Shown here: positions 1 through 64,000 of the stretch, in pieces
Layout: every line of letters starts with the position of its first letter
Numbering within the stretch: the stretch's first letter is position 1
Origin: Tricharina praecox
Lineage: Eukaryota
Reading direction: 5' to 3'
DNA: 64,000 nucleotides
Assembly (NCBI RefSeq): GCF_024521635.1
Contig: NW_026250428.1
Location: 310,001 to 374,000, forward strand
Program-made: the position numbers and the translations under genes
The notes under the pieces: model-generated
What the model was told of the DNA's origin: nothing
What the model saw: only the letters and a program-made list of their open reading frames with translations
Databases searched by the model: none

Positions 1-514
1 GGTGTAGCCTGCATACCCTCCGAATTCGCGGTTCCCGCTCGGCGGTTGCGGCGTGTAGACGTGATGCTGCTGCTGCTGTTCCTGATGTTGCTGGGGAGGC
101 GGAGGGTATACTTGTTGCTGAGGAGGCGGAGGGTATATTTGTTGCTGAGGAGGCGGAGGGTATATTTGTTGCTGAGGAGGCGGAGGGTATATTTGCTGTT
201 GGGGAGGCGGAGGGTATGTTTGCTGTTGAGGAGGCAGGGGATATGATTGCTGTTGGGGAGGCGGAGGGTATGATTGCTGCTGGGGCGGCGGAGGGTATGC
301 CTGTTGTTGGGGAGGTGGGGGATATTCCTGCTGTTGGGGAGGCGGGGGATATGCCTGTTGCTGAGGAGGCGGAGGGCATGCCTGTTGCTGAGGAGGCGGA
401 GGGTACGTTGCTTCATTGACGGAATAATCACTGACAGCCGTTCCCGCCCTGCTCAGCCGCGGGCTTGCCTCTCGCGAATGCGAATAGGCCGACTGTTGCA
501 ACTGGGCAGGAGAA

Positions 515-547
<33 letters not shown>

Positions 548-3500
548 GATGGTGGCGGCGGCGGCGGCGGTGGTGGCGTGTTCCCGCCTCTTGCCCCCGC
601 GATGGAGCCCCGATGTGCCAGGACAGCATTGTACAAGCTGCTCTGCGTCGACTGTCTGACCAGTCCGGACGGCAGTGGAGGAAGCTGTGGGGCTCCTGAC
701 GATGGCTGGTATTGTTGCTGGTAGCTGGGCTGTTGCTGGTAGCCGGGGAGCGGATGGGTTGGAGAGGCAGCGTAGGGGGGTTGGCTGTATGGCGACTCGC
801 GATACTGCTGCTGCTGTTGTTGGCTGGAGACGTTGGCCCGGGCGCCATGCTGGGGATGGTCAGGGTAGTCCTGCGGATGTGCTGAAGGCTGCCCTTGGGG
901 CTGGTGGTGATAATTGCCCGGTGACGGTGGCGGCGGCATGCCCTGGTTCTGCCCAGCTGGTGGCGGGTAGGCCATGTTCTGCGGGATTGTCTGCGACGGT
1001 TGCTGCCCAGGCGATGGGGGAGGCGGATATGATATACTCTGTCTCGGCACGAGCGGGGTGTGCCGGCCGTGGACACTCCCCGCCGGACTGTGGGGCGATG
1101 GTATCTGTTGCGGCCCAGGTTGCAGCTGCGACCCAGGTTGCTGTTCCGGGACCCCCGGTGGGTAAGTCGCGGATTGCGGTTTGTACCCGCTGTGCTGGGA
1201 GTAACCGCCAATAGACGGCCTGGACTGCGGGTACTCCTGGGGCGGCGGGACATACGGACCGGGGGCCTGTTGTGGGGCGCCATAGCTATTGACACTTCCG
1301 CTTCTCGGCAGCGCCTGGTCAAAGCTCATGTACTGTCCTGTCTTCGGGTCATAAATCTTCGGTTCGCTGCTACTGGGCTGGACGAGTGCCTGGGCACCTC
1401 CACTACCTCCACCGCCCAGCCCCGCTTTCGCCAGCCTTCCGAATTTGGTGGGAGACTGGCCGCCGCCGCCGCCGGAGGCATTGGGTGGCGATGAGGTGCG
1501 CGAGAATATGTCGGAAAACATCTTCTTGTGCCCCTTCAGCTTGCCGTTTTCCTCGGGCTTTTTCGACTTGCCGCCTCCTCCTAGTTTTGTTAGGAAACTC
1601 CCGCGTTTCGTCATTTTCTGAGGAGGTGCATCGACGACCGGCGGTGAGTAAGCAGCCTGAGGATGACCTTGTGGAGGACCCTGAGGTTGGGCCTGAGGAT
1701 AACCCTGCGGAGGTGCCTGAGGATGGGGCTGTTGTTGCTGTTGCTGCTGTTGTGGTTGTTGCTGCTGTTGTGGTGGCTGCTGATGGTGAGGCAGCTGCTG
1801 CGACACAGCTGACAAGCTACGACCCATACCATCCAGCTTATTCCCCAGGCCTCCGAGGAGACTTGTCCGTTTCCCTTTCTTCTCCGAATTCGAAGACGAC
1901 GAGCCGGGCGGGTGTCCACTGCTGTTGGAAATTGTCTGCGCAAGGGTGGAACCGCGACTCGGCGGTAGTGCCGGATGGCCATGAGGTGTCTGGGGGTGGG
2001 CAAGATTCTGGCCCGCGAAGGGTGGCTGCTGGAACTGTTGCTGCTGTTGCTGCATTTGCGGGTGTGGAGATGGCAATGATCCAGGGAATTGCTGAGAACT
2101 GGCCGCATGCGGATCTTGCAAGAGGTGCCGCTGGTCGCTATGGCCGAACGCCTGTGGGCTCAATCGCGGAGGATGGCCTTGCGGATGTCCCGCCGACGAT
2201 GCCTGCCGTACATGTTCGACAGCCGGAGGCCCTTGCTCGCTCGGCTGTGGGCGCGGGTGCTGAGGTGCCATGCCGGAAAGGCTCCGAGAGACATCCTGTT
2301 GCAGTAACGGCGGTGGTGCGATATTCTCCGGCCTTTGGCCCTGCAACTGAAGAGTAGGAGACGGTGTCATTGAATGAGGAATCGGCGGCATTAGCTGCCG
2401 GACCTCCGCCACCGGCGTTTCGGTCCGCAGCGATGATTGTTTCGGTGTCGAGTACAGATCTTCATCGGCACTGGCCGCCACCTCTCCCAGCTTCCTGGTC
2501 TCCGGAACCTCCGCTGCCGCCAGAATGACCGGTGGCACCGGCATCTGTTCCTGTACCTCAGCCTCCCGGCGTTTCGGCGTCGAGTAAAGATCATCGTCAC
2601 TGTCCTCACCTTCCATTGGTTCGTGCACGGTTGCCGTAACGGCTGAAAGGGGTGGAGGATGCGGGGTTTCGGGAATCGACGGACTATGTTCTGCGGAAGA
2701 CGGCAACGGAACACCTCTCGCTGTGATCGCGGACGACGATCCACTCTGATTTTGATTCTGCGAGGATAGACTATCCTTTCTTGCCGGGAACGGTGAATAT
2801 GACGGAGCAGCAGGAGCAGCAGCAACAGCAGCAGGTGGTGGCGGCGGCTTGGCGGAATGCGGAGATGCCGATTTAGACCCAAACCCACCGGCCAGCGGTT
2901 GGTGATGGACGCTCGGCGAGGACTGCCTTGGGCCTTCCAGCGAATGCGGCGAGGATCCCGCCTGCGGCGTCTGAGCAGCAGTGGCAGCGGTAGTGCCAAC
3001 TCTCGCTTGGAACTGAGTCTGGATGTGCGGAAGTGGCGGGGGATGGCCCATGGGAGGCGGCGAGGCGGCCGGGAGTGGTGTGGTATGCTGCGACATCGAT
3101 CCGATGGAGGCATTTCTTTCCCGTACCGCTGTCGAAGCATGCGATATGATACTGGCATTTCTAGTACGGTTTCCGACGGGCCTATCCAACTCTATAGAAT
3201 CTCCACCCCTGGTCTGATGATCTGCATTTTCCGAAGTACCCTCTTTGTTGGAATTTCCCTGCGTTCACGATCGAGCATCAGTATATACACTCATTGCTAA
3301 TACATCTCATCTGGCAGCAAGAAATCACTCTAAATTATACCTTCTTCCCAACCCGCTTGACCCAACCTCCTACCCTTCCACCAGCCATTTCTCCCAGCCT
3401 CATAGCTCCTCTTCCCATCTTCTCCAACTTCTCTTCCGCACGATGAGCCGTGCCTTCGTCGTGGCGCGAACCGCCATCCCCCGAGCGACTGGGGAAATGC

Positions 3501-6500
3501 CCCAGACCTCCCATCCGGCTCTTGCTCTTGCGCGGGACCAGACCCGTCTTGATCGAAATGATCTCGGAATTGAGCAACTGCTCGCCGTTATTGTGCTCCA
3601 TCTGGTATGTGATCCAGTCGGAAAGCGGGCTGGGAGACTCGCGGATATGTTCGCGCAGGGCATCGTACGCTCTTATACGTTCCTCTGGGCTCTCAAGCGC
3701 AGCGATGACTCTCGTGTCCCGGATTACCGCTGTTGGTTGCATCGGCGTGACCGTCCTGTCGCTGGGAGGACGGTTTCGATGTGCGTCGTCCAGGACTTCG
3801 ATGCCCTCGCCATAATCCTTGTCGAAATTGACAACCTCGGGAGCGGATTCCTCAGCCGGGGATTTCCCGCCGGGCGCCGGAGGCATGGGTGGCATCATTA
3901 CGATTCCAGATGGCATCGTCTGCTTCAGCATCAACGTCTGCGGCCTGCTGAACTGGCTGAGCAGCTCTTTCGTGTAATCGTTTTCGGCGGGCGAGTTCAG
4001 CTCATCGGCAGTCTTTGGCCTCTTCTCGACGATGGGCCCTCCGATAGCCTCGATTCCTTCGGATTCGGGGCCGAGATGCTTCGTGGGAGGGATTGCCTCC
4101 ATGCCTTCGGACTCCGGAAGAACGGGTGACCTCTGAGGCGTCTTGCCATCATCTTGGCGCGTGGCCTCTCTAGGAATAATGACAGTGTCCCGTCTATCCA
4201 AGAACCGTTTGCCGGTGGAAACCAATTCGAGAAGATCCTGATCAACGATGCTCGCAGGAGTCTGAGGTTCTGCTGGCATTGCCGAGCTGGTGTCGTGTGG
4301 TGGTGGAATTATCACAGGCGGTGGTGGCGACGACCTCTTGGGAGCTTCGGATTCAGGCCGAGGGGTAACAGCAGCCTGAGGTGAGGGGACTCTCGGTAGG
4401 TGTCCTTCAGCCGCAACAGCACGCAATGGCGATTTAGGCGGAACAGGCAAAGGGGTCCCACCAGCGGAATCATCGTTTCCATCTTGCCAATACGACTCGT
4501 ACGACGATAAGACGCCCATGCTCCCCCTTGCATTATCGGAATCAGTGGGTATCGAGTCACCCAGATAGTCGTAGACCGGTGTGGAAGAATGCGCGTGTGT
4601 CGCCGTCTCACTTGGGGAAGGTGGGGTACCCAGATAGTCCTGGATCTGGACAGAAGAGTCTGAATGTTTCTCCGTTTCCCCCGGAACCGGAAGGTTTGGG
4701 GCGATGATCGTGGGATGCAAGGCGTCCAGATCTTCCTGGCCCATCCCAGAGGAGTGCGGACGTTCTTCTGGCTCATCCAGCAAAGTTGGCTTGATGCTTG
4801 GGGAACGTGAGACGCTCAAAAAGGTCTGGTTCTGCCCGGAAGACCGCGGGCGTTCCACTAGCTCGTTCGACAAAACCGGGTTGATACTCGGAGAACGCGA
4901 GGAGACGCTCAAACGGTTCCGGTCTTGCCCATGTGGATATGTCATGGCATGCTCGGATGGGGTAGGCGTGAGACTTGGGGACCGTGTGACAGGGGTCTGC
5001 GCTCTCTCCAGTTCGCCGAGGAAGTGGTCCAGTTCATCTGATTTCTCAGAGCGTGGCGTATCTTCCATTGAGCTAGTTCTAGATACGGGTGCAACTTCGG
5101 TCGGATCACCAGAAACGGCTTCCGTTTGGAACGAAGGGGGCACGATGGATAGCCTCTTAGCACCCTCATGCGAGCTGTCGGTGGAAGGGGTTCGAACGTG
5201 AATGGAAAGTCTATCCACTGGGACCACATCTTTTTCAGCAAAGCTTCGGATACCGCTCTCTACAGGGATAGCGGGAGTAGGCGTGGTAGTGGAACGGGGC
5301 AAGTCATCATCACTGTCATCCTGCAGTGATACTGGCGGTTGGGGAAAGGTTGGCGACATGTCCGCAGGAGGGGTTTCACTGTAAGGCGTGAGGACTCCGG
5401 ACTCCGGACGTATGAACTCGTGATTCTCAAGCGTTTGAAAGCCACCACGATTGGGATCGTCGCTTCCATGCGCCAGAGGAATGGCAGTAGTCGAGGAAAG
5501 TCGTGACTGCCCAGTGGGAGGAGTGAAATAGCCCTGGTGGTCGTTGGTCTCCGCTGGCGTCTCGAAAACAGTATTAAAGTCACCCATCACTGGAGAAGCC
5601 ATTGGAGATTCCACTGGAGAATCGTGCCAAGCCGTAACATTGGCCCGTTCCTCTTCCATTTTGTCTGAGTGGTCACCGCTGACCTTCACAGGCGCGGGGT
5701 CGGTATTGATGTGATCCACCGACGGAGCAGCTTTGGACGCCGTATCCTTGCCCTTTTCTTCCTCTCGCGGCTCATCCTCGTAGTCGCTGCCGTCCGTTGG
5801 CAGTTTGGGGTCAGCTCCGATGGAATGTCCTGATGGGAAAGCCCCTGGCAATGAATCCATTGCTTTCTCCACCTCTGGTGTGTCCAGGTTTCCCTGCGAG
5901 GGTGGAATGGGCAAAGAGATTGCAGGCGGCAGGTATGGACTCGGCGCATGCTCACCCCTCGCTACGGACCCGGACCTTGACTGCGACCTTGACTGCGACC
6001 TTGACTGCGACCTTGACTGCGACCTTGACTGCGACCTTGACTGCGGCCTCGACCAAGACGTTGTCTGAAGACTCGGTGTTGTCGGTGTAGGCACGCCGGG
6101 CAAGGGAACCGCAGGGGGCGGATGGGGGCTAGGGGAATGGATCGATTCAGATCTTGCGAGTGGGCTCGATGGCGATGATCCACCGCTGCCTGAGACCCAC
6201 TGCAGAGGAACACTTGGCAATGGGATCGCGGGCGGCTGGAACGGACTCGGAGGGTGAGAAGCTCCTGACCTGGAGCGTGGCCTCGCTGGCGATGATGATA
6301 ATGACGATGATGTCGACGTCGGACTGCTACCTTGCTCTTTCTGCTGTCGAGAGGATGGGCGGCGGAGAACATCCTCTTGCAAAGCGTGTGGGTGAGGCGG
6401 CGCAAAGGCAGCATCCGAAGGCACACGGCTACGTACAGACTCCCCTCTAGTCGGAGGCCTCTGTTCGTCGTGAGATGCCGGCGTAGGCGAGGCAACACTA

Positions 6501-7965
6501 CTGATGTTGGGATCCACAATAGGCCGCCGTTCCTGCTCTTCCTGATGCCGTCTGTAGATGTCCGATGGTCTGATAATCTTTGGCTTTCCAGGCGAGGTAG
6601 GTGAAGTAGGCACGGGCGAAGCCGAAAAGCTCGAAGGCTGCTGGGTAATTGGTGGAATTAAGGGCGGTAGGGACGCTGGAGACGGTACTCTCTCGGTGGA
6701 TTTAGGTTGATAGTAGAGTGAAGATGGAGATCCGTACTGTTCGTAGTCTGGGGTGCTCTGTGGCATGGGGAAACTCGGGCCCACATGGTAATCCTGCTCA
6801 TAATCGTCATAGGTGGGCGACCTGGCCCATGACTTGGTCGGAGCTGCGACGGGTCTCGCTTGGGAAGAAGGACCGGAGCCTACACGACCGTATTCCGAGA
6901 TGGTGCCCAGATTGGCTGCCTCCGGTAGTGACTGTGGAAGCACTTGGTTGTAGACATTCGGAAGGTTAGGCAGTTGCTCGTACTGTCGTTGATCCCCCGT
7001 GAAATGTTGTCCGCCGGGCAGATCAGGCAACGACGGTACGTTTGGAGTGTACGCTGCCAGCGGCTGTGGCTGCGGCGACGAGGTCTGAGGAACAGGTGAC
7101 GTGGATGGGCTGGGTCTCGTAGGCACAGGTTTGCGAACCGAGAGCCGTTTGTGTAGCCCTTCCTGTGGTTGCTGTGGATGCGCGGGGTCAATCGAGAACG
7201 ACGGCGCATGAACAGTCGGCACGTCCCGGTAGCTCGTTGGTTGTGGTGACGGCGACTGCATGCCCTGTGGCGGCAGGGAAAGTGCAGAAGTGTGGTCGAC
7301 ATGGATTGGCGAATGGGCCGGCCTCATACTCTCGCGTTCGTCGATCTCGGACGGTGTCGGCGGGAGCATCATGTCCATCTGCGACGGCGGTGGCGGAAGT
7401 TTCACGCCGGGCGGCGGCGGCGCGAACGTCTCATCGATCTCCGAAGGGGGTGGTGGTAGTTTCATGCCCTCCGGAAACGAGTCGTGTTCTGCCGGCGCAT
7501 AGCGGGGGCCATGCTGCTGCAGCGAGGCCTGCCTCTGAGGAAACCGGCTCGAAGTCGACGCTGCTGTAGCAGACGGTCTGGCACCTTGTGCTGCGTACGG
7601 CGCAGGCGCGGGTTCGGCTGGCAAAGGAGCGCCGTGTTGGTCATCGTCGTCGTAGCCGTAGCCGTAGCCGTAGCCGTCCTCCTCCTCGTCGCCCCACAGA
7701 TCGTCATAGTTGACCTTCGCAGCTTCCACCCATCGCTTGGACTTGGCTCGGTTGATGTTTGTCTTGAAAGCGTCGGGAGAGAGCGCCGATGAAGCGGATG
7801 ATGGGGAATCGTTTCTAAGACAAAGTCCCACGCGTTAGTTACAGTCCCACGAACTTCAGCACAAAGGGAGCGCTTGGGGAGGTTGTGGTGGGTGGGTGGT
7901 TGGTGTTCTTCGGCGTACATTGGAGAGCGACCCGAATCGAAGCTCGTTTGGTAGGATCTCGACAT
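1..7965 (-). CDS. FYV8: FYV8-like large, disordered Pro/Ser-rich protein. The short isoform ends at 3335 (about 1508 aa); a spliced long isoform continues past the left window edge (>2590 aa)
   Basis: ATG at 7965 (MSRSYQTSFDSGRSP). A phase-2 intron at 7918-7815 (GTACGC...CTAAC...TTAG) joins in frame to the 3335..7831 ORF. The N-terminal motif FKTNINRAKSKRWVEAAKVNYD and the C-terminal block SPEERIRAYDALREH...SPLSDWI resemble the two conserved blocks I recall for fungal FYV8-family proteins. A second intron at 3340-3259 leads into a frame that appears open to base 1 (read at both ends; the ORF track shows no stop-terminated ORF in this frame). Confidence 0.7.
88..410 (-). repeat. 27-bp coding tandem repeat, about 11 degenerate copies, encoding QQQ(I/V/A/E)(Y/C)PPPP
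   Basis: The plus strand repeats ttgctgaggaggcggagggtatatttg-like units with a 27-bp period, in frame with the long FYV8-like exon. Confidence 0.9.
5975..6045 (-). repeat. 12-bp coding tandem repeat (ccttgactgcga, about 6 copies) encoding (SRSQ)n
   Basis: Seen directly; translates as QSRSQSRSQSRSQ in the FYV8-like ORF. Confidence 0.95.
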
Positions 7966-10598
7966 GGCGCAAAGCGACGGTTCGCGATCATGTGTAGGGT
8001 GCTGAAGGAGTCTCTTCTTCGTACGGGCGTGACTGCGAAGGATGCGAAGGAGGACGATGGGGGGGCACTATGGCAGAATGGAGGGAGTAAATGAGCAAGT
8101 GAGAAAGCAGTGCACAGCCAGCCGGTGACGGGAAGCAAGCATGCGTGCGTGGGGGCTGCGATGGGGTACGACGGAGCTTGTGTGTATGGGGAAGTACTAC
8201 TCTGCTCTCAAGCGTAGGGTCGCCAGGCAGCCAAGTTGTGCCGGGATGCAGAAGGCACGTAACCCAAATCTATACTTGGAGACAACTGCTTGGTCGGGCA
8301 AGTTCATTGCCGCATGGGGAGCGACAAGTGCTCGAACAGGCGCTTGGCACCGTATTCAGCCCTTTTGCTGACTTTCCCAATATACTCTAGAATATTGGGT
8401 AATTCTGAGCATCGGGACTGAAAACCACCTCCGATTCCCCCCAATCGGTCTTCCTTCACCGAGTACCAGACTATCGCCTTTAAACTCTAAATTCTTCTCG
8501 CATGCGGCCAGAGGACGAACATCGCGGGACTCCAGCCGGAACACATCGGATTTAGATATAGATCAGAGTTTTGGTGTCCACGTACTACCTAAAGGATATA
8601 TGTCTAGCCCAGCTACCGTGCTCGAGGACAGGAAGGAAGCAGGTAGACGTCGAAACTTTTCCGACTCATCTCACGGCGCGGCAAAGAAGTCAGTAGGCGC
8701 GCTGGGTCTCCGAACAAGTTGGCGGCCGGGCGATGGAGAAGAAGCGCGGATATCGATCGACTGTTGAAGGGAGAGGGAGTGAGCTATCACAGCCTGCAAC
8801 CTCACTGCTCGGTAACGGCAGAAGAGACTACCGTCGACAGCTTTGGTGACCCCAGCAGGCCGAGAAGATCAAGATCACGAGAATTGAGGAAAGACGCAGG
8901 GTTGTCGGCGCAGACATTCGGCATTTAGACGGTTCTTCACGTTCCTCACCGATGCGAAAGGAACGGGGTACAAATAACCACCAAGTCTCGTCCATCCTCA
9001 ATCCGGAACGGCAGTGTAATTTCGAGCACCCCCTTAACTACGACTATTGCCTTGGGGAATCACCATCTACGGAGTACTACCGTATTATACCCTCGTCCCA
9101 GAGATTCCCCACCACACCCAAACCGGCAGCCAACTAACATCCCTGATCACCACTCCTGCTCCGAGCTGACTTCCAGCGGAGCGCAATAAAACGCCTCCCG
9201 TAGTAGTCGTTGCGAGCCGAGACGCCCGTAGTGCCTCAGTGCCAGACTCTATTGGTGGCCTGAGACGCCGACCAGACAGGGCCAAGCATGAAGGGACCAA
9301 GCTACCTACTATCCGCTGTATCTCGAGTCTCGACCATAAGAACCTTACCACACTCTGGGTAACGGTCCCAGATACAGACGCGGAAGCGGTGCACTGTAAT
9401 ACCTACCGGTAGGTATCATACATGCCTCGGTGGTTTGATGGCGACGCCTGGCCCGGCCTGGCCCAGAGGAGCCATCCCCTCCCTACATAGATCTTGGGGC
9501 CAATCCCATCGATCGAATCAACAATCCCGATTTTTGGTATTCCGCTGCCGGGTGTAGATTGTCCATCGGTCGGCTGGGCGCACATAATGGAATTGAATGG
9601 AATCTTGTCTCCCGGTGAGACGTGTCCGGCTGCCACTTTACTTGGGTACTTCTACCTGGTGATGGTCTCTTGATTCCAGGCACTATATCGGGTACTCCAT
9701 CCTCTAACACGGAATAACGGGGGACAAACACCAGCTCGCGAAGGTCACCGCCGGCTCACCTACTATGACTCGGCCCATGGCACCTTACATAAGGGGCAGA
9801 GTCTCAATCAATCCCAGTATTCTTCACGTGCAAGTGGAATAGAGTATGTCCATTATCGCAAGCCCCCAGACCCCAGAGGCGGGGCTGCATGCGGCGAGGA
9901 GTCCACTGTCTATCCTGGTTGGGTTACCGGCTCTTTCGCTCATTCCGATCGACTGCTTCCTTGAATATATGGTGAATACTTGAAGATTCTAGAAGCCTTT
10001 CTCTTTAAGTCAGACCTGTGCTTGCGGCTATTGTATGTGCATAACTGTCTAGTGACGAAACGGTTGTGTAGTGTGTATTATGTACGTCCAGATATAGACC
10101 GCATTTGAAGAAATGCGACCCCCCGTACGGCGTAGGGCCGTCACCCCGGCGGAATTATATTATCTACCACCGATGGCTGGGGAGCCCGAATCCGCGTGAA
10201 ATACACACTTGCAGACTTGCAGTCATCCTAAATGCCTAATGCCTGGTCCTCCATGTACTTATGTTAGAATAGATTTTTATACCCGTCCTGACTCCTGATT
10301 CCTATTAAATCAATGCAAAGCAAAAACAGACCGTGGACCCGTACCGCGACCTGAAAGCAACAGAAAGGGAATTCGTACCACGACCTGCGAACAAAACAGA
10401 CAATGAACCCGTGCCGCAACCAGAGAATAAAACAAACGAACCGGTACCACTACCAGACAACAGAAGCAAAACACCCAATACCAAAAACAGAAAAGGAACC
10501 TGTACCACCACCCAAACCCAAAGAAATCGCGACCCCTCCGACCAAATTCTGCCTTTCACCAGCTCCTTCCACTAAAACTACTCGCTACCAGCCGCCCC

Positions 10599-11224
10599 TC
10601 AGTGGTGCACTCCCGCTGTTGAGTTCGGATCGAGGTCCCTTCCGGCCGCGCTGTGCTCATCAACTGCAGCGTCAAACCGCAGAGCAGCGTCTTCGCGCCA
10701 CCATCGGTGCATGCGGGTTCGCCACTCGTATTCTTCGCGGGTTATGGCGTACACCTCGTCCGAGTCCTCCTGCTCGACGGGAGGTGCGACATGCTGCAGT
10801 ACAACCGGCGGTTGATCAGCAGCCTCGCCCCCGGCCGCTGGTCTCCCGACAGCTTGGCGCTTCTCTGCACGACGTTCGCGGCGACAACCGCTCGCAGCCG
10901 CTCGTCGGCCGCATACGCAGCGGCGATGGCGACGCTCACGCGCTCCTCCATTTCCCGCAGCACCTTTATCTTGACCTGCGCCTGGACCTCCACGTTCTCG
11001 AAGATCTCCTCCGCCTCCCTCTACCTCCGCGCCTTCTCGTACGCCCGCCGCTCGGCAGACACCGCCGCCTTCACCCGTGAGTCGATCATCCGTAGCAGAC
11101 TCAACTCGGCGCCAGCGTCGCGCGAGGCAGCGGCAGCACGCCGCGACGCAGTCCGCTGCCGAGCGAGCAAATGCACTTGCACGCGCTCCGCCGAATGCCG
11201 CTCCGCCGATCTCCAAGGCCGCAC
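10599..11224 (-). pseudogene. Disrupted gene of unknown function (charged, coiled-coil-like)
   Basis: One frame reads MIDSRVKAAVSAERRAYEKARR*REAEEIFENVEVQAQVKIKVLREMEERV with a single in-frame TAG at 11021-11023. The most protein-like C-terminus (EQEDSDEVYAITREEYEWRTRMHRWWRE...HH*) lies in a different frame, implying a further frameshift. Confidence 0.5.
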
Positions 11225-14011
11225 GCCGTAGGCGACAATAAGCGACGTTCTCTGCTAACTAGCGATGCTAGATTACCGTAAAGTCTGAGGTAAAGTTACA
11301 AAGTCTTGGCTGCCATGCTACTGTGCGACACGCCGCCCGAAATGGCTGCCGATTAGTAGGTTAAGCGAAGATGTTTGGATTGGGCAGGCGGTAAGGACAG
11401 CCGAACTCCGGAACATGGAGTGCTAAGCCCAATCGAGCGGGGGTTGAGCGAGAGTTTCAAGATCGATCGTCGGCCTGTTTGGGAAAGAGAAACTTGATTC
11501 TCAAGACAAAGAGAGCGAGAGGTCTGGAGTCTGGCCGATGTAAAGAACATCGTAAGCACATGCCTGAACCTAAATCCAGCACCAAAGCAATTGTACCGCC
11601 ACGCTGCACGGACAGTTCAGTCATGTGCTGTAAGCCACCCATAGAGTAAACATCCCAATCCACCGAACCACCAGCCAACATTCCAGAAGCCAATCCAACA
11701 TCGGCAGCAAGTACTGTACGCCACCATGCCTCACGCCCGCCACCTGCCAGCGGCGCAAATCCTCTCATTCGATCCCTCCGCACTCCCCCACGACACTAAC
11801 CCCGCGCGGCCACGGCCCGCCCACCAGAGCTCCACGGACTCCATACTCGGGAAACCGGGGCCAGGATTCAGCCAAACGACTCAACGACTCAACCCCATAC
11901 CGCTCCCCCGCCAACTCGCCAGATGGTTCCGGCAGTACATCTTGTCTCTATCGACTCATGTCGACATCTCAGCCGTGTCACCACCCACTCCTCCCCTCCG
12001 GACGCCAGTCCACCGTAATATGGTATCACTCTTGCTTGAGTAGGTACTGCGGCCGATGTCCGTGCATACATCCACACATCAATCCTGCTGCCGGTGTGGC
12101 CGGTAATCCTCGCGATGCTGCTGGATGATAGGCAGTACCGGTACATGTGGACAACCCGGCATGACAACGGCAGACGGGGACGAGAGGTGGGTTCGACATT
12201 ACCGGTAGATAAGCCTTATTCACTACGGCAGCCCCGCCTCCGCGAGAGCTAGCTTCGTTCCGTGATGGATATGTCCATGTCCACGTTGCACCCCCAGGTG
12301 CACACGCCTCGCCTCCACGACCGCACACCGGGAGGAGAGGCCTTTGGTCGAGGCTCGGTACGCATTCCAGTAGTTATCGGCATGAGGCTCGTACAGGAGA
12401 TATATACAGTTGACTTCTAGGGACTATCCGGCCCCTTCTGTGCCGTGGGCCTTCAGCCGAGGTTCAAAGACGTTGGTGCTGTTGCCGCCCAAGCCCATGA
12501 GCTCACAGGGCAGACACCTTGGAGATGACGCCCATTATGCCCATAATGCCCCTCCTTCGCCGGAGCCCAATCCACCCACCTATCTTCCCACCAGCGGCAA
12601 TCCACCGCCCATTCACCTCCTACTCACCATCAACCACACCTACAAAGCCGGAGTATATTCCGCCTGCGCCGTGACCACATCCTCCTCCCCACCCCATCAC
12701 CTCTCGATCGTTCTAAAACAGTACCCTCGCTTGACCTCCGCAGCCCTGAAGCCTCGAAGCCGAACTCCGGGCGTATGATATCATACAACCGCCTGCTCCC
12801 CTACAGGGCCACGGCGTGGGCGTCCCAACCTGCATCGGTGTCTACAGCTAGTACAGCCAGACCAATCCTTCGGAACGAAGCCGCAGACTCGCTGAGGGCC
12901 TGTGGCCCGTGCTCGGACTCATCCCTTTACCCGTACAGCCCGGTTTCGGCCGCTTCGGACGCTTCAGCGCAGACCAACAGGCAGCAAGTGGTGATGGTGG
13001 ATTTCGCGCACTGTGCTTGTCGATGCGCTGGAGCCGCGCAGGCGGGAGAAGGCTATGCGGAATGACCGCGCTGCGTGTGAGTGCTTGTGGGATACAATCG
13101 TAGACAGTGCTGTGACGACCCGGATAGCTGCGAGGGTGACGATGAGAATAACTAGTAGCTTGAGGTGTGAGGTGTTGGTGATTGTTACGGCGAGGATGGC
13201 AGTGCAATAGGTAGATAGGCGTGGTTTGGATACTTGCTCCTACTCAGATAGATATTCATCTACTTCTATGCTAATTAATGAGACATTGTTCGTATGGTTC
13301 TTGCGAACAGCCTACAGGTCTTTCGTACGGATGAACTTCCCATTGTTCACTGAAGCGACGAGAAGAGCTGCCACTGCAGTGGCAATAGATATTTCTCGGA
13401 TATTTAGCTGCAGACGAGGGCCCGGTAAGTACCATTGGATGGTGACTGCTGAGACGACTGGTTGAGTGCCGGCTGTTGGTGGGAGGACATCGTATTGAAT
13501 GGATGTCAACACTGCAGAGGCAGGTGGTCGCACCCCGCCCGCTCTACTGCATTTTAGCAATGGTGTCGCATACATACTTCGGTGCTCTACATGCAGGGTC
13601 GGCAGCTGGTACCTGCTTTACAGTGCGAACCCAACTGCTTGCGAGAGCGCCAGTTCTGCCGCCACGCTGCTGTCGGGATTGGCAAGGTACTGAGGCCGCT
13701 GGGTTGGACAGGTCGGTACGGTTTACTCGTATGCAACTCCGCCGCTGCTACATTGGCCGCCACATCACTACCCCGCACACCCGCACATTGGCTAACTAGC
13801 ATCCATCGCCGGCCGGCCATCCCGCCTGCTGGATCTGCCGAGAGAAAAGCTCCCCGCCACTAGTCCGATCCGTTAGTTCCGCCCACCCCTCCACAGCCAG
13901 TCCTTCACGTCTCCTCGCGCTTCCCCCCACACACGCGTTTCCTCACGACACATCGCGTTTATCCCTCACGTGCTCCCTCGCGCGCGTCTCCCCTCTACGT
14001 CATCCCCCACC

Positions 14012-16725
14012 ATGTCGCGATATCTCAGTGAGTTCGCGCTTACCGATGTGCGCGGCGGCACCACCACCACCACCAAGACTGACATGACTACGCACCACAG
14101 CACCGGGAAAGATCGCGCTTATCGCGCTGGTCCGAGAATATGCCGACCACAAGTTCCCGAACCCGGCGATCATGCCGGTGCTCGGCTTCGTGCTGAAGCA
14201 CCTGAACCGGCCGACGGATGCGTCAACGTTCAACCTGACGCCGGAGGACCTGATCGCAGCGACCGTAAACTACCAGAGCTCCGTCGTCGGCCGCACGGTG
14301 CTGGACCTCCTCGTGATCGATCTGTGGAACATCAACTGTCTCGACGCGCTCAACACGTTCTTCCAAGAACTACGGATGTACCATCAGCGGCCTGTGGGTG
14401 CGCCGCCTGGCATCGACGTCAAACGCAGGCTGATTGCTGATGCCTCCCCGCTCGGAATGTTCCTGAGAAGGTCCCTGCTCGAGTTCGAGAAGCTGCAGTT
14501 TCACGAGATCAACTCGCTGTGGTACGCCTTTGCGAGGTTCCGCGAACCTACCTTTCCCCTGTGGAAGCTGCGCCCGCATGGTGGTGGGATCAGCGCGGAC
14601 GTCAACCTGAGGGGGACCGCGCTGGATGATCCGCTCGTGAGGAATGTGTATATGGGGCATGAGAAGGGGACTAAGTGTAAGCTGTTTGTCTCCGGATCGC
14701 ATGGCGTTGGTTTGCTGAATGCGGGTTAGATACTGTGTCTACGGAGGAGATCGAGAGACTTCTGGAGTTCCAGGTTGAGTTGATGCAGAGTATGCCGACG
14801 AGTCCCTCCCGCCTGCTTGCCCACCTGCTGACCTCTCAACTAGAACTGGGATCGCGAGTATCGGATGACACGCAGCAGCGATTGCGCGACATGATCTCGA
14901 CGTGCGTTCCCGCCTCGCATCTCCGGCACTACGTCAACTTCCTGAACTCCTGGCGATCCGGCGACTACCCCGGTGCGTTCGACAGCCTGCACCGGTACTT
15001 CGACTACACCATGCACACGCGAGACCGAACATACTACCAATACGCCCTTTTGAACCTCGCCATCCTACAGGCCGACTTCGGTTGCCACCGGGAGTCGGTG
15101 CTGGCAATGCAGGAGACCATCAATGCCGCGCGCGAAACGAAAGACATGGCGTGCCTCAACTTCGCGCTCTCCTGGCTGTACCACTTCCACCGGGCGCATC
15201 CACAAGACTGTCCAGAGGTGATAGCGGCGCGTATGGAGCGAGAATCGCTCTCCTTGCTGAAGCTAAAAGCGAAAGAGTGGGGAATGGACCACCTTTTATC
15301 GATGGCGTACCTCTCGGAGACGCGGCAGATCCTGCTATGCGGCGAATCGATCCCGTCAGCGTTCGAGAGCCTCCTGCGGAGCTCGCACATCAACACCACG
15401 CGGCAGATCCGCAACGCCACCGGCTCCCAAATCTTGCTGCAGTCCACGCTGTGGAGTCGTCTCGGCGTCACCCAGTGCGCGTGGATTAGCTGCGAGGCGT
15501 TCCTGGCGAAGTACCGTGGTTGCTCGCCCGCCGAGGATCTCGCCGTCGCCCTATGCAAGAGCGCGTATATACTCTCAATGCGCGGCCGCTTCGAGGAGGC
15601 GTTTGATCGCCTCGATCAGATCTCGCCTGAGTCTCTGAGGTCACTCAAGATTAACCAGTACTGGACCGCGTACTCGGCGCTCATTAAGCTAAGACGCGCT
15701 GTGCACAGGTATACCTACCATTTCGTATGGCGGGGAGAAGATGCTGACTACAATCTAACCTTAGAGACGAAGTCGCGGGTGCCGAGTTGTTGCTGCAACA
15801 GCTCACGGCGGCGGAGCAGATGGAGCAGGATTGTCGCCTCGAGATATCGGTGACTCGCATCGAGTTTCTGATGAGGCTGGGGAATTTCACGTCGGTACGT
15901 GCTGCTTCTTGTCATGACATGCATACAGCAATTCTGACGAGTGATACTTGTGATACATAGGCCCTAGCGAACTGCGAGCAGGTGTACGACGACCTTGTGC
16001 GAAACGACTCGGACGCCTATAACCGCGTACGGCTGATAATCATGAAAGCGGAGATCTTTGTGGTTCGTACCTCCTGCTTGCTTAGCTCTCACTCGGTAGC
16101 CTATTAACCCCCCCGTAGAAAATGGGCCGGCACTCTCGTGGCCTCTCGATCGCGATCCACGCAGGATCCACCGCCTGGCGCGCACGGTTCATGCCAATGC
16201 TGTACCAGGCGTTCACGGTGATCGCGGGGATCTTCGTGCACCTGGAGGAGTACGAGGCGGCGTACCAAATGCTGGACGGGATCATGCCGCAGATCCTGGA
16301 GTGCGAGGACTCATTCCTGACTGCGGTTGCGTTCGGCGTTCTCGCTGACGGCCAGGTCGGCCGCGCTGGCACGAGTAACAGTAGTACCTGGAGAGAACAG
16401 TGTCTCAATAAGGCGCTGGGGTATTTGGATCGCGCTTTCCTGGGTAGCCCCCCTCTTCCCCCACACCCCCACGACCCCCAGCGGGAAGGGCTGATGAAGA
16501 ATAGAGTACTCGCACATGCAAGACGTTCCCGGCCAGAAATCGACCATCAGCAAGAAGATACGCATACACAATTTCCTCGAGAACCGTGCGCTCCGCGACG
16601 ACGCGGTTAAGATATACAGACAGATCGAGCGCGATCAGGATGAGCGCAAGAATTTGCCGCCGCCTATTCCGTCGCCGAAGCAGGCGGGGAGAGATGCGGG
16701 GTTGGGTGCTGGTAGGCGTGCTTGA
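14012..16725 (+). CDS. APC5: Anaphase-promoting complex subunit 5 (TPR-like)
   Basis: ATG at 14012 plus the intron at 14028-14100 gives MSRYLTPGKIALIALVREY, a typical fungal Apc5 N-terminus. It also contains SPLGMFLRRSLLEFEKLQF and the Apc5-domain block GDYPGAFDSLHRYFDY...YQYALLNLAILQADFG...ARETKDMACLNFALSWL. About six more short GT-AG introns; stop TGA at 16725. Confidence 0.93.
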
Positions 16726-16972
16726 TTAGATTGGAGGGCAGCAAGGGCAGGAGGGCAGGAGGGCATGATGGCAATAGAAGCGCACTTTACTATGATAGAT
16801 GGGGAGTAAATCACTTGATACCAATTTACTGTTTTTTTCCGCAACTTTCCTTAGGTACTCGATCCGACCCGAATGAGTGAGAATGAGAGATGTGTGAAAA
16901 CAGACAGACAGAAACAGACAGACAGAACCCTCCCTCGTGCGTGAATTTTCTAATGTACATAAAATACAAGTA

Positions 16973-17040
16973 AACGGACCAAACGACCAACGGACCAACC
17001 AACGGACCAACCAACCAGCGGACCAACGGACAGCCCAAAC
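16973..17040. repeat. Degenerate (CGG)ACCA / CCAA short-unit repeat tract between convergent gene ends
   Basis: acggaccaaacgaccaacggaccaaccaacggaccaaccaaccagcggaccaacgg seen directly. Confidence 0.7.
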
Positions 17041-17755
17041 AGCTGGACGCCCGACCTGACCTGAATGAAAAGAGAACCTCCGCGGGGTTCGTTGGCCGGA
17101 TTGACATAAATATGTACCTACCGTACCATACGGTGTCTTCGGGAAAGGCCAGGGCGGAGAGCAAGGGAAGCTATAGTACACGTCGGGCCACTTAACGAAA
17201 GTTGGTTTAGACTGTGGGCATGATTTTCTCCCTGTACGTCTATTGAAGGCACCGATAGATGGAATATGAGCCACAAAAATCCGTCAAGATTATCCATCAC
17301 AAAAGTACAACAAATCATGCCCTCGAGTCCCCTCGAATCCTTCGAGTTTTTAGAACACCCGTCCGGTTTCCATCACATCACATCGTATCATCGTGTGTCC
17401 ATACTAGTAGAAGATTTCATTCTCCCAGTCGTTCCGCGGACACCCCCTCCCAGCCCCGCGTAGCCGCAGCAGAGGTACTCGACACAGGTAGTAACCAGGA
17501 TACATTTCGTTGCAAAAGACGTGCAAAAAGACGAGCACAAAAAAATTCGATACGATACAAAAAAATGCAAATCCGTTCGCCCGACCCCAAAGGAAAAATA
17601 TTGGAAAAAATGGAAAAAAAAAGGGAAAAAAAAGGGAAAAAGGAAAAAAGGAAAAGATGGGGAAAAAAACAAGTGACAGAGAACCCAGCCCAAGCCATGT
17701 TTTACACTTTCGCGCAATCTAACCGTATCCGCAGTATCCGCGGTATCACCTCACA

Positions 17756-19856
17756 TCAAGCCTTGGTATTGACGCGGCTCTTCTTCTCCGTGGGTTTTTT
17801 CAACACCGAACCCGAAGGCCTTCTCTTTCTGGGAGCACTGGCCGCGTTCGGTTTGGAAGCGGGCTTGGTAGTAATGGTGGTATTGATAGTGACGGGGGAT
17901 TTGACCTCGTTACAACTACCGTTCATGTTGGCCATAGGTTTGGAATCCATCGCGAAGGCCGACTCGACATCGGCAAACATGGAGTGGCTGGACATGTCAT
18001 CCCAGTTGAGCCCATCACCGTTGGTGTTGACCGGAGCTTGAGAGCCCCTGGGTCGCCTGGTCGTCCCGAGAATGTCGCTAGTAAGCTGCTCCAGCGTCAC
18101 GGGCCCGAAACCTGTATCGAGTGCCGGGTCCAACGGTAAGATCCCAGATACCGGCGACTGGTCGGCCGAGCCGGGAATCCCATCACTCACAGGGGTCTCG
18201 ATGCATCCAACCTGCTCCGAGGGAGTAAGAGGCTCGATCCAGTTTGCGGCAAGATGCTCGTTCATCAGATTGTTTACGATGAACGCGGTAGAGTCGGCTT
18301 TAGTAGGCTGTGGTGGTGGCTCCTGCATAGCCATGGCCATCGCCGGATCCACCATTGACAGCTGTTTATCGGAGTAGTGGTCCTCATCCACGTCCTCTTC
18401 CCCGTACGACTCTTCTTCCGCCGTAACGGACTCGGACTTGACCTGTCGTGGGCGCGCCTTGAAACCGGCAGACTCGTATCGGTCCGGGAAAGCGTTACGA
18501 AACCTAACCCACGTCACCGATTAGGTAAATCGGACTACCATAGAGTACCCGAACGAACGAATGAACTGAGAAACCATACCGATCGCGCAGATCCGTGCTT
18601 CGTCGATGAGCGAGATGTAGCGCAGGATCGCCCTGGATTCTGCTCCAGGACGGACCGTACTGGGTAAGCCAATGAGTTAGCTGTATTCCCCACGGACGCG
18701 ATCCGATGCGGTCGGACACATACGATCTGGAATCCCTGCAAGAGGCGATGGTCCTCCTCTGCCGTAAACTCGCGTCGCTCCCTGCGTGCCACCTTGGGGA
18801 AACGGTCGCTGATGCCGAGCCCCTTCAGGACTTCGGCGTGGTGCAATTCCGTCTTTGTAACCTTCCGCCGACCGCGTTCCGGCTGTTGGGTCGGCGCCGG
18901 CCCGAGCATAGTGTGCATGTGACCGACTTCCACCAATGCTTCCATCCCCTCCTGGGTGGCTTCGAGCTTGACCTGCTGTTCGGCGAGCATGGCGTCTTTC
19001 CGGTACTCCTTCGGGAAACATGTGCGAAAACTGTGGTCACATCAGCTAGCTGTCATAGGTGAGGGATAACACGTGGCTGGGGGATCAACGCATACCGGTC
19101 CTTCAAGTCCACAGCTGACCGGTCGTCAAACTTGTACTTGGGGTCATCCAGGACCTTCTTCCAATTTCCCACGCCGTGCTCGCGACATCCGATGATGAGA
19201 TCGTTGGTTTCCTGCTCGGTCCACTTCCGTCGCATGCGTCGTCTCTTTCCCTGCTTCTTCTTCTGTTGCCCTTGCTGCTGATCCTGCTGCTGATCCTGTT
19301 GCTGCTGCTGTTGGTACTCATGTTGCTGTTGTTGCTGCTCTTGCTGCTGCTGCTCCTGCTGGCGCTGAGAACGTCTAGTAACAGGCGAGGACTGCTGCAG
19401 CGGCGACGACTGTTGCGGCGGCTGCGACGCCCCAGCCTGCTGTAGCTGTGTCTGAAGCGAAGGGTGGTAACCGTGCTGCAGCGGGGGTTCGGCAGCTTTC
19501 GGCGGCGTGATGATGGGCGGGTACGCTAGCGGAACGGGAGAGGATTGAGTATCGCCGGTCGAAATCTGGTGGTGGTCGTCTGTCTGGTCATTCTGCAGCT
19601 GGTGGTGCTGTTGGTGGTGAAGCTGTTGGTGGTGCTGCTGGTGCTGCTGCTGTTGCTGGTGGTGCTGCTGGTTGTTCTGCTGTTGCTGCTGTACGGGCCT
19701 CCTGACGGAGGTGTAAGCATCCCGCTGCGGCGAGGACGCGGCGGGCTCGAGCGGGAGGGGGCGGTTGCGAAGCGGGTAGGGGGAGGCGTTCTCGAGCGGC
19801 GGGAGATTGAGAGCGGCCAGGAGGTGTGACGTGATCTGGGTCGGAGTATCCAACAT
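17756..19856 (-). CDS. Double Myb/telobox DNA-binding protein (Teb1/Tay1/TRF-like telomere-repeat-binding factor) with polyQ/H tracts
   Basis: Myb1 is RRKWTEQETNDLIIGCREHGVGNWKKVLDDPKYKFDDRSAVDLKDR|FRTCFP (intron 19095-19031). Myb2 is RREFTAEEDHRLLQGF...YGPSWSRIQGDPALHLAHRRSTDLRDR|FRNAFPDRY. The VDLKDR and TDLRDR motifs are telobox-like. Start taken at ATG 19856 because the longer ORF start is a TTG; stop at 17756. Confidence 0.85.
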
Positions 19857-20774
19857 CGCGCTGGGGCGTGTCGTCCGAGCACGGTATCGGCGGGCGGGTG
19901 TGTGGGAGTGTGGGTGTATGTGGGGATGTATTTTTGGAGGGTGGAAAGAGAGAGCTGGGTGCCGCCGCGGATGGGACAAGGGTTGGGGTTGTGTGGCGGA
20001 GAGTCGTTCACCTTCACTTCACGTTTCGGGTAATCCGTGTGTGTGGATGAAATGAGAAAACGCAGAAACGTCACCAAACGTGAAGAACGAGAAGCTGCAG
20101 GCCGAGAACTGGGATGCACTGTGGCGCGGGTTTCTAGCCTCACGTCGCTCTGGGATGCTCTGTGGCGTTCCTGGACCCAGGTCGCCTTTCAAGTTGGCTG
20201 GCCGTGACTCCGGAGAGTTGCACACCTAACCCTATCGCGGGGAGTTTACTGCACTACGAAGTACCTATGGAGCGCACGCTGTCTTTTTACTTTATCCCCG
20301 AAAGTTCCGAGATAGGGTTCTTGTTAGGTTTCGCTCGAGTAGGTAGAAGCAATATGGTGAGATCGTAACAATCCGAATATCTTCAAAGACAGCGAGAAGT
20401 TACCAGCAGAAACCCTTCCCAGCGTGCACACCCAATGATGGTCTAACCCAGACACAGTTGATGTCCACCAGTAAAGTCGCTCCTGCTGCCCATCTTCTGG
20501 ACAGACCAGCCATAGGTTTCTACAAACCAGTCATCACTTTCGATGATCCAGCCAATGCGGCCATTGTGTTCGACAAACCGGAACAACCATCATTCTACAA
20601 CCCAACCAACGCTCTACTTTCTATGAATACACGCATAAAAGTACATACACATCATGCCGGGTATATATCCAACCATCCCTATGAGAAAAAAGAAACGAAT
20701 CAAAGAAAAAACTGAGTATCCTCCTCAACCGACCAACCGACAGCCCACCGACCAACCCACCCACCCTATTGAAT

Positions 20775-23700
20775 CTAAAACCTCCTAGTCCTGAACAACA
20801 CCAAACTGATGCTGACATCGTTCTCGCCGATGTTTGGCGTGGGTTCAGCCAGACGCTCCCACGGCTTGACCGAGAACTCGGTCAGTCGCCCTCTCTGCAG
20901 CGCCTTGAGGGTTTCTGCGCCCTCGTCAGCTCCGGTCAGGAACGACGACATCGGCACACGCTTTCCCTTGTTCTCGCGCTTGAGCTGTAGCCGGGTTTCT
21001 TCCGGAAGTCCTATAGGGGTGTGGTTAGTGAATGGACGTGGAAACTCGCAGCGAGCTCAGCCGATTGCGGGCATGCTCTCTCACTCCAACACAGCTTGCC
21101 CGGATACCAGATGCCTGAACCGGAATAGGTGGAGCTACGTACCATCGCAAAAGCTCTCAGCAAGTGAAAGCACCAGCTCGAAATATGCTTCGTCCTTTCG
21201 TATAACCTCATGCTTTTGGCCACACATTGATTAACGACGGGACGGAAGACCGGGATAGATGACACCACAAACCTTGAGTAGGATACACAATTTCCTGAGC
21301 ATGCGCGCTTGGTCCGTCGACGAAGTTACCTTTCCCGGGACGAAGGAGACCCGATGTATCGTCAAGAACGTCATGAAGAGCACAAACCTATCCGAATCCG
21401 TCGCCGACATCAGTATTTGACACATGGAGCAACGAGCAACGAGCAAAAAAGCAAAGCTCACCAGCAACGGAATTCTCCGTAGGATTCGTGATTCCACCAC
21501 GACACTCCGAGCGTATCTTCGTCGCGCGTTGACGATAGGATGAGCAGCAGCTTGTACATCCGCTCGATGAGCAGAGACGACATGTATTCGCGCTCGACCG
21601 CCTTACAGGAGACCGTAGATTGCACGATCGAGAGGAAAGCATGCGCGAGCGACTCGCCCGTGGCGTGGGTGTGGGCAAGAGGCAAGTCGAGTGTTTCTAC
21701 CAGCCTGGGCGTGCAAAAAAAGGTTCTCCAATCCAGGAATAACTCTTCGACGTCGGCCCGAATCTAGAATGTCGCGGACCAGGTTAGCGAGGATCGGATG
21801 TGACTGGGACGACCTCATACCTGAGCAGCCCTGTCTTTGTCGAGCACCGTCACGAGTTCGGTACAAGTCCTGCGTCTGGAGCTGGATGCCGAGGCTATAC
21901 CCCTAATAAATGGCCTGGCGATCGTATTCGAGACGCGTGCCCCAGATTTCAGATCGGGGCCGCCGAAGGACGTGGAATCGATGAGCTCCGCTTTCAGTAT
22001 GATCCGCAGCTTCAGTTTGCAGAGTCCTATGGAGAAATCATTTGCCAGATCGAGGAGTCGGCCCACTTGTACGTGGGCATCGACCTCCGCATTATCGTCT
22101 GTGATTTTATCGTGTGAGTAACGGAGAGGAATCGTGGGTGCGGTGGGAGCGTTGTTCAAACCATTGCAATCGTTGTCGTCTAAGAGGTTATCTAAAAGTA
22201 GCTGTAGCCACCATAGATGTGTAGGTTGTAAGAGAGGCTCAACGAGCTGTGTCCTCAGGAGATCCGGTTTCTGTACCACCAGCTTCCTCAGAACCTCGAG
22301 GGAAGAAACCGAAGACAGCAGACGGAGTGTGTATCGGTGCAACTCCTCGGATTGCGACGTTGTGCAGAGAACGATGACATCGCGGAACATCGCCAACAAG
22401 AGGTGTGCGGAAGTCGCAATGAACGATTTGCGCCGGCGTTTGAGGGTGTACATGTCCTGCGCCTCGATTAGCATACGAACATCAGGTGAAGGAGGGCAAT
22501 TGGGCAATCTCCTACCTGGGCGGAAAGCAGGGTTGCAAAGGGATTTTCGTGGACGATCAGTTCGAGAACCATGGCGAGAAACATACCGGCGTCGAAAGCA
22601 TTTACCGACTGGAACTCGACCATAAGCTGTGGCGAAAAGTCGGATAGAGAATGAAAACATACCTCGTCGCGTTTCTGCAAGAGCATCGTCAACGCGATGC
22701 CGACCAACATCTCAATCCTGAGACAGGATCCAGCAACCATGCTCGAGAGAGCTCGAAACAGCGGTATCCGGTTGTGGCATGTTTTCATGCGGGTTATCCA
22801 GCGCCGCAAAAGCTCATCGAAGAAGCTCGCGTCGAAAGATCTCAGCTTCAACAAGCCCCTGGTCGCAGAGCAGATGTGCAGCTGCTGTTTCTCCGGATCA
22901 CTGAACGAGGCCTCCAGCGAGAAAACGGTGGTTTCAAAGATCCGAGACATGTTCGGCTTGTCAATGACCGCACGACTCTTCCACAGCCGATCAATCTCTT
23001 CGTCGTCGGCCATGCCGATGTCCATGAATCCGGACTCTAGAGACTGTTCAACCGTAGCTCGAGGATGTTGCACGTCATACGAAGCGAGCGCATGTTGCAA
23101 GTCGAACCGCATACCACCTTCGGTCCCAGTGACGGATAGCAGCTCCAGAAAGGAAGCCAGGAAATGTCTGTTGGTAGGCGCTCTTCGCGACTGCAGCTTC
23201 TTGAACTTCACGTCCGGAAAATCAGCTGGATGGTCAAACGGTTTCCTCGTGCGAGCACTTACCCCCTGGAACAATTTCCGCTCCAAATCCTCAACTGGGT
23301 GGAGCGCAGAAATTGCCTCGAGATTGAAATTGATGGTCTCGGCAGTCATGGCAAGGATGGCTGCGTTGTCAGAGCCGACCAAGATGTGGATTACCTGCAT
23401 CGCTCGTCAAAACCCTGTACCACAAAAACACGCTTTCAACCCGGACACACTTACCTCGACCAAAACCGCGATATCGCCGATTTCCTCCAAGACCTGTCGA
23501 ATGAAAGCCACCTGCGCCGTCGACAACACGTTCACACTCGGCTCAATGGCAGAAACTTTGCCACGCCAGCTGTCTCGAGCATATCTGCAATCATGTACCA
23601 TCAGCATGGGGGATTGCCGCAGTGCTGGAGTAAATAACATACCGCTGCTGCTCCGTCACAAGCATCAGAAGGTTTGATTTGATCCACATCCCCACCACGG

Positions 23701-26373
23701 ATTTAGAAGCCCGCGTCAGGCCGCGGATCTTCTTGAGCTCGTTCGGTTTCAACGTCATGTAGCGGGAACCCCTATGGCCATTCTGTAGGAGACCCGACAT
23801 CTGAAACACTCCGCGACTAGAAATTATCTCCATGACCTCTGCCGCCGCATCGTCCTCTTCCTGACAGTCGAACGAGCGTTCGCTCAGCAAGATCCTGCGC
23901 AAGTTCCTCAGCGGCGGTGCGGTCAGATGTACGGGAATCTCAGCCAACAGCCGCAGGTAGCACGGGCAGCTCTGCGATATGTGTCAGCTTTGGTCCGGCC
24001 AATGCGAGATAGCGATCGAGTGGCTCCTACCTCGTCCAACACTGCCACCTTGGAAAGGCCCCCTTTGGCGATGAGCCATCGCATGTAAAAGGCGACCGAG
24101 AAGTAGCCTGTCCGTACCAGTTCCGCAACTAGAAGGTAAACATCATACTTCTTGACCTTTGTGTGGACATCCAACTTGAGTAGGAATTCCTGGATCGCGA
24201 TTTGTATTTGCACTCCGTCCGTCGACGCGAATCGCAGCAAATTGGCCGCTATGTGCACCCTGTGAGTCCCAGTTCTGAGTGGTGTGACAGCCCATTCGAG
24301 TATGAAGGGAACAAGCTCGGTGCTCGATAACAGAGCAACAAGATGTGTGTATATCGCGTGAGTGTCGAACGGCGTCTTGATGTTGTCCAAGAACACCACT
24401 GCCTTCTGTCGACCGGATGCCGTGGCTGGGAGCTTCTCCAACCCATCGAAGTATCTGTTGCGTAGGGTCACATTCCGCAAGCATTCATCGATGCCGCTGA
24501 TGCTGCAATCCACCAAAGCCGGGACTCCCCGGAGCCGATTGAATCCTATGATCGATTCCCGGTGGGAAAGGAGGATGTTCTATCACGTTAGCCGAATTTC
24601 CGGTATACACATTCACCGGAGGTACTCGAGCTTACAGAAGCCATAACGGAAAGTCGCCGTAGCAGCGGTATCATGTACGATTCGTCGAAACGCCGGGCTT
24701 CAGCCTGTACCCCATCTGTTTAGCTGTGTCGCGTCCGGATCCGTGCACGGAGGTTGTATCACATACCTCCTCGGCCTTAACAAGCAAGATTTCAGCAAAT
24801 CGTTTCGCAAACCGTCTCAGTTTCATGAGGTCATCCCAGAACGCAGTAGCTATAGGGAAAGCTAGAGGTAGTACGTCCAGCGAGCAGGAAGCAAAAAACG
24901 AAAGGAACCACTCCAGAAAGAGTGCCCGGTCAAGCAAGAGTTCCGCGTAAAGATGAACGACCAGACGTATGCTGCGGATTCGGTCAGTCGGCGGCTCCGA
25001 AGCAGAAAATTCTCGAGGATAGGATCATACGAGTATACCATCCGAGGCCGCCAAAGGTTATCGTCGATAACATCGCACGCCCCGATCGTCTTCTCCAGGA
25101 ACTGTGTTACTTGGACGGTCCATTCCCGGATCCATTTCGCCTCACCCCCCACCGCCAGCGACCCCACGCCCCTCCGCCTCAATCCTCGGAGTTCGTTGGC
25201 TCCGACACACCGGACAAACCATACCGCCCGAGAAGTGGGGATCTTCTTGGAGGCACATTGATCGAGCAGCGAAGGGCCCTTCAAACCGTGAGGTATGGTC
25301 CGAGATAGCTTCCGCAGAGGTATGGCGGGATTCGCGAGATCGCGCAGCCATGCCTGCCGCTTGTTCTCCGGTAGCGTTACTCGGGGCGGAGGCTTGAATG
25401 TTGACGGTATGACCACCGTGCTGTACACCTGACGTTTGGTCATGATGGTCAGGTACAGGGCCGACAGTGTTTGCAGACCTGTCCGCTGCCGGAAGTACGG
25501 CGCCAGTGACGCTCGGGCGGAAGCTTGCTCAGTCTGCAGAGCTGTAAGCACCAACTCGGATTGAGAGGGCGGCAAACCGGCAAACTGTACATTGTGCTTG
25601 CCTACTAAAAGTTTGTCGTACAGTCCATTCCGTGCCTGGATGTCGGTCACCCGGTCCTCCTTGTGGTTTCCTTTCCAGGGGAAGAAGTCGCAGCACTCCG
25701 ACGTCGACCCCAACAGTCTCGCGCGCGCCGAGTATCCGACGGCATGTGCCGGCGAGCAGACCACGGACTTCGGGAAGCGCTGCGCGTGGGGCGGTGGCTC
25801 CAACGTGTACGGTCTCAGCCTTTCCCTCCGAGAGGCGCCGTTACGGGTGACCTCCGTCTTCGGCGATTGCGCGTTGATGAGTGTGCGCCGGTTGGTTCGC
25901 CTCGAGTAGGCCGGTGTTCCGGGGTAACTGTTGGTGTACTGCACTCTCGACGGCTGTACGTACTCGTAAGTCGGCTCCGCCTCATCCGACAGCGGAGGAA
26001 TAGTCACGAAGCGCTTCGTCTTCCGCCTCGAGTTGATGGGCGACAGCCCGGAGGACGGAAAGAATCCGCCGGGTCGGAGAACACAGGGCGTCGGTGGATC
26101 TTGCGCTGGTGGATTGGGAGTGTACGGGCCGCGCGAGTTGAAGCCGCTCGGGTCGAGGCCGTTCAGAAACCGGCCGCGCGAGTTGAGGCCGTGCGTGTAG
26201 AGGTCGGGGGTGAGGGTGCGCAGGCCGGACGAGTGCGGATCTTTGGTGTGGAGGTCTTGGGTGCTCGCGGTGAAGCCGGGGAAGACGATCGCGTTGGGCG
26301 CGGGATCGGCGGTCTGGGAGAGTCCCGCGGAACCGCCGTCGGTGTGTTCCATTACCGACGCGGCTGCCAGCAT
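20775..26373 (-). CDS. SRB8: Mediator kinase-module subunit 12 (Med12/Srb8), multi-exon
   Basis: The Med12 domain reads FKPPPRVTLPENKRQAWLRDLANPAIPLRKLSRTIPHG...IPTSRAVWFVRCVGANELR, preceded by DFFPWKGNHKED. A chain of minus-strand exons runs from 24516 to about 21140. The last exon ends PWERLAEPTPNIGENDVSISLVLFRTRRF*, typical of filamentous-fungal Med12. Internal exon borders were not all resolved. Confidence 0.92.
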
Positions 26374-26684
26374 CCGAGGACAGTGAAGTGGCGCCGTGAA
26401 ATGGTGCAGGTAGCTTGACGGCGCGCGGGCGAGGGAAAACCCGAGGATCGACGAGATGGACGATGCGCGCGGACGTCGAGAGGATTATGTAAACGTGAGA
26501 GAGATTGTGAAGACGTGAGAATCGCGGGAATGCAGCAGTCTACGCGTACATGTATGCGGTTAGCATGTATATTCTATATCCAGGGTGCTGCGAATCCGGG
26601 TATAAGCGTTCAGCAGTGGCCGGCGGATGAAGGTGTGTGTCCGTCTCGGTCTGTGCGTTCGCGGCGCGGGAGACAAGGATAGAT

Positions 26685-26921
26685 GTGGATGCTTGTCGTT
26701 GGGCAATGGAGTGATCCCCGGACGTACCTATCTGCGGAGGTGGTAACCAGATGCTTGTCGTTTCGCGATGAGGATTCCTGGACGTATCTGCGAAGGGCAG
26801 TGGATGCTTGTCGACACGCGAGCGAACGGATTTCTGGACGTATGTCTGGAGGCGGTGGATGCTTGTCTTTGCCCGTTCAAATGGATTCCAGGACGTATCT
26901 CCAGAGACGGTGGAAGCATCC
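26685..26921. repeat. Degenerate tandem array with a period of about 55 bp: conserved ~40-bp block plus variable 12-15-bp spacer, about 4 units
   Basis: (gtg)gatgcttgtc occurs at about 26685, 26749, 26800 and 26855. Each is followed by a different spacer and then ggatt(c/t)c(t/a)ggacgtat-like sequence. Confidence 0.85.
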
Positions 26922-28848
26922 ATTAACTTGACTTCAGATCTTCAGCTAAAAAAGGGCCCCCCTGGTCCCGGCATTTGGGCTGGCCAGACCGAGTGGCAAG
27001 CGCGCTGTCGTCATTGCTCGAGCATTTGTGCGGCTTCGATCAATGTTCCTCAGCGTTCAGTTGGCTTTAATCGTTCAGAGCTTGACGCAAGCACTCCGTA
27101 AGAGTTTGACTCAATAACTACAAGAAAGGCTGAGTTTGTCGGAATAAGCCGCAGGGTAAACATTGTGGATTGTAGGATCTCACATGCGCGGGAAGCGAAG
27201 CACTGTCTGTGGCGCCAACACAGTGGAATTGCTAGCACGTGATAAGTGCGTAACAGTTGATCGAGCCCGCCAATAGTGATCACTCTGTGTCACTCGATCG
27301 TCCATCATTTATTCTCACTCGAATACATCGCATACGGTCCCCTTTGGAATGACGTGACGCCTGACAGGCATAACTATCGTATTCTGGACAAGCTGCATGC
27401 GGAGAGTTCGCCCAGCAAGTGAAATTTAATACACACCTCTTCACAGGTGGTTTGGGGCTGTCAAGGGGTGTAAACAAGCTTATCCGCCGAGTCAAACACG
27501 TATTATCCTTGCGACAGAGTTGAACGGCTGTTCTTCACTTGTAACTTGTAAGCGAGCGGTAAGTGAAGATTAATTTTGCCCTGGTGGGTGGAATGTCAGC
27601 CACGCTCCACAACATCCACCTCGAATCGCACTTTTCGTGATATCATGCGGCGTGACTGACCAATCTCTACCGTCCCTGTCCGAAGACCGACCTGAATCTC
27701 CGGGATCGATCTTAAAGACCTCGGGGTTGGAAACACCCTGCACTAGAATTTGGTGCAGAGCACGGTAGAGGGCAAGGTTTCCATGGTGCGTTGAGCGTTC
27801 TGTACGCACGGCGCGGTAACCTTGACCACTCGGCCAGGATCTCATTTCCAAACACATCCGGTCGTCACCGGTTCCCTTCGCGACGACCATCTACGGCACG
27901 AGAATCAATCGAAAGTCTCGTAGGTACTTGTCGAGTTTTCACGGATGAAACCTGTCCAATATTTAGCCATGCTCTTTTTTAGCTTAGATCATGGATGAAA
28001 CCTCACCAATCGCCGTGCACTCTTTCCTCTCTACCCAACTCTTCTTAAGGTTGAATTTCGTGGGTACGATTAGTCTATCAGCTCGTTTGTTTCCATGATG
28101 CTGCAAACCCTTCGTCGCCATGTGGAGTACCGCTTGAAACTCGCCGGCCTGCAGAGACGTCATGCTTACCGTTGTAGATGGAAGTACTAGTACCATGCAG
28201 GGCTGTCTAATTTTCCGAATGTCTGCGCGGACTTTGCCGTCTAGATAGCGCGAAATGGTGAATTACACATCATCTTGGAGTCAGGGCAAACGATGATGGA
28301 GGTGAGGTAAGGTCCACTGAGACGGCGTGCACACGAAGGTAACGATTGGGCCCAGTTTTCGAGATTCTCACTGGATTTTCGACCCACGTAGCTGCAGCCA
28401 GGTTTCACGCAGTTGCACAGCTGGAGTTTCACAAACACGGAGAAGATGCGGGTCGAATTTAAATTTCCTCTACGCCACGCCATACGGCCTAGCAGTAAAT
28501 GAAAAAAAAGACCAGCAGCCTGTCAGACCTCCATCGTCGCCCACCCTCATTCCCACTGCTCATGCGAGCGGTATACAGAAACTCGGGTCGAGATCATCAC
28601 CCACCCATCCCGAAGGACCGGCAAAACAGGCTTCACTCTAGGGCAACGAGGATATCGATCATCGTCCAGGTTGGAGATTCTGTGGCTCTTGTAAAGAGTT
28701 CAGATGAGACGATTTACTATAGAAATGATCCCTGAGAAAGTGTGTTAGATGTGTTCGACAGATAGATCTCGACCCGGAAGGTGGAAGTAGGGGGTTAACT
28801 CACTATGAAGTAAAATCGCATGAGGTTCGAAGGAAGGAGGGAGGGCCT

Positions 28849-28860
28849 CTTTTATAAAAG
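28849..28860. promoter_or_regulatory. Palindromic TATA element CTTTTATAAAAG (TATAAAA on both strands)
   Basis: A perfect 12-bp palindrome in otherwise GC-rich sequence, with intron-like signals on the appropriate strand on each side. Confidence 0.45.
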
Positions 28861-29501
28861 TTGGAGTGCGGCTCTGCGTCGGCGAAATTTTTCTTCGCCG
28901 CTAGGGCAGACTGCAGACGATAACCCGGCCGCTGCGGGCACGTGCGGCTGACGACGGCATTTGGCGGCTCAGCTTACCTGATCTACGTTCTTGTCTCGAT
29001 TTCTATTGAACCACAGATTCGAGGCACTCATCGCCAGCTTAACCGAGTCTTGAATTCATGAGATCCGGAAGGCTTCGCTCGATTTCTCCACAAATACCGT
29101 ACTCGGGTACACAGACCATCAACCGATGCGATAATCATTCGTGATCGGAGGTACAAATGTTGTGAACTAGGTATTTATCGTTAGAATTGACGGAGTGGCG
29201 TGCGTTCGTCGGAAACTCAACCGTACTGACGCTTTTGCTATCGTCTGCAGGACGATACCGATAGGCAAGATCGGTGGTCTCGTGAGTTGATAGCTGGAAT
29301 CAGGGAAGCGCGTCCGACGGTTCGCATCTCTACCAAGCTCCCGTTCTTCGGACCCCAGGCACTATCAAGCGAGGCCGGCCCTTCCGCCAGCCCACCACAC
29401 CCCACACACGCCTATACCCCGCGCGCTCTCCAATTCGGCGGCCGCTCTACCTGCCACACGGACCTTCCTTTTTTCCCCCTCTTCCGTCTTACCTCCGCGC
29501 C

Positions 29502-31660
29502 ATGTTGTCGGAGTCTGACGCGAAACGGCTGTTCCAGCTCGCGGCGGGAGTCCGCCCGGCTTCGTGCATAGAAACCGCTAATGGTCGTGGGCTGGCCAGC
29601 GAGGACCGAGTGCGTTCGGAAATAGCAGGCCTCCTGGACGGCTGCCCGAAACGCACAACCACCTTTGCGATTGCGAAAGAACTGTCGGTCGAGGTTCGTG
29701 ACGCGATAAGGCTGCTTCCGCCTGACGTCCAGTTTGGCGGCAAGTGGTGCAGGCTCGGCGAATCGGTGTTGATCGGACCAACCGAGTTCGGCCGCCTGAA
29801 GCGTCTGTTGCAGCAAGAATTGACGCAAGGCATTGTGACGGTGCGCGAGTTCGTCCAGAAGAATGAGATCGACAACGAACTGTTCTTTAAACTTTTGCCG
29901 TCGACGAAGGATGAAAGTTGGACCTGGCTCGATGCGGAGCAGACCAAAGTGTACAGTGAGAGGTACCGGGAGGATCTCAAAGATTCAATCGCTGCCCAAC
30001 TGAATCGTGATCTTAAGAGGTTAGTAGTTATCTCGTCACTGGGCACACTGGACCACGGATCAAAACGAGCTGCTTCGCTGACACTGTTAATCTTCAAGCT
30101 GCATTCAGCTCTCCACATTGAGTACTGCTCCGATCTCCTTCACCAAGGGTGTCATCCGGGATCTTCTGGATACCGGCAGGGCAGATGGCTGCATTGAAGG
30201 GGACAGGTTCATGACTGGGCTTTTCCTCGAACGGCTGCAGACGTCTGCTAGGGACGAGCTGCATTCGGAGGGGGTTGTAGGTGAGTTGAACCAACGAGAA
30301 TACCATCCTCTTGGAACGGTCTTTGGCTGACTACACAACTACCAACAGCCATAAGCACATTGCGGGAAGGACACATAGTTGACCCTCACAAGTGGTTCGA
30401 AGCGTTGGTCCCAGAGGTGCAACTGCTTAGCGACCACTTTGTGAGTCCGTGGATGATTGAAAACATTCGAAACACTATACAGAAGAAGGTCGGGTGGTTG
30501 CAGGTGTCGGAGATCAAGGTTTGTTTCGTGTACCCCCGAGGATGGATTACAGAACACATCACTAATCCGAACCCGCAGGATCCCAAGGGACGGTTGACAG
30601 CTAAAGACACGAATGTTTTGTGGCCAAGGTTGCTGGACTCGCTGCCAGATCTCGTTGCGGCGGAGGGCTTCGTGGTCGCCAAAAGCCTAGATGCCGAACT
30701 GCTGCAGATGAGCCGAGCGGTGGCATTGTTGCAGGCGGAAACGGACTGGCGACGAGAGGTCAAGTCGGACATGATCGGGATCGCGAGAGCGGTAGGTATT
30801 CACACCCCGCAGTTATATTTGTGCTATCAATTTGACCTCAAATTATGACAGCTCTTCCAATATTTCAGCGACAAGGCTTCCCTCCACCCCACATTGCGGT
30901 CCGCGTTCGCAAAGCGGCTTGCCTCTTCCTGTCATGCCGAGTACCAAGCGATGCTCGAGGAGCGACAGAAACTCAATGTGGATGCGGAGATGGCTACATT
31001 CCTTGACAAATTCCTCACGAGGTTCCACATCTACCGCACAGGTGTGGATGGTTTGGAGAAGTCCGTCCTCAAAAAAGAACTCACTCTCCACCTGCTACAG
31101 TGGGCGAGGTTGAACGGCGGCAAGTCGCTGGAAAAGGTTGAAGCAGCCACCAAGGATCCTAGCGAGGACCTACAGATGCTCCGCACCGTACTTCGGAGGA
31201 CGGACATTGCCCGGCCGCAGGATTTACTGGCGGAGATATCGCTTGCCCTCCGGAGGTTGGAACCTGACGGCATGGAAGACATCGTTTCGAGCAGAAGGAA
31301 GGCGATGCTGGTGGGGATCTATGGGGACGTTCAGAGCTTCAAAGTGCCTTCCCTGGCGCTGCTATCGACGCTCACCCTGCTGCACGCGACCAGGTCTACC
31401 GGTATATTGAAAGTGACGGGGTAGGCACCCTCGTTTCCTCGTTTTCACCAGGCGCTAATCCGCATATTCATATACACAGCCAGCATGTCCCCAAGCTCAT
31501 ACATGAAGCCTTCAGTGTGGGGTTGCTGAGCGGCCCTCAGCTCGAAATAATCAAGAGGGCCAAGGTGGCAGTTATCGGGGGAGTCGCGATGACCCCCGAT
31601 GACCGTGAGAAACTCCAGGCGATCGGAAAACAGTGCGTGGGGGCCTTGGGTTTACTCTAA
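29502..31660 (+). CDS. UFL1: UFL1-like protein (E3 UFM1-protein ligase 1 family, tandem winged-helix scaffold), 610 aa, 6 exons
   Basis: Exons are 29502-30019, 30099-30280, 30349-30518, 30579-30791, 30852-31420 and 31480-31660; all introns are GT-AG and the total is 1833 nt with no internal stop. By-eye colinear matches to human UFL1 as I recall it: LSE...ETANGRGLASEDRVRSEI ~ LSE...HTLDGKEYITPAQISKEM; LTQGIVTVREF ~ LQESGQVTISEL; VYSERY ~ IFTEAF; VIRDLLDTGRADG ~ VLEELVNSGRLRG; IYRTGVDGL...ELTLHLLQ ~ LFEKGMKFF...ALTKHLLK; PSLALLSTLTLL...ILKVTGQHVPKLI ~ PALILHLTSVLL...MLHAPGRCVPQII. Confidence 0.8.
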
Positions 31661-32451
31661 GTGAGGGGTCGGTTGAGGGTACGTATGAACCTTCAGAGCG
31701 CCATAGCCGCCCTCCTTTCTTTTCTTTTCTCTCCTCTTCAGCCTTCAGTCAGTGTTCACGGCGTTTTTTCGTCGTGCTGTGTGCAGAATTCGTGTGACTG
31801 CCTTCTCGTGTTGCATCACGAGGATATCACTCGTGGATAACAACGGGTTCTTCTACTTTATTCCGCTGTATTCCTTCACCAGTCCGTCGTGCTTTGATGT
31901 CTTCTCTTAGGAGGAGAGGGGAATGCGATTTTGTCAGGAAGATAGTGACAGAAAAATTCAGGCTGCAGATCTCCTGAAGCGGTTTAGCGAGATGAGCACG
32001 CAATCGAAGGTCGAAATGCTACCATACGCCCTTGTACGTGTGCAATATACTTCCAGGGCCAAAACACCCAAAACACCACGAAAGATGGCGAAATCGGATG
32101 CAGCGCTACCCAGAGGGTCTGCCTCATCTTCCCGATGGCCGAACTCCCCGTTTTGTCGTGCTTACATATCCGTATTGAATGTCATATCTCCCTTTCCCCC
32201 GTGTTGCAAGCCATATCTCCCTTTTCCCCCGCCACCCCACCCACAACCGTCCGAGTCCCACTCATATACCCTCGAACGCCCTCTTGCTTTTATTGCCAGC
32301 CCACTTCGATCTCCTCATACACCATCCCAATCATCTACGTCATCTAGTTTTACGGCATATCATCCAGTACATCTAGACGCCCAGCACAGCGAGATTCAAG
32401 GAGTTGTTCAACACACGCAAACACACTTACCGCAAACAACAACATATCAAC

Positions 32452-33500
32452 ATGTCTACTGAACTCAGACACTCCATGTCTCAGGACCACGATGGTGCCG
32501 AGTCCGGTTACGATTCCGCGGGTTCCGCCTCCGTGGCCAGCTTACAGACCATCTACTTCACGCCTCCTCATCTGAAATACATCAATGCACAGCTTGCGGA
32601 GCTCGAACCCGAAGGTATTTTTTTTGCAGTGCAGCATATATGTTGAGGGATTCATGTGCTAACGTTTATATCCAGCCATCCTGCAATGGTGTCTCATGAC
32701 CCTCCCCAACCTTTACCAGACCACAGCATTCGGCCTGAGCGGACTCGTCACCGTCGACATCCTCTCCAAGATCTCACCAAACAAGCCCATCGACCTGATC
32801 TTCCTGGACACCCTCTACCACTTCAAGGAGACCCTCGAGCTCGTGGACCGGGTCAAGAAGCGCTACACCAATGTCGACATCCACGTCTTCAAGCCCAAGG
32901 ACTGCGAGACCGCCGAGGAGTTTGAGAGCCTGCACGGAGAGCGGCTGTGGGAGACCAGCGACAACTACTACGACTACCTCGCCAAGGTCGAGCCGGCCGA
33001 GCGGGCGTACCGCGAGTTGGAGGTCAAGGCTGTCCTGACGGGTCGTCGCCGCAGCCAGGGTGGAAAGCGGGGAGACTTGGATATTGTTGAGGTTGACGAT
33101 GCGGGATTGATTAAGATCAACCCCCTCGCCAACTGGTCGTTCAAGCAGGTCAAGGAGTACATCGACAAGCACAAGGTGCCTTACAATGTCCTGCTCGACC
33201 GGGGATACAAGAGTGTCGGTGACTGGCACAGCACACAGTATGTTCTTGTCCCCAGCCGATGCATGACGACGTTTGCTGATTGAACTCCCCAGGCCCGTCA
33301 AGGAAGGTGAAGATGAGCGAGCTGGTCGATGGAAGGGTCAGGCCAAGACCGAGTGCGGAATCCACAACAAGCGATCCAAGTACGCCGAGTACCTGCGCCA
33401 GTTGGACATGCAGAAGCAGGAGCAAGCTCTGACCGAGGCACTCAAGCAAGTCGAGCTTGAGCAGAGTTCTAGTCCCTCCACCGCCGAGATTGCCGTATAG
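32452..33500 (+). CDS. MET16: 3'-phosphoadenylylsulfate (PAPS) reductase
   Basis: Motifs LYQTTAFGLSGLV, LIFLDTLYHFKET, LTGRRRSQG, KINPLANW, YNVLLDRGYKSVGDWHST and ERAGRWKGQAKTECGIH (catalytic ECGIH). Introns at 32615-32675 and 33238-33292. Confidence 0.97.
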
Positions 33501-34041
33501 ATTTGATGTTTGGACAAAAGGTTCCTTGGAGTCTCTGTTTCTTTTGGCGGTTTCGCTTGGTCGTGCAGTTTTATGTTCTGATCCGTCTGTCTCTGTGGCT
33601 TTCTTTTGCCAGGAGACTTGATTTCGTTTCTTTTGTTTCTTTTCTTTACTTTTCTTTTCTTTTCTTTTCGTTTCCTCTAGGGGTCGGCGTTAGGTGCATC
33701 GTTTTCTAGGAAGTTGTCGGGCAGAATAAAGTAGTGTTTGGGCGTTTACTCCGTGTATTTACAACGCCGATGGGTGGTGGTTGCCTGTGATGAACCTACC
33801 ACCGTGCGTAACATGCAATCTTCCATTGTTTGGCACTTTCCATCTGTGACTTTGATCGTCGCCGGTCCGGCGCAGCCACTTTCTTGCACCCAGCCAAAAA
33901 AAAATCAAACAAACGACCCAATCACTTTCTTTCTTCTCTCGTTGCAACTCCCCTCTTTCGCCCCGCACCAGTCGTTCTCCAAACCCACCCTACACGAAAA
34001 AGCGCCGTCCCTGACTCGCGCGAAACTCAACCACTCACACA

Positions 34042-36020
34042 ATGTTCCGCCTCAGATTGAAGAAGGAGAAACTCGCCGTCAAGGAATTCGCTCCAGACCT
34101 CACGGAATTGGGGTATGTACTTTTCCTTTCCTGGTGGTTTGGGTTTTGTCGGTCGCATTCGCATCTACCTACGGCGGGTGGTTTCCAGCTCTGGGTTGAG
34201 CTGTGGTAGAGCTTTGGGGGGTGCTGGGAATCGCCATCGTCATAGCCACAGCCACAGCCAGCTCAGCGTCTATGCCTTAACCGATCCCGAGAAAATCCCT
34301 CTAAACCGTTAGGGCTCGGATCCCAGGATGGCGAGCCCGAAGCCCGAATTGGAGGGGGGGATCTCGGGGATATGCGGGGAAAAGGATCGAGTGGCAAGGC
34401 GAGACATGCATAGCTGGAGGGGAGGTGGTGGTGGTGTCGTGGTGGTGTCGTGGGGTTCCCGGGCTAGGATACCTACCGCTAACATGCGGAATTCGCCACA
34501 CGTGCAGAGTCTTCGTCAACGACGCCGACCAGATCCGACAGATCGAGAAGCCGGACGAGCCATGGGAATTCCATGTCCACGGCAAGCATGCCACAATGGA
34601 CATGCACAAGTACAGTGAGCGCATGAATCGGCGTCGCGGAGAGGCGCTAAACGGTAATCTTCCTTCCTCGCCTACATAGCTGTCCTCGAGCTTGTAGGAA
34701 GCTCGGCGGAAGTAGTGAGGAGTGCTGTGCTGATTGCCGTGCTTCTTGTTGCTAGAATGCGTGCGCCACATCGCCCTCGAGCGACTGGCCAAGCTCAACG
34801 TCAACGTGGTGCGCCTCCCCCGCGAAGCCGTCAGCGACCCCTCCGGCATCAAGCACGTCCGCATCCTCGCGTCCTCCGGGCTCTCCGCGGCCACGCGCAT
34901 CCTCTTCATCGCGCCAGACTCGGACAGCAGCGACTTGGGCATCCACTCGTACCGGCACTCGACGAGCGAAACCGTGCGCGAGGGGTGCATGCAGTCGATC
35001 GTCGAGCACGCGCAGGCGTCGGGCTACGACGGCATCGTGATTGCTAATCCGGCGGGAATCTACTGGGATCACCTCTCGCGCTCGGCGATTACCAACCAGA
35101 CGTGGAAGGCCCGCGAGCTCAAGGTCGTGCAGCCGGTTTCCGGCGCCGTGTTGGATCCGGACAGTCAGCGCATCCCCGGCCACGAGAATCCCGAGAACCA
35201 CATCGCGCGCGTCCTCGAGTACGTCAAGGAGCACCTGCGGCCGGAGGCGCAGGTGGATTTCGTCGCTACGGGATACACCTCGTTTGCTCTGCTGCAGGGC
35301 CTCTCGAACGACTTCGCGGCGTGGAAGCTACACGCGCACGCTGGCATCCTGGCTGAATCCGCGCACTCGATCGAGGACTTCAAGGACCACGAGCTCCGTG
35401 AGTTCGTCCGTAAGCGCTGCAGAAACTACATTCTCCACACCGAGGCACTGGGGTCCTACGTCGAGGCGAACTTCCAGCAGGCGGTGAACTGCTACTCCTG
35501 TGGTACGACCACCTACAAATCCAGTGCGGAGATCGTCCCCATCATCGAGAAGAAGATATTCGAGTACTTTGCGCGCGCCTACGAGCTCGATGCGAAAGCC
35601 GCTGGAAATGGAGGCGAGGGGGAGGGTGAGGACGAGGAGATGCTCAACAATCTCATCCCGATCATGATGGGGAAGGAGTATGGTGCTGCGCACAAGGAAT
35701 GGATCAAGGAGCTGGCCAAGCTGGATCTGGGACACGAAACCCCGGGCTGGGAGGTGCCAGGTGCCGAGGTCGTCGAGGAACTGAGGAAAATGGCGGAGGA
35801 GGAGAAGAGCGTGTGGGAGAACTCGGTCAAGGTCGTTGCCAGTGACTCGGTTCCCTCCCCAGCCCGTGAGTCCAGTGCTTCTCCGTCTTTCCACGCACTG
35901 TCTGGCGCTGGAGAGCTCAACGGGAAGGAACAACCCACAGGTGCGTCTACCGCAGCTGATGCAGAGTCCACCTCTGCCCCAGCTGCACCCGCGGAAGAGC
36001 CTGTTTCGAAACAAAACTAG
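34042..36020 (+). CDS. Arb2-domain protein (Argonaute-binding protein 2 / FAM172A-like alpha/beta-hydrolase fold)
   Basis: The spliced N-terminus MFRLRLKKEKLAVKEFAPDLTELG|VFVNDADQIRQIEKPDEPWEF...ERMNRRRGEALN matches the fungal Arb2 pattern (FPADLxxLGYFxN..QIR.I). It also has DLGIHSYR, GIVIANP and IPGHENPENHIARVLEYV. Introns at 34113-34507 (395 bp) and about 34654-34755. Confidence 0.8.
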
Positions 36021-37324
36021 ACGAAATAAACCAATGGAACTGGAACGGCGATGATACTACCTAGATGTTGTGCTATGTTTTTTCTCTTTTCTCGTGTGCA
36101 TCTAGGACTGGATTTTAGTGAGAGAGTGTTTCGGTACGGGTAGGTTCACTGTGGTTTGTAGGAATGAGTCGTGAAATAGTCGTGATATGCTATCACCGTA
36201 TCCCTGATGTGAAGAGAGTGGAATAAGTCTTGGTGTTGAGCATCAGGCTCTCTCTCTCCGTCTTGCTCGACCATCTCCCATCCACAATTTCCCATCTCGA
36301 TTAACACTGCAATCTAGCGCCATCTTTTAGATTATCTTCATCGCTGCCGCCCATGGCCATACTGTTTCCTACCAAATCCGCCGATACTTTTTACCTCGCC
36401 CATCGTGCCCATGCACTCCCACCAGCCCCTCCTTTCATGCCCGGAGTATTTGTTGCTCCCACAATGCCATAGTAGGCGTCAGTCATATTTGGGGTACGAG
36501 GCCCGCCAGCAATTTATGTCACTACATATCATAAAGAAAGTTGCTTAGACAATTCTCAGGCTGCAATTGCAGGCCATGGTGGATGCGGTGGATGTGAGGA
36601 TTGACGAGTTCACGGGGTCTGCGTACGTACGTGAACATCACCAATGAAGCGAGAAGGTACATTCGACCGTAAAACCCGTAAACTAGGCGAAGAGTTCAGA
36701 GGAGAGGTTAAACAGCTATTATAGAGGAGTAGGCCCATATCAGACTTTGCCGTAGTAACCATGTTTTTCTTTTGGCGATCCTGGGCGAATGGGCCGGGGG
36801 AGTACCGTAGCCAGGTAATGCTTTCCAACGGGACAACAAGTGGTGCGGGAGAACTTACACGAGACAGGCTTCAGACTCATTTGGTTGTCCTGGAAGCCTG
36901 GACAGAACCGGCGCATATAGAGGGAATGTAGAGGTGGGGGAGCGGTAAATACACAAAGTAAAATCAACTCGCTGAAAATCTCCATGCCGGACGTAATGCG
37001 GTCCATATCGTCGGTAACTTGCGTCCGTTCGGGACCATGATAAGTTCCATGTATTCTGTCAGTACTCTACTTACTGAGTACTGAGCTCGAATCGACCTCA
37101 AAGATGCGTTGGTTCTTAACCTAGTAGACGTGAAGAAGGATTCACCGACCCGGATGCCGGCAGAATACCTGTCAGTACGAATGAGTAACCACAGTATATA
37201 GTCACGGAATCGATGTGGTCCGTGCATCGTGAGTGACGCAATCTAACCCTAAGTAGTTAGTAGACTGTAAAGCTGTATGCACCCCACACAGCTTCGCTAT
37301 ATACTTCACCTCCATCCAACTTCA

Positions 37325-37490
37325 CTACATACCTCAACTCTCAGCGACAACGATAACACGAGTTACTCACAACATACTCCACACAACTTCGCTATACACG
37401 CATTCAATGACAATGACAGCCTCGATTGTTTAAAACATACCATACACAACTTTGCAACCTCAACCTTTAACGACAGCTACGGCACCTCGT
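37325..37490. repeat. Degenerate 63-bp tandem repeat, about 2.5 copies
   Basis: gacaacgataac (37346), gacaatgacagc (37409) and gacagctacggc (37472) are exactly 63 bp apart, as are acatactccacacaacttcgc (37372) and acataccatacacaactttgc (37435). Confidence 0.75.
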
Positions 37491-37803
37491 GCAGCACGGT
37501 TTGCACGAATGGCTGCTGTCGTGCAGCACCGGTTGCACCACCGGCTGCCCTGCCGTGTCGACATGCCCAACTCCTAAGTAAGTTCTACACTGGTATCGAC
37601 ACCTAAGTATCAAACTGACTGAGTCCACAGCGGTTTGCCTGTCGTTCTTGTCGCTGGCAGGGCAGAACCATGCGATGTCTCCGATGTCGCCCTAGCGAAC
37701 TTCGCCCGTATGGATGAGTCTTCTAGAGTGAGAATTTGTCGAGCCATGAAGATTTACGAAGACCGGCAGTTCGACGAGGAGGAGAAGGAAGGCAAGAATG
37801 GTG

Positions 37804-37993
37804 GGGGACGAGATGTCCCCGGGAGGTGATGGTTTTCTGGGTGTTTTAGACCCTCCGTTTACGTCCACGAATCCCTTACGAAGTGCCTATTCTCTTGGCT
37901 TCTCCACACTGAGATGTCCTCGGGAGGAGGTGATGGTGGGGGACGAGATGTCCCCGGGGAGGTGATGGTGGTGGTAGGGGACGAGATGTCCCC
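37804..37993. repeat. Three identical copies of the 17-bp hairpin GGGGAC-GAGAT-GTCCCC, plus one partial copy
   Basis: Copies at 37804-37820, 37939-37955 and 37977-37993, with partial gagatgtcctc at 37911. The first two are followed by ggaggtgatggt. Confidence 0.85.
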
Positions 37994-38302
37994 AGGAGGA
38001 AGAGATCGAGAACTATCGCACAAGTGGATCCATGACGCAGAGCGCACGAGATCTCGCGGGTACGCAACCTCTCCAAGATACAAATGGGGAGGTTTGAGCT
38101 GGAGCCATGGTACTTCTCGCCCTACCCGGCGGGAGTACACAGAGGAAGACGTTGTCTTCATCTGCGAGTTTTGTCTCAGCTACTACGGCTCGGCGCGGCG
38201 ATTCGAGCGGCACAGGGGGAAATGCCCTCTGCTCATCCCTCCCGGAAACGAAATCTACTACGCATCGCAAATTTCAGCTTCTTCGAGATCGACGGCCGCC
38301 GC
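37993..38302 (+). pseudogene. ESA1: Frameshifted internal fragment of the MYST histone acetyltransferase Esa1
   Basis: Reading across three frameshifts (about 38044, 38131 and 38262) gives QEEEIENYRTSGSMTQSA/HEISRVRNLSKIQMGRFELEPWYFSPYPA/EYTEEDVVFICEFCLSYYGSARRFERHRGKCPLLIPPGNEIYY/ANFSFFEIDGRR. This is the Esa1 RTSGSMTQ motif plus the MYST zinc-finger region. There is no chromodomain or acetyl-CoA-binding core. Confidence 0.9.
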
Positions 38303-38947
38303 CTTTACTATGTTATCTTCACTTTGTACTTAGACTGAGGCTTGCACTTAAACATATCATTGAGGATCTTTCGCCATATTTGCGAGCATGAGATCGACAC
38401 ATACGAGTGACAATCCGTGATTCTGTGGTAGTTCACTACCGAATCGAGATTCTACCTTACTTATCATCCCGTGACTCCTCTACGATGCTCTATGGGATGG
38501 TGCTTAGGTACAATGTAGAATTGGGTTCGCAGGTTTATTATTCCGGTAGATATTCTCTTCAGTTAGTAAAAGTCAACGAACGAGCACGTTGTTTCTTCTG
38601 GTGATCTTCCAAGTCCGATACAATGTTTTACAAGCTCGTTGAAGTTCCGCGAGGTCTAGAATAGGTTCTTGGCATCTGCATTAGGGCTGCAGTGATGGGA
38701 TCCCTCTCCTCCCTCCTCTCCTCCTTCCCTCTCCTTCTTCCCTCTCCTCCTTCCCATATGTTCTCATTCAAGTCCTCCGGCTTGTTTATTCCCCAAACCT
38801 TTCAGCACCGAGTCATCATCTTCGTTTCTCCTACCATATTGTACACTTGACCTGCCACCACGCATAGCCCTTCTGTTTACCTGATCCGCCTGCTTCGATC
38901 CCACCATCGCTGCCCCCCAAGTCTGTTATCATCTTCCATCGATACCT

Positions 38948-39890
38948 ATGTCGACGATTCAAAGTATCGGGAGCCATCCTGGGAGCCATCCTGGGAGCAG
39001 CAGCAGAGCTGGCTCTGCGGTTGACAGCACGGCTCCACTTGCCGGTCATTCGGCCCCTTCCGCTGGCTTTCGATCGCCGGCTGGCACCATCATAGTTCCA
39101 CTCGATCTTCTCGACAAGTTGGATGTCACCCGCTACAATCCAGTCAAAACGTTTGGCAACCCGGCTCCGGTGTAAGCTTGATTCCTATTCTATTGCTGCC
39201 TCGATGGAATGATGAAATGTTGGCTATAACTGATCTATCACTCGCAGAGCGCTGGCCGGACTCGTCATGTGTTTGACGCCTCTGGCTTGTCAGCTCATAG
39301 GATGGGCAAGTGCGGACCCCAGCGGGCATGCCAACAACGGTGCGCACGTCTTCTGCGGCGGACTCCTCCTGCTGATCGGTGGGCTGCTCGAGTTTTTCAT
39401 CGGCAACACATTCTCGTTCGTAGTGTTCTGCTCGTACGGCGGGTTCTTCTTCGCGCTCGGAGCGACGATGATGCCGGTCTTCAACGCCACGCCACCCTAC
39501 CTCATGGAGAACGGGCACTTGAACGCCGACTTCTACAACTCTTTCGGGTTCTTCCATGTCTTCATCGGTGTGCTGAGCCTGCTGTTTTTAATCTGCAGCA
39601 CCCGGATCAATATCGTCCTCGTCATCCTCTTTGCCGCCTACACTGTTGCATTCACCGTCCTGGCCGTGGCGGACTGGCAGCGCGCCGTTCACAACGATTT
39701 GGTGGTGGAGGCCCTCGAGATTACGGCGGGTGCCTCGTGCTTTATCGTCTCGCTGTGCGGATGGTACGCTTTGGCGGAAAGTCTGTTCAAGGTGGTGAAT
39801 CTGCCCGTGACGTTGCCGATGGGTGATCTGAGCGGGATTACGGTGGGTTCAAGAACAAGCAGTAGGGCTAGGACTATGACGATGGATTAG
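38948..39890 (+). CDS. GPR1/FUN34/YaaH (acetate/ammonia transporter) family membrane protein, AlcS-like subgroup
   Basis: Intron 39172-39247 joins FGNPAPV to ALAGLVMCLTPLACQLIGW. It also has GGLLLLIGGLLEFFIGNTFSFVVFCSYGGFF, about six hydrophobic segments and a C-terminal LPMGDLS. Confidence 0.9.
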
Positions 39891-41692
39891 GTGGTATGGT
39901 AAAGACGAACGGTTTTTGGCTGGGTGGTTTGACGATTCCTATCTTATATCCGGGAGACCGCACTCATGGCGGTTATTCATGGAGCAAACACGCGTTTTGT
40001 ATAGAGTAAACGGGGATGGGTGGCATCGGTATTTGTTTTGTTGGAGGGCAGACCCAGATGGTGGAGGAGGGCCTACGTGGTAACCATTCCATCTACACAC
40101 ATCAATATCAGTCCCCGCCGGCGGGTGGCATGTTCTTCATCCAGAAGCGGTTTTTGCGGTTGCGATAAATACCGATGATGAGTTGTCTCGTTCTAGCCCC
40201 TTCTAATGATGGTATTCCAGGCTCATACGCCCGCCACTCGTTAATAGCCCTCCACCGTCACTTCATCGGCACGAAGTGAAATCTTGAGCCTCGCGTGTGA
40301 GGGAGTCCATGAGGATCTCGGCACTCGCCGTGGACCCATAACGCCGCCTCGATGGCTCTGTTACTGTCTCGGGTGCTAAAGAGGCAGTGCCGACTTGGTT
40401 GTGTAGCCAACGCAGCGGCCTTGCGGGAAAACAGGGAGGCAAACTACTCACCGATATCGTCGATACGCTTCTCGTGCCCGAAGCGCCCGGCGAGCGTCGC
40501 CCCTTGAAGTTTGGGATTTGACTTCTGCTCTTCTTCCTCCTACTCACATCGTCAGCTTGCAATCCAGATCGGGATTCGGGAGTGCTCATGGCCAAGAGTC
40601 CTTATTACGGGTGCTCGAGCACGGGACTGGCAGACCGAAGCTTGGGCGATGGAGTGTAGTCGGTAGGGGTGCCGTGACTTTGTGGAGAGGAGTAGAGTCG
40701 GATGTAAGAGGAGGGGGTGCAAAGCGCCGCGTAAACGTAAGCTGTCGAGATCCGAGTTGCGCTGACTGTATGTAGGCGTCGAGTATGGAGGTGGTTGTTT
40801 GTCGATGCCGCAGAAGAACACGAAGAAGAAGAGGCAAAAGATCTGGTTGCCCGTGTTTGATCGGTAATGCGTATTCCCGTCCGATACACCTCCCGGAGCT
40901 TTGTGGAAGTTTGACCGCATCACGACCGCGAAGAAGATAGCCATGGGCCCGGGCTGTTTCTGTCCTCCCTACTACCTCTGTGCGGGTGGAGAAGTCCAGA
41001 AAAGACTTCGCATTGCGACTCCGGGTTGCCACTGTCTCTCCCACCTCGCCATATGTGTTAATGCTGGCGTCGAACGGCGAGCCCAAATCCCCATCACCAC
41101 ACCGGAAATCTCGGAATGCTGTGTTCAGCCCCTCACAGAATCTCGCTCGTCTCGGATCGTCTCGGATTTCGTCACCGTCGATTGTTGGACGACTTGCGTG
41201 GGGAGGCGCTCACATGGATCGAAGGCAATGACGATTAAACAAGAAAGAAACACAACGACGGGCCTCATCGCGAGTTGGTTGCTCCTGAGGATAACGCTGT
41301 CTGTGTTCGCAGGCGTCGTCTTCGTACTCTGTGTCCAGCTGGAACTTCGATCGTCGTGTAACATCGATGACCTGCGGTTTGCGCGAGAGAATTAGGCAAA
41401 CGGTTAGAGTGGTGTGCTTTTGTGGGGAAACTCAAGCGTCAATGGCAATGCCAGACTAGGTAATTAGAGCTCGCAACTTCGTGAGAAGACTGAATGTAGT
41501 CCCCATTCACCCTCATTCATCATGTTTTCTCATATCTTCAACAATCTTCACCAACTCCCCTCCCACCTCTTCTCTCCTACCTTCACCAACCTTCACAGAC
41601 CTTCATCACCTCTCCTAAACCCTTTCGATCGCCAAACATCTCACACCTCAAACCTCACATAAAGCACACACTATCTCAACCAACCATCGACA

Positions 41693-42182
41693 ATGTCGTC
41701 TCAAGAGTTGATTTACTACATGCTCACTGGCGAAAACGTGCAGAAATTCAATCGGGAGCGGGGGATACCATCACTGTAAGTCGTTCCCATCTGGTCTGAC
41801 GACGAACCAAACTGATATCGGTGCGCATAGGAACACCATACCGCGGAGCTAGTAGACTGGGTCCCCCTCCACGACCCCCCGACCACCGTGACGTGGGGGG
41901 AGAAGAAGAAGGACAAGAAGGCCAAGAAAGCCAAGAAGTCGGCCGGAAAGGCGGCCAGGAACGAGAAGATAAAGAAGGTGCGGGATACAATTCAACATAG
42001 CGGATGAGTCGGATAGCTACTGATGTGTCACCCATTAGCTCAAGGAGAAGAAGCGAGAGCTCGAGCAAGAGCTCTAGCTCAAGAACAAGTGGATGGATCT
42101 CCTCCTCGGACGCATCTGCAACATGCCCGAGGGCGAGATGGTGCAGGATCCCGAGCTGGTGTTGCAGAGCTTCTACTTGTGA
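41693..42182 (+). pseudogene. Three-exon small Lys-rich gene with a frameshift and an in-frame TAG
   Basis: ATG follows a long C/A-rich leader. Introns at 41776-41830 (GTAAGT...CTGAT...TAG) and 41978-42038 have clear splice signals. One extra base (for example in the G-run at 41760-41764) is needed to join exon 1 to the KKKDKKAKKAKK frame. Exon 3 has a TAG at 42075-42077 within LKEKKRELEQEL*LKNKWMDLLLGR. Confidence 0.7.
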
Positions 42183-43416
42183 TACTATTAGAATATACCA
42201 TTTTTTTTGCCCCTATATTTGTCTTGATGTGCCGCGCGGGTAGCTCGCCGTGCTGTATTTATGCCGTATCATAAATGACCGAGTGAGCCCAATGCGAACC
42301 CCCATATCTGAGCCCGGCTTCTCTTCGAGATCAACAAAAAAAAACCTACAATCGGTCTCCAAACTTCATCTCACCCAACACCGTATCCCAGATCAAACAT
42401 GGCCTGATAACGAGAATGAGCCTCTTTGCATGTTAACATGGCCCCGTAGAGAAGTAGTATGTATCGTCTACTCGACTTTCGATGAAGCCGGAGGCACGGC
42501 AAGTCCAGCATGGGTGACAGGTATGGCTGCTGGGTCATCCCCTCGTCCGTATGCTCCCCTCTCCTCATCCACTCGTACGATGTGAAAGGTTACCGGTGTC
42601 TAAAGCTTCTGAAGTTTATACCCCAGCAGACGGTGCTCCGGAACAACTTTCGTCACCCACTTCACACGCTATAGCTCATTTTCAAACCTGTTCCATTTTC
42701 CAAGCAGTGAATTGACGTATCGGCTACATACTTCCGGGCTCCATCGAATGGATCTCTCGTTCTAGCTCTTCATCTCTTCCTCTCCTCTTCCTCTCGAGTG
42801 ATATCCACTAAAACTCACTTCTTTCCGATGCGTGGTAGATGTCAGGATCTGATATCTTGAGCTGTGGAGAATTATACCAATGGGCACTTTCCCGGTAAAC
42901 ATGCACGTTTTCCCTCAGGAAACAAATGCGTCATGTTGGTCATTATGCATCACTCGCCTCCATATTTCGCGCAGCTGGCTGTGCCACAGGTAGTTATAAC
43001 CACACATACAGCTCCACATATCCACAGCAGAGAGCTGTTTCCATCCCTCCCATCACGTCTGTAATTCACAGGTCTTCAAAACCTCATCTCTCGATCATAT
43101 GAGCACCATCCGTCGCAGCACCCATACATACCGGTATCCCCTGCACCTGCCGAGTCGACATCCTCGCTACTAGCTGCAACTGAACGCCCGCACGCCCATC
43201 CCATCGATTCGCTTGCATCCTGCAACGCAACGCAACGCACGCATCCCAAAGCCTCACCGGTGCCCGGTCATACCCAGCAGCAGCAGCAGCGCGACGGGAA
43301 CGAAAACACCCGCCTCGAGCAGAGCAGAGCAGAGCAACCCCCCATCGCCAACCTCCCACCTCCCACCACCGCCGATATCGCCACCACTACCGTGATCGCG
43401 ACCCGCGACCGCGACG

Positions 43417-44767
43417 ATGTCGTTACAACCGCATGCGATGCCGCCCAGCAAACTCGGGCTCGGGCTCGGGCCCGGGCTCTCGCCGCAACCGCAACGCGCG
43501 CACTCCGACTCACGGCAAGCTCCTGCCTCGCAGCAGCAGCAGCAGAGTCAGTTCGCGAACATCCTGCCGATAATACCTTCCATGTTCCACGCCGTTGTAG
43601 GCTCTCCCTCCCTCCCTCCCTCCCCCCTCTTTCGTCCAGCGAGTGGGTAGCTGACGGATGAGGGTAAATACTTAGCTATGCCAAACCGCAGACGTCTTCA
43701 ACAGCCCGGCGCGCCACCACGGTCGCTCGATAATCTACACGAACGCGCAGCTGGGCACGTCGGTGCCGGCGCTGCAGGATCGCTTTCATTACGCGTTGGA
43801 TGTGCTAGAAGCCGATATTATGGGCGCGAAGATGGTGATTCATCGGGACTACAGGCGGCGGGTTGCAGAAAGGGAGAAGGCGGAGGCAGAAGCGGAAGCA
43901 GAGGCGGTGGAGGCCGGAAGGCTGGAGGATGGGAATAAGGAGAGCGAGGAGGCGGAGAAGGCGGAGCGTGAGAAGGCTGAGCTGGAGCAGGTTGCGAGGG
44001 AGCAAGCTGAGAGGGAGCAAGGCGCAAGGGAGCAGGCTCTAAGGGAGCAGGCTCTAAGGGAACAGGCTGCGAGGGAGCAGGCCGAGAAAGGGCAACAGGA
44101 GAAGGTGGAGAAGGACAAGGCGCTGCAGGACAAGCTAGACTGGGAGAGGGCCAACAAGGAGAAGGCGGAGAGGAAGCTGAGGGAGAAAGCGGAGAAGGAG
44201 AAGGCCGACAGGGAGGTTGAGGCTGCGGCAGCGGGTGGAAGTGCGGTTCAACAGCAACTACACATCCAGCAGCAATTACAACAACAACAACAGCATCAGA
44301 TACAGATGCAACTACAACAGCAACAGCTTCAACAGCAGCAGCAACAACAGCAGCTACAGCAACAGCAGCTGCTACTACAACGACAACAACAGCAGCGACA
44401 ACAGCATCAACAGCAGCAGCAGCAGCAACAGCATCAACAACAACAGCTGCTGCTACAGCAACAACAACAACTGCAACAACAGCCGGCGCTTGGATTCCCG
44501 AATTTTAGGGCTGGAATGCCGGGGGCGCCGCAGCTGCAGTTCGGACAAGGGCAAGTGGCGGTGCCGCAGCAGCAGCTGTTCGGGCAAGGGCAAATGGCGC
44601 CGCAGCTGCAGTTCGGGCCAGGGCAAGGACCGGTGGGCATCAACGGTAGCAGCGAACCGCAGCAAATCAACGGCGAGGCACGTGTGGGCGAGAACACGGG
44701 GGGAGAAGGGGAGGAAGACGAAGAGATGGTTGACATCAACCGCTTTGATGAGCTATTCGACTTTTAA
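43417..44767 (+). CDS. Coiled-coil/polyQ protein, candidate Mediator tail subunit Med2 (Med29)
   Basis: ATG at 43417 and a phase-0 intron at 43597-43675 join in frame with the 43763..44767 ORF. The helical core MFHAVLCQTADVF...DRFHYALDVLEADIMGAK is followed by an E/K/R coiled coil, a long Q tract and the acidic-aromatic tail DINRFDELFDF. The gene model is solid; the Med2 call is tentative. Confidence 0.6.
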
Positions 44768-47700
44768 GCGTTTTTTTGTTTCCTATTGTTTCCTTTTTGG
44801 GCGAGGGCGTATGGCGCACAAATGATTTTAGTTTACTTCCCTCTATCTAGCTGGAACTATGTAATGTATATTGTGGTGTATATAGGCGTTCTTTCTGCAT
44901 AATTTAGTGACCGAATTTACTGCATCTCAGCCAGATGGACAGCAAAACCGTCGACGATGGCGTGCCGCGTTCGGAGAGGATTGCTAATGTTGCCCCCGTC
45001 GACCGGTAATCCCTCCATCGTTCCGACCACCTGCGATTGCTCAGGTATTTCGCCACCGCATGTGATACCAACACGAGATCTTCCTCGTCTCCGACGTCTC
45101 TGACGGTATGGCAGCGGGCGATATAGACCCTCTAGCACTTAGCTATCAGCTTCCCGCTCGAGTCGAGATCACTTCCCCACTCCAACGTAAAACCAACCCC
45201 ACCATCCAAGCGGGGCGCCTCCACCAAGTCCAGTGTCTCACTTCCAGCCGGCCCTAACTACCACCAGCCGGCACTCGATCCCCAGCCATAGTCCACCGCC
45301 GTTAGCATGTTGGCGTAGAAGACGAGACGGAGTGGTCGGACGTAGGCGCCGAAGCAGTATCGCGGCGCGGTGGCTGTCAGGCGGCGCTGTAGCTGTTAGA
45401 CGGTGCGTGGAAGCAGTCCGAGCTCGTCGGGCGTCAGGCGGTAGACCCGGAGGCGGAACACGGTAGTGGAAGAGTGGACACGCTGCTACAACCTGCGGAT
45501 CAGACAGCATCAGCATCAGCATCAGCATCAGTGACGTGCACAGCACTGCGCTGCAACGGTCTTCCCCGCTGGAGCCGCCGGAGTGGTGGGGCGGTGAATG
45601 CCGGTGGTGTTGGTACATAGGTAGGTAGGCGCGCCGAACGGCCTAACGGCCGTTCTTTGGAGGTATAGAACCGGTCGGAAAGGGCGGCGGAGTCAAGGCT
45701 CAATTGAGAAGGAGAGACGTTTCTGGACTCGTGTCGGGCGGTGCGGTGAGGGGATTCTAGGATTCTTCAATTCTTGGAGCCGTTATTTCCGGCCGGCCAG
45801 TTCAAGTCAGTCAAGTCAGTTGCGCCGTTGCGGGGCAGGAAGGAATAAGCGGAGATTGTATGTAGGGATGACCGGACGGGGTGGGGTGGGGAGACGGGGT
45901 GGGGAGACTGGACTGCACTGGATGAAGCGATTGATTGCTCATCTGCGTTGTTATATAGGGACCATAACCATGTAGTGGCCAAGACGATAAGATAAGCGGA
46001 TTTCCCCCGCATGCCCTGTCACTCGCGGGGTTTCGCTTTCTCGCGGATCAATAGATGAAGCTTCGAGGGATAATGCTTGCTACGGAGGCTGAGCACTGTT
46101 CAAGATGTGTGGAGAAATTCTGCTGGAAATCAGGCCCAGTATAGGAATACGGGACCGGCTCTTTCGCTAAACACAAAGCTACCTCCAACGATCGGCCAGG
46201 AAAGAGATATGACGGTACAGACAGACAGATGGCGGGCGACGGACGAACAGACAGACAAATAGACGGACGGACTGACAGACAAATAGAACGACTCAAGAGA
46301 GGACGCACCGAAACCAGATACATAGAATACATAATATTCGCAAGGCGAACACACAACCCTCTCCCTGCATGTATGTAGGTCCCTCCCCGAGCCTACACAG
46401 GTTTACACAGCTCGCATTCCCCCGGCTCGTATCTGTAGAATGTATGGGGGCTATTACTGCACGGCGGTATCCTTCCCTTCCCAATATCGGGCACCGTATA
46501 CCCGTGTCGTTCGGGAAGTTTGCAGTTGCGGTGGCAGTAGTAGTACGTGATGAGGTCGCACATCGGGCGAGACGGATGGGCTGCTTAAGATGGGACGAGG
46601 TCTGGGTAACGGGTGACGGGTGACTGCCTAGAAGCTCAGCAATCAGTTACGGAAGAAGGAGTAAGGCAGCGTACCGGTAGACGGGCGACGTTAGTGCTCA
46701 CGGAGCTGTTGCAGAGGAAGAGAGCCGGTGAATGGGTGGGTGGTGGGGGTTATGAACGACTGCGGTGGATGTGGAGTTTGTAGCGGTGAAGATGGCAGCT
46801 CGAGTTGTGGTGATCAGCTCAAGATCTACGGGCAGGAACTCGTGATTTATATCCACGGGCAACCTCTCCTTCCGGAGCTCGAGTTTCCGCCCCCACTCTC
46901 GGTACCCATGCTCGTCCAACCGTCAAGAGTCTCACATCTTACCGTCTCCGTCTTTGCCTGTCAGAAAATCCAACACCAGACCGTGCAGCGGCGGACGCCG
47001 GATCCGGAGGCTTTTAACGCTCGCTGCTGGCGGGAGGCACACAACAACATTGATTCAGCTTCTTCTCGTCCCATGTGTTGTAAACACACGCACGGAGAGA
47101 AAGACCGAGAAGCCACTCGGTGGTTCTCCCGCCATGCCATGCCATGCCCTCCGCCCACAGCACGCGGCTAGAAGAATTAAATACCTTCTTCTTGCCCCAC
47201 TAAATCGCTTCCCCGACCTGGATGCAAGACGGAATTATGCCTAAGACAACGTTGCGCGTAGATTATAGGCAGGGCGATAATATGTACACAACGGATAAAA
47301 TTCGAAGATGCACTACTCAGGTCGTGCTGTTTGTGATGCCAAACGGTTTGCATATGTTGGAGCCCCCCACATCATCTCTTTCCGCAGGTTGGCTGAGGTG
47401 GGGGGAGATCCTGCCACCGTAGGGCATAACTATCGATCCACCCACATTCACCATTCACCGTCCACCATCCACCGTCCAACGTCTATCGTCCGTGCCATTC
47501 CCAACGCCGGTCCTTCCTGTAGGTAGGTGGCTCGCCAGACTCAGGGTTCGGCCAATACCTGCGAACTCGACTTATCTGAACATTCAGCCGGGCGGCGGTG
47601 TAACCGACTGGTTTTTTGTGTCCTGGGGCCACGTCGAGGGTCCAGCCATGGCCATCGCACGGAACGATGAGGCGGGCTAGTTCTATCTTGCTTCCGGTCA

Positions 47701-50700
47701 GATTATTTTTTCCCCTCGTTGCCTACTGGCAAAGTAGGAAAAGAGATGGAATCCCACGATCCAAGACCTTCGACGACCACCCAACCCGATCAATGAAAGC
47801 CATATCCGACGATTTCCCCACGAAAGAGTTAGGGATACCTAGATATGACGTGTTTCCGGGGGCCAGCGTAACCCGGTAGAGTTGGCAGCAATAAATTTGA
47901 CAGGTCTGGCGAGCTCGACGACCCCGGTCCGATGCTGAAAATATTCCGGTACATGTCGAGTAATCTATCCATAGACTCATAGAGTGCGAGGATATGCAAG
48001 CGTACTGTGCTCTACGTTGATTAGCATCATGGGACAGGAAAACAAAGTGAGCAATTATCTACAGACATTTACTTTACCATACCCTTCGACTCTGGTATCG
48101 AATTAAGGTGGACGCCCCGGGCCCATCCAAACTGTCATCCTCTGTCCTGCGTACGTGAAGGTTCCGGAGAGAGTGCCATGTCCTCGATAGTGGTTCCCGG
48201 TGGTCGTGCTGGCTACATCATCTTTGTCGTCCTCCATCACCGCCATAATGCAAACGTCCTAGTAAGCCCGTATATCCGTCACATCATCGCTCGCGCACGG
48301 AGCTGTATCAACCGAAAGGGCTGGACTGGACCCTTCCGTAAGGCTGTTTGTACTCCGTAGCGTGAGTATAGAATCATTGGTGCCGCTTGTAGTTTTCTTT
48401 TTTCTTTTTTCTTTTCGTTTCCCATTCATCGTCCACGTAGAGGAGAATCGACCTTTGGTTGGTTTGGTTTGGTTTGGTCTCGACCATGCACATAATGGGA
48501 TTCTCAGTAGGGGTTTTTCAGCCAACAAACGCCTTTGAGCTAAGATAGTAAACAATGACGATGGCCTTCGGCAGACAGGCGACATTTGCCGTGGCCCCCT
48601 GATAATAGACCGTGCAGTGCCTAAGGCAAAGGCGGCTATCGGTATCAGATCAAAGCGGAGAGGTGGAATAGAATAGACGCACCATAGCGCGGCTCGATCC
48701 GATTTCCCCACTTATCACTCGGTCCCACCGGACGGTCAATAGCACGAAAGAGAACCGGAGGGGCCGTTATCGAAAAGGGGCAGCGGAGTGGGATCTCCGA
48801 GCATGGTGTGCTGACGTAGCCACCACGGCAAGATGCCAGGCAGAAGTCTCGAAATCGAGTGACTAGGTATCGAGCTTCATCCTGATCACGGCCCCCGGAG
48901 ATGATAGTACCAAGCGCCGAACGAGCCCAAGTTCAGGGACAGAGCTCCTGTTGCTTGAGACGCCGAGCGGTGCGTCTACGCATCTGGTGGGTCTGCGTGG
49001 CAGGCATATGGCACCCGGATGATCGTGTGACAAGCTGTAACGTCGCGCAACGAACCCCTCCATGTCGCAGGTTCTGGGATCGAGAAACCTCAGTGAAGGC
49101 TCAGGATCCTGTCGAGTGTCCATGATGTCGGGATTGTGCGAGGGCATTGCAAGTCGCGTTCCTGCAATCATCGAGAGGCGGAGATTGGTGCGGCTCGGGA
49201 AACAGGCATGCGTGGCCGTAGGCTATGATGATGATGATGATTCCTGACTCCATGGTTTCCGACCTCGCATGATATTGATGGCGCCTGAAGTAGGGGATGA
49301 TTGCGCATGTCGGTGTCTCCGCCGCCGCCGGTGACGATCGCTCGGCACTGCAACTGTCGGTTCGGCTGCCGTCAGCAATTGACAAATATCTCACCTGACG
49401 GTTCGAACGCGGCAAGCTTGCCCACTGTAAAGAGAGGTATTGGCCGGACGGAGGATGGCGGGGAGAACTGCAGATCGGAGGTGGGGGGGAGGGGGAAGTA
49501 TTTCCAGGGAGGTACATACCAATCAGTGTCTCCGGAAGCGAACCCCTTGTATAGTAGCTCAAACACGTCCTGTTGTGGCTCGTTCCCAGAACTCCTCTCG
49601 ACACCACAGAATCTGGCACTTACCATCAGATTGATATGTACTCTATTTTTTCTCCATCCGAATGTATTCATCTCACCTTGAGGCTGCGGCCAATTGCAGG
49701 AGTCGGACGTTATGTGAAAACCACGCAGTTAGATGTCTCGCCTTATCCCAGCACCCGCACCAGATTATCTCTCGGGTCGGCTCCCGTTAGCGAAGCTCTA
49801 GAAGTGTTCCGCTTCTGTTCCTTGCGCACGGACAAGCGCGGCTGGGGGCGGAGTTGCTACATCCTGCATCCCTTGGCTGGCCTTCACCGTATGTACATGC
49901 TATTGGCGTTTCGGAGGCGTTCTACTTAGCCGGTATCGAGATATCATCACCGCAGCAGCACCAAGAAGTATATTCCGCATTGACATCTCTCCTTCGCTAT
50001 TATTGCGTATTCCGGTAGTTAACCTTGGTAGGTAACCCAGCAGTTGATCCGGCTCGCGATCGTCTGTCCCTGAGATTCGAAACAGGGCACCCATGGCCGG
50101 CCTGTCGAGCCCGAACATACCTCAAACGCCTCCGCCGTGGTCTACTCCTCGGACAATACCGCAGCTCCAGGAGGCAAGGGCGGAGCAAACAGAAGGAAGC
50201 GCGAATTCTTCTTCCGAAGGACAAGGAAGCGCGATCGATGCCATCATGAAACCCTGGATCTCCGCTGCGCCGGGAGATACGGACGCTGCAAGCTGCCGGT
50301 TGAACCTGTTTTATATCCCGAAGTTCCCCTGGACAGCTCACAACACGGCCATCCTTCATCATCACATTCCTTTGACGCGAACTTGGTACCTGCTCGGCGA
50401 TTTGTGGTTGCTTCAGACGTGCACGAGCGGTAACGGTGAAATAGCTTCCTCTTTTCTTTCGTTTGTTGGTTCGGTTGGTACAGCCATTCACATTCCTTCA
50501 GACACTCTTTTCCCTTTTCTTTCAGATTTCCGGGCTCCAGTCAGCCATAATCCAACCCCCGCGAGGAATATTCCACATAATTTACTCCGAACCGGCGGAT
50601 CTTGGTGTTTCACCTCTACGGCCTCGCTACTCACGAAGACGACCCTTCCCCGAGCTTCGAAAGGAGAGTACATATAAGCGGCCCACTCGCGACGGACTCT

Positions 50701-50707
50701 GGATATC

Positions 50708-51497
50708 ATGAACACCAACCCGCCTCAGCATCTCACTCTTCCCGTGTCCCTATCCCAATCCATAGCAAGTTTCCAGACGTCGACCGTCCACCGCCAGCAC
50801 CTCCAGCCTTCAGCCATCGGCGACATGAGTTCACCCTTCAACCACCTGAACTCTGCGCAGCAGCAGCAGCAGCAGCAGCAAGACCACAGACCCATCGACA
50901 CCTACCGGTACACCGCGCACCAGGACCAGACCACGCTTGTTCTCGGCGTGATGAACTACCTGGAGCGGCTCGAGACCGAGATTGCCGAGATGAAGGATTT
51001 CATCAACCTGGGATTCAAACGGATTGAGCCCACCGGGCAAGCGGAGGGCCGAATCGCAGCCACGATCGAGGAGTACGCCTTCCCCACCTGCCCATGTCCA
51101 GTCTAGTCGGGCGATAGATCAACTAACCGTGTGTCTTGCGCGGCTGTAGCATGCGCCTCCAGCACCGCAACTGGAACAGCGCCCATGTCACCGAGCTCGA
51201 CGAGCCGTTCCGCATCCTGCCGCGCCTAACCGGCGACTATCCTACCGACATCCCGTCCACCGGCGAAGTGTTGCGCGAGGCTTCCCGTACGTGCCCCATA
51301 ATGTCCCAGTACTACCCCCCACACACAGACGGTGATACTAAACCTCTCCCACCAATCCAATAGATAAGGTGATCGACCACATCCTGGACGTGTACGACAT
51401 CCCGTTCGTGCCCACCATGTTCTTGGTCGAGAAGAAGATGCTGTACCTCCGGTTTCTGGGAGCGAACCGGGCAGTGATGCACAGGATCCTGGACTAG
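50708..51497 (+). CDS. Small protein with a coiled coil and a Mug135-like C-terminal domain
   Basis: Introns at 51073-51149 and 51287-51363 join to give ...IAATIEDMRLQHRNWNS...PFRILPRLTGDYPTDIPSTGEVLREASHKVIDHILDVYDIP...LVEKKMLYLRFLG...ILD*. This matches the R..N / LP...G..P / L..Y.IP / EKK..L.FLG pattern I associate with the Mug135 C-terminal domain. An alternative start is possible at 50825. Confidence 0.65.
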
Positions 51498-53278
51498 ACG
51501 GGGTTGTTCATACGAGGACCCAAGAGAGGGGCTCTTTTCTTCTTCTTTGCTTCGATGGTGATGGTGGTGGTGGACCCGCGAATACGCGAGGGGTGTAATT
51601 TGGAGGATGCGGATTTTTTTTAATAACTTGTGTTTTTTGTTTCTGTTCATGTTTGCTTTTTGTTCTTCTCTATACACTGCGTAATATGTTGTACCTATAC
51701 TAGTAATTAGACGTATTATCATCTGGCTGGCTGTGGTTTCATCGCCGCCGTGATCCATGGTGTAACTAGCTCTAGATCTCCTCCAGCACGGCCAGTGTAC
51801 GGTATATGGTAGTATAATATACTTAGCCCCTCCACTATGACCCAGGTCCGCAGGGCTTAGAACATGTGTAAATGTAGAGCACACGAGTAAAAGACCTGCA
51901 GCCTGGCCCGCACCAAAGACATAACTTTTATAGCCACCAAATCCTGGGGAGGTGGGCGGACAAGACCCTGCGCACTGCGACGGGTCAGGGCGCATATCAC
52001 TCGTTATTCTGTCATGGAGGGCTGGTGGTGGCGTATTCTACAGGCCGCCGCCGCTATCCCTACCTATCACCGCATCGCCGCGTGCTCTACTGAGTGCTCC
52101 GGCTGCTTGTAATTCGGTGCGGCGGTGTGGGTACGATGTTGATGCCGTGGTAATGCCGCAAGCATCTACGCCTACATATATCCCGCATCGATTTGGATAT
52201 CTCTACAAGCTTACTAGACCGTAGTCTGCCCACGGGGCGCCTGCACAAAACAAACAAAAAAACAATGCTAGGCAGATCGGAAGAATTGATTCAAGCCATA
52301 TTTCAAGATTTACATTGCGAGGCCTTAGGTGGGAGGGGGGGAGGGGGGGGGGGTGGGTATGGAAATAGATTTCAATCAATTGTAGAAAAACGGCCTATCA
52401 ACAGGAAGCTCAAGAAAATGTAGAGATCTTAACACAGAAAATGTAAAACAGAAATGTAAAACAGAAATGTATAGCAACAATGAAATAGCAATAATGAAAT
52501 AGCAAATATACAACCAAAAACATCCACCAGAAGACCTTCCTCGCAAAAATGGTAACAGACAGAACACAACGCCGCCAGCAGTGAGATGCCAGAATCATAG
52601 ACCTTCATCAGTTGCTATGATGGAATCGCCGCCAAGCAGGTGATGTAGGTGGAGAGGAGAACTTCCGAGTTCAGACGAATATACGCGCCTAGAACATCGA
52701 CGCACCCATCATCCCTTCCGTTAGTATGGGCGAACACACATAGTAAGCTGGCTACTGTAACATACCTCTCTTCCCATTCTGATAGGAAGAACGTGGCTAC
52801 CACCCAAAGTAGTACTATGGTAGACAAGACTTGTGGGTTGCAAGGCCCACCGCACAAGTGTCTTCGAGAAGCTCGTTGATCGTGGGAGGAGCGATTCCGT
52901 GTGGATGTAGTTTTAGTAAATCAAGGCGGAATCCACCAGAACCCAACAATTGTATTGTTCGTTCTGGTGGATTTCCGGGGGAGGTAGTTCCTCCGGGTTA
53001 TGCTATTCCCGCGAGGATGATGCAGCGCCGTGAATCTCGCGCTTCGAAAGCGCACACGTAAATAATGGGAACTGATTCCATCTGAGAACCCATCGATCCA
53101 GTCAGCCCACTGATCGATCGATTATCGATCTTCAAAACCCCCCGAAGGTTCTCGGTAGGTGTTGGATTGGTATAACATTAATTCCCATAGAAGTTCCTTT
53201 ACCTAGGAAGTTGGCTTTGGATGTTGACAGTAAATGTCTTCGAGGGTTGAAATGGAAATGTGGAAGTGGAGTTTTATG

Positions 53279-53392
53279 GAAAGAAGAGGATGTTGTAGAA
53301 AGAAGAGGATGTTGTAGAAAGAAGAGGATGTTGTAGAAAGAAGAGGATGTTGTAGAAAGAAGAGGGTGTTGTAGAAAGAAGAGGATGTTGTA
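53279..53392. repeat. 19-bp minisatellite (GAAAGAAGAGGATGTTGTA) x6
   Basis: Six near-perfect adjacent copies with one A>G variant in copy 5; intergenic. Confidence 0.95.
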
Positions 53393-53987
53393 GGAAGAAG
53401 AAGAGGAGGAGGAGACGGAGCTTTGTTGGAGCTTTTGTAGCTCTCGTGTGTGGGGTGCAATTTGTGCCAAGACTCCGTCAAGCTTTAAGGCTGAGGGTAA
53501 AGTCTTGGCTGTCGTGTACATCTCACGTGACTGCGGATACTCTATTGATGTTAAGCGAGCCTGCGCGACAGGCGCAAATGCGTTTCTGCAGCGAGATGCC
53601 TGTGAAGTATTTTCCGTATTCTATTTCAACTACAAATTGAGTCTTCAAAGTGAGAATAAACACATGCAGAGAGTGAAATCTAGCCACATCCGCAGCCACC
53701 GCCACCAGCCACACTTACCAAACCCGATGACCGCCGAATTTTGTTTTTCGGTCACAACCGACGGCTGACAGCTCTAGCGTACAGAGTCGGCGTCCCGTCG
53801 GTGACTCGGTTCGGCGGTGCGATGAGACGGGACGAGATGTACCAACTATAATTCATAGCCACCCGATTGGCTGTCAACCCTTCGCCGACCGACCGCACCG
53901 ATTACGTCACGGCACATCACCATTCTCGTTCGCATTTCGCGCCCTTTCCACCCCGCCCTTTCCGCACCACCGCCCTCTCCATCCACA

Positions 53988-55075
53988 ATGCCGCCCGCCC
54001 GCCTCCTCTCACGAGCGCCCTCCCTCCTCCGTTCCGCCCCACGCCGCCTCGCCTCCACCAGCACCAGAACCTCCCCTTCCCCACCAAAACTAACCACCGC
54101 CTCCGCGCGAACGCACTGCCTCTCTCTCCTGCGACACAGCGACCACTCAGCCTACATCCTCTCTACCTTCCAGCCCCCGTCCGCCCGGGACGCCTTCATC
54201 GCGCTGCGGGCCTTCAACCTGGAATTATCCTCCGTCGACAGCGTAACCTCCAATGTCGCAGTCGGGCGGTTACGCCTACAATTCTGGCGGGAGTCCATTT
54301 CCGCCGTCCTTTCCCCCATCTCCTCCGCGCGGGGTGTGGTGCCGGCGGAACCCGTCACAGCCCTCCTTTACAACTCCCTCCACACCGACGGCGCAAAGCT
54401 GAGCAAATCGTTCCTGCACCGGGTCATCGCGGCGCGGGAGGCATATCTGGGCGCGGCGCCGTTCGCGACGCTGGGTGATCTCGAGGCGTACGCGGAGAAT
54501 ACGTACGGCTCGCTGCAGTACCTCAACCTCGAGGCGTGTAAGCAAAGGAACACCGCGCTGGATCATGTTGGCAGTCATGTTGGCAAAGCGGAGGGCGTGG
54601 TCGCGGTGTTGAGGGGGGTGCCGTTGCTTGCTGCGAGCGGGGCGGGAGGGGGTGGGGCGGGGGGAAGTGGGGGTGGGGGGCAAGGGGCGGTCGTCCTGCC
54701 CCTGGACGTGTGTGCGGAGTTTGGGCTCAGGCAGGAGGATGTACTCCGCCGCGGCGGGGACGCGCCGGGGCTGAAGGACGCGGTTTTTAAAGTCGCGACG
54801 CTGGCGAATGATCATCTCATCACTGCGCGGAAGATGCTGGATGACGCGGGGGAGGCGGCGAGCGGCGCAGCGTTCGCGTCGTTTTTGCCCGCGGTATGGC
54901 ACTCACTCTTTAAGAAGGGAGGTAGGCAGGCTGACGAAGCGGATAGGTCCCGACAACACTCTACCTCGAGCGCCTGGAAAAGGCGGATTTCAACCCGTTC
55001 GCGCCGGCGCTGATGCGGCGGCAGTGGACGCTGCCGTGGCGGGCGTATCGGGCTTACACTACCAAGAAATTCTAG
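53988..55075 (+). CDS. NDUFAF6: Mitochondrial complex I assembly factor 6 (squalene/phytoene synthase-like)
   Basis: An Arg/Ser-rich presequence is followed by ARDAFIALRAFNLEL, GRLRLQFWRESI, LEAYAENTYGSLQYL, HVGKAEG and LKDAVFKVATLANDHL. Intron 54894-54946 leads to VPTTLYLERLEKADFNPF...LPWRAY...KKF*. Confidence 0.92.
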
Positions 55076-55560
55076 ACGAGACGGGACGAGACAAAAGACA
55101 CGGTGGGTGGTTTGTGCGGCGTGCCATTGCCATGTACATATGATACGATAGTGATAGTGAGTGATAGTAAACCGTGAATAATATTTGATGTCGAAGCCAA
55201 CCAAACCAGCCAGCGGAATCCATCGCTATCGCTATCCTATCGACCGAATCAAGTTCAATCCAGTTCAATCCACCCACCGCACCGCATCGATCAGACAGAC
55301 AGACGGTCAGACAAGTTTTCCTTCCTCCCATTTGTACATACAGACGAAGGACAAGATGAAAGGAACGGAGTTGGGGGGTGTGAGAGAGGGGAGGGGGAGG
55401 GGGGGGTACACCGTACAATGCCTATTACAGAACAGAAAAGGACAAAAAACTCGTATACTTTATACAATGAAACAGAACGGTATGGGATGGTGGGGAAGGG
55501 AGGCCTCAAAATTATCATCGTATCAACACGGGAGGGAGGCCGAAGATAGAAGATAGAAGA

Positions 55561-55607
55561 TAAAAAAAGTAAAAAAAGTAAAAAAAAGTAAAAAAAGTAA
55601 AAAAAAA
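55561..55607. repeat. A-rich 9-bp tandem repeat (TAAAAAAAG) x4
   Basis: Seen directly, between the convergent NDUFAF6 and PH-protein 3' ends. Confidence 0.8.
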
Positions 55608-56027
55608 TCGAAACGCCGAGTGCAAACTTATGTTAAGGAAAAGAAAAAAGAGTGATAACTAGCAGCAGTGGGAGGGGGAATATGTAGGAAATGAGAGAGA
55701 CAGAGAAGACAGAGAGACAGAGAGACAGACGGAGAAGACAGGCTACGAATACAAAGAGGGACTGATGGGTCAGGTGAAGCAAGGGTTCAAGTTCAAGTTC
55801 AAATGAAAAACGCAAATGTGTTGTGACTCTGTATGTATGACGCGTGTGTGCCTGTGTGTTTCGCTATTGCCATTGCCGTTGCCGAAATTTGGTCAAACCC
55901 CGGAGGTCCAAGCGGAGAATGAACAGTGCAGACGAAGGATCGCTCAATGAAAAAGGGAAAAGATGCATCTACCGGTGCCAGAATCGCCAGCAAGGAGAAT
56001 CGGGTGGACTTTGTGGGTGCCGAGATA

Positions 56028-57415
56028 TTAGTGTACCGCTGTTGGTGCTGGCGCTGGTGTTGGTGCTGCTGCTGCTGCTGCTGCTGCCGGCGCAGGGACG
56101 GATGGTGCCTGGGTTGGCGGTGGTGTTGGCGGCAAGGGAGCTTTGCTCTTGGCCAGCGTGCTCTTGAGAGCTCCCAGGACCTTGACGAGAACCTCCTCAT
56201 CCGGCGCCGAGAACCTGTACGCTTTCGACTCCGAGATGATCTGTAGGCAGTGTCGCCTCGATCGCGACAGAGGATCGATCTCGACCGCATCGACGACGCT
56301 GTCGAGTGGTAGGATCTTGATTGCTCGGTATTCCTGGGCAGACGTCAGTCAATATTGGCTGGGCAGTGGGCGACACGGATCAAACTGACCTCCTCGTTCT
56401 TGTAGAAACCAATGTTGATGTTGCGCACGACTATCCAGTACCTCTTCCACTGCTTCACGCCTCCTTTCGACTTCAAACAGTAAAGATAACCATGCCAGAT
56501 GACTCTCGGTAACTGCTCAGTCGACGAGTAACCCGACCCGTTCCGTGCGATTCTGGGCGGATCCACGCTCGTGGTCTTGCTATCGGTAGTCTCACCACCG
56601 GAGAGAAAGCCAGCATCGTGGTGTTGCGCGAGCGACAGCTGCGACACCCGCGCCGCATCCGACAGCGACGAAACGGATCCGACATCGGGCCCGGAGTAGT
56701 CCAGAGTCTGCGACGACACCCGCCCACCGTTACCAACTCCCGCTCCAAACACCTTTGCGCGTTTGCTTGCACTCACACTCATACCCGGGGCATGTCCCTG
56801 CAGCGGCGGACTCGCGATCCCCGCTGCCGCGATCGGCGAGCTCAGCATCATGTCCCCCGGCACCTCCTGCGCGACCGCTGCCCAGATCTTCTCGGTCCAG
56901 TCCTTGGTCTCCTCCTCCGACTCGGAGCGGAAATGGAAGTTCTTGGAATTCGTGAACACGCCGAACGCGAACGGGGGATGCTTCTGCTTGGGGTCCTTGA
57001 GGACCGTCACGGCGGTGACATCGGACAGGTAGATCTGGCGATGGATTTTGTACTCCTTCTGGTCCTTGTAGCACGAGAGACGGTCTGCTCGCAGCACGAA
57101 CCATCGACGTTTCCAGCCCTACGCAAGCAAAAGCATCAGTCCACTGCGGGGGGGGGGGGGGGGGGGAAGGGCGAGAACAGCGGCGAGGATCGGTACCTTT
57201 GTCTTTCTCGTGCGTTTGTGGAGCCAGCCGCTTTTGAGCACTCTGTCCTGAAGGAAGGCGCCGTCCTGATCCACCGGCGGTCCCGTGTTGATCTTGAGAG
57301 TTGCGAGTTGCGAGGACAAGGACTGTGGCGCGGGCGTCTGTGGCTGCGTCTGTGGCTGCGTCGTCGTCGTCGCGGTCGCCGAGACGGCAGGAGGCTCCAT
57401 CTGAGTGTTCGACAT
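56028..57415 (-). CDS. Tandem pleckstrin-homology domain protein (Opy1-like)
   Basis: PH1 is VLKSGWLHKRTRKTK|GWKRRWFVLRADRLSCYKD...FHFRSESEEETKDW (intron 57196-57119). PH2 is IWHGYLYCLKSKGGVKQWKRYWIVVR...YKNEE|EYRAIKILPL...YRFSAPDEE (intron 56389-56334). Stop TAA at 56028. Confidence 0.9.
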
Positions 57416-60400
57416 GTCCGACTACTTGTTGGTAACTAAGGCTAGGCTTGGTATGTGTGTGTATTTCGAAGGGGGTTGTCGATTCGTCAGGCTATGACGA
57501 CGCGGAGGAGTGGGAGGAGTGCGGAAGTGGAGATGTTGCAGTATGCAGGTCAAGTTCTGGTGGTATGCGAGAGCGCCCGGGAGATTTTGATTCGACGGGA
57601 GATGGGGGGGGGGATGGGAATTAGAGTGAGAACAGGGGGCTGTAGCGGTGATGGTGTTTGACGGGCGCACAGCAGTTGCAGTTATAGACGGGCGCAGGCG
57701 CGGGATTAGTAGAAGGCAGAACGGCTGGCGATGGAGATGATGGCAGAGGATGGTCAGGACGATGGCATTTCCGACTCGAGAGCAGATTAGAAGAAGGCGG
57801 TGGCATTCAAGAGATTCGATTCCGGTGGGAGGTGAGTGTTTCCGAACGGTAGAGCGAGCGCGTGCGTGCGGTTTAGGTGTGACGTTCCAAAGGAGAGGCG
57901 GGCGGGCGAGGAGAACGGACGGAACGGTGCGCACAGCGCAGACGGTTTGTTTTGGGTTATTCAGGAGAGAGGGAGCGAGGGAGTTTGAAGAGGTATTATT
58001 AGAAGCGACGCTATGGGCCACCGACACAATTAGAGGCCGCCCGTAGAGGCTAGCACAGTCATGAAGGATGAAGAAGCCGCGAGTTGAAGACGGACTGGAT
58101 AGGTGGATATCGCGATCGAGTCGTCAGAGGGCGAGGGCAACATGACTGGGCATCCAACGGGAGAGAGGCGCAGAGAGACCCGCATGGTGTCGTCTCCGGT
58201 CTTCTTCTCGTACGCTACTACCGTATGTACTCACCAACGTCCCGGCGTTGCACACGAGCGTCCGCAGTGATTCCGAACTCAAACCCAGCGAGTCCGCGTC
58301 CACGGCGCACATCCGTTTCTTTTTCTGGCGAACCGGCAGATCTCACGCGAGCACGGGCCAGTCAGACAGACATTGTCTTCGCACAATAACCGTTGTCGCC
58401 GCCGGATGGGATGGCGAATAGAGTACAGAGACCAGCCCGGATACCGGTTTGGGCGCCGACGGGTGCACCGAACCTTCACGGCTGCGTGTAGCTCAAGGGG
58501 TTTTCGCCAGCAAACTCACTCGCGTGGCTGCCCCGTTCTCGGCCAGATTCTGCCAGATTCTGCTACCGCGAGCCTATTTCCCCCCGACGTTCTGTGGCAG
58601 CCGTTCCCGGCCGGTCCAGCGCGAACAGTCCATTTCCGGTGGTTGTGGAGGAGGAGGAGAAGATGAAGCGGTTTGCGTTTCCTATGTACATACCGCACAT
58701 CTCACCCGGTCCGTTTGCAGACGCACTGCACTCGTAGAGTATTCGACCAAGGACGGACGCCTTCGCTCGCATAAAGTCACCACGGCCATAACCATATGTA
58801 TGTAGAGTATGCATACTCGCCGAACCGTAACTTCGTTGTCTCTCGAAGGTTACCCCCTAGTTTCACAATGATATAAGCTCACCATGGGTTCCCGGTGGTG
58901 AGTTATCAATACAATCAATACACATAATGCGATCACCGAAACAGAAAATAAAGATCAATTGAACCCCTAAGATCCCCAGTCGCACACCCAACGAACCCTA
59001 CGGATCTTCTCGGCGTGCGGGAACTGCTCTGCTCCCGGTATATAGTCGGCGCAGCTTCGGCTCCTCTCCGACAGTATGGACGACCCCCAACAACCGATCC
59101 AAGACGCCTTCCCCGTTCCTTCTCTTCTCTTCTGGGCGTCGCAAATCACAAAGGCAAGACAAGAACCGACCGTGCAAGCGATACTTCCGCGGACCGGAAT
59201 TCCATGTTGACTGCGTATCTTCGGCCCCCGTGGAGCATGGTCCCTCCTGCCACGCCCTTGAGCGCCATCTCCTCCACCCTTGCGAAACAAACTTCCCGGA
59301 ACCAGTAGTGCATGTTGTATGCATATAGGTAGGCGAGCATTATTCGGCCGAAGCTTGGCGTATGTATTGTACATAACTGCTCCCCTCCAGGACCCGCAAG
59401 TAGTCGGCGCAGGTCTATGTACATACCGGTATCCCCCGGCGAACGTGTGAACCTGCGCCGTGTCTTGTGGCCACATCCAGCGTGCGTGTAAGGAATACTC
59501 TAGCTCGTGCCTGTTGGAGCCGGGGCTGCTCTCGCAAATCGAACAGCGAATGCATTATGCATCGACGTCGCCGCGAGTCCAACGATGCGTTCCTCGTGGG
59601 AGTGTGGATGTGAAACAGTCGTCTTCGGCAGCTGGGATCGACGCCGAGGCGAGGCGACCGGCCGGTCGTGCACATGTCTCAGGCTCCTCGAATGCCGCGG
59701 GTGTGATGCCGATTCGTGCACGGAAAATGTACTACAGCGGTATCGTGACTTGCAATTGAGCGTCAGAACAGCCAAAACTATGTAAGATGGTGAGATGGAA
59801 TACTGATACCAGTTTCTGCGCTGGACTGTTGAGTTCATCCAGCCGGTGCTGGTGCCGTAGTCGTTCTGATCGTTAAGAACTTGCCCCGGCGGTCTTCAAG
59901 AGTCCACTAACTGCCATTGATCTCACGGCTCCGCACGGGGATGAACGGAAGCTGACGGACGGTCTTGAGTTCCTGCCTCTGTAGCTGCATTGCCTGCAGT
60001 ACGTCGTGTTTGATAACGGCCGGGGTCTTCGTGCGACTTTCGTGAACATCTGCAGAGCGTATAATAGCTTCATAGTGTCGGAAGCTCCAGATTCTGACGA
60101 GCGTCGGCCTAATCCTCAGGGGAAAGAACAGCAGTGGATCTCATCGCAGCGTGTTGATACGACGGTGGATACGGACGGGAAGATTGTAGCGAATGCACGG
60201 GTAGTTCGTGAACGGTGAGGTTGGACTCGACTATCTTCTTGGGTGGTCCGATACGTAGAAGAGATCAACAGCTCCAACAATCCAATCCGTCTCTCGACCA
60301 CATCCTTGGTGGCAGGACAGCCCGACACAACGGTCAGCCAGACGGGTGCGGGGCAGGTCCACAGGCGGGTAAGCAACCACTTTCCCTCACGGGCATCGCG

Positions 60401-60762
60401 CCATCTAACTCTGTAACGCAACGGCAGTGCAAGGACACCCCTAGACACCTGTGTCCCCCGAGCGCCGGGGGGTTGCTCATCATGGATGCATCATGAGTCG
60501 CGCGCTGGTTGGGGCCATAACTAGAGAAAACCCATCCCCGCAATCGAAAGAATCACCAATTCAATTCACTTATCTAACTTGTTCTTCGCTTTCCCCTCAC
60601 CAGTGTTTCAACACCACCACAACCGCGCAAACCAACAGGACACTCTCCACAGTCTGAATTGTATCGAACGCTCTTTCACTCACTCACACACTGTATCACT
60701 TGCACCCGCCGTTGCATAACCTATAGCCCCGAGTCGATTGCCGTATCAGAAGCACGTCCGAT

Positions 60763-63700
60763 ATGCCGCCCATCACCCCGGCCCAGGTTGTGGCCCTGCA
60801 GAAGAACAGCGCAAACATCCGAAACGTGAGTCGGAATGCTTCTAGCCAGCAGCTCTACCATAGCGATCCAAGTCTTCTGGCTGCCATGTCACACTACTAT
60901 GCTTCTTCCGCACTCGTACGAATCCACCGATAGATAGATACTGACTTGCCCGGCCGTGCCTGCAGATTTGTATTTTGGCACACGTTGTACGCTACCTCTC
61001 CTCCTCCTCCTCCTTTCGGGATAGACCACGATCTTAACCCTCCCTCGTGCCGTCCAGGACCACGGAAAAACATCACTGAGCGACTGCCTCCTCTCGACGA
61101 ATGGCATCGTGTCCGCGAAGCTCGCGGGGCGAGTGCGGTACCTAGACTCACGGCCGGACGAGCAGCTGCGGGGAATCACGATGGAGTCGTCCGCGATCTC
61201 GCTGTACTTCCGGATGCTGCGGCGCCTGCCGCCGGCAGACGGCGCAGAAGTCGAGCCGCAGGCGGAGGAGTATCTGGTGAACCTGATCGATTCGCCGGGA
61301 CACATCGACTTCTCGTCGGAGGTGTCGACTGCATCACGACTGTGCGATGGTGCGGTCGTGCTGGTGGATGCGGTCGAGGGCGTGTGCTCGCAAACGGTCA
61401 CCGTGCTGCGACAGGCTTGGATCGAACATATCAAGCCCATCTTGGTCATCAACAAGATTGATCGCCTGATCACGGAGCTCCAGCTCAGCCCCGAGGAGGC
61501 GTTCGATCGCATGTCGAAGACGGTGGAACAGGTCAATGCGGTCATGGGCAGCTTCTTTGCTGGCGAGCGCATGGAGGAGGACCTTAGGTGGCGCGAGGTG
61601 CTGGAAGCAAGGCTGGCCGCCGCAAAGGAACAGTCGGATAAGGGACTCCCGGAGAATCCTGAGACCTCCGATGATAACACGCCAGCTGAGTTCGAGGAGA
61701 AGGACGACGAGGAAATCTACTTTGCGCCGGAAAAGCACAACGTCATCTTTGCCAGCGCCATCGATGGATGGGCCTTCACGATCCGTCAGTTCGCTAACAT
61801 TTACGAAAAGAAGCTGGGCATCAAGAAGTCGGTGCTGGAGAAGGTCCTGTGGGGCAAATATTACCTGGATCCCAAGACGAAGCGTGTTCTCCAGGAGAAG
61901 CATCTGAAGGGGCGGAAATTGAAGCCCATGTTTGTCTCGTTAGTGCTGGAAACCATCTGGGCTGTCTATCAGTCCGCCGGAACCGTGCCGCAGCAGTACG
62001 TGGCACATCCTTCTCCGTGTTGCTTTTTCTGTTTTCTGTTTTCTGCGTTGTTTAGCTTGTTCTGCCAAATACATTCCATTCGAACTGAGGCTCATGAAAA
62101 CTCGTGTCCCGTAGAGGCGGCCAGGACCTACAAAAGGTGGAGAAGATCATCAAATCCCTGAACCTCCGGGTGCTTCCCCGTGAGATGCGGACCAAGGACG
62201 AGCGGCAACTGCTGCAGACGGTCATGATGCAGTGGCTGCCACTATCCACCGCGCTGCTGGTGTCCGTGGTCGAGCAGATTCCGGCGCCCCCACAAGCCCA
62301 GAAGGAGAGGATGCCGCACGTCCTTGCGTCCGCGCCCGGAAGCGAGGCCGTGTCCGAGGAGGTCAAGAACGCAATCTTCAACTTCGATGTGAGTCCGGAC
62401 GCTCCGGTCGTTGCCTATGTCAGCAAAATGGTGTCGGTTCCTGCGAACGAACTGAAGAAGATCCGGCGCGTGACGCTCTCGGCGGCGGAGATGAGGGAAC
62501 TCGGTCGTAGGAAAACTATTGAGCTGGCGAGGCAACTTGCTGCCCAGGGGAGGGCTAGTGATGCTGCTGCTGCTGCGGCTGCGGCTGCTGATGCAGTGCG
62601 GGAAGAGTATGGGAGCGACGTTGTGGACGTTGTTGAGGACGTTGTTGAGGATGATGGAGGACCGGCAGAAAAGGAGAAGCCGCAAGAGGAGGAAGACGAG
62701 CGGGAGCAGCTGATCGGATTCGCCCGTGTCTACTCCGGAACCGTCAAGATCGGACAGGAACTCTATGTCCTCGGACCGAAGTACAATCCCATGTTCCCCA
62801 ACCAGCACATTCAGAAGGTCAAGGTTGCGGATTTGTACTACATGATGGGCAAGGATTTGGAAGCCCTCGACGAAGTGCCCGCCGGAAACGTGTTTGGTAT
62901 CGCGGGACTGGAGGGCAAGATCCTCAAGAGTGGAACTCTGATCAGCGTTGAGAACGGCGGTCTCAATCTTGCGGGTGTCAACCTCGGTGCTGCACCCATC
63001 GTCAGAGTTGCTCTTGAGCCCAGGAATCCCAGTGAGATGGGCAAGTTGATTGAGGGCTTGAAGTTGCTGGAGCAGGCAGATCCTTGTGCCGAGTACATGG
63101 TGCAGGACAACGGAGAGCATGTCATCTTGACAGCCGGCGAGCTGCACCTGGAGGTACCGTATCCTACTACCCTCGCGAGTCATGTTGCATCATCATCACT
63201 GACGGCTCCTGTATCTAGCGATGCTTAAAAGATCTCAAGGAACGGTTCGCAAAGATCGATATCCAGTCCTCGTCTCCTATCGTACCTTTCCGTGAGACTA
63301 TCGTGGTCGCTTCCGAGATGGCTCCTCCGAAAGACCCGAACCTTCCCCGCGGCACCGTCAATGCCGTCACTCCATCAAAGCAGATCACGGTCCGCGTGCG
63401 GACGAGACCCCTACCCCCCGCCGTAACGAAGTTTCTGCTCGACAACAACGCATCCATCACACTGCTGTACGCGGTGAAACGGGGAAAGGAAGAGCGGGCG
63501 GGCGAAGAGGACGAGGCGGCTGCCGGGCAATCGAAGGAGGGTGAAAACAGCGCACAGGCGAAGCTGAAGCTGTTGGGCGTCGAGGAGATCAGACAGGGCT
63601 TGCAGAAGGCGTTTGATAGTGCGCCGTCGAAGGAGAGGGACACTTGGGCCGGCGTCTTGGATAGAATTATCGCGTTCGGGCCGCGGAGGATCGGTCCGAA

Positions 63701-64000
63701 TGTTCTGATCGATGCAACGCTGGAGCGTGGGTTCCGTAAACTGTGAGTTGGTTCCGTGCCGAGGATACGGACGTCATGTTAACGGGAGCTCAAAAGGCTG
63801 TCGGACAATCCGGTTGTGGATAACGAACGCTCGGAGGCGCTTTCCGCGCGGGATTTCGAAGACAAGATCTCGCATGCCTTCCAGCTCGCAACCTACCAGG
63901 GACCGCTCTGCAACGAGCAAGTCCAGGGTATCGCCGTCTTTGTCGAGGAAACCGTTATCGTTGCCTCGAAGGAGGAGGATCTGCAGGTTGCGAGAACCGA
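60763..64000 (+). CDS. RIA1: Elongation factor-like GTPase 1 (EF-2 paralog for 60S maturation), 3' end beyond the window
   Basis: NIRN|ICILAHV|DHGKTSLSD (introns 60826-60965 and 60987-61057), RYLDSRPDEQLRGITMESSAISL, NLIDSPGHIDFSSEVSTASRLCDGA, INKIDRL, VRVALEP and GEHVILTAGELHLE are EFL1/Ria1-type wording. Confidence 0.95.

Follow-up and report, generated by a model that had tools for sequence, protein, structure and literature searches.

Introduction

The N-terminal helix of human UFL1 (PF09743, PF25041; PDB 8ohd, 8qfc, 9gy4, 8c0d) binds UFC1 through I8, L11, F15 and Q19 and is needed for ligase activity, and the residues that follow it (27–58) form a partial winged helix that is completed by DDRGK1 (PMC10702826, PMC10937380). 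On the ribosome, W256, F260, Y266 and L275 bind uL1 together with CDK5RAP3, residues 388–476 form the PTC-loop protrusion, the C-terminal bundle occupies the tRNA sites and keeps the 40S subunit from joining, and the acceptor lysine of RPL26 is Lys134 (PMC10937380). An engineered DDRGK1–UFL1 ΔN fusion, containing UFL1 residues 27–200 (PDB 8b9x), folds, and neither binds UFC1 nor has ligase activity (PMC10702826).

Genes of the UFM1 pathway have been lost throughout fungi (PMC8057497), and after the loss of UFM1 in fungi UFL1 and DDRGK1 were often retained; both proteins have been traced to Asgard archaea, and a UFM1-independent function is considered likely (PMC10183829, section 6). The idea that UFL1 survives for another function after UFM1 loss is already in print. 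The text of section 6 says nothing on the UFL1 N-terminal helix or the PTC loop, and Tuber, Aspergillus and Ascomycota are not mentioned in the review file of the article; the word "fungi" does not occur in the passages considered of bioRxiv 10.64898/2026.03.30.715226, and a literature search with most subscription papers outside its scope returned no report of helix or loop loss in fungal UFL1. The present analysis concerns a UFL1-like gene of Tricharina praecox lying in a window of 64,000 nucleotides, the whole stretch of DNA analysed (GCF_024521635.1, contig NW_026250428.1, positions 310,001 to 374,000).

Organization and transcription of the gene

The features of the locus, numbered from the first nucleotide of the window, are the following.

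28518–28745, minus strand: fungal U3 snoRNA (RF01846, 130.7 bits), transcribed away from UFL1
29027–29170, plus strand: 5′-UTR exon from an RNA contig, with three short upstream ORFs inside
29171–29250, plus strand: non-coding 5′-UTR intron, GT..AG joint in runs X1 and X2
29251–29501, plus strand: remaining 5′ leader, AG-free from 29391, with a stop at 29283–29285 and an in-frame near-cognate CTG at 29451
29502–30019, plus strand: coding exon 1, residues 1–172, partial winged helix followed by WH1 and WH2
30099–30280, plus strand: coding exon 2, winged-helix array
30349–30518, plus strand: coding exon 3, winged-helix array
30579–30791, plus strand: coding exon 4, holding the five-residue link 350–354 (in human UFL1, the PTC-loop protrusion)
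30852–31420, plus strand: coding exon 5, C-terminal helical bundle
31480–31660, plus strand: coding exon 6, ending at TAA 31658–31660
31679–31961, plus strand: intron 18 nt past the UFL1 stop, GT..AG joint in X1 and X2

The six coding exons, with GT..AG ends, yield a protein of 610 residues without internal stop that shows no difference from the public record P0021, filed under Tricharina praecox. Transcript evidence comes from contigs of four (X1–X4) of the six listed runs, whose "RNA" label is a guess by the tool, the contigs themselves carrying GT..AG joints. All five coding introns, as well as 29171–29250 and 31679–31961, are spliced in contigs of X1 and X2, which belong to two studies; X3 supports the first coding intron, and X3 and X4 contributed short pieces only. 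Position 29027 is the 5′-most base found in an RNA contig and the true transcription start may lie further upstream, since assembled contigs do not show it; rare isoforms, too, are lost in assembly.

A first-pass annotation of the sequence had placed the start of the protein, reading MLSESDA, at an ATG in good context (cgccATG), and the window sequence bears this out with a start codon at 29502–29504. The likeness of MLSESDA to the RLSE that the annotation gave for canonical UFL1 is presumed. The stretch of about 100 nt before the ATG was correctly described as devoid of an acceptor AG: the last AG ends at 29390, leaving 111 AG-free nucleotides, a gap ranking sixth in length among the 4023 of the window, seven of which reach at least 110 nt. 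The matching gap is shorter in L005 (76 nt) and in L007–L009 (21 nt), which also hold the gene, so that the AG-free gap, unusual in length yet not conserved, is weak evidence by itself. The intron-like signal noticed at 29171–29250 proved to be a real intron by the joints in X1 and X2, yet one that lies in the 5′-UTR and is non-coding; once it is spliced out, the X1 and X2 contigs continue without interruption from 29251 across the ATG as far as 30019.

No upstream coding exon, the possibility that the annotation had singled out for checking, emerged from these contigs (rare isoforms apart). The spliced leader measures 395 nt and contains three upstream ATGs, all out of frame and with ORFs ending inside the leader (at 29058, 29126 and 29157, with 28, 2 and 2 codons, respectively), which may damp translation of UFL1. 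The frame of the ATG is closed upstream by the stop at 29283–29285, its 72 open codons containing no Met, and is likewise closed and Met-less in L005 and L007–L009; furthermore, enumeration over the window gave three alternatives that use one intron and stay in frame, all of which remove N-terminal residues and add none. Since the leader ATGs are out of frame, the frame is closed and the alternatives shorten the protein, an upstream exon supplying a helix is absent, save for rare isoforms lost from contigs.

The leader motif 29439–29480 is conserved with L005 4268–4310, the in-frame CTG 29451 being aligned, across a 3-nt gap, with a TTG; the motif may have a regulatory role or encode a short extension from a non-AUG start. 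That a rare exon or a non-AUG start restores the UFC1-binding helix through a hidden N-terminal extension could be argued from this conserved CTG/TTG and from the loss of rare isoforms in contigs; it is, however, extremely improbable, given that a start at the CTG would add 17 Pro-rich residues and no helix, that every enumerated alternative shortens the N-terminus and that the RNA displays a single leader joint.

A 30-codon upstream ORF of L007 (4689–4781), which is in the frame of the gene and resembles the helix motif expected in the first-pass annotation, was taken as chance and discarded: it is stopped, has no enumerated one-intron join and is overlapped by a 125-codon frame of the opposite strand.

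Identity of the encoded protein

The 610-residue protein matches PF09743 with E 0.0073 and 16.4 bits, below the cut-off of 23.2 bits. No UFL1 match was returned by Pfam for single exons or for the upstream frame, the single exons yielded only chance matches with phmmer against PDB, and a PF09743 search of the fungus's own genome gave no candidate, though the gene is present. On the other hand, the orthologs P0002, P0006, P0016 and P0012 (E 1e-15 to 2e-7) and all six full-length Morchella-type proteins exceed the PF09743 cut-off, and the full-length relatives that pass come from Wilcoxina, Geopyxis, Rhizina and Morchella. Since orthologs such as that of Tricharina fall below the Pfam cut-off, fungal UFL1 may be under-counted.

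With exon 5 as query, 20 matches were found among 1.84 billion representatives: the protein itself, two unrelated repeat proteins (P0004 and P0009, set aside) and 17 further proteins, one of them (P0012) partial, which leaves 16 relatives, all the named ones Pezizales. The five named genera, Tricharina included, represent four families of this order and keep the full length, with 28–37% identity among genera. Word-based protein searches retrieved no canonical or non-Pezizales UFL1 (no match with exon 1, none with A1 and four with P0016), and a genome search with P0023 indicated that the UFL1 gene is single-copy.

In PDB, human UFL1 was reached with E 3.8e-19 by a profile of five orthologs and with E 6.2e-24 by one of nine (A3), the latter covering both halves of the human protein (25–359 on 47–393 and 476–600 on 614–738); with the C-terminal profile A2, human UFL1 (E 0.012) ranked second, behind a designed protein. 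In the ESM Atlas the protein falls in UFL1 clusters both by features (0.92–0.93) and by structure (TM 0.56). A template-free full-length model (pLDDT 78.7, pTM 0.47) gave, with Foldseek, six best matches that are all UFL1 (top E 2.5e-18), and in VIA its residues 4–605 align on human UFL1 29–785 with Z 17.2 and rmsd 14.3 over 576 residues, the next unrelated chain having Z 8.8; the fold matches that come after UFL1 are RNA- or DNA-binding winged helices such as SelB.

The fungal protein is therefore collinear with human UFL1 from residue 25–26 to residue 785, sharing with it, by predicted model and profile, the partial winged helix, the winged-helix array and the C-terminal bundle at 12–14% identity. 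The resemblance to UFL1 noticed at first sight is in this way substantiated by profile and by fold, and the gene is very probably a true, strongly diverged UFL1 ortholog that is devoid of the segment forming the UFC1-binding helix.

Register of the N-terminus

In structure alignments of the predicted models residue 1 falls on residues 25–26 of human UFL1, just past the UFC1-binding helix, and the sequence profile, which pairs the hairpin glycine G28 with human G53, gives an ungapped offset of 25 that places M1 on residue 26. With 8c0d_A, the chain bound to UFC1, residues 1–140 of the full model align on 25–162. In a second model, which covers residues 1–162 and was made from 14 rows (pLDDT 82.2), residues 1–137 align on 26–162 of the same chain (Z 10.8, rmsd 3.9, 132 aligned), 2–162 on 27–189 of 8qfc_B and 1–154 on 99–254 of the ΔN fusion 8b9x_B (Z 11.4, rmsd 4.3, 151 aligned). 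The construct was thus cut within 1–2 residues of the natural fungal start; unlike the fusion, the fungal protein is natural, full length and has no DDRGK1 half attached. The start column in A3 is the same in seven of nine rows, later in two and earlier in none, these ortholog starts being gene predictions. The suggestion that the protein begins where the E2-binding helix should end is accordingly upheld by structure and profile alike.

The N-terminal elements predicted for the fungal protein, a helix (4–14) and a hairpin (22–33), correspond to a partial winged helix, with the first 20 residues poorly predicted (pLDDT 65 and 52), and among the 12 matches obtained at E up to 10 with an N-terminal-only profile (A4, seven rows) human UFL1 is absent. 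One could imagine that helix 4–14 is itself the E2-binding helix and that the helix of the partial winged helix is the one lost, together with DDRGK1, a Pro-rich linker acting as hinge. Positions 7, 10, 14 and 18 match the spacing of human I8, L11, F15 and Q19, P0016 has I7, L10 and Q18, the linker is Pro-rich and of variable length, the hairpin glycine being reached after 30 to 41 residues, and the sequence profile stops short of the poorly predicted helix. However, two template-free models put this helix on human 26–40 in all five UFL1 chains listed, one of which has the E2-binding helix, the offset of 25 is ungapped, the HMM envelope begins at human 27 and UFC1 was not found in the genome; this assignment of helix 4–14 is therefore very unlikely. 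Helix 4–14 is better placed in the partial winged helix, the segment missing from the fungal protein being human 1–24/25, in other words the helix for UFC1 and the greater part of the hinge.

Losses beyond the helix

The loss of the helix had been described as clean, and this is correct only in part: the helix segment is absent, but the regions of the PTC loop and of the uL1-binding patch have gone as well, a matter of some 100 residues. Between A343 and S528, which pair with human A384 and A683, the nine orthologs have, without exception, 186–204 residues against 300 in the human protein, i.e., 96–114 fewer. The GGN motif of the PTC loop occurs in none of 11 proteins and the predicted model has the five-residue link 350–354 in place of the human protrusion, and we infer that the shortening is located at the PTC loop. 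As read from a profile alignment at about 14% identity, human W256, F260, Y266 and L275 are replaced by S222, E226, V232 and G241, so that the patch for uL1 does not seem conserved. Of the three contacts with the ribosome described in PMC10937380, two thus look lost, and the reduction matching the PTC loop, together with the apparent disappearance of the uL1 patch, is what the present sequences would add to helix loss. The C-terminal bundle is retained, in the alignment of the predicted model, out to human residue 785.

These losses argue against a role on the ribosome and invite a reading in which the ortholog has undergone the same losses and its rod, no longer on the ribosome, is a winged-helix scaffold to which some other partner binds, either nucleic acid or protein. 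This reading would also accommodate the failure to find CDK5RAP3 and DDRGK1 in the genome, the lack of an obvious membrane anchor (19-residue hydropathy at most 1.17) and the nucleic acid-binding nature of the next fold matches. It is nevertheless unlikely, in that the bundle is kept to human 785 and its described role is occupation of the tRNA sites (PMC10937380), and the sharing of a winged-helix fold says nothing on function.

UFM1 pathway genes in the genome

The pathway was searched in the fungus's own genome (38.4 Mb in 104 contigs, of unstated completeness), where profile searches gave no candidates for Ufm1, UFC1, DDRGK or CDK5RAP3, the controls Urm1 (across two exons), the actin family and RPL26 being recovered. 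Genes as conserved as UFM1 and UFC1 should be within reach of a profile search, though none of the control genomes contains UFC1. The absences of diverged genes, that of DDRGK1 in particular, are weak, since the same search also missed UFL1 itself, and a diverged DDRGK1 could be present in the genome.

The ThiF family has 11 matches in eight genes, six of which were assigned to Uba4-type with rhodanese, Uba1, Atg7, TCD1 (E 1.9e-89), SUMO E1 and NEDD8 E1; the two further genes have no glycine-rich motif, and we take them to be non-catalytic partner subunits. None of the eight is UBA5-like. The sole Peptidase_C78 match of the genome carries zinc fingers and is presumably of the ZUP1/Mug105 type, not UFSP2. 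In RPL26, residues 1–79 of the last exon align to human 44–123 and the chain ends eight residues further on (approximately human 131), before the position of the acceptor Lys134. The loss of UFC1 and UFM1 from which the first-pass annotation had reasoned agrees with these searches; the UFM1 pathway appears to have been lost in T. praecox, and its UFL1 would be unable to act as a UFM1 E3.

A side observation concerns actin: among L016–L095, many small contigs in bacterial genome records hold actin 80–93% identical to fungal actin, sometimes in several pieces or copies, and look like eukaryotic contamination of the assemblies.

Selection and neighbourhood

A comparison with L005, a single pair with 445 of 609 residues identical and splice calls of our own, gave dN/dS 0.23 overall, 0.34 in residues 1–35 and 0.14–0.36 across 100-residue blocks; the PAPS reductase exon has 0.08 in the one pair compared, the UFL1 value being about three times higher. 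On this one pair UFL1 is under purifying selection, looser than that on an enzyme, which sustains the view that the winged-helix scaffold was kept.

Splicing of the intron 31679–31961 connects the last exon of UFL1 with the leader of a PAPS reductase gene (MET16-type) that lies downstream, in a region extending to 32452 and beyond, and a single contig spans both genes in X1 (3942 nt) and X2 (4257 nt), with no cover of the intron. This may represent a dicistronic or read-through mRNA or overlapping UTRs, alternatives that contigs cannot tell apart. UFL1, the PAPS reductase gene and an Arb2-domain gene keep their order in L007–L009, and in L005 and L007 a donor-like site can be aligned together with several motifs of the leader; as to the other flank, no Rfam match to U3 snoRNA was obtained upstream of the gene in L005, L007 and L009. 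With 31661–31678 spliced to 31962 onward, no further stop follows the TAA in its frame for 172 codons, probably by chance.

The overlap of the transcript with the PAPS reductase leader might partly preserve a slowly decaying relic of little or no function. The single contig spanning the two genes would suit such a relic, as would the fast divergence among genera, a dN/dS above that of the neighbouring exon and the finding of just 16 relatives, the named ones all Pezizales, among 1.84 billion representatives. An intact frame, dN/dS of 0.14–0.36 in every 100-residue block and full length kept across five genera and four families speak against decay and make it improbable. Since all the named orthologs belong to the Pezizales, helix loss counts as one evolutionary event, and the helix-less start, shared across an order, is the expected outcome of partner loss.

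Discussion

The explanation that we favour, with the balance of probability slightly on its side, is that of a trimmed Pezizales UFL1 with a putative UFM1-independent role on the 60S subunit. A single-copy, expressed UFL1, in a fungus whose UFM1 pathway is apparently lost, would have shed the parts whose partners are gone, namely the UFC1-binding helix and the hydrophobic patch which engages uL1 with CDK5RAP3, would have shed the PTC loop as well, and would have retained the partial winged helix, the winged-helix rod and the C-terminal bundle. The rod would dock on free 60S via WH1/WH2 and the C-terminal bundle (in the human protein, the eL13 contact and the filled tRNA sites), acting as a 60S-binding or anti-association factor that does not depend on UFM1, and the partial winged helix could be completed by a diverged DDRGK1-like partner, of which none was found in the genome. 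The existence of such a partner is argued for by the retention of half a winged helix. The 60S-binding role combined with a DDRGK1-like partner, deduced from the parts retained, is held tentatively, at somewhat less than an even chance.

The closest natural parallels are the UFM1-less eukaryotes of Picchianti et al. 2023 (PMC10183829, section 6), in which UFL1 is likewise kept and the acceptor lysines of RPL26 have diverged; there UFL1 is retained together with DDRGK1, whereas in the present genome DDRGK1 was not found by a search that is weak for it. In archaea, PF09743 matched 48 of 151 Asgard genomes, the 19 strongest matches beginning at model positions 13–43, and that of L100 begins at position 21 (approximately human 27), directly after a DDRGK-like domain. 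Like the fungal protein, these DDRGK/UFL1/PCI winged-helix proteins of about 790 residues have matches that start past the helix, local matches being prone to trimmed ends; they differ in that each is one chain, with a zinc-finger-like region at its N-terminus and a different C-terminus, and the repeats they share with UFL1 do not imply one-to-one orthology. Their match starts agree, weakly, with a helix-less scaffold older than UFM1. It is conceivable, if rather doubtful, that the UFL1 of Pezizales has returned to such a pre-UFM1 scaffold, with neither E2 helix nor PTC loop, which would work tagless with a DDRGK1-like partner on free 60S at the ER, helix and loop being lost after each independent loss of UFM1.

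Why UFL1 survives after the loss of UFM1 is stated as an open question in PMC10183829. The gene described here is a natural version of the engineered ΔN protein, also without the PTC loop, and as such would mark off the parts of UFL1 that serve the tag from those that serve its remaining function, in a single-copy, expressed gene of fungi that can be grown.

Follow-up and report, generated by a model that had tools for sequence, protein, structure and literature searches.

The Pezizales fungus Tricharina praecox possesses a transcribed and spliced gene for a 610-residue protein that is almost certainly a homolog of UFL1, the scaffold of the E3 ligase that attaches UFM1 to ribosomes. Fungi are usually described as lacking UFMylation. 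The identification rests on sequence profiles and predicted folds, drawn from the relatives of the protein and from structural models. Taken as a whole, the explanation that this real gene encodes a fast-evolving UFL1 ortholog, which has lost a helix and a loop of the human protein and acts as a UFM1-independent scaffold, is somewhat favored.

Gene structure and transcription

The gene lies in a 64,000-nucleotide stretch of contig NW_026250428.1, hereafter the window, from whose first letter all positions are counted. As read from the sequence, it occupies 29502–31660 of the plus strand and is composed of six exons (Table 1). The coding sequence spans 1833 nucleotides, corresponding to 610 codons and a TAA stop codon, and contains no internal stop. 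All five introns begin with GT and end with AG. No in-frame ATG is present upstream of 29502 as far back as the stop codon at 29283–29285, and all 11 rows of the family alignment share the start methionine M1. Intron 3 is stop-free and in frame, yet it is removed from the RNA, and the relatives have no residues at this position.

Table 1. Features of the T. praecox UFL1-like locus, in window coordinates.
Feature	Position	Strand	Description
5' UTR	29400..29501 (minimum extent)	+	X1 and X2 contigs continue further upstream
Exon 1	29502..30019	+	aa 1–172 and 2 bases; N-terminal helix (aa 4–14), β-hairpin (aa 22–33), WH1, WH2, helix 1 of WH3
Intron 1	30020..30098	+	79 nt, GT..AG; joint in X1, X2, and X3 contigs
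Exon 2	30099..30280	+	aa 173–234, codon split at either end; WH3 region; colinear with relatives in A1
Intron 2	30281..30348	+	68 nt, GT..AG; joint in X1 and X2
Exon 3	30349..30518	+	through aa 290; WH4 region; RNA contigs and alignment of relatives
Intron 3	30519..30578	+	60 nt, GT..AG; joint in X1 and X2
Exon 4	30579..30791	+	aa 291–361; WH5 and the helix after WH5
Intron 4	30792..30851	+	60 nt, GT..AG; joint in X1 and X2
Exon 5	30852..31420	+	aa 362–550 and 2 bases; C-terminal helical region
C-terminal motif, G..K.TG..VPKL	31401..31498	+	aa 545–557; interrupted by intron 5; the family's best-conserved C-terminal motif
Intron 5	31421..31479	+	59 nt, GT..AG; joint in X1 and X2
Exon 6	31480..31660	+	aa 551–610, TAA at 31658–31660; end of C-terminal domain
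GT..AG interval 3' of the stop	31679..31961	+	283 nt, noncoding; from loose ends of RNA contigs

Two sequencing runs from two studies, X1 and X2, are recorded as RNA by guess only; nonetheless, one contig of each lacks all five introns, with exact joints and no extra letters. The X1 and X2 contigs are continuous over 29400–30017, with no joint; 240 letters of the X2 record lie before 29400. A third run from an RNA library, X3, contributes two short contigs with a depth of 2–2.6, from which intron 1 is removed. The loose end of one X3 contig matches the start of exon 4. Downstream of the stop codon, a loose end of the X1 and X2 contigs at 31679 carries letters found from ~31962 of the window. 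The interval between these points is probably spliced out, judging from the sequence of RNA contigs that continue into a PAPS-reductase gene. Runs from three studies thus show that the UFL1-like gene is real, transcribed, and correctly spliced.

The initial annotation had described a clean, undisrupted six-exon gene of 610 amino acids, and the sequence, the spliced RNA contigs, and the NCBI gene model all agree with it at the coordinates of Table 1. It had also proposed expression as a check, and both transcription and splicing are seen in the RNA contigs. Its term "intact" is appropriate for the gene itself, but not for the full architecture of human UFL1, of which two functional elements are seemingly absent.

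A diverged protein family in Pezizales

The spliced translation is identical to a stored protein, P0027, across all 610 residues. P0027 is the NCBI model "hypothetical protein BZA05DRAFT_146537 [Tricharina praecox]", from a species of the order Pezizales. It belongs to a 90% cluster represented by P0001, a fragment of 157 amino acids. Because the cluster representative is a fragment, a query with exon 1 for longer proteins gave a false negative, with none found among 1579 candidates.

The T. praecox protein aligns end to end with a relative, P0002, at 37% over 620 columns (E 3e-108). Its identity to the other Pezizales members, some of which belong to its own family Pyronemataceae, is 27–37%. 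The gene is conserved across Pezizales; of the columns of the family alignment, 30 are invariant and a further 30 nearly so. A word-index search with one alignment of the family, A1, returned five proteins, every one of them from the fungal family and none a canonical UFL1. Two library matches, P0004 (14 stretches) and P0009 (9 stretches), proved to be repeat artefacts with TAFII28 and unrelated families, and were excluded from every alignment.

Sequence profiles match UFL1

P0027 alone scores 16.4 bits (E 0.0073) against the Pfam family PF09743 (E3_UFM1_ligase), below the gathering cut-off of 23.2. PF09743 is still its best Pfam family, and the match covers profile positions 42–270 of 272. 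A phmmer search of P0027 against the PDB found no UFL1 chain at E ≤ 10, and thus nothing by sequence. Searches with single exons were similarly blank. In Pfam, no UFL1 family was matched by any of the six exon translations at E ≤ 1, exons 1 and 5 found no UFL1 in the PDB by phmmer at E ≤ 10, and an Atlas search with exon 5 reached no family, its best score being 0.79. Exon 5 has 19 library matches at E ≤ 0.001. The exon-wise blanks do not count against homology, because they arise from splitting a weakly scoring domain. Since P0027 alone passes neither the Pfam cut-off nor the PDB and exon searches, its identity rests on relatives and models.

The relatives give a clearer signal. The four full-length Pezizales relatives tested first all pass the PF09743 cut-off, with scores of 31.3–58.6 bits. 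At E ≤ 0.01, PF09743 is matched by all 11 members and is the best Pfam family in each, and PF25041 (UFL1_C) is matched by seven. Family profiles that include the T. praecox protein match human UFL1 with E values of 2.3e-22 (A1) and 6.9e-22 (a second alignment, A4). The match consists of two colinear stretches: profile positions 26–347 correspond to human residues 47–390, and positions 467–593 to residues 618–738.

Predicted folds match UFL1

AlphaFold models were generated for P0002 (pLDDT 90.8) and for exon 1 of the T. praecox gene (pLDDT 83.4) from alignments that were shallow (29 and 11 rows). In Foldseek searches, the top six matches of the P0002 model are all UFL1 chains (best E 3.1e-20), and human UFL1 chains fill the first seven places for the exon-1 model (best E 3.8e-6). 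VIA-align likewise ranks human UFL1 first for both models and places residues 4..607 of P0002 onto residues 29..785 of human UFL1 (Z 16.0, 575 residues), and residues 1..172 of exon 1 onto residues 29..199 (Z 11.8, 167 aligned). An ESM Atlas model of the T. praecox protein aligns with a chordate UFL1 cluster over 491 residues with a TM score of 0.56.

In the P0002 model, one helix and a hairpin are followed by five winged-helix units of helices and strands, and the C terminus is helical. As modeled, the partial winged helix, WH1–WH5, and the C-terminal helical region of UFL1 are all present in the family; beyond exon 1, this architecture is transferred to T. praecox through its alignment with P0002 (37%).

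The profiles and folds support the earlier proposal that a filamentous ascomycete has a genuine, though highly diverged, homolog of UFL1. By-eye alignment had suggested colinearity starting at the first winged helix and reaching the C-terminal domain, and the two profile stretches, at ~1e-22, are in line with this. Of the checks that the initial annotation suggested, AlphaFold modeling followed by Foldseek ranked human UFL1 first for both models. The hmmscan and PDB searches of the spliced protein gave a divided result, in that P0027 alone stayed below the cut-off and without a PDB match, while its relatives and the family profiles do match UFL1.

The N-terminal helix

In human UFL1, the partial winged helix is a half-domain completed by DDRGK1/UFBP1. 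The helix and hairpin of the fungal protein superpose on this element, at human residues 28–58. More extensively, 172 T. praecox residues superpose on 171 human residues from 28–29, and on residues 28..162 of the chain 8c0d_A. Because the fungal protein starts at human residue 28–29, only one helix precedes the hairpin, where human UFL1 has two. The profile alignment begins at human residues 47–51, with only 25–29 profile positions ahead of it.

Helix α1 of UFL1 is formed by residues 1–25 and is followed by the partial winged helix (Peter 2022). A fragment comprising residues 27–200 neither binds UFC1 nor supports ligation, and the conserved hydrophobic residues of α1 are W5, I8, L11, and F15 (Banerjee 2023). 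The helix missing from the fungal protein would be α1, the recruiter of the E2 enzyme UFC1. As the missing helix would be this recruiter, the fungal protein most likely would no longer be a UFM1 ligase.

The N-terminal helix also allows a different interpretation, in which Pezizales hold a complete, unnoticed UFMylation pathway, the protein is a working E3 scaffold, and the single helix is a functional counterpart of α1 that recruits UFC1. The helix is strongly conserved, with a nearly invariant K8 and a recurrent D-x-K-x-L-F-R pattern. It is separated from the hairpin by a variable linker: in the 10 members whose N terminus is complete, 22 to 47 residues come before a conserved Glu. The linker is rich in Pro, Ser, and Gln, as for a loosely tethered helix like α1, and its pLDDT in the models is only 62–79; a tethered E2-binding helix would sit on such a disordered-looking segment. 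At two of the four named hydrophobic positions of α1, I8 and L11, most members carry Ile/Leu-type residues with matching spacing. In addition, the gene is expressed, its conservation extends across the order, and published surveys took in few fungi. However, most members have non-hydrophobic residues in place of W5 and F15, the superpositions equate the helix with that of the partial winged helix and not with α1, and the PTC loop is absent, as described below. UFM1 is moreover reported to be lost in fungi (Grau-Bove 2015; Tsaban 2021; and passages of Picchianti 2023, PMC10183829). A complete pathway is therefore considered unlikely. The models favor a protein in which the UFC1-binding N-terminal helix is seemingly absent, although the variable linker leaves room for an α1-like single helix.

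No match to DDRGK (PF09756) was found among the 133 ORF translations of the window. A complex prediction with two copies of exon 1, directed at self-completion of the half winged helix, gave no answer (score 0.00).

The PTC loop

The PTC loop of human UFL1 is an 88-residue protrusion (residues 388–476) that reaches into the peptidyl-transferase centre and has GGN at its apex (Makhlouf 2024). In the A4 alignment, only eight profile positions (369–376) stand opposite human residues 407–515. The corresponding interval measures 33–41 residues in all 11 members, and none of them contains GGN or GGQ there. By these alignments, the fungal family appears to be without the ~100-residue stretch that holds the PTC loop in human UFL1.

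The C-terminal domain, the ribosome interface, and divergence

On the 60S subunit, the C-terminal domain of human UFL1 fills the tRNA sites. The fungal C-terminal domain aligns to human residues 516/618–738, and a G-x-x-V-P motif is common to both. The conserved motif at residues 545–557, in which G545 is nearly invariant, aligns with the G-R-x-V-P stretch of the human domain.

In WH4 of human UFL1, residues W256, F260, Y266, and L275 contact the ribosomal protein RPL10a (Makhlouf 2024). In the A1 profile alignment, these residues align with Ser, Glu, Val, and Gly of the T. praecox protein. Because the contact residues are replaced, the human ribosome interface is not simply conserved.

The T. 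praecox protein has evolved rapidly. In a nine-row Pezizales tree, which contains no outgroup, its terminal branch is 1.6, compared with a median of 0.63. Together with the score of P0027 below the Pfam cut-off, this bears out the description of the protein as highly diverged. The long branch could reflect relaxed constraint.

These features raise the prospect that the UFL1 descendant has left the ribosome, either for a new role as a winged-helix scaffold away from both ER and ribosome or through drift under relaxed constraint in T. praecox. Besides the long branch and the unconserved RPL10a contacts, the low identity to other Pezizales members points in this direction. Passages of Picchianti et al. 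2023 (PMC10183829) also report the loss in fungi of CDK5RAP3, which shares the RPL10a interface. Such a departure is nevertheless doubtful, for the six exons form an uninterrupted reading frame, spliced transcripts occur in the runs of three studies, and the whole architecture is kept. The invariant and nearly invariant columns of the family, moreover, include the C-terminal motif common to human UFL1.

A candidate UFM1-independent scaffold

In the favored explanation, the fungal UFL1 would survive as a UFM1-independent scaffold. This mechanism is put forward as a tentative one. Its half winged helix would pair with a DDRGK1-type partner, and its C-terminal region would bind the 60S subunit. 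A more specific version is that the stripped-down Pezizales UFL1, together with a DDRGK1-type membrane partner, acts at the ER as a clamp on terminated or stalled 60S subunits, which it frees from SEC61 without UFM1 conjugation. This version is speculative and, as it stands, rather improbable. If true, it would represent a natural "ligase-dead" UREL clamp. It would also provide one answer to the question, raised by Makhlouf et al. 2024, of how fungi without UFMylation recycle ER-bound 60S subunits and release them from ER translocons.

The initial annotation had posed a cryptic UFMylation system and an orphan UFL1 with a UFM1-independent job as alternatives. A role of UFL1 apart from UFM1 has been suggested before. 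Passages of Picchianti et al. 2023 (PMC10183829) describe the retention of UFL1 and DDRGK1 by certain fungi after the loss of UFM1; C53 is lost as well. The same passages also cite Albugo and Neocallimastigomycetes, and suggest a UFMylation-independent role of UFL1-DDRGK1. No ascomycete is named as a keeper of UFL1 in these text passages, no literature pairing UFM1 with Pezizomycotina or Dikarya was found, and no description of the present UFL1 domain losses was found in the literature searched. The initial annotation had presented the gene as part of a poorly described fungal system; the published retention of fungal UFL1 and DDRGK1 lowers this novelty and, since it concerns UFM1-less fungi, limits the importance of the finding. 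The Pezizales UFL1 nonetheless constitutes a candidate natural separation-of-function variant, in which the scaffold and the C-terminal region are kept and the E2-binding helix and the PTC loop are apparently lost. It could reveal roles of UFL1 apart from ligation, and some of these fungi are culturable.

Comparison with known systems

Repeated winged helices occur in several other proteins. The C-terminal domain of SelB, ESCRT-II Vps25/Vps36, and PCI proteins share this generic fold with the fungal protein at Z scores of 8–9. They show no sequence-profile relation, do not have the C-terminal helical domain, and score clearly lower than UFL1. For the exon-1 model, the next folds after UFL1 are the winged helices of SelB and ESCRT-II, with Foldseek E values of ~1e-2 compared with 4e-6. 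UFL1 chains lead the next family by 3–7 units of Z and by roughly four orders of magnitude in Foldseek E value. A better match to another winged-helix or PCI family, which the initial annotation had named as a refuting outcome, did not occur. That the protein is a different tandem winged-helix or PCI-type protein, resembling UFL1 by fold convergence, is effectively refuted, because the commonness of winged-helix repeats and the sub-threshold Pfam score of P0027 are outweighed by this lead, by PF09743 as the best Pfam family of every member, and by profile matches at ~1e-22 that include the C-terminal domain, which is not a winged helix.

Human UFL1 and the fungal protein contain a partial winged helix, WH1–WH5, and a C-terminal helical region in the same order. 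The two proteins differ in length, with 794 residues in human UFL1 and 610 in the fungal protein, and their identity in structural alignments is 12–16%. Human UFL1 has a separate α1, the PTC loop, and RPL10a-contacting residues in WH4, which the fungal protein seemingly lacks. The T. praecox protein also resembles the UFL1 of the UFM1-less keepers of UFL1 and DDRGK1 described in passages of Picchianti 2023 (PMC10183829): it is likewise a UFL1 homolog within a kingdom reported to be without UFM1 and C53.

Structure and expression of the gene

The gene is expressed and encodes a scaffold of the UFL1 family composed of a half winged helix, five winged helices (WH1–WH5), and a C-terminal domain. 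It apparently lacks both alpha1, the N-terminal helix that recruits the E2 UFC1 in human UFL1, and the PTC loop, which enters the peptidyl-transferase centre.

Exons of the UFL1-family gene, in window coordinates
Feature	Position	Strand	Basis
Exon 1	29502-30019	+	sequence reading
Exon 2	30099-30280	+	sequence reading
Exon 3	30349-30518	+	sequence reading
Exon 4	30579-30791	+	sequence reading
Exon 5	30852-31420	+	sequence reading
Exon 6	31480-31660	+	sequence reading

The exons, joined by script, form a 1833-nt coding sequence (610 codons plus TAA) with no internal stop and a GC3 of 0.687. The five introns span 79, 68, 60, 60, and 59 nt and are all bounded by GT..AG. The translation is identical in 610 of 610 residues to P0027, the NCBI model 'hypothetical protein BZA05DRAFT_146537 [Tricharina praecox]'. 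T. praecox belongs to the Pyronemataceae (Pezizales, Pezizomycetes, Ascomycota).

Part of the gene is present in three of the six sequencing runs listed by the run search. For X1 and X2, runs from two studies, the RNA nature is only a guess; their contigs are nonetheless devoid of all five introns, one contig from each crossing all five with exact joints and no other letters. X3, an RNA library, contributes two short contigs in which intron 1 is spliced out, and a loose end in one of them matches the start of exon 4. Intron 3 (30519-30578, 60 nt) is in frame and stop-free, so that ORF finders fuse exons 3 and 4 into a 187-aa frame (30285-30848); the RNA contigs and the relatives show that it is removed by splicing. 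The initial annotation of an undisrupted six-exon gene of 610 aa at 29502-31660 is thus correct in every detail, by sequence reading, script translation, RNA contigs, and P0027.

The X3 library is labelled as a seawater metatranscriptome. Its contigs, of 215 and 151 nt at a depth of 2-2.6 (window 29978-30519), match the spliced mRNA of the gene with 100% identity. This is unexpected for a cup fungus of soil and could reflect carry-over or wider occurrence.

The X1 and X2 contigs (3942 and 4257 nt) extend beyond the stop codon. Their loose end at 31679 resumes with letters from about 31962, implying a 283-nt GT..AG intron (31679-31961) 19 nt 3' of the stop. The contigs then continue for ~2 kb, to about 34000, into a PAPS-reductase gene (PF01507, ORF 32663-33280, plus strand). 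This run-on represents either read-through or overlapping transcripts that were joined during assembly; alternatively, the PAPS-reductase mRNA has a 5' leader beginning within the 3' end of the UFL1-family gene.

The surrounding ORFs belong to ordinary eukaryotic families: ANAPC5, Med12/SRB8, Arb2, PAPS reductase, MYST zinc finger, squalene synthase, and EF-G-like GTPase. On the minus strand, window 1-7834 is taken up by a pair of very long open frames: one of 1088 aa at 1-3264, which is cut off by the window edge, and one of 1499 aa at 3335-7834. The two may constitute a single very large low-complexity gene. No Pfam family is assigned to them; their sole match, a sub-threshold hit to the coronavirus nucleocapsid profile (23.6 bits, cut-off 30), is probably compositional.

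Assignment to the UFL1 family

In Pfam, none of the six exon translations matches any UFL1 family at E ≤ 1. Against PF09743 (E3_UFM1_ligase), the complete protein reaches 16.4 bits (E 0.0073), below the cut-off of 23.2 bits, and a phmmer search of PDB sequences returns no UFL1 chain at E ≤ 10. These results for the window sequence itself are weak, but PF09743 is still the best Pfam family of the protein and its profile is covered almost entirely. The low score is explained by the long terminal branch of the window protein, 1.6 against a median of 0.63 in a maximum-likelihood tree of nine family members.

The relatives, rather than the window sequence alone, settle the UFL1 identity. With exon 5 as the query, exhaustive scanning by HMMER collected 19 proteins at E ≤ 0.001. 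Two (P0004 and P0009) were removed as repeat artefacts; the others are either full-length, at 600-670 aa, or fragments of ORF size. The named members, each annotated 'hypothetical protein', belong to six genera of the Pezizales: Wilcoxina, Trichophaea, Pyronema, Morchella, Rhizina, and Geopyxis. The window protein aligns with them end to end, most closely with Wilcoxina (37% identity, 620 columns, E 3e-108). P0027 sits inside a 90% cluster represented by a 157-aa fragment, P0001. Because this fragment masks P0027, an exon-1 word-index search for longer proteins was empty, a pitfall for claims of 'no homolog' drawn from such searches.

All four full-length relatives tested pass the PF09743 cut-off (31.3-58.6 bits). 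In the 11-row family alignment, PF09743 is found in 11 rows and PF25041 (UFL1_C) in seven at E ≤ 0.01. Family profiles that include the window protein match human UFL1 with E values of 2.3e-22 and 6.9e-22 in two colinear stretches, profile positions 26-347 to residues 47-390 and 467-593 to residues 618-738.

The AlphaFold model of P0002, a full-length relative, has a pLDDT of 90.8. Its six best Foldseek matches are all UFL1 chains (top E 3.1e-20), followed by SelB (6.4e-4), and VIA-align superimposes it on UFL1 with a Z of 16.0 over 575 residues. For the model of window exon 1 (pLDDT 83.4), the seven best matches are also UFL1 chains (3.8e-6 to 7.2e-5), followed by ESCRT-II (1.1e-2). The ESM Atlas contains the exact window protein in a cluster of 102 members, most of them from Ascomycota. 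UFL1 clusters follow next, with scores of 0.92 and 0.89, and the stored model of the window protein aligns with the chordate UFL1 cluster over 491 residues (TM 0.56). The initial annotation of a highly diverged UFL1 homolog, including its colinear match to human UFL1, is borne out by these comparisons and by the long branch.

The Atlas also holds a 77-protein archaeal cluster (Promethearchaeota, 788 aa) that carries PCI, E3_UFM1_ligase, and DDRGK on the same proteins, at a TM of only 0.25 to the window protein. The combination is a hint that Asgard archaea had an ancestral protein of fused UFL1/DDRGK1-like type.

Comparison with human UFL1

UFL1 consists of an N-terminal helix (residues 1-25), a partial winged helix completed by UFBP1/DDRGK1, five winged helices, and a C-terminal helical region (Peter et al. 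2022). A fusion of UFL1 27-200 to DDRGK1 neither binds UFC1 nor supports ligation, and the conserved contacts are named as W5, I8, L11, and F15 (Banerjee et al. 2023). Human UFL1 has two N-terminal helices, whereas the models of the fungal proteins have one before the hairpin (window residues 4-14; P0002 residues 4-17). Window residues 1-172 superimpose on human residues 29-199 (167 aligned) and on 28-162 of 8c0d_A, and the P0002 model shows the same offset. Given the single helix and a superposition starting at human residue 28-29, one helix therefore appears to be absent from the modelled fungal proteins, by superposition alpha1. The linker behind the fungal helix is rich in Pro, Ser, and Gln, is modelled with moderate confidence, and varies from 22 to 47 residues ahead of a conserved Glu in the ten members with a complete N terminus. 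In view of this variability, the fungal helix may instead be alpha1-like.

An 88-residue protrusion of UFL1 (residues 388-476) with a GGN apex enters the peptidyl-transferase centre (Makhlouf et al. 2024). In the profile alignment, only eight family positions face human residues 407-515. The matching interval is just 33-41 residues long in all 11 family members, none of which has a GGN or GGQ motif there. W256, F260, Y266, and L275 of human UFL1 touch RPL10a of the L1 stalk (Makhlouf et al. 2024); opposite them the window protein has Ser, Glu, Val, and Gly, a reading that depends on the alignment. The helix-plus-hairpin half domain, WH1–WH5, and the C-terminal domain are common to both. The best-conserved C-terminal motif of the family (residues 545-557, across intron 5) aligns with the human G-R-x-V-P stretch.

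Possible function and relation to known fungal systems

Since alpha1 is apparently absent, fungal UFL1 would not recruit charged UFC1 by the known route. Its half winged helix would engage a DDRGK1-type partner, and its C-terminal region has perhaps kept 60S subunit binding. A UFM1-independent scaffold is our tentative reading, at somewhat under even chances. The proposed mechanism fits Picchianti et al. 2023 (PMC10183829), who state that UFM1 and C53 were lost in fungi, that pathway components persist in certain fungi, and that UFL1–DDRGK1 may act independently of UFMylation.

Translations of 133 of the 301 window ORFs of at least 90 aa were scanned, and none matches a UFM-pathway family. We consider it unlikely that the protein works within a complete, cryptic UFMylation pathway. 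A repurposed or drifting relic seems equally doubtful. That the protein is not UFL1 is very improbable.

NCBI already lists the gene model, under an uncharacterised protein, and PF09743 is in the precomputed annotation of several relatives. Literature searches joining UFM1 with Pezizomycotina or with Dikarya found no paper. Tsaban 2021, the one paper found that treats UFL1, DDRGK1, and Ascomycota together, states only that the pathway genes were lost throughout fungi; Grau-Bove 2015 likewise reports loss of Ufm1 throughout fungi. The 'poorly described fungal system' of the initial annotation needs narrowing, as retention of UFL1 and DDRGK1 in some UFM1-less fungi is already published (Picchianti et al. 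2023), and a Pezizomycete may already be scored in a species-level figure or appendix of that paper. New here are the confirmed expression and splicing of the gene, the placement of so divergent a member in the UFL1 family, and, throughout the fungal family, an apparent loss of both alpha1 and the PTC loop.
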